From: an uncultured Myxococcales bacterium
GTDB taxonomy: Bacteria; Myxococcota_A; Polyangia; Polyangiales; Houyiibacteriaceae
Assembly: GCA_965365555.1 (NCBI GenBank)
Contig: CBDUCC010000002.1
Span: 1 to 34,964 of the forward strand
Direction: 5' to 3'
Length of the DNA stretch: 34,964 nucleotides
The notes beneath the pieces were generated by a model. The model did not search any database. It was not told where the DNA came from and saw only the letters and a list, made by a program, of their open reading frames with translations. Below, in pieces: positions 1-34,964 of the stretch. Each line of letters begins with the position of its first letter. Position 1 is the stretch's first letter. The translations under genes and the position numbers were made by a program.

Positions 1-27
1 GCTCTTCTTCCGTCGTATCTTACCGGA

Positions 28-3000
28 TCAAAGGGCCGGCGAGGGGTACGTCGCGTTCGCGCTCGACACCGCGGCCTTTCCAACGCCGTCCACGCCGATC
101 AGCGCCACCGACCGTAGCCGCCCACGCTGCTCGCTCGACAACACCGCCTCCGCCCGTCGAATCTCCTCGTCGCGTCCGGTCAGCACGTCGCCTGCCTCCA
201 TCGTATCCGCGGCGAAAAGGCGTCGATACACGAGCGGAAGCTCCGCGCCCACGTCGGGAGCGGCGAAGCTTCCTGCCGTCAGCTCCTCGCTCGGAAGGGG
301 CCCTGCGAGGCCGATCCTCTCGCTCCAGCGTTCCAGTCGTTCCTCGCCGAACAGTGCACGCATCGCATTCCGAAGCTGCGTTTTGATCCGCTGGATTCTC
401 GGCGGTCGCTCCGCCTCCTCGATCATCCGGAGCCCGCTAGCGGCACGGCGCATCGCCTCCAATCGAGACCGACTGAACTCTCCTTCGGCGAGCTCCGTGC
501 GAAGCGTTTCGAGCGTTCCGAGCGCTGCGTCGTACATCTCGTTGGCGATCATGTCCGGCCATCCTTTGGCCTCGACACGAATCTCCTCGAGGGAGTTGTA
601 GCTCCGCTCGAGCTGTCCGTAGACCATGTCCCGAAGGAGCGAATGCATCTCTTCCGGGACCGGTTCATCATGAACGACCTCCAGCTCGGCCGTCGCCAGC
701 TCGACGTTGAAAGCGACCACGCGTTCCAGCTCCTGCAAGAGGCTTGCGAGTGGCTGCACACGCTCAGCGAGCTCGCGTCGACTGGCGAGGAGCTTCGGCG
801 CCACGCGGCTGTCGATGTACGTCAGCACCACTTCACGAAACGGCACCTCGACTTCGGGAAGAGCGGTTGGCAAGCGCCATTCCCCTGTCTGCTGCTGTCC
901 GACCGTCACCCGATAGCGCGGCGTGAGAGCGCGGCAGGCGTCCACCAGCGTGTCGAGCAGTGGAGCGATCTTCGTATCATCGCTCAGGTCTTGGTAGAGC
1001 TCGTTGGTGACGCGAGCCGCCTCGCCCGTCGCCTTACTGGTGGCTTCGGTCGAGCTCCGGAGAGCCGCGGCCAACTGCTCCCCCGATTGATCGGTTTCGA
1101 GCGCCGCGTTCAGTTCGCCCAGCGCGGTCTGAAGAGTCTCGCTCACCCGCGTGACCTGGGACGAAGCTCGGCGTTGAACGGTGTTGGTCAGACGGACCAC
1201 GTACTCGGATACGTTGTCCTTGATGCGAGCTTCGAGTCCGAGGAGCTCGAGCTCCATCGCGAGCGAGGAGTACTCGGCGGAGCTGGCTTTCCGCAGGTTT
1301 GCGACGTCTTTGGTCAGCGTCTCGATCGCCCGCATCCGATTCGCGAAGCGCCGGCTGGTCCGCCGTTCCCGTGACGGGAGGTCCAAGGTACCGAAGGTGG
1401 GGAGGTCGTCCTTCATGTGGACGAAGCCGACGGCCACCGCGCTTGCCGCGCGATACGTGCCGTCCGCAGTGATTCGGACGACCTCGTCGAGAGCCAGCGC
1501 GAGCTCCTCTTCGACCTCGTGCCGTAGTCTCACCAGATGCCGTTCGAGGTCGGCATCGGGATCCGAGCAGATGTCGACGACGTCGTCGTAGCCGGCGATC
1601 ACGCCATCGAACAGGCTGCGGGTCCGCGCCGCCATGTGGCGGTCGGCCTCGACGAACAGAGCCGCCAGAGCTTCGAATCGAGTCGGCGCATCATAGGACA
1701 GGTGGTACCGCCCGAGGGCCTTCAGCCGCACCTCGCGGATCGGCTCGGTCTGACCAAAGGCCTTTCGCCAGCCTCGGCGTGTTCGTAGCCATTGCCGCTG
1801 GATTTGCTTCCACAACGAGTCGCCCTCGTGCGCCTCATACGTTTCGTCCTCGTACGGCGCCGGCACCACTTCGGGGAGCTCGTCGACGACACTGTCGACG
1901 CTGTTCAAGATGTTCTCGGGCGTCCAGGTCTGCTTCGAGAGCGTCACGGAGCGCCCGAGCACGATCCCTCGCCAGTGCGCGGCCAGCTCGGATTGCGCCG
2001 CACGGAGCATCGTCACCAGCTCGTCCCGTTCCACCGCCTCTTCGGCGCGAGCCTGGACCGTCAGACGCCTATGCTGCCGAAGGAATTCCCGTCGGAGGTC
2101 GCGGAGGAACTTGCCCGAGTCGACCTGGAAGTCCCGCAGGGGACCGGTGGAGACTTCGCGAACGATGCTCTGGAGATCACCGCCCAGGTCTTGCATCCGA
2201 GAGTTGAGCTCCGAGCTCTTCGTTTGAAGTGGGGCTCCCCAGAGGTCTTTCGCGCCCAGGTGCTCGGGCCAGGGCTCGAGCTGCTTTGCAGGCCCATCGT
2301 CGCCCTCGGGTTTCAGCGAGGGCGGTTTCACCGAGAGATGACGGGTCGGCGCGAGCGAGGCTCGCACTCCGCTCGTCTCGCCTGCCAGGCCAAGGCCCAT
2401 CTTGAAGAGCACCGGGCCGATCAGCTCGTTGATCGCGACTCCGCCGATGATCAGGGTTTCTAGCGACTGACCGAGCTCGCCGAAGGTGTTCCCGATCAGG
2501 GCAGCGAGGAGGATCGATACTCCAGCCTGTGAGACGAAACCCATCCATCCGAATGCCCGAGTGGCTTCGTCCGCTTTGCCGAGACGAGCGCCCAATGCGG
2601 TCCCCGAGTAGATCGCGAATACGCGGACGCCGACGAGGGCGACGGCGAAGAGCGCCACTTGCTGCAGCTGATCCAGGTGGAGCTTCGCCCCTGCGAGCGT
2701 GAAGAAGACGACGTACACCGGCAGGGAAAGGCGCTCCACGGTTTCGATCAGTCGATGTCCGGTCTTGGAAAAGTTCGAGACACCGAAACCAGCGGCCAAG
2801 AAGACGAGCACGGAATCCCACTCGAGCTGGTCGGAAATGAACGTGACGAGGTAGACCACGCCGACGATGAACACCAACAGCTCTTGGTTGATGTAACGGA
2901 TGTAGAGCGCCATCAGGCCACCCACGACCACCGCGCCGAACAGGATCGAAAAAACGATGTGGTTGAGGAGATAGGCCCAGATGCCCCCTTCGATGGCTCC

Positions 3001-3753
3001 CATGCCTACCTGCTGAGCCACGACGACCTGAGCCACCGCAAATGCCACGACGACGATCACGTCTTTCAAGACCACGACGGACAGCACGTTTCGGGTCATC
3101 GGACCCTCGGCGCGCGACTCCATGATGACTGCGATCGTCGCCGCCGGAGAGGTGGCGAGCGAGACCGAGGCGACCATGCCGCCAACTGCGAGCGCGGCGA
3201 TCATCGGCAAGCCCTGCAGCCCCGGAAGCGCGATGATCGGCACCGCACCCGAGATCAGCCAAAAGAAGCCCGTCATCAAAACGCCGATCGAGACCAGTTG
3301 CGCAGCCAGGATCGAGCTGATGACGCGGAACCCGCGCTTGAGGCCCTCCAGCTTCAGCTCGCCACCGGCGGTCAGCGCGATCAGGGCGACGGCCAACGTG
3401 TCGAGCAGGCTCAATTGGTCGATGACGTCGTCGTTCAGGATTCCCTTGTCGAAGGGCGGTGGGAGCCCGAGACCGCTGAGCGCCGTGGCGAAGGAAGGTC
3501 CGAAGACCAGGCCAGCGATCAGGTAACCGGTGATGTGCGGCAGCCTGATTTGGCCGACCAGCCCGCCGATCGTGTAGCTCGCCAGCACCACGAAACCAAA
3601 GGCGAGCATCCCGCTCGGGTCGAACTCCTGCTGGGCGAACTGCTCGAACTGGTAGAGTGCTGCCATCCCGAACAGAAGGAGGATGATCACCGAGATCTGG
3701 CGACGCGCGTGACTCTCTTCGCCGGGCGGAGGCATGCTGTAGGCGCCAGTCAT
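28..3753 (-). CDS. CPA2-type cation:proton antiporter-like membrane domain (about 455 aa) fused to a ~780-aa helical cytoplasmic extension of unknown function
   Basis: 1241-aa ORF. The N-terminal part has about 12 hydrophobic helices with Kef/NapA-like signatures (LPHITGYLIAGLVFGPS; LAAGFGVSNFSKTGHRLIETVERLSLPVYVVFFTLAGAKL). The remainder is charged, rich in Ala/Glu/Arg/Leu, and has no TM segments. The ATG shares one base with the trkH stop (TGATG). Confidence 0.75.
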   Translation of the reverse strand: MTGAYSMPPPGEESHARRQISVIILLLFGMAALYQFEQFAQQEFDPSGMLAFGFVVLASYTIGGLVGQIRLPHITGYLIAGLVFGPSFATALSGLGLPPPFDKGILNDDVIDQLSLLDTLAVALIALTAGGELKLEGLKRGFRVISSILAAQLVSIGVLMTGFFWLISGAVPIIALPGLQGLPMIAALAVGGMVASVSLATSPAATIAVIMESRAEGPMTRNVLSVVVLKDVIVVVAFAVAQVVVAQQVGMGAIEGGIWAYLLNHIVFSILFGAVVVGGLMALYIRYINQELLVFIVGVVYLVTFISDQLEWDSVLVFLAAGFGVSNFSKTGHRLIETVERLSLPVYVVFFTLAGAKLHLDQLQQVALFAVALVGVRVFAIYSGTALGARLGKADEATRAFGWMGFVSQAGVSILLAALIGNTFGELGQSLETLIIGGVAINELIGPVLFKMGLGLAGETSGVRASLAPTRHLSVKPPSLKPEGDDGPAKQLEPWPEHLGAKDLWGAPLQTKSSELNSRMQDLGGDLQSIVREVSTGPLRDFQVDSGKFLRDLRREFLRQHRRLTVQARAEEAVERDELVTMLRAAQSELAAHWRGIVLGRSVTLSKQTWTPENILNSVDSVVDELPEVVPAPYEDETYEAHEGDSLWKQIQRQWLRTRRGWRKAFGQTEPIREVRLKALGRYHLSYDAPTRFEALAALFVEADRHMAARTRSLFDGVIAGYDDVVDICSDPDADLERHLVRLRHEVEEELALALDEVVRITADGTYRAASAVAVGFVHMKDDLPTFGTLDLPSRERRTSRRFANRMRAIETLTKDVANLRKASSAEYSSLAMELELLGLEARIKDNVSEYVVRLTNTVQRRASSQVTRVSETLQTALGELNAALETDQSGEQLAAALRSSTEATSKATGEAARVTNELYQDLSDDTKIAPLLDTLVDACRALTPRYRVTVGQQQTGEWRLPTALPEVEVPFREVVLTYIDSRVAPKLLASRRELAERVQPLASLLQELERVVAFNVELATAELEVVHDEPVPEEMHSLLRDMVYGQLERSYNSLEEIRVEAKGWPDMIANEMYDAALGTLETLRTELAEGEFSRSRLEAMRRAASGLRMIEEAERPPRIQRIKTQLRNAMRALFGEERLERWSERIGLAGPLPSEELTAGSFAAPDVGAELPLVYRRLFAADTMEAGDVLTGRDEEIRRAEAVLSSEQRGRLRSVALIGVDGVGKAAVSSANATYPSPAL

Positions 3754-5243
3754 CAGCGTCTCCAGAAGCCCGGTAGCATCAGGGCGAACAGGGTGAAGAA
3801 CTCGAGGCGGCCGAGCAGCATGGCGAGTGCGAAGAAGAGCTTACTGCCTGCCGAGTAGCTCGCGAAGTTGTCGGGTCCGATGTGAAACGGTGCCGGGCCC
3901 ATGTTCGAGAGACAGGTCAGCATGGTGCCGAACGCCGTGGGCACGGGCACGCCTTCGACGAGGGTCACGAACAAGATGCCGAACCCGATGCACCCCATGT
4001 AGATGAGGAAGAACGAGGCGACGTCCGAAAGGACCTGGGTGCTCACGGCGACCTTGCCCATGCGAACGAGCTGGACGGTGGCTGGGCGGAAGCTCTTCTG
4101 GAGCTGAGCAATCGCTTGCTTGCCCATTAGAACGGCGCGTTCGACTTTGATTCCACCCGCCGTCGAGCCGGCGCAGCCGCCAACGAACATCAGCAAAATC
4201 ACGATCGTGAGCGCGGTCGAGCTGTAAACGCTGTAATCGTCCGTTCCGTAGCCCGTCGATGAAATCGTCGTGGCGACCATGAAGAACGAGTAGCGGAAGG
4301 AGGTGAGAATCTCCTGGTGCACGCTGAGGTTCAACGCGGTCAGTACGACCACGGAGGCCCCGACGATTCCCAGATACGCCCTGAACTCGATGTTGCGGAC
4401 GAGGCCTCGCCAGCTCCCGGTTCGCAGCAGCCCGTAGTAGAGGCCGTAGTTGACGCTGCCGATCAGCATGAAACAGGCGATGACGTACTCGACCGCCGGC
4501 CGCTCGAAGCCCCCAATCGAGGCGTCCAACGTCGAGAAGCCGCCCGTCGACATCGTCGTGAACGCGTGACAAACCGCATCGAAGAGGTCGAGCCCGAGCA
4601 CTTTCAGCAGCGCCACCTCGATGAGCGTCAGCACGCCGTAGAGCTTCCAGAGCGCGAAGGACGTCTCAGCGATTCGCGGGCGGAGCCCTTCTGCCGTGGT
4701 TCCTGGCACCTCTCCCCGGAACATGTGCTTGCCCCCTGCGCCGAGGTTCGGAAAGACTGCGACGAACAACACGACGATGCCCATCCCTCCGAGCCATTGG
4801 ATCAGGGAGCGCCAGAGGAGGAGCGGCCGCGATAGCTGGCCTTCGATGTCGGTGACCACCGTGGCGCCAGTGGTCGTCAGTCCGCTGACCGACTCGAAGA
4901 ACGCGTCCGTCGCCGTCATGCCGGCGCCCAGCATGAACGGGATCGCGCCGCATGCCCCAGCCGCAACCCAAATCAGACTCACGGCGAGGATCGCTTCGCG
5001 CCGCGAGATCCGCTCCGAGACGTGGCGTTTGCCGTAGAGAAAGGCGCCCAGACCGAGCGACGAGACGATGATCGACGACAGCGCGAGCGCTGCGGCGCCA
5101 CCCTGGGGCCGAGTCGGGTCCGGAGCGAGCTTGTCCCAGAGCATGCCGATCCCCGCGCACAGGGAGATCATCACACCGAGGCCGAGCACGACGGCGCCGA
5201 CCGGCCGAATGACCCCACGAAAATCTCGGGCTTGCGAGCTCAC
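3753..5243 (-). CDS. trkH: TrkH/KtrB-family potassium uptake membrane subunit
   Basis: 496-aa polytopic ORF with repeated selectivity-filter-like pore loops (SGLTTTGAT, MSTGGFS, SSTGYGT, GSTAGGIK). The GTG start overlaps the trkA stop (GTGA). Confidence 0.9.
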   Translation of the reverse strand: MSSQARDFRGVIRPVGAVVLGLGVMISLCAGIGMLWDKLAPDPTRPQGGAAALALSSIIVSSLGLGAFLYGKRHVSERISRREAILAVSLIWVAAGACGAIPFMLGAGMTATDAFFESVSGLTTTGATVVTDIEGQLSRPLLLWRSLIQWLGGMGIVVLFVAVFPNLGAGGKHMFRGEVPGTTAEGLRPRIAETSFALWKLYGVLTLIEVALLKVLGLDLFDAVCHAFTTMSTGGFSTLDASIGGFERPAVEYVIACFMLIGSVNYGLYYGLLRTGSWRGLVRNIEFRAYLGIVGASVVVLTALNLSVHQEILTSFRYSFFMVATTISSTGYGTDDYSVYSSTALTIVILLMFVGGCAGSTAGGIKVERAVLMGKQAIAQLQKSFRPATVQLVRMGKVAVSTQVLSDVASFFLIYMGCIGFGILFVTLVEGVPVPTAFGTMLTCLSNMGPAPFHIGPDNFASYSAGSKLFFALAMLLGRLEFFTLFALMLPGFWRR

Positions 5244-6580
5244 TCACCCCTCGGTCGAAAGAGCCGCTCGACGGTCGGTCGTGCATCCTTCGTGGTCATG
5301 AGGATGACGCGATCTCCGGGGTGCACGACGTCCTTGCCGTGAGGGATGATCACGTCATCCCCGTGCACGATCGCAGCAAGCAGGGAGCCACGCGGGAGGT
5401 TCATTCGATGAAGCGGCTTGTTCACCGCGCGGCACTTCGGGCTCGCGGTCAGCTCCACGACCTCGGCCTGGCCGTCTTCGAGGACCGTCAAGCTGTGCAG
5501 ACCACCGCCTCGGGAGAATCGCAGAATCTGGTCGGAAGCGACGGTGCGCGGCGAGAGAACGATGTCGACTCCGAGTTGTCGATAGATCGACGCGTAGTCG
5601 GCGCGCTGCACGATCGTCGCCGTTCGCTTGCAACCGACACGCTGCGCGAGGAGGGCGGCCATCAGGTTGATCTCGTCCTGCCGCGTGACGGCCGCGAACA
5701 GGTCATAGGTCCCGACTTCCTCTTCCTCGAGCAGGGCACCGTCCGTTCCATCGCCGTGAACGACCTCGATGCCCTGGAACTCAGCGCTGATCTCCTCGGC
5801 GACCTCGAGGTCGCTCTCGATCATCATTACGGTAGCGCCCTGCGAAAGAAGCTCTCGCGCGAGAGCTTTGCCCACGACGCCGCCACCGACGATGCACACG
5901 CGCTTCGCTTCGCGCTCCTTGCTGAAAAGCCGCTCCGCGGCGAGCACGCCTTCGGGCCGACCGATCAAGTAGACTCGGTCGCCTTTGACCAGAACGTCTG
6001 CACCACCGGGGACGAACAACTCCCCGTCGCGAACGACCGCGCTCACCAAGGTATGCGGTGGGAGCTCGATCGAGGAGAGCGGCTTGTTCAGAACGCGTGA
6101 ATCATCGAGGTCGATCTGCACCAATTCGACGCGGTCCTGCGCCAAATCAACGACGTCCGAAGCGCCGTAGGAACGTGCAATCCGGCTGAGCTCCTGCGCC
6201 ACCAGGACGCGCGGATTGATCACCACGTCGACTCCGAGCAATCCATAGCGAATGCCTTCGGTCCATTCGGACCATGCGGTGCCCTGAACGCGAGCCACCA
6301 AGTGCTTTGCGCCGAGCTGCTTGGCACCGAGAGCGGCGATGAGGTTCATCTCATCGTGGTTGGTCACCGCGGCGACCAGGTCCGCTCGGGCGGCGCCGGC
6401 GATCTTCAGCAGAGTTTCGCTCGCGCCGTATCCGACCATGGACGCAACGTCGTAATGCTCCTCCGCATACTGGACGGCCTTCGGGTTCGAATCCACGGCG
6501 ACGATGTCGTGCCCCTCTTTGTCGAGCACGCTGAGCAAGTGGCGCCCTACCTCTCCCAGGCCGATGATGACGATGTTCAT
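5240..6580 (-). CDS. trkA: TrkA potassium uptake regulatory protein with tandem RCK/KTN NAD-binding domains
   Basis: 446 aa with two Rossmann GxGxxG motifs (IIGLGEVGRHL near the N-terminus, IVGGGVVGKAL mid-protein), each followed by a TrkA-C-like segment. ATGA overlap with the upstream gene. Confidence 0.9.
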   Translation of the reverse strand: MNIVIIGLGEVGRHLLSVLDKEGHDIVAVDSNPKAVQYAEEHYDVASMVGYGASETLLKIAGAARADLVAAVTNHDEMNLIAALGAKQLGAKHLVARVQGTAWSEWTEGIRYGLLGVDVVINPRVLVAQELSRIARSYGASDVVDLAQDRVELVQIDLDDSRVLNKPLSSIELPPHTLVSAVVRDGELFVPGGADVLVKGDRVYLIGRPEGVLAAERLFSKEREAKRVCIVGGGVVGKALARELLSQGATVMMIESDLEVAEEISAEFQGIEVVHGDGTDGALLEEEEVGTYDLFAAVTRQDEINLMAALLAQRVGCKRTATIVQRADYASIYRQLGVDIVLSPRTVASDQILRFSRGGGLHSLTVLEDGQAEVVELTASPKCRAVNKPLHRMNLPRGSLLAAIVHGDDVIIPHGKDVVHPGDRVILMTTKDARPTVERLFRPRGE

Positions 6581-7938
6581 TTCGCGGATACCTCGATGGA
6601 AGTGCGGGAATCGCCTTCGCGGATCTCTCGTTGAATCTCACCCTGGTCCGCCAGTAGCCCGCGCAGCAGACGAGGGGCGAGCAGGTCGTTGATGACGATC
6701 GAGCCGAGCACGACCGAATACGCGATGTCCGCGGCGCCGCCCTGATACACGAGTCGGAACGAGACCGCCATCGCAAGCGTCACGTCTCCATGGGCGAGCA
6801 GGCCGCGAAACAGGTCCTTGCGAAGGGTCGTCCCCCAGGCAGCGATGATGCTGGCGAGCCATTTGGCAAGGGTTCGCAGGACCAGGAATCCCGCGAGGGC
6901 GACCAGAGTCGCCTGAAGGTCGGTCGGTCTCCAGAGCGCGCCCGCGAAGATCAGAAGCACGATGGCCATCGGCCGTTCCGTCGACTCCAACGTGCTGTGA
7001 AGAAGGTGGCCGCCGCGGGCGAAGTTCACCAAGACGAAACCCATCGACAGGTTCACCGCGAGCGGCGAGAGCTCGAGGAAGTACGCGCCCCCCGAGGCGA
7101 AGGCAATGATCCCGACCAGCGCCAGGAATCGAGAGTTGTCCGACTCGTCCCCGGCCAGGAAGAGCGAGAACAGAAAGCCCAGAGCCGCCCCGAGCAAGAC
7201 GGTGACCCAGGCCCAGAGTGAAGGTGAGTACTTCTGCGCGCCGGCAGCACTCTCGTGGAATACGCAGAAGATCAGGCCGAAGGCGAGGATGACCATGATG
7301 TCGCCGAGTCGCGTCCCATTGCGCAGGAGTGGCGAGAGCCGACCGCTGATCTCGTACCGACGCGACAACAGGTCGAACGGTTCGGCCGAGTCGGCCGCTG
7401 CGAAACATGCAAGGGCCGCCGCGCTGAGCATCGCGGTACGCTTCTCCTCTGCACCGAACTCCCAGGACTCGAAGAGCATCCCCGACTCGGCGAAGAAGTA
7501 ATAGGCGCCGAAGCCCACCGCTGCGCCCGGAAGCAGGTGGTGGAGGATCACGATGCGCCAGGTCGCCGGGTCGAGCTTCTGCAGGCTCGCAAAGTCGAAG
7601 TCCGTACCTCGTAAGAGGCCGACCCAGCCGGCCGCGAGCGCGATGACCGGAACGATGCCGGTCATGTTGTCGAAGACGCCAATCGCAGGGAACGTGGGTC
7701 CGAGCAGTGCGCCGAGGAGCAGGTACTCCGCGCCGCTCACGACCAGGAACCGGCGTTGCAGCCGTTCGACGACGTTGTGCGCCAGCACGTAAGCGACGCC
7801 GATCACGATGACCAGCAGCACCACGGTTCCGAGCTCGCCCGCGCGGCGGCCGTCCGCACTTCCGCCCGCTGCGTACGCCACGGCCGGCATCGCCGCCCCG
7901 AGGAGCCACAACGCGGTCAACATGAGCCTCCCCGCCAT
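6577..7938 (-). CDS. CPA2-like cation:proton antiporter family membrane protein without an RCK domain
   Basis: 453-aa polytopic ORF with antiporter-like motifs (GAEYLLLGALLGPTF; MGFVLVNFARGGHLLHSTLESTERPMAIVLLIFAGAL). It is paralogous to the membrane half of ORF 28-3753. The N-terminus looks like a signal peptide. Confidence 0.7.
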   Translation of the reverse strand: MAGRLMLTALWLLGAAMPAVAYAAGGSADGRRAGELGTVVLLVIVIGVAYVLAHNVVERLQRRFLVVSGAEYLLLGALLGPTFPAIGVFDNMTGIVPVIALAAGWVGLLRGTDFDFASLQKLDPATWRIVILHHLLPGAAVGFGAYYFFAESGMLFESWEFGAEEKRTAMLSAAALACFAAADSAEPFDLLSRRYEISGRLSPLLRNGTRLGDIMVILAFGLIFCVFHESAAGAQKYSPSLWAWVTVLLGAALGFLFSLFLAGDESDNSRFLALVGIIAFASGGAYFLELSPLAVNLSMGFVLVNFARGGHLLHSTLESTERPMAIVLLIFAGALWRPTDLQATLVALAGFLVLRTLAKWLASIIAAWGTTLRKDLFRGLLAHGDVTLAMAVSFRLVYQGGAADIAYSVVLGSIVINDLLAPRLLRGLLADQGEIQREIREGDSRTSIEVSAK

Positions 7939-8003
7939 CAGGGCCTAATTGTGAAGAAGAAGAGGCCCGAGGGGTAGTTTCAGGCTGGACAGGTGTTTAG
8001 GCC

Positions 8004-8669
8004 CTATTTTTGAAGGCCTTCGAGCACGATGGAGATGAGTCCCTGGGTCGTCTCGACCGGATCCATCTGAATCTGGTTGCGTACGGATGCGAGTGCCAGG
8101 GCTTCGACCGCGCCGAGCACGGCCAGGGCGCTGACGCGAGGGTCCGAGACGACGACCAAACGCTGATCGACGGCCACCTGGCTGAGGCCCATCGCCCGCT
8201 CGTCCAGCTCTGCCGCCAGGTCGGAGATCGCCTGGCGGGCCACGGTTGCCGGAGCTCTGCGCTCCTGCAAATACAGGCACATTGCGTCCGGATACATGGC
8301 GAGCGCGCCGACGAGCCGGTTTCCAAGCTCACCGTAGGCGCGGACGGCTTCCGCACGTCCGGTCACCGAGCGAAGCTGCTTGTGACAGGCATCGAGTGCC
8401 GCCCGCATCGTCTGTGCGACCGGCTCGACCACGGCCTCGACGAGGTCGGCTTTGTCCCGGAAATACCGGTAGAAATTGCCCTTTGCCATGCCCGCTTCTC
8501 GGGCGACCTCGTCGATGGTCACCGCCTCGATGCCGCGCGCGAGGAACAGGGTGAGTCCCGCATCGACGAGGTCCTGAACCCGCTTTCGACGGTTGAGGTC
8601 TCGCTTTCCACCGACTGCGCCGGGTCGTTCCATCGGCCCGGCTCGCCTTGGCCTTATCTCCTGGTCCAT
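8004..8669 (-). CDS. TetR/AcrR family transcriptional regulator
   Basis: TetR HTH signature (TIDEVAREAGMAKGNFYRYFRDKADLV). The start is trimmed from the ORF-track 8837 to the ATG at 8669, which has an AGGAG Shine-Dalgarno 7 nt upstream. The upstream extension is Cys/Arg/Pro-rich and not protein-like. Confidence 0.85.
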   Translation of the reverse strand: MDQEIRPRRAGPMERPGAVGGKRDLNRRKRVQDLVDAGLTLFLARGIEAVTIDEVAREAGMAKGNFYRYFRDKADLVEAVVEPVAQTMRAALDACHKQLRSVTGRAEAVRAYGELGNRLVGALAMYPDAMCLYLQERRAPATVARQAISDLAAELDERAMGLSQVAVDQRLVVVSDPRVSALAVLGAVEALALASVRNQIQMDPVETTQGLISIVLEGLQK

Positions 8670-8863
8670 CGATATGCTCCTAACGGGGGTGAAGCGTTCT
8701 TCTGGAAGGTATGGGGCACGAGGTGGACACGTAAAGACCTTCCGCGAAAATATTGCGCATCCTTGCCGAGGCGAAAGCCGTGCTTGCGGAAATCGGCAGA
8801 AACGAACAAAATTCCAAGTGTTAGCCTCGATTGACATCCAGAGGAGCGGCCTCTACGACCTGA

Positions 8864-9838
8864 TTGGATGAACCCCGAAGCACTTCGATGACCTTGCCTG
8901 CTCGAAAACCCGATTGGCTTCGTGTGCGGCTCCCTGCCGGACCGCAGCAGCAGGAGTTTCAGAGCCTCCAAGCCCGCTTTCGGGGTCGTGGGTTGCACAC
9001 CGTCTGCGAGGAAGCGCGCTGCCCCAACATCTTCGAATGCTGGGGGCAGGGGACGGCCACCGTCATGATTCTCGGGGAGACCTGCACACGAGGCTGCCGG
9101 TTCTGCTCGGTCAACACCGGCAAGCCCGGCGGGCTCGTCGACGCGAACGAGCCGGAGAACACCGCGATCTCGTTGATGGAGATGGGCCTGGCGTACGTGG
9201 TGCTCACCATGGTCGACCGCGACGACCTCCCTGACGGCGGGGCGGCTCACGTCGCAGAGACGGTTCGAAGGATCAAACACCACAGTCCCGCTCTGCGTGT
9301 CGAGACGCTGGTCGGCGACTTCCTCGGGGCCGAGGCTGACGTCGCGACGGTCGTCTGCGAGGGACGCCCCGACGTGTTCGCGCACAACGTCGAGGTGGTT
9401 CCTCGGCTCCAGCGAACGATCCGCGACGCGCGTTGCTCTTGGGGCCGATCGACCGCCGTGCTCCGCTCCGCCAAGGACCTCGGCGCGCGTGTGACCAAGT
9501 CCTCATTGATGGTCGGTCTCGGGGAATCGCACGACGAGGTGATCGACGCGATGCGGCGGCTTCGCGATGCCGAGGTCGACGTCCTCACGATCGGACAGTA
9601 CCTGCGCCCGACCAAGCGGCACGCGAACGTCGTACGCTACGTGGAGCCAACGGAGTTCGCCGATTACGAGAGCGCCGGGCTCGAGCTCGGGTTTGCCTTC
9701 GTCGCCTCCGGCCCGTTGGTTCGATCGAGCTATCGCGCCGCGGAGGCGTTTCTCTCGGGCGTGTTGGCGGAGGAGGAGTCGATGGAACCCGCCATGAACC
9801 GATACGGGAAGAAACGGAAGCTTTCGGTACTGACCTGA
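8864..9838 (+). CDS. lipA: Lipoyl synthase (radical SAM)
   Basis: Both LipA Fe-S motifs are present: CEEARCPNIFEC (auxiliary cluster) and CTRGCRFC (radical SAM CxxxCxxC). The start is ambiguous: TTG at 8864 or ATG at 8888 (MTLPARKPDWLRV). Confidence 0.9.
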   Translation: MDEPRSTSMTLPARKPDWLRVRLPAGPQQQEFQSLQARFRGRGLHTVCEEARCPNIFECWGQGTATVMILGETCTRGCRFCSVNTGKPGGLVDANEPENTAISLMEMGLAYVVLTMVDRDDLPDGGAAHVAETVRRIKHHSPALRVETLVGDFLGAEADVATVVCEGRPDVFAHNVEVVPRLQRTIRDARCSWGRSTAVLRSAKDLGARVTKSSLMVGLGESHDEVIDAMRRLRDAEVDVLTIGQYLRPTKRHANVVRYVEPTEFADYESAGLELGFAFVASGPLVRSSYRAAEAFLSGVLAEEESMEPAMNRYGKKRKLSVLT

Positions 9839-9845
9839 GGGGTGC

Positions 9846-10928
9846 ATGCAAATCATTCGCGAGGACGGAAGTCTCGATCCACGGCTCGACCCCGGGCTCT
9901 GCGTCGAACATGTCGTCGCGCTTTACAAGGCCATGGTTCGAACCCGGGCGGTCGACGATCGGCTTCAGAAGATCCAGCGGCAGGGACGCATCGCCTTTCA
10001 CGTCGGCTCACTCGGCGAGGAGGCGGCCATCGTCGGGGCCGCGGCCGCGCTTCGGGACCAGGATTGGATCGTGCCCTGCTATCGCGAAGTGGGGGCGCTT
10101 CTTTGGCGTGGCTATCCATTGCAGCGTTACATCGACCACATGTACGGGAATGCCGGCGACCCGGCGCGGGGTCGCCAGATGCCGAGCCACAGCTTCAGTC
10201 GGGAGCACCGCTATCTCGCCGTCAGCGCGCCGATAGGCACGCAGATCCCACATGCCGTCGGACTGGCGATGGCGGCGAAGAAGCGAGGGCTCGACGAATG
10301 CGCTGCGGTGTTCTTCGGGGACGGCGCGACCAGCTCGAACGACTTCCACGCGGCGATGGGCTTCGCGGGCGTGTACCAGGCACCGGTGCTGTTTCTATGC
10401 CGGAACAACGGCTACGCGATCAGTCTGCCCGCCTCGGAACAGTGCGCTGCCGCGTCTCTGGCGGACAAGGCTCCGGGCTACGGAATTCCCGCAGTGCGCG
10501 TCGATGGAAATGATGCCCTAGCGGTCTGGAGCGTCGTGCGCGGGGCGGTGCAGCGCGCATCGGAGGGCGGCGGACCGACGTTCATCGAAATGACGACCTA
10601 CCGCCTGGGAGGTCACTCCACGTCGGACGATCCTCGCGTCTATCGAAGCGATGCCGAAGTCGAATCCTGGCGTCGCGAGGATCCGCTCTCGAAGCTCCGA
10701 AGGCACATCGAGCAGCGCGGTGTCTGGACGACGAACCTCGACGAAGAGTGGCATGCCAGGTGTGAAGCAGAGGTGCGAAATGCGGTGGGGCGCGCGGATT
10801 CCAAGCCGCCTTCCGAGCTCTCCGATCTCTTCACCGACGTGTATGCAGAACGACCATGGCATCTGCGCGAGCAGGAGGCGCAAGCGCTCCGAGATCGCGA
10901 GCCCAAGGAAAGGGCGGAGGACGCATGA
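9846..10928 (+). CDS. Thiamine-diphosphate-dependent 2-oxoacid dehydrogenase E1 alpha subunit, branched-chain keto-acid type
   Basis: 360 aa. TPP-binding motif GDGATSSNDFH...NNGYAIS and a BCKDH-like GRQMPSH motif. A GAGGGG SD precedes the ATG. Confidence 0.88.
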   Translation: MQIIREDGSLDPRLDPGLCVEHVVALYKAMVRTRAVDDRLQKIQRQGRIAFHVGSLGEEAAIVGAAAALRDQDWIVPCYREVGALLWRGYPLQRYIDHMYGNAGDPARGRQMPSHSFSREHRYLAVSAPIGTQIPHAVGLAMAAKKRGLDECAAVFFGDGATSSNDFHAAMGFAGVYQAPVLFLCRNNGYAISLPASEQCAAASLADKAPGYGIPAVRVDGNDALAVWSVVRGAVQRASEGGGPTFIEMTTYRLGGHSTSDDPRVYRSDAEVESWRREDPLSKLRRHIEQRGVWTTNLDEEWHARCEAEVRNAVGRADSKPPSELSDLFTDVYAERPWHLREQEAQALRDREPKERAEDA

Positions 10929-11899
10929 GCCAGATGACCCTCGTCCAGGCGATCCAGAGCGGCCTTCGTAACGCTTTGCAGGATGACGAGAACGTCCTGC
11001 TGATGGGCGAAGACATCGGGCGTCTCGGCGGAGTGTTTCGGGTCACCCAGGGGCTTCAAACCGAGTTCGGCACCGATCGCGTGATCGACACGCCGCTTTC
11101 CGAGACCGGCATCCTCGGCACGGCAATCGGGATGGCACTCCACGGCCTTCGTCCGGTCTCCGAGATCCAGTTTGCCGACTTCATCTACCCGGGTTTCGAC
11201 CAACTCGTGAGCGAGGCTGCCAAGTACCGCTACCGAACGGCCGGTGAGTTTCAAGTGCCGATGGTCGTTCGCACGCCCTATGGCGGAGGCATTCGCGGAG
11301 GGCAGTACCACTCGCAATCCCCCGAGTCTCTGTTCATCCACACGGCCGGCCTCAAAGTCGTCTGCCCGTCCAACCCCTACGACGCGAAGGGGCTGCTCTT
11401 GCAGGCGATTCAGGATCCCGACCCGGTCGTCTTTTTCGAACCGAAACGGGTGTACCGGGCGGTGAAGATGGAGGTTCCCGAGGACTCGTACACCGTGCCG
11501 CTGAGCGAAGCCAAGGTCGTTCGGGAAGGCACTGGGCTGACCTGTGTTGCCTGGGGCGCGATGCTGCTCGAAGCGTTCGCGGCTGCCGAAGAAGCCGCCG
11601 CCCAGGGCGTCGGTGTCGAGGTGATCGATCTGCGAACGCTGTGGCCTCTGGACATCGACACGTTGATCGGGAGCGTGCAAAAGACGGGGAGGCTGGTGGT
11701 CGTTCACGAGGCGCCACGAACCTGTGGTTTCGGTGCGGAGCTAGTCAGCCTCGTCACCGAGCGGGCGTTCCTTCATCTCGAAGCACCGCCGGTGAGGGTC
11801 ACCGGCTTCGATACCCCATTCCCTCTGACGCACGAACACGAGTACCTGCCGCTGGCCCCCCGGATCCTGCCGGCTCTGTTGGAGACGGCGAGGTACTGA
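10925..11899 (+). CDS. 2-oxoacid dehydrogenase E1 beta subunit
   Basis: Typical E1beta N-terminus (MSQMTLVQAIQSGLRNALQDDENVLLMGEDIG). The start is trimmed to the ATG at 10925, which overlaps the E1alpha stop (ATGA). The longer track ORF begins inside E1alpha. Confidence 0.88.
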   Translation: MSQMTLVQAIQSGLRNALQDDENVLLMGEDIGRLGGVFRVTQGLQTEFGTDRVIDTPLSETGILGTAIGMALHGLRPVSEIQFADFIYPGFDQLVSEAAKYRYRTAGEFQVPMVVRTPYGGGIRGGQYHSQSPESLFIHTAGLKVVCPSNPYDAKGLLLQAIQDPDPVVFFEPKRVYRAVKMEVPEDSYTVPLSEAKVVREGTGLTCVAWGAMLLEAFAAAEEAAAQGVGVEVIDLRTLWPLDIDTLIGSVQKTGRLVVVHEAPRTCGFGAELVSLVTERAFLHLEAPPVRVTGFDTPFPLTHEHEYLPLAPRILPALLETARY

Positions 11900-11901
11900 C
11901 C

Positions 11902-13131
11902 ATGGCCGTCGTCGACTTCAGGTTGCCCGACATGGCTGAAGGGGTGATGGAGGGCGAAATCGTTCAGTGGTTCGTTCAGGCCGGCGACCAGGTCGCCGAA
12001 GACGATCCCTTGGTCGAGGTGATGACCGACAAAGCGACGGTGACGATTGGCGCTCCCTACCAGGGCACGGTGGAGCGCCTCTTCGTCGAGGTCGGCCAGG
12101 TTGCGAAGGTCGGACAGTTGCTCCTCCGCCTTGCGCGGAGCGGTGAGGACGATGCCCCGGCGGCCACAGCGGTCGGGCATATCTCGAGGGAGCTTCCCGG
12201 AGCGTCGCTTTTCGGCCCGAGCACCCAGGACGCGAATGAAACCAAAAAGGCTCAAGAAACCGGCTACTTCGAGGAGAGACCCCTGGCCACACCGGCCACC
12301 CGGGGGCTCGCCAAGGAGCTCGGCCTCGACCTTCGACGGGTTCCGCCGAGCGGCGCCGGCGGGCGCGTGACGGCGGACGATGTACGCGCTGCCGCACCCG
12401 ATTCGAGCCCCGATGAGAGCCGAACGCCGCTTCGTGAAGAGCGCACTCCCATCCTCGGCCTGCGCCGAACGATCGCCAAGCGCATGCAGCGTTCGAAAAC
12501 CACGGCGGCGCACTTCACCTTCGTCGAGGAGTGCGATGCGTCGGCCCTGGTCGCCACGCGTGCGCGACTCGCGCCGGAGGCTGAACGACGGGGTACTCGG
12601 CTCACGTACCTCCCGTTCATCATCAAGGCCGTTGCCGATGCGCTTCGCAGTCACTCGATGCTGAACAGCGCGGTTGACGAGCAAACCAACGAGCTCGTTC
12701 GAAAAAAGTATTACAACATTGGCGTTGCGACGGCAACCGATGCGGGGCTCGTCGTCCCGGTCGTGCACGGTGCCGATCGGAAGGGTCTTTTCGAGGTGGC
12801 CGAGCGCGTCGTGTGGCTTTCCGATGCCGCGAGGGACGGGTCGCTCCAAGCGCGCGACTTCCGCGACTCGACCTTCACGATCACCTCCCTCGGGAAGCAC
12901 AGCGGTCTGCTGGCGACGCCGATCCTCAACCCACCCGAAGTCGGGATACTCGGCGTCCACCGCATCAAAGAGCGACCGGTCGTGCGGGATGGTGAGGTGG
13001 TCGTGGGCCAGGTGATGTTGCTCTCGCTCTCCTTCGATCACCGGGTCGTCGACGGCCATGTCGGCGCCGCCTTCGCATACGATGTCATCGAGATCCTCGA
13101 GGACCCCGAGCGGCTTTCCGAGTACGTCTGA
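11902..13131 (+). CDS. Dihydrolipoamide acyltransferase E2 component
   Basis: Lipoyl domain with EVMTDKATV (lipoyl-lysine), a peripheral-subunit-binding domain (ATPATRGLAKELGLDL) and a catalytic domain with DHRVVDG. The start is trimmed to the ATG at 11902, 2 nt after the E1beta stop. Confidence 0.9.
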   Translation: MAVVDFRLPDMAEGVMEGEIVQWFVQAGDQVAEDDPLVEVMTDKATVTIGAPYQGTVERLFVEVGQVAKVGQLLLRLARSGEDDAPAATAVGHISRELPGASLFGPSTQDANETKKAQETGYFEERPLATPATRGLAKELGLDLRRVPPSGAGGRVTADDVRAAAPDSSPDESRTPLREERTPILGLRRTIAKRMQRSKTTAAHFTFVEECDASALVATRARLAPEAERRGTRLTYLPFIIKAVADALRSHSMLNSAVDEQTNELVRKKYYNIGVATATDAGLVVPVVHGADRKGLFEVAERVVWLSDAARDGSLQARDFRDSTFTITSLGKHSGLLATPILNPPEVGILGVHRIKERPVVRDGEVVVGQVMLLSLSFDHRVVDGHVGAAFAYDVIEILEDPERLSEYV

Positions 13132-14178
13132 ATGAGTTCCGTACCTGCCAAGCTGCTCCAATGGTACGACCGGGTTGCGCGTGACCTTCCCTGGCGCGGG
13201 GTCGACGACCCGTACGCCGTCTGGGTCTCCGAGATCATGCTTCAACAGACCCGCGTCGATACCGTGATCCCGTACTATCGGCGCTTCCTCGAGCGCTTTC
13301 CAACCTTGCAGGCGCTCGCCCAGGCCGACGAGGACAGCGTGCTCGCGCATTGGAGCGGGCTTGGCTACTACCGCCGAGCACGAATGCTTCATGCGGGAGC
13401 GCGCGAGGTGGTCGCCCAGTACGGAGGCCGAGTCCCCGAAGACCCCGCTGCGCGCCGCGCACTGCCGGGGGTAGGCCGGTACACCGCAGGTGCGATCGGA
13501 AGCATCGCCTTCGGCAAGCCGGAGGCGGTCGTCGATGGCAACGTCGCCCGCGTGCTTGCGCGTCTTCTGCACATCGACCTTCCGCTTGGGACCAGTGCGA
13601 TGGACCGACGGCTCTGGGAGGAGGCCGAGGGTCTGGTCCGTCGGGTACCTCCAGGGCGACCGGGAGATTTCAACCAAGCCCTGATGGAGTTGGGCGCGAC
13701 CGTTTGCAGACCGCGCCAGCCCACGTGCGAGCTCTGTCCGCTCGCGGATGAATGCCGAGCCCATGGCCGCGGTGTCACCGAGCAGCTTCCGATTCCAAAG
13801 GCTCGAAAGGCTCCAAAGCACGTCGACCTTTGCGCCGTGATCGCAACCTCGGGCAGCGGCGCTGCGCGTGAGCTCTGGCTCGTCAAAGGGGAGGCGGCGC
13901 TCTTCGGAGGCCTATGGAGCCTGCCGATGGCCGAAAGCGGGCCACGCGAGGCCCTCCTCGAGCTTGGTATTCGGGCTCGAGTCCGCGCCCGCCCCGAAGG
14001 CGAGTTCGAGCACGTCCTCTCCCACCGCCGAATGCGCGTCACGCTCTACCGGGCGACCGGAGCGGCGGCCGTCCCCGGTACCACGCTGCGCCCGTTCAAC
14101 GAGCCCGAGCTGCCCAAGGTCGGCATCTCCGCCCTCACCAAGAAACTCTTGGGACACGAAGCCCCTCCAAAACCCTAG
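13132..14178 (+). CDS. mutY: A/G-specific adenine DNA glycosylase
   Basis: HhH-GPD N-terminus (PWRGVDDPYAVWVSEIMLQQTRV), Fe-S cluster loop CRPRQPTCELCPLADEC and a NUDIX-like C-terminal domain. The ATG directly abuts the E2 stop (TGAATG). Confidence 0.9.
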   Translation: MSSVPAKLLQWYDRVARDLPWRGVDDPYAVWVSEIMLQQTRVDTVIPYYRRFLERFPTLQALAQADEDSVLAHWSGLGYYRRARMLHAGAREVVAQYGGRVPEDPAARRALPGVGRYTAGAIGSIAFGKPEAVVDGNVARVLARLLHIDLPLGTSAMDRRLWEEAEGLVRRVPPGRPGDFNQALMELGATVCRPRQPTCELCPLADECRAHGRGVTEQLPIPKARKAPKHVDLCAVIATSGSGAARELWLVKGEAALFGGLWSLPMAESGPREALLELGIRARVRARPEGEFEHVLSHRRMRVTLYRATGAAAVPGTTLRPFNEPELPKVGISALTKKLLGHEAPPKP

Positions 14179-14227
14179 CTATTTCAAGCCGTTACAATAC
14201 CAAACGCGAATTTCAGCGCCTGCCGAG

Positions 14228-15496
14228 CTAGCGCGCCTGCCGCCAGAGCTCGCCGAGGGAAGGTCGCGATCCGGTCAGCAGGAAGCCGACGCGAAAGAGA
14301 CGGGCGCCGATGCGGATGGCGACGCCGATCGAGATGACCAGAACCCCGATCGAGCCGGCGACCTCCCACCAGGCGACGCCCGAAGCATCGACGGCGAGGC
14401 GAACGATCACCGTCAGCGGCGAGGTAAACGGGATCCAGGTCATCACTTGGCCCAACACCCCGTTCGGTTCCTCGAGCAGAATCACGAGAACCATCAAGGG
14501 CACGATCGCAAGCATCGCCCAGCCCATGGTCAGCTTCTGACTCTCGGCAGCGTTGGCACCGAGCGCTGCCGTAGCGAGCATCAGGCTTCCGAGAAACAAA
14601 TAGCCGAGGACGAATAGCAGCGGCGAAACCAGGATGGCCAGCCAAGGCACGGTCACGACCGCTGCCAACGCCGCTGACGCAGCCAGAGCAATGAACACGA
14701 CCATCGACGACCAGACTGCGAACTGCAGGAGCCCTGCTGCGCCGAGGCCGAACAGCTTTCCGGCCAAGATCTCTTCGGGAGTAACCGAAGAGAGCAACAC
14801 CTCGACGATCTTGCTCTCTTTGTCCGTTGCGACCGTTTGGACGAGGTAGCCGGAGGCGCTCAGGAGGGCCGTCAACAGGAGCACCCCCAGGAACAAAGGA
14901 ATCGTCGTTCGCATCAGGAGGTCGAGCGCTTCGTCGACCTCTTCGATCACGGCGTCCCCCGGCCCGAGTCGGCTTCGAACGAACCGTGCGGGCGAGATGA
15001 CCCGCTCTTCCACCGCCTCGTCCACCTGGCCTTCGAGAAGCGAGCGCCGTAGAAGCGAACGCAAAAGTGGCTCGACGGCCGTCCCACGCATGCTCAACAA
15101 AGGCGTCTTGTCCGACTGAATCGCACGAACCTCGCCCGCCGCCAGATAGTCACTCGGAACCACGTACAGGGAGCGCAGAGCCCCCTTTGCGAGTTCTTTT
15201 TCTGCATCCTCGGGACTACCGAAGAGGATGATCGCGTTGCGGTCGACCGTCCATACCGGAACGCCATCCCGTGTTTCGAACACCGACCGGTCGACCACCC
15301 CTGCCTCGTCGACCAGTCCGAATGCGGAGCTCTGCGCGGCTCGCTGCGAAAGGAAGTAGGTCTGGACCCCGAGCACCGTGCCAGAGACTCCGGCCAAGAA
15401 AAGCGGCAGGCCGAAGGTGGTCAGCAGGTACGACCATCGTTTGACCACCGACGCAAACTCGAAACGCGCCACCGCCGCCGTCCGGTCGAGACGCAT
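14228..15496 (-). CDS. ABC-2 family transporter permease (NatB-like)
   Basis: 422 aa: one N-terminal TM, a large extracytoplasmic loop, then a cluster of about 5 C-terminal TM helices. It lies 2 nt downstream of the ABC ATPase gene. Confidence 0.75.
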   Translation of the reverse strand: MRLDRTAAVARFEFASVVKRWSYLLTTFGLPLFLAGVSGTVLGVQTYFLSQRAAQSSAFGLVDEAGVVDRSVFETRDGVPVWTVDRNAIILFGSPEDAEKELAKGALRSLYVVPSDYLAAGEVRAIQSDKTPLLSMRGTAVEPLLRSLLRRSLLEGQVDEAVEERVISPARFVRSRLGPGDAVIEEVDEALDLLMRTTIPLFLGVLLLTALLSASGYLVQTVATDKESKIVEVLLSSVTPEEILAGKLFGLGAAGLLQFAVWSSMVVFIALAASAALAAVVTVPWLAILVSPLLFVLGYLFLGSLMLATAALGANAAESQKLTMGWAMLAIVPLMVLVILLEEPNGVLGQVMTWIPFTSPLTVIVRLAVDASGVAWWEVAGSIGVLVISIGVAIRIGARLFRVGFLLTGSRPSLGELWRQAR

Positions 15497-15498
15497 TC

Positions 15499-16389
15499 CT
15501 ATCGTTCCTCGCTCACGAGCCTGACGAAGATCTCATCCATGCGCGCCACCAGGGGCTCGTATCGGTCGACGACCACCCCACTTCGAATCAGCCCCTCGAG
15601 ATAGCCCGACGCCGTGTCGCTTGGCCCCAGCTCGACACGCCAGCTGCCCGCTTCGTGTTGGCGCGCCGGCATCCCCAGCGCATCGAGATCGGTCCCGGTC
15701 CAAACGATCACTTCGTTCGGCGAGTAGCGGCGTCGCACCTCGTCGAGCTCTCCGTAGACCACGAGCCGCCCCTGATGGACCAGCGCCACCCGATCGCAGA
15801 GCGCTTCGACTTGATGCATCATGTGTGTCGACAACACGGTCGTGCGCCCGCAGGCTCGACGCTCTTCGATCAGCTCGGTGACCAACGCCACGTTCACCGG
15901 GTCCAACCCCGAGAACGGCTCATCCAGAACGCAGAGCTCGGGCTCGCTCATGAGACAGGCCGCGATCTGCACCTTCTGAGTCATGCCCTTCGAGAGGCTC
16001 TCCACCCGCTGGTCGGCAACTCGGCCAAGCCCGACTCGCTCGAGCCACCGCCCGGCGGCATTCTTCGCCTCCGCCCGAGCCATCCCCTTGAGCCTGCCCA
16101 GGTACTCGAGCAGACCCCGGACCTTCGCGCGCCGGTAGACCCCTCGTTCCTCGGGGAGGTAGGCGGTCCGGTCGAGCGCTTCCCGCTGGGGCGCCGCTCC
16201 GAAGAGCTCCACCTCGCCCGTATCCGGACGGAGAATGTCCAGCCCAATCCGGATCAGTGTGGTCTTGCCAGCGCCGTTCGGACCGAGGAGCCCGAACACT
16301 TCGCCGGGCTCCACGTCGAGCGACACGTCCGCGAGGGCGGTGTGTCGACCGAAGTGCTTGCACACCCCTCGATAGGCGAGAATCCCCAC
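15499..16389 (-). CDS. ABC transporter ATP-binding protein (NatA-like)
   Basis: Walker A GPNGAGKTT, signature LSKGMTQKV, Walker B VLDEPFSGLD and an H-loop (STHMM). Confidence 0.9.
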   Translation of the reverse strand: MGILAYRGVCKHFGRHTALADVSLDVEPGEVFGLLGPNGAGKTTLIRIGLDILRPDTGEVELFGAAPQREALDRTAYLPEERGVYRRAKVRGLLEYLGRLKGMARAEAKNAAGRWLERVGLGRVADQRVESLSKGMTQKVQIAACLMSEPELCVLDEPFSGLDPVNVALVTELIEERRACGRTTVLSTHMMHQVEALCDRVALVHQGRLVVYGELDEVRRRYSPNEVIVWTGTDLDALGMPARQHEAGSWRVELGPSDTASGYLEGLIRSGVVVDRYEPLVARMDEIFVRLVSEER

Positions 16390-16428
16390 CCGACTAGTGT
16401 ATCGGGCCTCGCTGGGCCCGCGCCAGCC

Positions 16429-17097
16429 TCACTGAACGGCGGCGGGCTCCGGAAGATCGAACTCCTCGAGCAAACGTCCCATGTCCGCCTCGGCAGCCGA
16501 GTAAAACGCCACCGTTCGCGCGCCAAAGTCGATCACCGTGAACGACTGCTCGTCCTTGCGGTGCAGCGTTCCGGCGTTGACCACCGTGAGCCCCGGAAAC
16601 ACGCGGATCATCCGCTGATGCGTGTGACCGCCGATCATGTATTGAACGCCATCGTCCAGCATCAGCTCGCGCAACGTCGGGATGTCCTGCAGCGCGTACC
16701 CGCGCGTCTCTGGAAGAAGCCAGGCTTCGTCGTCTTCGCCGACGCCGTGGCATAGGATCGTTGGCCCGGCCGGGGTCTCGAAGCGTCGCAGCTTCCTCAG
16801 ACTCTGGAGGAATCTTCGGGACTCCTTGCTCACGGCCTCGGTCGCGTGTTCGAGCTCGCGCCGCTGACCGTCGAGAAACCATCGCTCGTGGTTGCCCGCC
16901 ACGCACTGAACGCCGCGCGACTCGAGGATCCCGAGGGTGAGGTCGGCGTCGCCTGGGCCATCGACGAGGTCTCCGACGCAGAGCACCGCATCGAGGTCCA
17001 TCGCTTCGAGAGCATCGAGCACTCGATCGAGAGTTTCGGACTCACAATGCACGTCCCCAACGACGCCCACTCGAACCACCCTGGCCGTACGGACCAC
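16429..17097 (-). CDS. Calcineurin-like metallophosphoesterase family protein
   Basis: Canonical motif series GDVHCE, GDLVDG, GNHE and GHTH in a 222-aa ORF. Confidence 0.8.
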   Translation of the reverse strand: MVRTARVVRVGVVGDVHCESETLDRVLDALEAMDLDAVLCVGDLVDGPGDADLTLGILESRGVQCVAGNHERWFLDGQRRELEHATEAVSKESRRFLQSLRKLRRFETPAGPTILCHGVGEDDEAWLLPETRGYALQDIPTLRELMLDDGVQYMIGGHTHQRMIRVFPGLTVVNAGTLHRKDEQSFTVIDFGARTVAFYSAAEADMGRLLEEFDLPEPAAVQ

Positions 17098-17181
17098 GTC
17101 TCCAATCTAGGCCCCTTTTCGGCGACGTGCCAACAAGCGTGCGGCTGGTGCTCGCAGGGCTCCTGTTGTAGACCCGCCTGC

Positions 17182-18504
17182 ATGTTGGACCTCCGCCAGG
17201 TGAGCGAGCACCTCGCCGATGTGAAGAGCGCCCTGGCTCGGCGTGGCTTCGGCGACGCCGAGCTCCTCGAACGACTTGGAAAGCTCGCGGAGGAGCGGCG
17301 CGGCGTGATTACCGATGTCGAAGCGCTGCGCCAGCAGCGAAACGAAGCGAGTCAGGCGATGGGTCGAGTGGCCGACAAGAAGTCAGCCGAGTTCCAGGCC
17401 AAGCGAGAAGAGCTGCGCGCCCTCGGGGACCGAATCAAGGCCCTCGAGGATAGGCAAGCGGAGCTCGAGGCGGAGCTCGAGACCATCCTTGTGAACCTCC
17501 CGAATCTGCCCGACCCCGACACTCCCGACGGGCTCAGCGAAAGCGACAACGTAGAGCAGCGCGTCTGGGGAGAGCGCCCGAGCTTCGAATTCGAGCCTCG
17601 GGACCACGTCGAGGTGGGAACGGCCCTCGGCATTCTGGACTTCGAACGTGCCGCCAAGATCAGCGGTTCCCGATTCGTCGTGTTGAAGGGTCTCGGCTCG
17701 CGTCTCAACCGCGCGCTGATGCAGTTCATGCTCGACGTGCACACGGGGGAGCACGGTTACGAAGAAGTCTGGTCGCCCGTCTTGGTCAAGGACAGTGCCA
17801 TGCGCGGCACGAGTCAGCTCCCGAAGTTCGAGAAGGATGCGTTTCGAATTGCCAAGGACGCGACTTGGGAGGCCGAAGCCGAGGCGCAGGGGCACGATCT
17901 CTTCCTCGTGCCGACGGCCGAGGTGCCGATCACCAATCTGCACGCCGAGGAGATCCTCGACGGCTCCGTTCTGCCGTTCGGCTACACCGGCTACACCGCC
18001 TGTTTCCGCAGCGAGGCCGGAAGCTATGGCAAAGACACCCGCGGCATGATACGCGTCCACCAGTTCGACAAGGTCGAGCTCGTCCGTTTCTGCCGCCCCG
18101 AGCAGGCCGAGGCTCAGCTCGAGCTGCTCACGGGGCATGCGGAGGCGATCCTTCAGAAGCTCGGGCTCCATTACCGCGTCGTTCAGCTTTGCGCTGGCGA
18201 CATGGGATTCGCTGCACGAAAGTCCTACGACCTCGAGGTGTGGTTGCCAGCACAAAAGGCCTACCGTGAGATCTCGAGTTGCTCTTGGTTCGGCGATTTT
18301 CAGGCGCGTCGGATGAAAGCGCGATTCAGGCCGGAGCCCAAAGGCAAGCCACAACTCGTCCACACCCTCAACGGTTCGGGCCTCGCCATCGGGCGTACAC
18401 TGGTGGCCATCCTTGAGCAGAATCAAGAGGCCGACGGCAGCGTCCGCGTTCCCGAGGCCTTGGTTCCCTACATGGGCGGAATCGAGCGTATCCTCCCCCG
18501 CTAG
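17182..18504 (+). CDS. serS: Seryl-tRNA synthetase
   Basis: N-terminal coiled-coil arm (MLDLRQVSEHLADVKSALARRG...) and class II core motifs (FRSEAGSYGKDTRGMIRVHQF; TLNGSGLAIGRTLVAILE). The start is trimmed to the ATG at 17182. The upstream part of the track ORF is antisense to the phosphoesterase gene. Confidence 0.92.
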   Translation: MLDLRQVSEHLADVKSALARRGFGDAELLERLGKLAEERRGVITDVEALRQQRNEASQAMGRVADKKSAEFQAKREELRALGDRIKALEDRQAELEAELETILVNLPNLPDPDTPDGLSESDNVEQRVWGERPSFEFEPRDHVEVGTALGILDFERAAKISGSRFVVLKGLGSRLNRALMQFMLDVHTGEHGYEEVWSPVLVKDSAMRGTSQLPKFEKDAFRIAKDATWEAEAEAQGHDLFLVPTAEVPITNLHAEEILDGSVLPFGYTGYTACFRSEAGSYGKDTRGMIRVHQFDKVELVRFCRPEQAEAQLELLTGHAEAILQKLGLHYRVVQLCAGDMGFAARKSYDLEVWLPAQKAYREISSCSWFGDFQARRMKARFRPEPKGKPQLVHTLNGSGLAIGRTLVAILEQNQEADGSVRVPEALVPYMGGIERILPR

Positions 18505-19551
18505 ATGACTTCGCTCGACATCCAGCGCGATGTGCCGCTTGCCCCGCTCACGACGCTCGAGCTCGGAGGCGCGGCCCAGTTCTTCGTGCAGGTGACAGAC
18601 GAGCCCGAGCTGGTGGAAGCGCTCCTGTGGGGACGGCAGCGCGGTGTTCCGGCGGCCATTCTCGGCGGCGGCTCCAACACGATCGTGCCCGATTGCGGTT
18701 ATCCGGGTCTCGTCGTTCAGATGGCGCTCGACTCGCTCGAGCTCCAAGACTCTGGCGTCCTCCGGGCCGGCGCAGGCGTCCCCTGGGAGCGCGTGGTCGA
18801 TCTTGCGGTGCGGTCCGATTGTGCTGGAGTCGAGTGCCTCGCCGGGATTCCCGGATCCCCGGGCACCACGACGATCCAGAACGTCGGTGCCTATGGCCAA
18901 GAGGTCTCCGAAGTGATCGAGCTCGTCCGCGTCGTCGATCGGGAGACCCTCGACACCTGCGAGCTGCGCACCGCGGACTGCGAGTTCAGCTATCGGAACA
19001 GTCGCTTCAAGCGGGAGCCGGGGCGCTACGTGGTCACCGAGGTTCGGTTCCTGCTTCGACCCGGCGGGGCCCCCACGGTTCGGTACCCCGAGCTCGAGCG
19101 CCTCGTCGACGAGCAGGCTTCATTGCAGGAGGTTCGCGAGCGCGTGCTCGAGCTGCGCCGGCGCAAGTCGATGGTGCTCGCACCGGACGATCCCAACCGC
19201 CGAAGCGCGGGCTCGTTCTTCTTGAACCCCGTGGTCTCCGCTGCGCAGGCCGAGAGTATCGCGCAACGAGCGGTCGACCTGGGTCTCGCAACCCGCCTCG
19301 ACGAGGTCCCGCGCTATCCGGCCGGGGACGAACGCATGAAGCTCGCGGCGGCCTGGCTCATCGAGCGTTCCGGCATCACGAAGGGAATGCGGCGCGGCGC
19401 CGTGGGCATATCGAGCCGGCACACGCTTGCCCTGGTTCACCATGGCGGCGGCACGACAGACGCGCTCTTGGCGCTCGCCGATGAGGTTCAAGAGCAGGTA
19501 CGAACGCGGTTCGGCGTACAGCTCGAACGCGAGCCGCGCCTCCTGGCATGA
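18505..19551 (+). CDS. murB: UDP-N-acetylenolpyruvoylglucosamine reductase
   Basis: 348 aa with an FAD-binding N-terminus (PLAPLTTLELGGAAQFF, LGGGSN) and MurB C-terminal motifs (GSFFLNP, AAWLIE). The ATG immediately follows the serS stop. Confidence 0.88.
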   Translation: MTSLDIQRDVPLAPLTTLELGGAAQFFVQVTDEPELVEALLWGRQRGVPAAILGGGSNTIVPDCGYPGLVVQMALDSLELQDSGVLRAGAGVPWERVVDLAVRSDCAGVECLAGIPGSPGTTTIQNVGAYGQEVSEVIELVRVVDRETLDTCELRTADCEFSYRNSRFKREPGRYVVTEVRFLLRPGGAPTVRYPELERLVDEQASLQEVRERVLELRRRKSMVLAPDDPNRRSAGSFFLNPVVSAAQAESIAQRAVDLGLATRLDEVPRYPAGDERMKLAAAWLIERSGITKGMRRGAVGISSRHTLALVHHGGGTTDALLALADEVQEQVRTRFGVQLEREPRLLA

Positions 19552-19553
19552 GC

Positions 19554-20723
19554 TCACGGCTCCGCGAACGGATCGCTGTAGGCCGGGTTCGTCAGCAACT
19601 CTTCGTCGGTCAATGCCTCCAAGAAGGCGATGATGTCCGCTTTTTCGCGCTCGGTCATCGCGAAGCCACTGACGAACGCGCTCTTGTTCGGATTGAGCGC
19701 GCCGTCCCCTGCGTTGGGACCGTCCTCGATCAGACGCCCCCCTCGCGCGTAGTGGTCGAGCACCTCTTCGAGCGTCGCGATCGAGCCGTCGTGCATGTAG
19801 GGCGCGGTCAGGGCGATGTTTCGTAGGCTCGGTGGCTTGAAGCGGCCCTTGTCGGCCGCGTCGCCGGTCATGTCGAAGAGCCCTTGGTTGCCAGCCGGGT
19901 AGCTGCCGTCCTCGTCGAGATTGTAGAGGCCGTTGTTCATGAAGAACTTCTGATCGAACACCTGCCCCGCATCGTCGGAGGCCTGGGAGAAAAGAAAGCC
20001 GCCGTGGCAATGGAAGCACTCGAATGCATCTTCGACGCCCGCCTCGTTGGGACCGCCCAAGAACAACGCCAAGCCACGCTGTTCCGACGCATTGAGCGCC
20101 GTCGCGTCTCCCGCCTGCCAGCGGTCCACTCGGGACTTGAAGCTGGTCACGGAACGCTGGAAGGCTGCGAGTGCCTTGGTGATGCTGTCGAGGTTGATCG
20201 GATCGGGGTCTTCCGGAAACGCATCTGCGAACATCTCCGGGTAGCGCTCGTCGTCCTGCAAGCGCTCGAGAAGAATACCCTCCATGTTGGCCAGGCCGAG
20301 CTCGACCGGATCTTCGCCGAACATCGGCACCAGCGCCTGGCGCTCCAAGCGCACCAAGACCTCGTTGGCCCAGGTGAGCGAGGCGGCGTAGGCCGAGTTT
20401 GCGATGCTCATCGATGAGCGTGGGTGAAGCTCGCCGGTCGATCCCTCGGAACGCGCCAAGCCGTCGGTGAACGCCAGCGCCTGCTGGTGGCAGGAGCCAC
20501 AGCTCTGCGTTTGGTTTCCAGAGAGCCGCGTGTCGTAGAAGAGGAACCTCCCGAGCTCGACCTTCGCCTTCGTCATCGGATTGTCCTCGGGCACCCGAGG
20601 CTCGGGAACCGTCTCGGGCAGATCCCAGGCCCAATCCGCCGTACCGGACCCGGCGTCATCACCGCAGCCGGATGCGAGCAGGCCAAGGGCCAAGAACAAA
20701 GAGAAGAACCGCATATCGAGCAA
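19554..20723 (-). CDS. mbnH: MbnH-like di-heme cytochrome c peroxidase/MauG-family enzyme (MXAN_0977-type), lipoprotein-like signal
   Basis: Two CxxCH heme motifs (CGSCH at 20487-20501, CFHCH at 20004-20018), CCP/MauG-like PSLRNIALTAPYMHDGS, a signal with a LLASGC lipobox-like site, and position immediately downstream of an MbnP-like gene. Confidence 0.85.
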   Translation of the reverse strand: MLDMRFFSLFLALGLLASGCGDDAGSGTADWAWDLPETVPEPRVPEDNPMTKAKVELGRFLFYDTRLSGNQTQSCGSCHQQALAFTDGLARSEGSTGELHPRSSMSIANSAYAASLTWANEVLVRLERQALVPMFGEDPVELGLANMEGILLERLQDDERYPEMFADAFPEDPDPINLDSITKALAAFQRSVTSFKSRVDRWQAGDATALNASEQRGLALFLGGPNEAGVEDAFECFHCHGGFLFSQASDDAGQVFDQKFFMNNGLYNLDEDGSYPAGNQGLFDMTGDAADKGRFKPPSLRNIALTAPYMHDGSIATLEEVLDHYARGGRLIEDGPNAGDGALNPNKSAFVSGFAMTEREKADIIAFLEALTDEELLTNPAYSDPFAEP

Positions 20724-20732
20724 GCTATAGGG

Positions 20733-21584
20733 CTATTGGGGGGCCGCGGCCCGTTCGACGGCCGAAAAAACCGTCTGCGGGCCGGATGGCTCGGCGCCTC
20801 CGAAGGGGAGACCGAGATTGTCGAAGATCGGGGCGCAATCGCTGTCCATCGGACCTGCCATGCAGCCGACCGGCGTCATGTCTTGGTTTTCGTCGAGCGC
20901 GGCGCCATCGAGCAGCGCGGCCACGTCGAAGACAATCACGTCGTTCGCCGGGTTGAAGTCGTCGAGCTCGACCTCGACGCGATTCGGCGCTCCGCACTGA
21001 GTGGTGCCGCCCGACTGCGGGTCGCCATCGCAGCCCGTGCTACCCAGGTGCATCCGCCAGGCATCCTCCGAGAAGTTACCGGAGTCGATCCGGAGGAACT
21101 TGTAGCCACCCTGCCAGTTCCACCACATCGAGCTCGAGTTGAGAGGCGCAGGCGCCGTTGGCTGGTTCTGGTGGTTCTCGTCGAAGGGCACCCCCATCTG
21201 GAACTGGATCCCGACGTAGTCGCCGAACGGGAGCGTGCCCGTGATCGTTTGGTTCGTCGGCTCGTTGCCGAAGTCCCCGCAGCCGTCCTCGAAGTCGAGC
21301 AGCGCCAGGTTCGGGAGCTGCCAAATGCTATCGACGTTGTCCATCGGCACTTCCTCTCCGGAGGCGGTGATGAACGCGACGTCCTGCACGTAGAAACGTA
21401 GGTCGCTCAGCGTGAGCGAGCTGCCGTTCGCGCCGAGATCCTCGTAGGTCTCGCCGCAAACGAACGGTTCGTCCGCCACCACAGCTGCGAACTCGATCGC
21501 CACGGCGCTCGAGCCTTCTCCGCTTTCGCCACAGCTCGCGATCAACGAACCCAGCACCAACGACACGACTACAAACTTACTCAT
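20733..21584 (-). CDS. mbnP: MbnP-family copper-binding protein (metallo-mystery pair Cys-motif protein), lipoprotein
   Basis: Lipobox LIASC. Family-like blocks LSDLRFYVQDV, LLDFEDGCG, MWWNWQGGYKFLRID and HLGSTGC. Six Cys after the lipobox. A GGAG SD lies 9 nt upstream. Paired with the di-heme enzyme gene. Confidence 0.8.
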   Translation of the reverse strand: MSKFVVVSLVLGSLIASCGESGEGSSAVAIEFAAVVADEPFVCGETYEDLGANGSSLTLSDLRFYVQDVAFITASGEEVPMDNVDSIWQLPNLALLDFEDGCGDFGNEPTNQTITGTLPFGDYVGIQFQMGVPFDENHQNQPTAPAPLNSSSMWWNWQGGYKFLRIDSGNFSEDAWRMHLGSTGCDGDPQSGGTTQCGAPNRVEVELDDFNPANDVIVFDVAALLDGAALDENQDMTPVGCMAGPMDSDCAPIFDNLGLPFGGAEPSGPQTVFSAVERAAAPQ

Positions 21585-21602
21585 GAAAAATCTCCGCGAT
21601 CA

Positions 21603-22331
21603 TTAGAATCCGTCTTCCTGGTTCGGAAGCGCGGCCTGTAGCGAGGACTGCACGTTTTCAGTGATTCGCTCTCGCACCGCGTCCTCGGAAAGCAGTGCAA
21701 AATCGATGCCATCAAACCAGCTCCTGTGGTCGATGCGAATGGAGATGTTTTCTACGATGGGGCTCTCGAAGACCAGCGGGCGATCGAGCGGCAACTCGCA
21801 TTCGAGAAGGTCCGTGATCGGAACGAAGAGCTCGGTCTGCGTCTCCTCGCCCTCGGCCCGAACCCGTCCTTCGACGAGGACGGTATGCTCCGTCATCTCT
21901 TGGTTTTTCTCGTCCAGGCCCGGCGCATCGGCGTCGGCCGGCATTCCAACCAAGCGGACACCGCAATAGCGACCGGGCGGCGGCTTCATCGTTCCGGCGT
22001 ACTCCGGCGTGCCGGCGCCCTCCATCAGATCGAGCACGAGCGGCTCGCCGAGGCTCGTGGGTGTATCGAGCACGTGCGCTCTTGCCCGCGCGGCTCCGAA
22101 AAGCTCCCAGAGATCCGCGACAGAATTGTCGCATCGGATCAGCTCCACCTGGCCGACTGCGACCAGCGCGCGATCGAGCCGAATGCGGTATCCGAGGTCG
22201 GTTCGAATCTCGAAGGGGGTCGGCTCGGTCAGGTAGGCCAGATCGACTTCGATGCCGTCGGTCACCCGCATGCACTGCGGGAGCGCGGCCGTGCAAAGCA
22301 CGGTGATGGCCAGTGCGAGGCTAAATCTCAT
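21603..22331 (-). CDS. Secreted hypothetical protein with no recognised family
   Basis: 242-aa ORF with a hydrophobic N-terminal signal (MRFSLALAITVLCTAALPQC). Acidic mature part. Overlaps the upstream barrel gene by 11 nt. Confidence 0.6.
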   Translation of the reverse strand: MRFSLALAITVLCTAALPQCMRVTDGIEVDLAYLTEPTPFEIRTDLGYRIRLDRALVAVGQVELIRCDNSVADLWELFGAARARAHVLDTPTSLGEPLVLDLMEGAGTPEYAGTMKPPPGRYCGVRLVGMPADADAPGLDEKNQEMTEHTVLVEGRVRAEGEETQTELFVPITDLLECELPLDRPLVFESPIVENISIRIDHRSWFDGIDFALLSEDAVRERITENVQSSLQAALPNQEDGF

Positions 22332-23253
22332 AGACGAGACCTGCCGTGAACGCGAAACCCTCTCGGTGCGTGCCGTCGAGCCGCTGGATCAGCGGAAGCG
22401 CGGCCGTCATGTGCATCATGACCTTCTGGTGCGGGAGCCCGACGATACCGAGCGTACCGTAGGTGATGTTTCCACCGGTATTCGGATCTCGGACGTCGCC
22501 GATGTAGCCCGGACCGTCGAGCCGGAACTCCGCGCCGAGCTGAAACGCGAGAAAACTCCACGGCTGGAACTGAGCGAGCGCGGTCTGCCGAAAGCTCGAG
22601 CTCGCGCGCGTCTCTGCGATGCCCTCGGTTGGAAAGATCGCTATGGAGGAGACGTACAGCGACCAGGGATCGAGGAACATCGTGTAGGAAGCACCGGCGA
22701 TCGGATCCCAGGAGCCCGTTCCCGCTTGAAATTCGAGCGGCAGGGGCACCCCATTGTCGTCGTATTCGATCGAGCTGGTCGGGAACTCGAGTCCCGCGAT
22801 CATGCTGACCAGGTGACGCGGCGCGAACTTTCGATCCCGCCAGATCACTCCTCGAACACGCAGATCCAGATCCCCCGGCGCCCAGATGCTCGCCTCGGCG
22901 AGGTTCACCTCGGTGATCAAACGGTGCACGACCGGCATCATCAGCGACAAGCTCACGCGATCGGTCGGTGAATACGCGCCCGCGAGCTCCATCCGTTGCT
23001 CCGAGAGCGTGAGCCGATCGACCTCGCTTTCTCCGATGCTGTCGTTTCGATGCCGGAGCGTCGCAGAGGTCCGCACTCGATTCTCTTGCGGCTGCTCGAA
23101 GCCAACGATGGTGAGCGTCGGGTCGCCCACCGAGCAGGTGCCACAGGCCCACGCCGGGGCCGGCATTGCAATCACCCCCCCGATTGCCGCCGTAGCCGCC
23201 ATCGTCCACCAAGCTCTCACCGCCCGGAGGTTAGGCGCGACGGGCTTGGACAT
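22321..23253 (-). CDS. Predicted small outer-membrane beta-barrel protein (MetA-pathway/transporter-like) with an N-terminal CxxC
   Basis: Sec signal ending AWA. Predicted mature N-terminus CGTCSVGDPT (23134-23145). Repeated amphipathic alternating strands and a terminal aromatic-rich strand (GFAFTAGLVYEI). Confidence 0.6.
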   Translation of the reverse strand: MSKPVAPNLRAVRAWWTMAATAAIGGVIAMPAPAWACGTCSVGDPTLTIVGFEQPQENRVRTSATLRHRNDSIGESEVDRLTLSEQRMELAGAYSPTDRVSLSLMMPVVHRLITEVNLAEASIWAPGDLDLRVRGVIWRDRKFAPRHLVSMIAGLEFPTSSIEYDDNGVPLPLEFQAGTGSWDPIAGASYTMFLDPWSLYVSSIAIFPTEGIAETRASSSFRQTALAQFQPWSFLAFQLGAEFRLDGPGYIGDVRDPNTGGNITYGTLGIVGLPHQKVMMHMTAALPLIQRLDGTHREGFAFTAGLVYEI

Positions 23254-23278
23254 GTATGCGGCAAATCGTCGCAGTGGC

Positions 23279-23851
23279 TCAGCGCGGGGTCGGGAACTTG
23301 GCGAGCTTGCGCTGCAGCGACCGTCGGTGAATTCCGAGCCTTTCCGCCGCCTTGGTGATGTTTCCCTGGCAATCCGTCAGGACCCGTTGGATGTGTTCCC
23401 ACTCGACGCGGGCCAGCGACGGGGTGTCCGGAAGCCCTTCGGTGCGGCTTGCTGCCTCGAGGGGTTCGTCACTTCGCCGGTCGAACGCGGCGATGACCTC
23501 GTCCACATCGGCAGGCTTGGTGAGATAGTGGGTGGCTCCCAGCCGCACGGCCTCGAGCGCCGTTGCGATGCTGCCGTACCCGGTCAGGACGACGATTTTC
23601 GTTGCCTTGTCGATGCGGTGCAGCTCCTGCACGAGCTCCAGCCCGGACTTTCCAGGCATCCGGAGGTCGACTACCGCCAACTCGGTGCTCTCCTCCGAGG
23701 CAATCGCGATCGCTTCGTCGTAGTCGCCCGCCTCGTGCGTCTCGTACCCTCGCTCGGCGAACGCTCGCACCATCCTCGAACGAAGGCGCTGATCGTCGTC
23801 GACCAGAAGTACCGAAGGCTTCGGAGTATGAATTGGGCTCTGTTCCGTCAT
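23279..23851 (-). CDS. regA: ActR/RegA/PrrA-family response regulator (REC plus Fis-type HTH)
   Basis: 190 aa. REC motifs (LLVDDD, VVDLRMP, LTKP) and the RegA-like C-terminal HTH NITKAAERLGIHRRSLQRKLAK. ATGA overlap with the kinase gene. Confidence 0.85.
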   Translation of the reverse strand: MTEQSPIHTPKPSVLLVDDDQRLRSRMVRAFAERGYETHEAGDYDEAIAIASEESTELAVVDLRMPGKSGLELVQELHRIDKATKIVVLTGYGSIATALEAVRLGATHYLTKPADVDEVIAAFDRRSDEPLEAASRTEGLPDTPSLARVEWEHIQRVLTDCQGNITKAAERLGIHRRSLQRKLAKFPTPR

Positions 23852-25089
23852 TCCGATTGGGGCAGCGTCACTACGATCGTAGTGCCTCGCTCGGGTATCG
23901 ATTCGATCTGAAGCCGACCTCCGAGCGAGTCAACGAGCGTCCTGGCCAGGAATAAGCCTAGCCCCATCCGGTCGCCAGCGTCCTTGGTCGTGAAGAATGG
24001 ATCGACCGCCCGTGCGAGAACTTCGGGCACCATACCGTGCCCTTCGTCGCTGAAACGCAGCTCGATCTCCCCGTCGAGTGAACGCACCACCAGAGCGACC
24101 CGGCCTGTCTCGCAGGCATCGAAGCCGTTTCGAGCGATGTTCTCGGTCATCTGGATCAGCGCTTCGCGCGGCGCCTGAATCGTCGCGACCTCGCTCTTGG
24201 TCTGCCAGCGTTGGGCCTGATCGGCGGCGAGCCTCCTTCGAACCTCGGAGAAGAGCTCCTCGAGCCCGATGCTCTGCACCGTTTCACCAACGTGTTCGCC
24301 GCCCGCTGCGGCCATCCGATCGAGAACGAGGCGGCAGCGTTCGAGCTCCTCACGGATGAGCTGCGCGTCTTCGAGCACACCGTCGGCCCCATCCAGCCTC
24401 TCGGCTTGCCTCTTGATCTCGTTCGCGGCGACCGCGATCGTTCCGAGCGGGGTGCCGAGCTCATGCGCTGCGCCGGCAGCCAGATTGGCAATCGAGGCGA
24501 GCTTCCCCCACCGATGTGAGCGTTCCTCCGCCTCGGCGAGGGCTCGCTCTCGACGACGCAGCTCGAGCGAGAGCTGGCTCACGAAATAGGTGATCAAGGC
24601 GACGGCGAGAACCAGCGCGATCAACATGCCGTAGAGGTGCGCCTGGAAGCCCTCCCCGTGCACCCCGTGTCCGACGTGCTCGCTCGGTCCGTGCACGACG
24701 AACAGCGCGGCGAACGAGGCGACCGAAAGCACGGCGATCGCCCAGGTCCACCGCGGTGCCAGCATCACGGCGCTCATCGCGATGTACACGACATAGATGA
24801 TGCTGAACGGATTGGTCGGCCCGCCCGAGTAGTGGAGCAACGCAGTCAGGATGAGCACATCGAGCACGAGGTAGGCACCGAGGTGTCCTGCCAGCGAGCG
24901 TCGCCAAGTAAGCCAGAGGTTCGAGGCGACCCCGAGCGCGACCAACGCCCACATTCGCATCCAAGGCAGCTCCGCGCCGAGGGCGCGGTCGGCGATCACG
25001 AGCGACGCCGCGACGATTGCCAAGGCACCCCAACGCAGTCTCGCCAGCCATTGCGCGCCGGCGGCGCTGGCTCGCGGCTCCGGGGTCAC
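23848..25089 (-). CDS. regB: RegB/PrrB-family redox-sensing histidine kinase
   Basis: Six predicted TM helices. GGPTNPF (24805-24825) matches the RegB GGXXNPF quinone-site motif. H-box AAHELGTPL. Cys flanked by Arg (ERCRLVL, Cys codon 24334-24336), as in the RegB redox box. HATPase G-boxes (DEGHGM, GLGLFL). The GTG start overlaps the dnaK stop. Confidence 0.82.
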
Positions 25090-26933
25090 GAGTCGGTCTG
25101 GGCCTCGCCCGTCTGGGCGGCGTCGAGATCGACATTACCGTACATCGCTTCGGCGATCTTGTACGCGCTGAGCTCGAGCGTTTCGAGAGCGTCACGGATC
25201 GCGATCGCGTCGCCCTCCTCGACGCTGCTGTGGAGAGCCTGGATGTCGGCCTCGACCTGCGCGACCACTTCTTCCGGGACGAGCTCTCGGCATTCCGCCA
25301 CGGCGCGCTCGCTCGTGTAGAGCAGGGCTTCAGCCGCGTTGCGAAGCTCGGCGAGCTCGCGACGCTTCTGGTCTGTCGTCTTGTACTGCTCCGCCTCGCC
25401 GATGATGCGCTCGATGTCGGACTCGGTCAGGCCGCTCGAAGCCACGACGCGAATGTTCTGTTCGCGTCCGGTTCCGAGGTCCTTTGCGCTGACGTTCACC
25501 ACACCGTCGGCATCGATGTCGAAGGTCACCTCGATCTCGGGAACCCCTCGCGGCGCTGGCAGAATCGGCGCCAACTCGAACTTCGCGAGTGACTTGTTGT
25601 CGTCCGCCATCTCACGCTCGCCTTGGAGTACGTGAATCGGTACGAAGCTCTGGTTGTCCACGCTCGTCGTGAAGATTTCCTTGGCCCGGGTCGGGACGGT
25701 GGTGTTGCGCGGAATCAGCTTGTGGAACACGCCGCCCCCCGTTTCCACGCCGAGGCTCAGCGGGGTGACGTCGAGCAACAACACCTCCTCGACATCCCCG
25801 CTGAGGGCTGCGCCTTGGAGCGCCGCGCCCATCGCGACGACCTCGTCCGGGTTGACGCCCTTGTACGGCTCTTTTCCAAAGAAATCCGACACTTTGGACC
25901 GCACGAGAGGCATCCGGGTCTGGCCGCCGACCAGCAGGATCTCGTCGATGTCCTCGCGCTTCACGCCGGCATCGTCGAGCGCCTGCGCACAGGGTCCGAG
26001 CGTGCGGTCGATGATTTCCGAGACCAGGATCTCAAGCTCGCTTCGTTTCACCCGGGTCTCGAGATGCTTCGGGCCCGAGGCGTCAGATGCGATGAAGGGT
26101 AGGTTCACTTCGGTCTCGAGAGCCGAAGATAGCTCATGCTTGGCCTTCTCGGCCTGCTCCTTGAGCCGCTGGAGCGCCACGCGGTCCTCGCGCAGGTTGA
26201 TCCCACTCTCTTCTTCGAATCTTCGCGCAAGCTCTTCGACGAGCGCGTTGTCGATGTCTTCGCCGCCGAGGTGCGTATCCCCGGAGGTGGACTTCACGCT
26301 GAAGACGCCATCGGCGATTTCCAAGACGGAGATGTCGAACGTGCCGCCGCCGAGGTCGTACACCGCTACCCGTTTTCCCTCGTGCTCTTCGAAGCCGTAC
26401 GCCAAGGCAGCCGCAGTGGGCTCGTTGATGATCCGGCGGACCTCGAGGCCGGCGATCTTTCCTGCTGCGATCGTAGCTGACCGCTGTGCGTCATTGAAGT
26501 AGGCAGGCACCGTGACGATTGCCTCCTCGACGGTGTCGCCGAGAAAAGCCTCTGCCACCTCGCGCATCTTCTCGAGGACCATCGCCGAGATCTCGGGCGG
26601 GGAGTACCGATGGTCCCCGATCTGCACCCAAGCGTCCCCGCGCTCGCTTTCGACGACCTTGTAGGGCACGACCCGGCGATGTGTTTCTGCGGCCTCCGCG
26701 TCGAATCCCAGGCCCATCAGCCGCTTGATCGCGAACACCGTGCTCTCCGGGTTCGTGACCCCCTGTCGTTTCGCCACGCTGCCCACGCGCCGCTCGCCAT
26801 CCTTGGCGAACGAGACGACCGAGGGCGTCGTTCGACTTCCCTCTGCGTTAGGAATGACTCGTGGCTCGCCGTTGTCGACGAACGCGACACAGGAGTTGGT
26901 CGTTCCCAGATCGATCCCGATGATTTTCCCCAT
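25086..26933 (-). CDS. dnaK: Molecular chaperone DnaK (Hsp70)
   Basis: [27 protein letters not shown] and the full Hsp70 architecture over 615 aa. Confidence 0.97.
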
Positions 26934-26987
26934 CTGCCCTAACCTTCCTTATAGCGCGAGCAGTGGGGTGTTCGCACCTTGCTGACC

Positions 26988-27602
26988 TCAGTGCTCGCTC
27001 GGCGGCGAGCTCTCCTGATCATCCGTCCGTGTGGGTGGCTTTGCAACCACGACCATCGCAGGCCGCAGCAGCCGCTCCCCGAGGTAGTAGCCGGGCACGA
27101 CTTCGCTCACGATGGTTCCCGGTGCGTACTCCTCGGTCTCCTGCTGCTGCATAGCGTCATGGCAGGTCGGGTCGAACTGCTCACCGACCGCGGGGACGCG
27201 CTTCAGACCAAGCCGGTTCGCCACGTCTTCGAAGCCGCGGAGCACCATGTGAACGCCGTCCGCGACCGCAGCGACTTCGGTTGCATCGTTCATCGCTTCT
27301 GCTGCGCGCTCGAGGTTGTCGACGATCGGGAGCACCTCGCGGAGGGTGTCCTCGATGGTGCGACGGCGGACCTCTTCGATCTCTTTGCGGGAGCGCTTTC
27401 GGAAATTGTCGAAGTCGGCTGCGATTCGGAGGAGCTGATCTCTCATCCGGTCGCGCTCGGCCCTCGCCTTGTCGAGGTCGCTGAGCTCGGCACCGCCGCC
27501 TTCGCTGCCCTCCTCGGACACTTCGTCTGGGAAGATCACTTCCTCGTCGCCCTCTGCGGCGTTCTGGCCATTGTCGGGCGCGTCGCCCTCGTGCTCGCTC
27601 AT
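26988..27602 (-). CDS. grpE: Nucleotide exchange factor GrpE
   Basis: 204 aa. Acidic N-terminus, long helix (RDQLLRIAADFDNFRKRSRKE) and a C-terminal beta domain (GYYLGERLLRPAMVVV). Confidence 0.93.
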   Translation of the reverse strand: MSEHEGDAPDNGQNAAEGDEEVIFPDEVSEEGSEGGGAELSDLDKARAERDRMRDQLLRIAADFDNFRKRSRKEIEEVRRRTIEDTLREVLPIVDNLERAAEAMNDATEVAAVADGVHMVLRGFEDVANRLGLKRVPAVGEQFDPTCHDAMQQQETEEYAPGTIVSEVVPGYYLGERLLRPAMVVVAKPPTRTDDQESSPPSEH

Positions 27603-27617
27603 GTTCCCCGTCCTTCG

Positions 27618-28676
27618 CTAGGAGCGCTTCGATGTCCCTGGGATTCGCCCGTCGAGGACATCACTCAACAGGTTGGCCGCAAACCCGACCAGAGGCACGT
27701 ACTTCCGGTAATCCATCCGCGTGGGCCCGACGATACCGAACGAGCCCACGCTCGATCCATCCCGGCGGTATGGGCTCGAGATCACGCTGATGTCCCGGAC
27801 GTCCTGTAAAGCCGCCTCTGAGCCGATGAACACTTGAACACCATCGGCCATCAAAGTCTGCTCGAGCAGCTCGAGGAGCTTTTGCTTCTCCTCGAAGGCG
27901 CTCAGATAGCCGCGAATCTTCTCCGCGTCGCCAAACTCGGGCCGGTCGAACAAGGCGCCCTGTCCCTCGATGACGACCTGTGTTGGTTCCGTCTGCCCCT
28001 CGACGGTCGCTTCGACCATCTCGCGCGCGTGCTTTCGAAGCACGTGGTACTGGCCTTCTTCGTGGGCCAGCCGAACCGCCAGTCGGTCTCGCACGCCGCG
28101 AAGCGTATTCCCCTGCACCAAGTCGCCGAGGTAGTTGTTGACGCGTTCGAGGGTGTGATCATCGATTTGCAGCTCGGTGACTACGACGCGGTTTTCGACG
28201 CTTCCCGATCGGGTCACCAGGACCGCGAGGGTTCGTCCCTCGGCGAGCCGCATGAAGCGTAGCTGCGCGAGGGGCGCTTCCACCACCGGCTGCTGTGCGA
28301 TGATCGCCGCCGTCCCCGTGAGCCGGCTGAGGATCTGTCCGGTCTCTCGCACGGCATCCGCTCCAGGCTCCAAGTCCGCGAGCCGCTGCATGAGTGCGGC
28401 CCGATGGGCTTGAGAGATCTCGCCTGCTGTCGCCATCGCATCGACGAAGGAGCGAAAGCCGGCATCGGTGGGCACGCGCCCCGCGCTGGTGTGAGGCTGG
28501 TGAAGGAGCTCCGCGTCCTCGAGATCGGCGAGCACGTTTCGAATCGTCGCTGGCGAGAGCTGCACGGCGTACCGCTTCGCGATCCGTCGCGAACCCACCG
28601 GTCTGCCCGAAGCGATGTACTCGGTCACCACGGCGAAGAGGATTCGTCGGTGGCGCTCGTCCAATGTCACGGTCAC
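27618..28676 (-). CDS. hrcA: Heat-inducible transcription repressor HrcA
   Basis: Winged-helix N-terminus (LDERHRRILFAVVTEYIASGRPVGSRRIAKRY) and HrcA C-terminal blocks (IGSEA, GIVGPTRMDY). The start is ambiguous among GTG 28676, GTG 28670 and TTG 28664. Confidence 0.92.
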   Translation of the reverse strand: MTVTLDERHRRILFAVVTEYIASGRPVGSRRIAKRYAVQLSPATIRNVLADLEDAELLHQPHTSAGRVPTDAGFRSFVDAMATAGEISQAHRAALMQRLADLEPGADAVRETGQILSRLTGTAAIIAQQPVVEAPLAQLRFMRLAEGRTLAVLVTRSGSVENRVVVTELQIDDHTLERVNNYLGDLVQGNTLRGVRDRLAVRLAHEEGQYHVLRKHAREMVEATVEGQTEPTQVVIEGQGALFDRPEFGDAEKIRGYLSAFEEKQKLLELLEQTLMADGVQVFIGSEAALQDVRDISVISSPYRRDGSSVGSFGIVGPTRMDYRKYVPLVGFAANLLSDVLDGRIPGTSKRS

Positions 28677-28685
28677 GCTCGCATG

Positions 28686-28713
28686 AAGTTAAAAGCTTGG
28701 CACCGGCTGTCAA
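28686..28713 (-). promoter_or_regulatory. Candidate sigma70-type promoter for hrcA-grpE-dnaK
   Basis: On the minus strand: TTGACA (28713-28708), 16-nt spacer, TAACTT (28691-28686). This lies about 10 nt upstream of the first candidate hrcA start, implying a very short or absent leader. Motif match only. Confidence 0.3.
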
Positions 28714-28771
28714 GGGCGGCGGCATCGACAGAAAATTGCCCTCCTCCAGACCTCTGCGGCAGGCTCCGGCC

Positions 28772-29056
28772 ATGCGACCGAGCGCAGCCCTGCTTCCGTT
28801 CAGTCTGATGGTCATGGCGATCATGACCGTGCCGACCCTGGTTCTCGACGAACAGGGGCTTCCTCGCTACCGGCATCTGCGCGCAGAGGTCGAGGAGCTT
28901 CGAGGCGCCAACGAGGAGCTCGCTCACGAGATCGCCGACCTGAAGCGCGAAATCGAGGCGCTCCGCGCCGACCCGAGCTACGTCGAGCGCATCGCCCGAG
29001 ACGAGCTCGGGATGGTCCGGGAGGAAGAGCTCGTCTTCCAGTTCCCTGCCCGATAG
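28772..29056 (+). CDS. ftsB: Septum formation initiator (FtsB/DivIC) family protein
   Basis: 94 aa: a single N-terminal TM (LLPFSLMVMAIMTVPTLVL), a coiled coil (RAEVEELRGANEELAHEIADLKREIEAL) and the family C-terminal block DPSYVERIARDELGMVREEE. The start is trimmed from the 28394 track ORF, whose 5' part is antisense to hrcA. Confidence 0.65.
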   Translation: MRPSAALLPFSLMVMAIMTVPTLVLDEQGLPRYRHLRAEVEELRGANEELAHEIADLKREIEALRADPSYVERIARDELGMVREEELVFQFPAR

Positions 29057-29125
29057 GTGGGCAGTCGCCTTACATTCGAGCGGTTTTCTTGCTGAACGAA
29101 TGGCCGTAGGCGTACCACCGGCTTG

Positions 29126-31213
29126 ATGACCGCCCTCGTTCAGGCAGCGCTCCGCGTACGCCGTACCGCGAGGTCGGCCTGGGGTCTCGGCGCCGCGTGT
29201 TTGCTGGGCGCCTTCCTGTTCGCGGGCTTCTTCACGACTGGCCAGCATTCGGTCGGCTGGGAGCACGCCGCATGGGCGCTCGCCTGGGTTGCGCTGCTGA
29301 GCCTGCGCGCGCTCGCCGCTCGGCGGCTCGGCACCGACTCCCGGTCGTCGTTCGAGCTCGGCGTCATCCTTCTCGTGGGTGTATTCGCGCTCGTGCAGCT
29401 CCGCGGCGGCATCGACAGTCCCATCAACCCACTCAGCTACGTGGCCGTCGCCTTGGTTGCCTCGTTCGCCTCGGGCTGGGCAGGCTGGGCGCTCATCGCC
29501 GTCTCGGTTGCGCTGGCGCTCGGCACCGCGGTCTTCGGTGAAGGTATTCGCGATCCGTGGACTCTCGGGTTGAACGCATTCTTTCTCGGCGCGTTCGGCG
29601 CTCTCAGCCACGTGTTCACCCGTGTGGAGATCGCCCGTGTTCGCCGGGAGTCCGCGCTTCAGCTCGCCGCTCAACAGGAGAAGGTGCGCGATGACATGCG
29701 CCTCTTTCGCTTGGTAGCTCCCTCCTCCGATGGGGTGCGGGACGAGGAGCGGCTCTATCAGACCAGTGTGCAAGAGGTGCGGCAGGCCCTCTACCATGCA
29801 CTTCAACTGCTCCACCAGACACTGCAGCTTCACACCTGCATCTTGTTGATGCCCACGCACGAGGGCGAGCAGCTTCGCATCGCCGAGCTCGTGACACGAA
29901 GCGACGACGTCGGCGATGGACCCTTCGCGCTCGGCGCCGGGGCCGTGGGCGCAGCGGTGCGTCGTCGCCTTACGACCAATTTGGCCCAAATTCGGCCCGG
30001 TTACGGCGGAATTTGCTACTATCGAGGCCCTGCCGCCGTCAGCTCTTTCATCGCGGTGCCCGTGCTCGAGCGAGGACATCTTCGTGCTGTCCTTTGCGCG
30101 GATCGCATCTCGGACGAGCCCTTCAGCCCGCGCGAAGAAGAGCTCCTTCGGGACAGCACGTCACACATCCTTCGCGCATTCGAGAACGAGCGCGTCTTCA
30201 TGGCGCTCGAAACCTCGAAGCGCGAGCAAGAGCTCCTCTACCGCGCGTCGCAGACACTCAGTACGGCGCTCACTCCCGACTCCGTCATGGAGGTCGGGCT
30301 CACCGCAGCTGCCGAGATCGCGGCGCACGACTTCGCCGCCATTACGGAGTACCAACCCGAAGGACGGCGGCACATCGTCAAGCGTGCGCTCGGTGCGCAG
30401 GCGCTCGATCTCCAAGGCCTGCGGTTCCGGGACAACAACTCCCTGACCGCCATGGTGGTGAAGAACCGACACTACCTTCCGTACCGCGGCGAGTTCGATT
30501 CAAAGCAGCAGGTGCTCTTCACCAAGAAGGCCAAGCTCAAGGGCATGGAGTCGTTGCTCGTGCTGCCACTGGTCGTTCGAGAAGAGCCGATCGGAACCCT
30601 GATCGTCGCGTCGAGGGAGCCTGCAGCCTTCGCCACCTCCGTGAGGGAGACCCTTCAAGCGCTTGCGAACCAACTAGCGGTGTCGCTCTCCAACGCTCGC
30701 GCCGTTCGGCAACTCGAGGAGCTGGCGACTACCGACGGCTTGACCGGCTGCCTGAACAAGCGCGCGTTTCTCGATCAGCTCGGCCAGAAGCTGATGGCGG
30801 CCCAGCGATTCGGTCGAAAGCTCTCGTTGATCATCACCGATCTCGACCATTTCAAGGCGGTCAACGACACCTATGGGCACGCCACGGGGGACCGCGTGAT
30901 TCAGGAGCTCGGCCGCGTCCTGAAGACGATGAAGCGCGAAACCGATCTCGTCGCACGATTCGGCGGTGAGGAGTTCTGCGTGCTCTGTGAGGAGACCGAT
31001 GCGCGAGGTGCACAGCTGCTGGCCGAGCGGGTCCGAGAGGAGCTTGCCGAGACCGAGCTCCAGACGGAGATCGGTGCGCTCAAGGTCACCGCCTCGCTTG
31101 GAGTGGCAACGTTTCCCGATCACGCCAAGAGCGCCGAGGAGCTGTTCGCGCAGGGGGACAAGGCGCTCTACGCCGCCAAGCACCAGGGCCGTAATCGGGT
31201 CTGCAGCGTCTAG
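29126..31213 (+). CDS. Membrane-anchored tandem-GAF diguanylate cyclase (GGDEF)
   Basis: About 5-6 N-terminal TM helices and two GAF-like regions. GGDEF domain with active site GGEEF (30962-30976) and I-site RETD five residues upstream (30935-30946). The ATG at 29126 is preferred over the adjacent TTG at 29123. Confidence 0.88.
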   Translation: MTALVQAALRVRRTARSAWGLGAACLLGAFLFAGFFTTGQHSVGWEHAAWALAWVALLSLRALAARRLGTDSRSSFELGVILLVGVFALVQLRGGIDSPINPLSYVAVALVASFASGWAGWALIAVSVALALGTAVFGEGIRDPWTLGLNAFFLGAFGALSHVFTRVEIARVRRESALQLAAQQEKVRDDMRLFRLVAPSSDGVRDEERLYQTSVQEVRQALYHALQLLHQTLQLHTCILLMPTHEGEQLRIAELVTRSDDVGDGPFALGAGAVGAAVRRRLTTNLAQIRPGYGGICYYRGPAAVSSFIAVPVLERGHLRAVLCADRISDEPFSPREEELLRDSTSHILRAFENERVFMALETSKREQELLYRASQTLSTALTPDSVMEVGLTAAAEIAAHDFAAITEYQPEGRRHIVKRALGAQALDLQGLRFRDNNSLTAMVVKNRHYLPYRGEFDSKQQVLFTKKAKLKGMESLLVLPLVVREEPIGTLIVASREPAAFATSVRETLQALANQLAVSLSNARAVRQLEELATTDGLTGCLNKRAFLDQLGQKLMAAQRFGRKLSLIITDLDHFKAVNDTYGHATGDRVIQELGRVLKTMKRETDLVARFGGEEFCVLCEETDARGAQLLAERVREELAETELQTEIGALKVTASLGVATFPDHAKSAEELFAQGDKALYAAKHQGRNRVCSV

Positions 31214-31217
31214 CAGC

Positions 31218-31703
31218 TCAGAGCTGCCGAGTGGCGAGCGTGTCTGGGTCGAGCATCCACTGCGCCCGACCCCGCCCGGCGTTGACCTCGATCAGGCAGA
31301 CCTCCGACGTTCGGAACGATGGTGTCCGTTCGAGCCCGGCGAGCTGGGAGGCCAGCATCCCGACCCTCGGCATGTGGGTCACCATCAGGATCAACGCCTC
31401 CTCGGAGGATTCGTCGACCGGTGCGAGGGCCTGGGCCGTGGTCCCCTGCTCATTCGCAAGGGGCCGATGCACGCGCACGACTCCCTCGAAGCCGGGCTGT
31501 GCTTCGACCAGAACCTCTGCGGTTTGCACCGCTCGGACCAGCGGACTCGTCAGCACTGTCGTGAACCGAAGGTCCATGCGAGCCAAGGTTTCGCCGACGG
31601 CCCGCGCGGTTGCCCTTCCCGCGGCGGTCAGCCATCGCTCCGCATCGGAGGAGACGCTCCGTGCATTCACCGCTTCCGCATGTCGGACGAGCAGAACACG
31701 CAT
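31218..31703 (-). CDS. sixA: Phosphohistidine phosphatase SixA
   Basis: 161 aa. Histidine-phosphatase RHAEA motif at the N-terminus, SPLVRAVQTAE and a THMPRVG block, colinear with E. coli SixA. Confidence 0.8.
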   Translation of the reverse strand: MRVLLVRHAEAVNARSVSSDAERWLTAAGRATARAVGETLARMDLRFTTVLTSPLVRAVQTAEVLVEAQPGFEGVVRVHRPLANEQGTTAQALAPVDESSEEALILMVTHMPRVGMLASQLAGLERTPSFRTSEVCLIEVNAGRGRAQWMLDPDTLATRQL

Positions 31704-31724
31704 GGGATCAACTTGCCACGGGAC

Positions 31725-33185
31725 CTAGCGCTCGTCCCGTGGTCGGTGCGCGGAAAGCGCGAAGGATTCCTCCGGGGCGAGGACCAGTCGTCGCCGGGCG
31801 TAGAGTGCGAACCAGAGCAGGCCGAGCCCGTACCAGACAGCCGCGCCGATCACGACCTTTTGGTAGACGGGATCGGTCACGAAGAGCGCCACCAAGGTGA
31901 CGAGTGCAATCAGAAGGGCCACGACGGCACCCGGTACGCCGAGCGGGCTTCGATACGGACGCTCGATCTCGGGCAACCGGAGCCGCAATAGGATGAACGA
32001 CAGCATCTGAAGCGCATAGGCGATCACGGCGCCAAACACCGCCATGTTCAGCAGCACCGCGCCTACCGGGTGCTCCGGACCGAGCGCGTGGATTCCGTAG
32101 GCGACCGCGTACCCGAGCGCGGCGCCTACCAGCAGGGCCACGTGCGGCGTCTGCCTGCGGGCGTGCGTTCGGGAGAGCCAGCGGGGGAAGTAGCCGGCCC
32201 GGGACAGCGAGAAGATCTGCCTTCCATAGGCGAAGATGATGCTGTGGAAGCTCGCGACCAGCCCGGTCACCGCAACCAATGCGAGGAGCTTTGCGCCGAG
32301 TCCTGCGCCGAAGATCGTCTTGAAGCCCTCGAACAAGGGCTCGGCCGAGTCGCCCAGGCCTGCCGCGCCCGGTGCGATTCCGCTGTTCAGGAAGAGGGTC
32401 AGGAACGCCGCGATGACCAGGGTGAGGAGCCCATAGAGCAGACCGCGCGGTAGATCCCGTGCCGGGGTGTGGGCCTCCTCGGCAGCCAGCGGAAGCTGCT
32501 CGATGGCGAGGAAGAACCAGATCGCGAATGGCAGCGCGGAGAGCAGGCCGCGCGGCCCCTCGGGAAGCCAGGGCGTACGCCCTCGTGCGGGCTCGATGTT
32601 CAGCAGCCAGGCGAGATCGAAGTGGGGAATGGCGGCGATCCAGAACACGACGAGAACTCCGAGCGCCAGCACCGTGATCAGCACGGTGAACCGGAATGTG
32701 ATCTCGACGCCGGCGACGTTGAGGCCAACGAATACGGCATAGGCGGCCAACCACCAGAGCGGCTCTGCGCTCGCGGGCGTACCGAAGATCGCGCCGAGAT
32801 ACCCTCCAATGCCGACAACGATCACCGCTGGCGTGAGGATGTACTCCATGTTCTCCGCAAGGCCGGTGACGTAGGCGCCCCAGGGGCCCATCGCCGAGCG
32901 CGCGAAGGAGTACGCGCCGCCCGTGTGGGGGAGCGCGGCGGCCATTTCGGCGATGCTGAAACAGAGGCCGGCGTACATCACGGTGATGATCGCGGTGGCA
33001 GCCAGCAGTCCGCCAAAGCCGCCCGCCGCCAGACCGAAATTCCAGCCGAAGAAGTCTCCCGAGATCACAGCACCCACACCAAGAGCCCAGAGCGACCAGA
33101 CGCCTGCGTATCGTCGCAGGCCGCGCTCGCGGAAGTACTCGTCGGTGACGCGATCGTACTCGACTCCTCGACCCTCGTTCGTCAT
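31725..33185 (-). CDS. APC-family amino acid/ethanolamine permease
   Basis: 486 aa, about 12 TM. Ethanolamine-permease-like N-terminal block (GVWSLWALGVGAVISGDFFGWNFGL...PHTGGAYSFA). Confidence 0.85.
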   Translation of the reverse strand: MTNEGRGVEYDRVTDEYFRERGLRRYAGVWSLWALGVGAVISGDFFGWNFGLAAGGFGGLLAATAIITVMYAGLCFSIAEMAAALPHTGGAYSFARSAMGPWGAYVTGLAENMEYILTPAVIVVGIGGYLGAIFGTPASAEPLWWLAAYAVFVGLNVAGVEITFRFTVLITVLALGVLVVFWIAAIPHFDLAWLLNIEPARGRTPWLPEGPRGLLSALPFAIWFFLAIEQLPLAAEEAHTPARDLPRGLLYGLLTLVIAAFLTLFLNSGIAPGAAGLGDSAEPLFEGFKTIFGAGLGAKLLALVAVTGLVASFHSIIFAYGRQIFSLSRAGYFPRWLSRTHARRQTPHVALLVGAALGYAVAYGIHALGPEHPVGAVLLNMAVFGAVIAYALQMLSFILLRLRLPEIERPYRSPLGVPGAVVALLIALVTLVALFVTDPVYQKVVIGAAVWYGLGLLWFALYARRRLVLAPEESFALSAHRPRDER

Positions 33186-33232
33186 GGCGCGGAGTGTAGC
33201 GGTTTGGCAGGACTGGCGATAAGGTTCCCGCC

Positions 33233-34153
33233 ATGCTGTCGATCGATCTCAGCGGGAAGCGCGCATTCGTCGCCGGCGTTGCCGACGATGGAGGGTTCGG
33301 GTTCGCCATCGCCAAAGCGCTCGCCGAGGCCGGTGCCTCGGTATGCGTTGGCACCTGGCCACCCGCGCTCGGGATCTTCGAGACTCTACTTCGGCGGGGT
33401 AAGCTCGACGCGTCGCTCCAGCTTTCCGATGGGAGCAAGCTCGAGCTCGAGCGCATCTATCCACTCGACGCCGAGTACGACATGCTGGGCGATGCACCCG
33501 AGGATATTCGGATGCAGAAGCGCTACCGTGACCGCGGCGACTTCAGCATCGAAGGAGTCGCGAAGCAGCTCTCGGCAGACTTCGGAGACAACTGCCTCGA
33601 CATCGTCATCCACAGCCTCGCGAACGGGCCCGAGGTGACCCGGCCTCTGATGGAGACCACCCGTGCCGGCTATCTGGCTGCGCACGGGGCGAGCGCCTAC
33701 TCGATGGTTTCGCTCGCGCAGCGCCTCCAGCCGCTGATGCGACCCGGGGGCTCGTTCCTGGGGCTGACGTATCTCGCAAGCCGCGGAGTGGTTGCCGACT
33801 ACGGCGGAGGCATGGCCTCCGCGAAGGCCGCCCTCGAGACCGACGCCCGGATGCTGGCCTTCGAGATGGGGCGACGCTGGGGCCATCGCGTGAATCTCAT
33901 CTCGGCCGGCCCCTATGCCTCGCGTGCCGCCTCGGCGATTGGTTTCATTCACAAGATGATCGCCTACTACGAGCTCAACGCGCCGCTCCCCGACGCGCTT
34001 CGGGCCGACGAGGGCGCGAACGCTGCGGCCTTCCTGTGTAGCCCCCTCGCCAGTGGGATCACCGGCACGGTCCTCTACGTCGACAAGGGCTACCACGCGA
34101 TGGCGGCGCCTGCGGACGTCGAGGGCTTGGTCGACGCGCTGACCCAGGACTAG
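33233..34153 (+). CDS. fabI: Enoyl-[acyl-carrier-protein] reductase (NADH), long plant/chlamydial-type FabI
   Basis: Near-colinear with plant plastid ENR as remembered: GKRAFVAGVADDGGFGFAIAKALAEAGA, VGTWPPALGIFETLLRRGKLD, HSLANGPEV, and the catalytic Tyr/Lys in DYGGGMASAKAALE. Confidence 0.88.
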   Translation: MLSIDLSGKRAFVAGVADDGGFGFAIAKALAEAGASVCVGTWPPALGIFETLLRRGKLDASLQLSDGSKLELERIYPLDAEYDMLGDAPEDIRMQKRYRDRGDFSIEGVAKQLSADFGDNCLDIVIHSLANGPEVTRPLMETTRAGYLAAHGASAYSMVSLAQRLQPLMRPGGSFLGLTYLASRGVVADYGGGMASAKAALETDARMLAFEMGRRWGHRVNLISAGPYASRAASAIGFIHKMIAYYELNAPLPDALRADEGANAAAFLCSPLASGITGTVLYVDKGYHAMAAPADVEGLVDALTQD

Positions 34154-34964
34154 GCCGCAGCTTCGTGCTGAGCCGTCGGGCGGATGCTGCTGGTCTCAGC
34201 GGCAACCTCGAGCTTTGCGACGAAGCGACGTTCCGTCCGCACACGGCCTTCGAGCCAGGGCGAAAGTCCTCGCATGAGAGCACGCGCCGAAGAGTGACGC
34301 CCCGATGGGTTTCGGCTCATCAGCTTCGCGACGAGAAGATCCATCTCGTCCCCGATCTGGGGTGCGTAGAGCCTCAGTCTCGGAGCGTCGTGCCCGATGA
34401 TCGATCGAAGCACCGCGGTGACGTCGGGACCTGTGAAGGGCAGCTTTCCGGTGAGCGCTTCGAACATCGTGACGCCGACCCCGAAGAGGTCCGCCCGGGC
34501 GTCGACGTACGGGTTTCCGCTCGCCTGCTCCGGCGATGCGTAACTCGGGGTGCCATAGACCCGCCCGCGCTCGCGTTCGCGTTCCTCGGACGGTGCGGTT
34601 TCTGCGGCACAGACTCCGAAATCGAGCAGGTGCAGGTCGAGCTCCCCGTACGGTCCCCGGTTGAGCAGGATGTGCTCTGGCTTGATGTCGCGATGGACGT
34701 AGCCGTGCCGGTGAACGCTGTGGAGCACGGACGACAGGCGGGCCATGATCGCGGCGACTTCCTCCGGGTGCAGGGGTCCGCATCGGCGAAGGTAGCTCGA
34801 CAGGCTTTCCGAGCGCATGTGCTTCATGACGAGGTATGGCGAGCCGTCGTACAGCGTTCCGTGATCGAGAACCGGTACGATTCCAGGGTGAAACACCCGC
34901 CGGGCAACCTCGACCTCACGGCGAACCCGGCTCATCAGGTCGGGATTTCCGCAGTGCGCAGGCC
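34150..34964 (-). CDS. Ser/Thr protein kinase, partial (N-terminus lies beyond the window edge)
   Basis: Hanks kinase subdomains: catalytic loop HRDIKPEHILL, DFG and SPE (APE-like). The reading frame stays open upstream of the first listed Met to position 34964, and the Gly-loop/VAIK regions are missing, so the CDS continues off-window. Confidence 0.85.
   Translation of the reverse strand, partial: PAHCGNPDLMSRVRREVEVARRVFHPGIVPVLDHGTLYDGSPYLVMKHMRSESLSSYLRRCGPLHPEEVAAIMARLSSVLHSVHRHGYVHRDIKPEHILLNRGPYGELDLHLLDFGVCAAETAPSEERERERGRVYGTPSYASPEQASGNPYVDARADLFGVGVTMFEALTGKLPFTGPDVTAVLRSIIGHDAPRLRLYAPQIGDEMDLLVAKLMSRNPSGRHSSARALMRGLSPWLEGRVRTERRFVAKLEVAAETSSIRPTAQHEAAA

Follow-up and report, generated by a model that had tools for sequence, protein, structure and literature searches.

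The minus strand of the window, the whole 34,964-nucleotide stretch of DNA analysed here, places a RegB/RegA-type two-component pair beside an outer-membrane barrel, a lipoprotein and an MbnP/MbnH pair. This arrangement raises the question of whether these genes work together and, if so, what they handle and how they are regulated. As far as could be checked, they probably constitute an undescribed, regulated envelope copper system, for which we infer a role in copper handling and control by redox state. The more specific reading as a RegA-activated module for envelope copper acquisition or delivery has, in our view, about an even chance of being correct.

Gene string and transcription units

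The six minus-strand open reading frames that the initial annotation described as a tight string are all present where it placed them, and they are indeed co-directional and closely spaced. However, regB is not the first gene of the string. The genes hrcA, grpE and dnaK (25,086–28,676, minus strand) lie directly upstream in the same direction and continue into regB through a GTGA overlap of the dnaK stop and the regB GTG start (25,086–25,089), so that the string comprises nine genes: hrcA, grpE, dnaK, regB, regA, barrel, lipoprotein, mbnP and mbnH. The linkage of hrcA-grpE-dnaK to regB is kept in close relatives and was not seen in the distant loci compared, those of Myxococcaceae included; these three genes are context only, since elsewhere they lie outside the module. 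Further downstream, the ATGA overlap of regB and regA (23,848–23,851), the 11-nt overlap of barrel and lipoprotein (22,321–22,331) and the 18-nt spacing between lipoprotein and mbnP agree with the initial description, as does the 9-nt mbnP-mbnH spacing if mbnH starts at TTG 20,723 (18 nt with ATG 20,714). No terminator-like site was found on the minus strand between 18,500 and 29,500, a range that includes the regA-barrel junction, where the initial annotation had named a terminator as evidence against its reading.

The 25-nt spacer first reported between regA and the barrel hinges on ATG 23,253 as the barrel start. Homologous barrels begin at a position matching GTG 23,220, a −10-like hexamer, TAACCT (23,228–23,233, minus strand), falls between the two candidate starts, and in several relatives an in-frame stop within the −10 box rules out the longer frame. 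GTG 23,220 is therefore the more probable start, and the spacer is most likely 58 nt long.

This spacer contains the 15-nt inverted repeat GCGACGATTTGCCGC (23,258–23,272, minus strand), which resembles a RegA/RegR box. Its consensus is GCGAC-N5-GCC(G/A)C, followed 23–24 nt on by TAnnnT; in the window, 24 nt separate the box from TAACCT, and the GTG start follows after another 7 nt. The geometry of box, 23–24 nt, TAnnnT, 7–10 nt and start codon is constant in close and distant loci alike. The consensus has a single exact match in the whole window; the scanned loci, 1.05 Mb in all, have 88, of which 66 lie at the anchor position before the barrel. With at most one mismatch allowed, 66 of 70 assessable loci have the box before the barrel at a fixed distance; it was found in the assessable close-clade loci and in 17 of 20 distant ones. 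It keeps to the barrel even where regA and barrel are 838 nt apart (L052), and it precedes mbnP where mbnP leads the operon (L074). On sequence grounds the box is a candidate RegA-binding site, an assignment based in part on consensus sequences for such sites. Its GCGAC half-site is similar to published RegR boxes (PMC4064962, Table 1).

Since this promoter-like element is conserved, the six genes may form two transcription units, and its internal position argues for a regBA unit read with dnaK and a separate barrel-lipoprotein-mbnPH unit. Co-transcription of regBA with dnaK, as seems to apply in the window's clade, speaks against the copper reading, since dnaK has no evident connection to copper.

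The RegB/RegA-type pair

The regB-type gene (23,848–25,089, minus strand) encodes a sensor histidine kinase of 413 residues with a PF25323 six-transmembrane region and a HATPase_c domain. Its best, full-length NCBIfam match is NF033792 (ActS/PrrB/RegB), with 219 bits against an equivalog cut-off of 350. The protein contains GGPTNPF at residues 89–95, the H-box His209 and, 43 residues past this histidine, Cys252 in an R-C-R context. Among 59 homologues, GGXXNPF is present in all and the redox-box cysteine in 57; both are defining RegB motifs (PMC3000548, PMC8191878). The regA-type gene (23,279–23,851, minus strand) encodes a response regulator of 190 residues, in which a REC domain is joined to a Fis-type HTH without an AAA+ domain. 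It best matches NF033791 (ActR/PrrA/RegA) over its full length, again below the equivalog cut-off (170 versus 250 bits), and aligns full-length with 3RQI from B. pseudomallei. The recognition helix HRRSLQRKLAK is nearly the same as in 3RQI and in PrrA (1UMQ, HRRTLQRILAK). The initial assignment to the RegB/RegA type is thus borne out by the signature motifs, although both scores stay under the equivalog cut-offs.

A point against the RegA-activated reading is that the glutamine of the first transmembrane helix, fully conserved among proteobacterial RegB proteins and required for ubiquinone binding, has been lost from RegB in the window's clade. As far as is known, myxobacteria use menaquinone instead of ubiquinone. 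In characterised RegB, oxidation turns the kinase off. As an example of the regulatory reach of this family, RoxSR controls all five terminal oxidases in P. aeruginosa (PMC10525716).

The outer-membrane barrel and its partner lipoprotein

The barrel gene (22,321–23,220, minus strand) encodes a 299-residue precursor without a Pfam or NCBIfam match, PF13557 giving none even at E = 10, and no characterised homologue was found. Nevertheless, its AlphaFold2 model (pLDDT 74, pTM 0.70) has 12 strands, and the best Foldseek matches are FapF (5o65/5o67) and the COG4313 channel 4rl8 (TM 0.63–0.74, E 1e-11 to 1e-13, probability 1.0) at 15–16% sequence identity. The protein therefore models as a FapF/COG4313-like barrel, so that the CxxC outer-membrane barrel first proposed is supported, with a PF13557/COG4313-like fold shown by structure only. 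With FapF and the PF13557-like COG4313 channel it shares the 12 strands and a size of about 270 residues. In both of these proteins an N-terminal segment plugs the barrel lumen. Here, the most conserved part is the mature N-terminus, C-x-x-C-x-x-GDPTLT, which follows an AxA↓C signal-peptidase I site (codons A↓C-G-T-C-S-V-G-D-P-T-L-T, 23,110–23,148, minus strand); A36, C37, C40, G43, D44, P45, T46, L47 and T48 do not vary among 28 barrels with identities as low as 30%. We know of no such N-terminus, nor of an obligatory lipoprotein partner, as features of FapF or COG4313 proteins.

The partner lipoprotein (21,603–22,331, minus strand; 242 residues) belongs to a sizeable, unnamed family of 593 cluster representatives retrieved by profile search. 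It matches no Pfam or NCBIfam family, no relative of characterised function was detected, and its structure prediction was unreliable (pLDDT 40). Cys20, which occupies the lipobox position, is invariant, as are His86 and Pro117; C67 and C123 are nearly so, and the motifs PPPGxYC, ADxDAxGL and WFDGIDF are recognisable. The barrel adjoins the lipoprotein in every sampled lipoprotein-bearing locus but one, with one further locus ambiguous. Any metal role of the two proteins is putative.

Such a close pairing also brings to mind Slam-lipoprotein or FapF-substrate pairs, in which case the barrel would be a translocon or anchor for the lipoprotein, and perhaps for a lipidated MbnP, and metal would be captured at the surface, as with MopE/CorA, rather than pass through a channel. 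FapF, a polypeptide transporter, is indeed among the best structural matches, the 11-nt overlap is frequent among the sampled loci, lipoprotein-type signal peptides are present here on the lipoprotein and on both MbnP and MbnH, and in Hyalangium a TonB-dependent receptor and a HmuY-like lipoprotein are found under a second box. However, the COG4313 small-molecule channel equals FapF as a match, the barrel lacks a FapF-like coiled-coil N-terminal domain, and the conserved CxxC-GDPTLT terminus resembles a ligand or redox site and not a generic translocon feature. We consider surface display unlikely. The same Hyalangium locus qualifies the earlier view that the barrel takes the place of a TonB-dependent receptor: none is encoded in the window's string, but Hyalangium carries both.

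The MbnP/MbnH pair

The HMM searches proposed with the initial annotation place both proteins above the curated NCBIfam cut-offs. MbnP (20,733–21,584, minus strand), a lipoprotein here (LIAS↓C), scores 264 bits with TIGR04052 (cut-off 140), matches PF20243 and keeps the M-x-W-N-W and H-x-G-S-T-G-C segments in an alignment to 7L6G. MbnH (19,554–20,723, minus strand), a di-haem MauG-like enzyme, scores 483 bits with TIGR04039 (cut-off 363), matches PF03150 and has two CxxCH motifs, CGSCH and CFHCH; starting from ATG 20,714 it has a cleaner lipoprotein signal peptide. Copper is bound by MbnP, a periplasmic protein, through a tryptophan-derived kynurenine, which MbnH is thought to form.

A periplasmic copper binder would also suit a defence system of the PcoB/CopB kind, which would trap copper in the periplasm or remove it from there and be induced upon oxidation of the RegB cysteine or perturbation of the quinone pool by copper stress. 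The redox cysteine of RegB is conserved, and outer-membrane barrels function in copper resistance operons (PMC9210255). PcoB/CopB are small TonB-independent barrels in copper-related clusters under two-component control, as here; their regulators are the OmpR-family CopRS/PcoRS instead of RegBA, the Pco context is resistance, and PcoB is not among the best 50 structural matches of our barrel. Induction by oxidation is at odds with the behaviour of characterised RegB. Moreover, in the one documented regulatory context considered, MbnPH-like genes occur in copper-repressed operons associated with uptake transporters (PMC9426467), MopE/CorA partners are downregulated by copper (PMC3621798), and among the loci examined neither an efflux pump nor a multicopper oxidase nor a P-type ATPase was present. 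Copper or oxidative-stress defence is therefore quite improbable.

Recurrence across Myxococcota

The initial annotation asked whether the neighbourhood is conserved. Across Myxococcota the module is kept in at least six gene orders with the RegA-box-like element at its head. About 50 syntenic loci have regBA followed by barrel-lipoprotein-mbnPH; barrel-lipoprotein-regBA occurs in Myxococcus, Corallococcus, Pyxidicoccus and Citreicoccus, barrel-lipoprotein-mbnPH in Hyalangium, and barrel-lipoprotein-mbnPH-regBA and mbnPH-lipoprotein-barrel-regBA in one locus each (L067 and L074), while on a JGI contig mbnPH-regBA is divergent from lipoprotein-barrel. In the window's clade, collinearity extends over the whole 20-kb region and takes in the housekeeping flanks, as would be expected if adjacency reflected lineage history without functional or regulatory coupling. 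This explanation is hardly credible, because elsewhere the same genes are re-associated in other orders, on other strands and between unrelated flanks, and the cis element moves with whichever gene leads. The association thus goes beyond chance.

The conserved core is the barrel and the lipoprotein, whereas MbnPH and RegBA are frequent yet dispensable partners. MbnPH is missing from the core in most Myxococcaceae and in three close relatives (L011, L029, L045), and four loci (L059, L077–L079) have barrel and lipoprotein with neither RegBA nor MbnPH nearby. The core might accordingly handle a hydrophobic compound, haem/iron or another thiophilic metal, with the RegBA-like pair as a local regulator responding to a different signal and MbnPH as an occasional passenger. 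A hydrophobic substrate has been proposed for COG4313, a Fur-family gene replaces regBA in L075, HmuY is present in L057, and both core proteins lack a characterised homologue. On the other hand, at least five independent arrangements join MbnPH to the core, DUF1775/YcnI-like genes adjoin the module in relatives (DUF1775 being linked twice), and CxxC is known as a classical ligand set for Cu(I) (PMC9426467). A non-copper function appears distinctly unlikely.

Proposed mechanism and comparison with known systems

For the RegA-activated copper module, we propose that RegB would sense the status of the respiratory chain through its GGXXNPF quinone site and redox-box cysteine. Phosphorylated RegA may then bind the box, centred at about −44 in a promoter without a −35 element, and activate a leaderless barrel-lipoprotein-mbnP-mbnH transcript. 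The barrel could let copper in without TonB, the cysteine pair acting as a binding or gating site, and the lipoprotein, translationally coupled to the barrel as the other half of the core, would together with kynurenine-bearing MbnP catch periplasmic copper for cuproenzymes such as haem-copper oxidases.

Such a circuit would be analogous to PrrB-PrrC(SenC)-PrrA. In Rhodobacter, senC is linked to regB and regA. With this system, and with ActSR, RegSR and RoxSR, the pair shares a six-transmembrane kinase bearing GGXXNPF, H-box and redox-box cysteine, a REC/Fis-HTH regulator with a near-identical recognition helix, a GCGNC-type inverted repeat as the putative target, and an envelope copper-handling gene inside the regulator locus. 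It differs in coming from Myxococcota instead of Proteobacteria, in its sub-equivalog scores, in the lost glutamine, and in its linked envelope genes, which are barrel, lipoprotein and MbnPH in place of a Sco-type chaperone.

Known MbnP/MbnH pairs, which are neighbours of MbnT-type TonB-dependent transporters or of methanobactin operons (PMC3621798; PDB 7L6G), share with the present pair its adjacency, its WxW motif and its two haem c motifs. In contrast, the window encodes neither a TonB-dependent receptor nor an MbnI/MbnR sigma/anti-sigma pair and lacks methanobactin genes. Both proteins are lipoproteins here, and they are accompanied by a RegBA-type system, the small CxxC barrel and the lipoprotein of the unnamed family. 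CruR (DUF2946)-headed operons such as bp2923-bfrG-bp2921 of Bordetella (PMC9426467) are also envelope copper-acquisition operons, possibly with MbnPH-like genes, and combine a conserved exported CxxC motif with an outer-membrane transporter. There, the motif is part of a small upstream-ORF peptide that governs Rho termination, and the transporter depends on TonB, whereas here the mature barrel itself begins with CxxC and control seems to be exerted at transcription by a two-component system.

Organization of the gene string

ORF listing and direct reading confirmed that the six minus-strand genes of the initial annotation (19554-25089) are real. A regB-like gene (23848-25089) shares an ATGA overlap with a regA-like gene (23279-23851), which is followed, after a spacer, by a gene for an outer-membrane barrel, read at first as 22321-23253. 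The barrel gene overlaps by 11 nt the gene of its partner lipoprotein (21603-22331), an 18-nt gap leads to mbnP (20733-21584), and mbnH (19554-20723) follows after 9 nt with a TTG start or 18 nt with ATG 20714. The six genes were taken to form a tightly spaced string beginning at regB. The tight spacing stands, but the string does not begin there: hrcA, grpE and dnaK (25086-28676) lie upstream on the same strand, giving nine genes in total. Similarly, the regA-barrel gap, put at 25 nt, becomes 58 nt with a barrel start at GTG 23220 and would contain an internal promoter.

Within GTGA (25086-25089) the end of dnaK overlaps the beginning of regB, and this 4-nt overlap makes co-transcription or translational coupling of regBA with the heat-shock operon possible in this clade. 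No terminator-like hairpins were found on the minus strand between 18500 and 29500. No CIRCE operator for hrcA/grpE/dnaK was detected in the whole window at up to three mismatches, and an Rfam scan of the whole window gave no match. In the window's clade regBA looks co-transcribed with dnaK, and the envelope genes probably have a promoter of their own. At the other end of the string, the stop codons of mbnH (19554) and the convergent murB (19551) are separated by 2 nt, leaving no intergenic space for terminators on either strand.

A kinase and regulator of the RegB/RegA type

The kinase matches NF033792, the ActS/PrrB/RegB equivalog model, best and over its full length, scoring 219 bits where the cut-off is 350, while the next family is far behind at 93 bits; its relatives score 232-257 bits on the same model. 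The regulator (190 aa) consists of a REC domain (PF00072) and a Fis-type HTH (PF02954) without an AAA+ domain. Its best and full-length match is NF033791 (ActR/PrrA/RegA; 170 bits, cut-off 250), it can be aligned over its whole length to the Burkholderia pseudomallei regulator 3RQI, and it has HRRSLQRKLAK as recognition helix where PrrA (1UMQ) has HRRTLQRILAK.

RegB is defined by a GGXXNPF motif, an H-box and a redox-box cysteine (PMC3000548, PMC8191878). The first, located between TM3 and TM4, is the universally conserved quinone site (PMC3000548); it is present as GGPTNPF at residues 89-95 of the kinase and in all 59 of 59 module-linked homologues. The redox-box cysteine, which in R. capsulatus RegB is Cys265 and follows the H-box ahead of the ATPase domain, corresponds to Cys252 (ELERCRLVL, with R-C-R), 43 residues past the H-box His209, and is kept in 57 of the 59. 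Ubiquinone binding further depends on R31 and Q38 of TM1, both fully conserved in Proteobacteria (PMC3000548). The window kinase keeps the arginine (RLRW), but a valine replaces the glutamine in its TM1 (24990-25040), a loss that extends through the close clade (loci L001-L054). The kinase homologues of Myxococcaceae and of two distant loci, L067 and L074, keep this glutamine (RLRWxxxxGQ). Myxobacteria use menaquinone and are not known to use ubiquinone.

The proposed RegB/RegA identity holds at the level of type, by best full-length matches and motifs, with scores below both equivalog cut-offs and a lost TM1 glutamine. We treat the pair as RegB/RegA-type rather than as established orthologues. 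The Myxococcus xanthus CorSR pair was rejected as the same system, CorR being a sigma-54 NtrC-type regulator and CorS having one TM segment and a HAMP domain (PMC3707914).

The MbnP/MbnH pair

Both proteins exceed the cut-offs of their families, in line with the initial annotation: MbnP (PF20243) reaches 264 bits on TIGR04052 (cut-off 140) and MbnH, encoded 9-18 nt downstream, 483 bits on TIGR04039 (cut-off 363). The window's MWWNWQ aligns with MAWNWQ of the solved MbnP 7L6G, keeping the M-x-W-N-W segment with its WxW motif; the four-Cys pattern is kept too, and the segments GSTGC and GCM..DC are also conserved. The MbnH translation contains two CxxCH haem motifs (CGSCH and CFHCH), and both proteins carry lipoprotein-type signal peptides (MbnP LIAS|C, MbnH LLASG|C).

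In Methylosinus trichosporium, MbnP undergoes a Trp-to-kynurenine modification and binds copper (PMC11951088). The kynurenine is the copper-binding element and is thought to be installed by MbnH (PMC11951088, PMC11892367). A rival reading takes the module for a copper-stress defence device; MbnPH-like genes are, for their part, included in copper-repressed uptake operons (PMC9426467). In the MbnT-type TonB-dependent clusters for copper/methanobactin uptake, the receptor adjoins mbnPH, whereas the window string has none, as first described; a TonB-dependent receptor near the module was seen only in one Hyalangium locus (L057).

The barrel and its partner lipoprotein

No Pfam or NCBIfam family matched the barrel at permissive thresholds (Pfam up to E 10). 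The early guess of a PF13557-type protein survives at fold level only, through a 12-strand AlphaFold2 model and its similarity to a COG4313 channel, while the Pfam model itself gave no match. The AlphaFold2 model, built from a 22-sequence alignment, has a pLDDT of 74 and a pTM of 0.70 and agrees with the COG4313-type fold of 12 strands in about 270 residues. Its N-terminal segment (residues 28-51), the part that plugs the lumen in COG4313 channels, lies below pLDDT 50. The model's top Foldseek matches in the PDB are FapF (5o65/5o67) and the COG4313 channel 4rl8, at TM 0.63-0.74 and E 1e-11 to 1e-13 (4rl8: TMt 0.74, E 1.5e-11). The FapF match is in line with an alternative role for the barrel, namely a translocon of the FapF or Slam kind that serves its own lipoprotein, and the COG4313 match with a channel.

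Among 28 barrels down to 30% identity, 39 positions are invariant, 12 of them within the first 20 mature residues, where the sequence reads A|C-x-x-C-x-x-G-D-P-T-L-T-x-x-G-x-E-x-P. An AxA signal-peptidase I site precedes this motif in every barrel, suggesting that the first cysteine is probably the mature N-terminus. Myxococcaceae barrels extend the motif to CxxCxC. CxxC motifs bind Cu(I) (PMC9426467), which would fit copper as the cargo; a rival reading gives the core a different cargo, neither of its two families having a characterised homologue.

The partner protein (242 aa) is a lipoprotein. Permissive searches of Pfam and NCBIfam with it and with 69 diverse family members matched no family, and its profile compared with PDB sequences returned a signal-peptide match only. 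The label 'orphan' was nevertheless wrong. Among 1.84 billion representatives, searching with a profile recovered 593 clusters at E <= 1e-3, 329 of them at E <= 1e-10, which establishes a real, unnamed family; a third search for homologues, based on a profile of distant members, scored only 11 proteins. Cys20, His86 and Pro117 are invariant and Cys67, Cys123 and Asp133 nearly so, and the motifs PPPGxYC, ADxDAxGL and WFDGIDF recur. An AlphaFold2 model from a shallow 19-sequence alignment (pLDDT 40) was too low in confidence for use. A diverged MbnP was also considered, but the hhalign P of 0.002 came from signal peptides and lipoboxes, and nothing was left after trimming.

Recurrence of the module in distant genomes

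The close relatives are uncultured MAGs labelled Polyangiales or Myxococcales, with lipoproteins 45-89% identical to that of the window. They are collinear across the whole region, housekeeping flanks included, and close synteny alone therefore proves little. Distant loci were collected by scanning GTDB species genomes with the lipoprotein-family alignment, with contig look-ups added, and mapped by tblastn; their flanks are unrelated to those of the window. Fourteen genomes of Myxococcus, Corallococcus, Pyxidicoccus and Citreicoccus have the order barrel-lipoprotein-regB-regA. Two Hyalangium loci (L057 and L070) and L063 have barrel-lipoprotein-mbnP-mbnH, to which L067 adds regB-regA, while L074 reads mbnP-mbnH-lipoprotein-barrel-regB-regA. 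On a JGI contig, regA<-regB<-mbnH<-mbnP diverges from lipoprotein->barrel, L075 has fur-mbnP-mbnH-lipoprotein, and the barrel-lipoprotein pair occurs alone in L059, L076 and L077-L079, the last three at 55% GC and with the same 11-nt overlap.

Since the arrangements vary while barrel and lipoprotein persist, these two constitute the invariant core. To this core, RegBA-type systems and MbnPH have been retained or re-joined repeatedly, which is the signature of functional coupling. The initial annotation had proposed comparing the neighbourhood across genomes, and the linkage does recur, in differing orders and amid unrelated flanks.

A conserved box and the predicted barrel promoter

The regA-barrel spacer contains the inverted repeat GCGACGATTTGCCGC (23258-23272), the only place in the window where GCGAC-N5-GCCRC is matched exactly; the looser pattern GCGNC-N5-GNCGC has three matches there, this box included, against 7.4 expected. 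In each locus the codon for the first CxxC cysteine served as anchor, and GCGAC-N5-GCC(G/A)C was searched for with at most one mismatch. The box was found 115-129 nt upstream of the anchor in 50 close-clade loci and in 16 of 20 distant loci, and at 195 nt in L067. Throughout 1.05 Mb of collected loci, 66 of the 88 exact matches fall at the anchor position. Close-clade boxes have GATTT as the N5, those of Myxococcaceae AAC(A/T)C. In L052, an insertion of about 838 nt (6226-7064) separates regA from the barrel gene, and a GCGAC-N5-GCCAC box still stands as far from the barrel as it usually does. In L074, which opens with mbnP, the box lies upstream of that gene. In L076 (350-1088) the box is a perfect palindrome, GCGACATCTTGTCGC, followed 23 nt later by the hexamer TAGCTT; it stands before a string encoding a 215-aa protein, the lipoprotein and the barrel. 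The gene of the 215-aa protein is unannotated, and the protein has no Pfam match. Hyalangium carries a second copy, GCGACATTTCGCCGC, before genes for a His-rich cytochrome c lipoprotein, a TonB-dependent receptor and an HmuY-like protein.

The layout is constant: box, 23-24 nt, a TAnnnT hexamer, 7-10 nt and the start codon. The hexamer in the window is the -10-like TAACCT (23228-23233). In several genomes an in-frame stop within the hexamer excludes a longer barrel ORF there. As promoter layout and homologue alignment agree, GTG 23220 is most likely the barrel start in the window. The 7-10 nt from hexamer to start, seen in close and distant genomes alike (window 23218-23233; equivalents in L001-L073), leave no room for a Shine-Dalgarno sequence, and a leaderless mRNA is predicted. 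We infer that the promoter has no -35 element, that the box is an activator-type site with its centre near -44, and that the transcript is leaderless or almost so.

The box was rejected as a sigma-54 or ECF promoter element, as it has no GG-N10-GC pattern and lies 23-24 nt from the -10 box, and as a regA terminator, as it occurs without regA upstream and its stem pairs at 4 of 5 positions without a T-run. Its half-sites, arranged as an imperfect GCGRC inverted repeat, match the PrrA (GCGNC-N5-GNCGC) and RegR (GNGRCRTTNNGNCGC) consensus sequences. The box also resembles the tabulated RegR boxes, e.g. TGCGACATCGGCGGC (PMC4064962). With PrrA- and RegR-like half-sites and a PrrA-like recognition helix, RegA appears the most economical candidate for binding the box.

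Possible function and relation to known systems

We rate the module as a two-component-controlled envelope metal module around two uncharacterised families. Comparative evidence gives good support to the module and to its connection with a RegA-type regulator; a copper role and redox control are more conjectural. RegB kinases report the redox state of the quinone pool and of thiols (PMC3000548), their activity being inhibited by oxidised quinone or by oxidation of the cysteine, and in Pseudomonas aeruginosa all five terminal oxidases are under RoxSR (PMC10525716). In the mechanism we propose, RegB would sense a reduced respiratory chain and RegA~P would activate the barrel operon. Copper would enter through the barrel, and the lipoprotein together with Kyn-MbnP would capture it for cuproenzymes. 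In the barrel-lipoprotein-regB-regA operon of Myxococcaceae, the same wiring would amount to positive autoregulation. The main weaknesses of this copper and redox reading are the core pair without a characterised homologue, the sub-threshold RegBA scores, the lost TM1 glutamine and the use of menaquinone. A bolder and rather doubtful reading is an undescribed TonB-independent outer-membrane copper gate with a dedicated lipoprotein. Signal-peptidase cleavage would leave the barrel headed by an N-terminal Cys-x-x-Cys 'cysteine brace', and RegA would switch the pair on directly when RegB senses the respiratory chain backing up. The quinone pool would report a shortage of functional haem-copper oxidase, and the cell would respond with copper import, MbnP/MbnH serving as periplasmic acceptor.

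In logic the module comes closest to the PrrB-PrrC(SenC)-PrrA locus and to clusters of MbnPH plus a TonB receptor; in fold the barrel comes closest to COG4313 and FapF. In none of these is a small CxxC-headed barrel joined to a lipoprotein of its own, to MbnPH and to a RegBA-type system. The combination is undescribed in the searchable literature, a scope outside which the published MbnH neighbourhood analyses lie, and a prior mention is possible. Beyond a few TonB-dependent systems, outer-membrane copper entry and delivery to cuproenzymes are poorly understood, and the module offers a candidate TonB-independent route from two uncharacterised families, the lipoprotein family alone comprising 593 cluster representatives. 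MbnP/MbnH gain a defined genetic context with a regulator. The RegB/RegA type is extended past the Proteobacteria, where it has been studied, with a predicted operator and a simple operon, barrel-lipoprotein-regB-regA, that would regulate itself. The module is present in Myxococcus and Corallococcus, which are cultured and open to genetics, and this makes the idea of a copper-respiration feedback directly testable.

Lineage-specific variants

Three close relatives (L011, L029 and L045) keep regBA-barrel-lipoprotein without mbnP/mbnH, murB following directly after the lipoprotein gene. L045 is labelled Coxiellaceae and is probably mis-binned, because it shows the same Myxococcota synteny. In L048 (8893-9605), mbnP is represented by three short overlapping tblastn segments with 33-48% identity and may be a frameshifted or decaying copy. 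In L075 (4593-7741), a Fur-family gene lies directly upstream of mbnP-mbnH-lipoprotein, and barrel, regBA and box were not detected, which suggests alternative metal-dependent control in this lineage. A gene for DUF1775/YcnI, a copper-related family (PMC9426467), adjoins the module twice. In Hyalangium, a DUF1775/YcnI-like gene follows the module, and the second box with its cytochrome c lipoprotein, receptor and HmuY-like genes comes after it (L057, 11166-16548; L070, ~11330).
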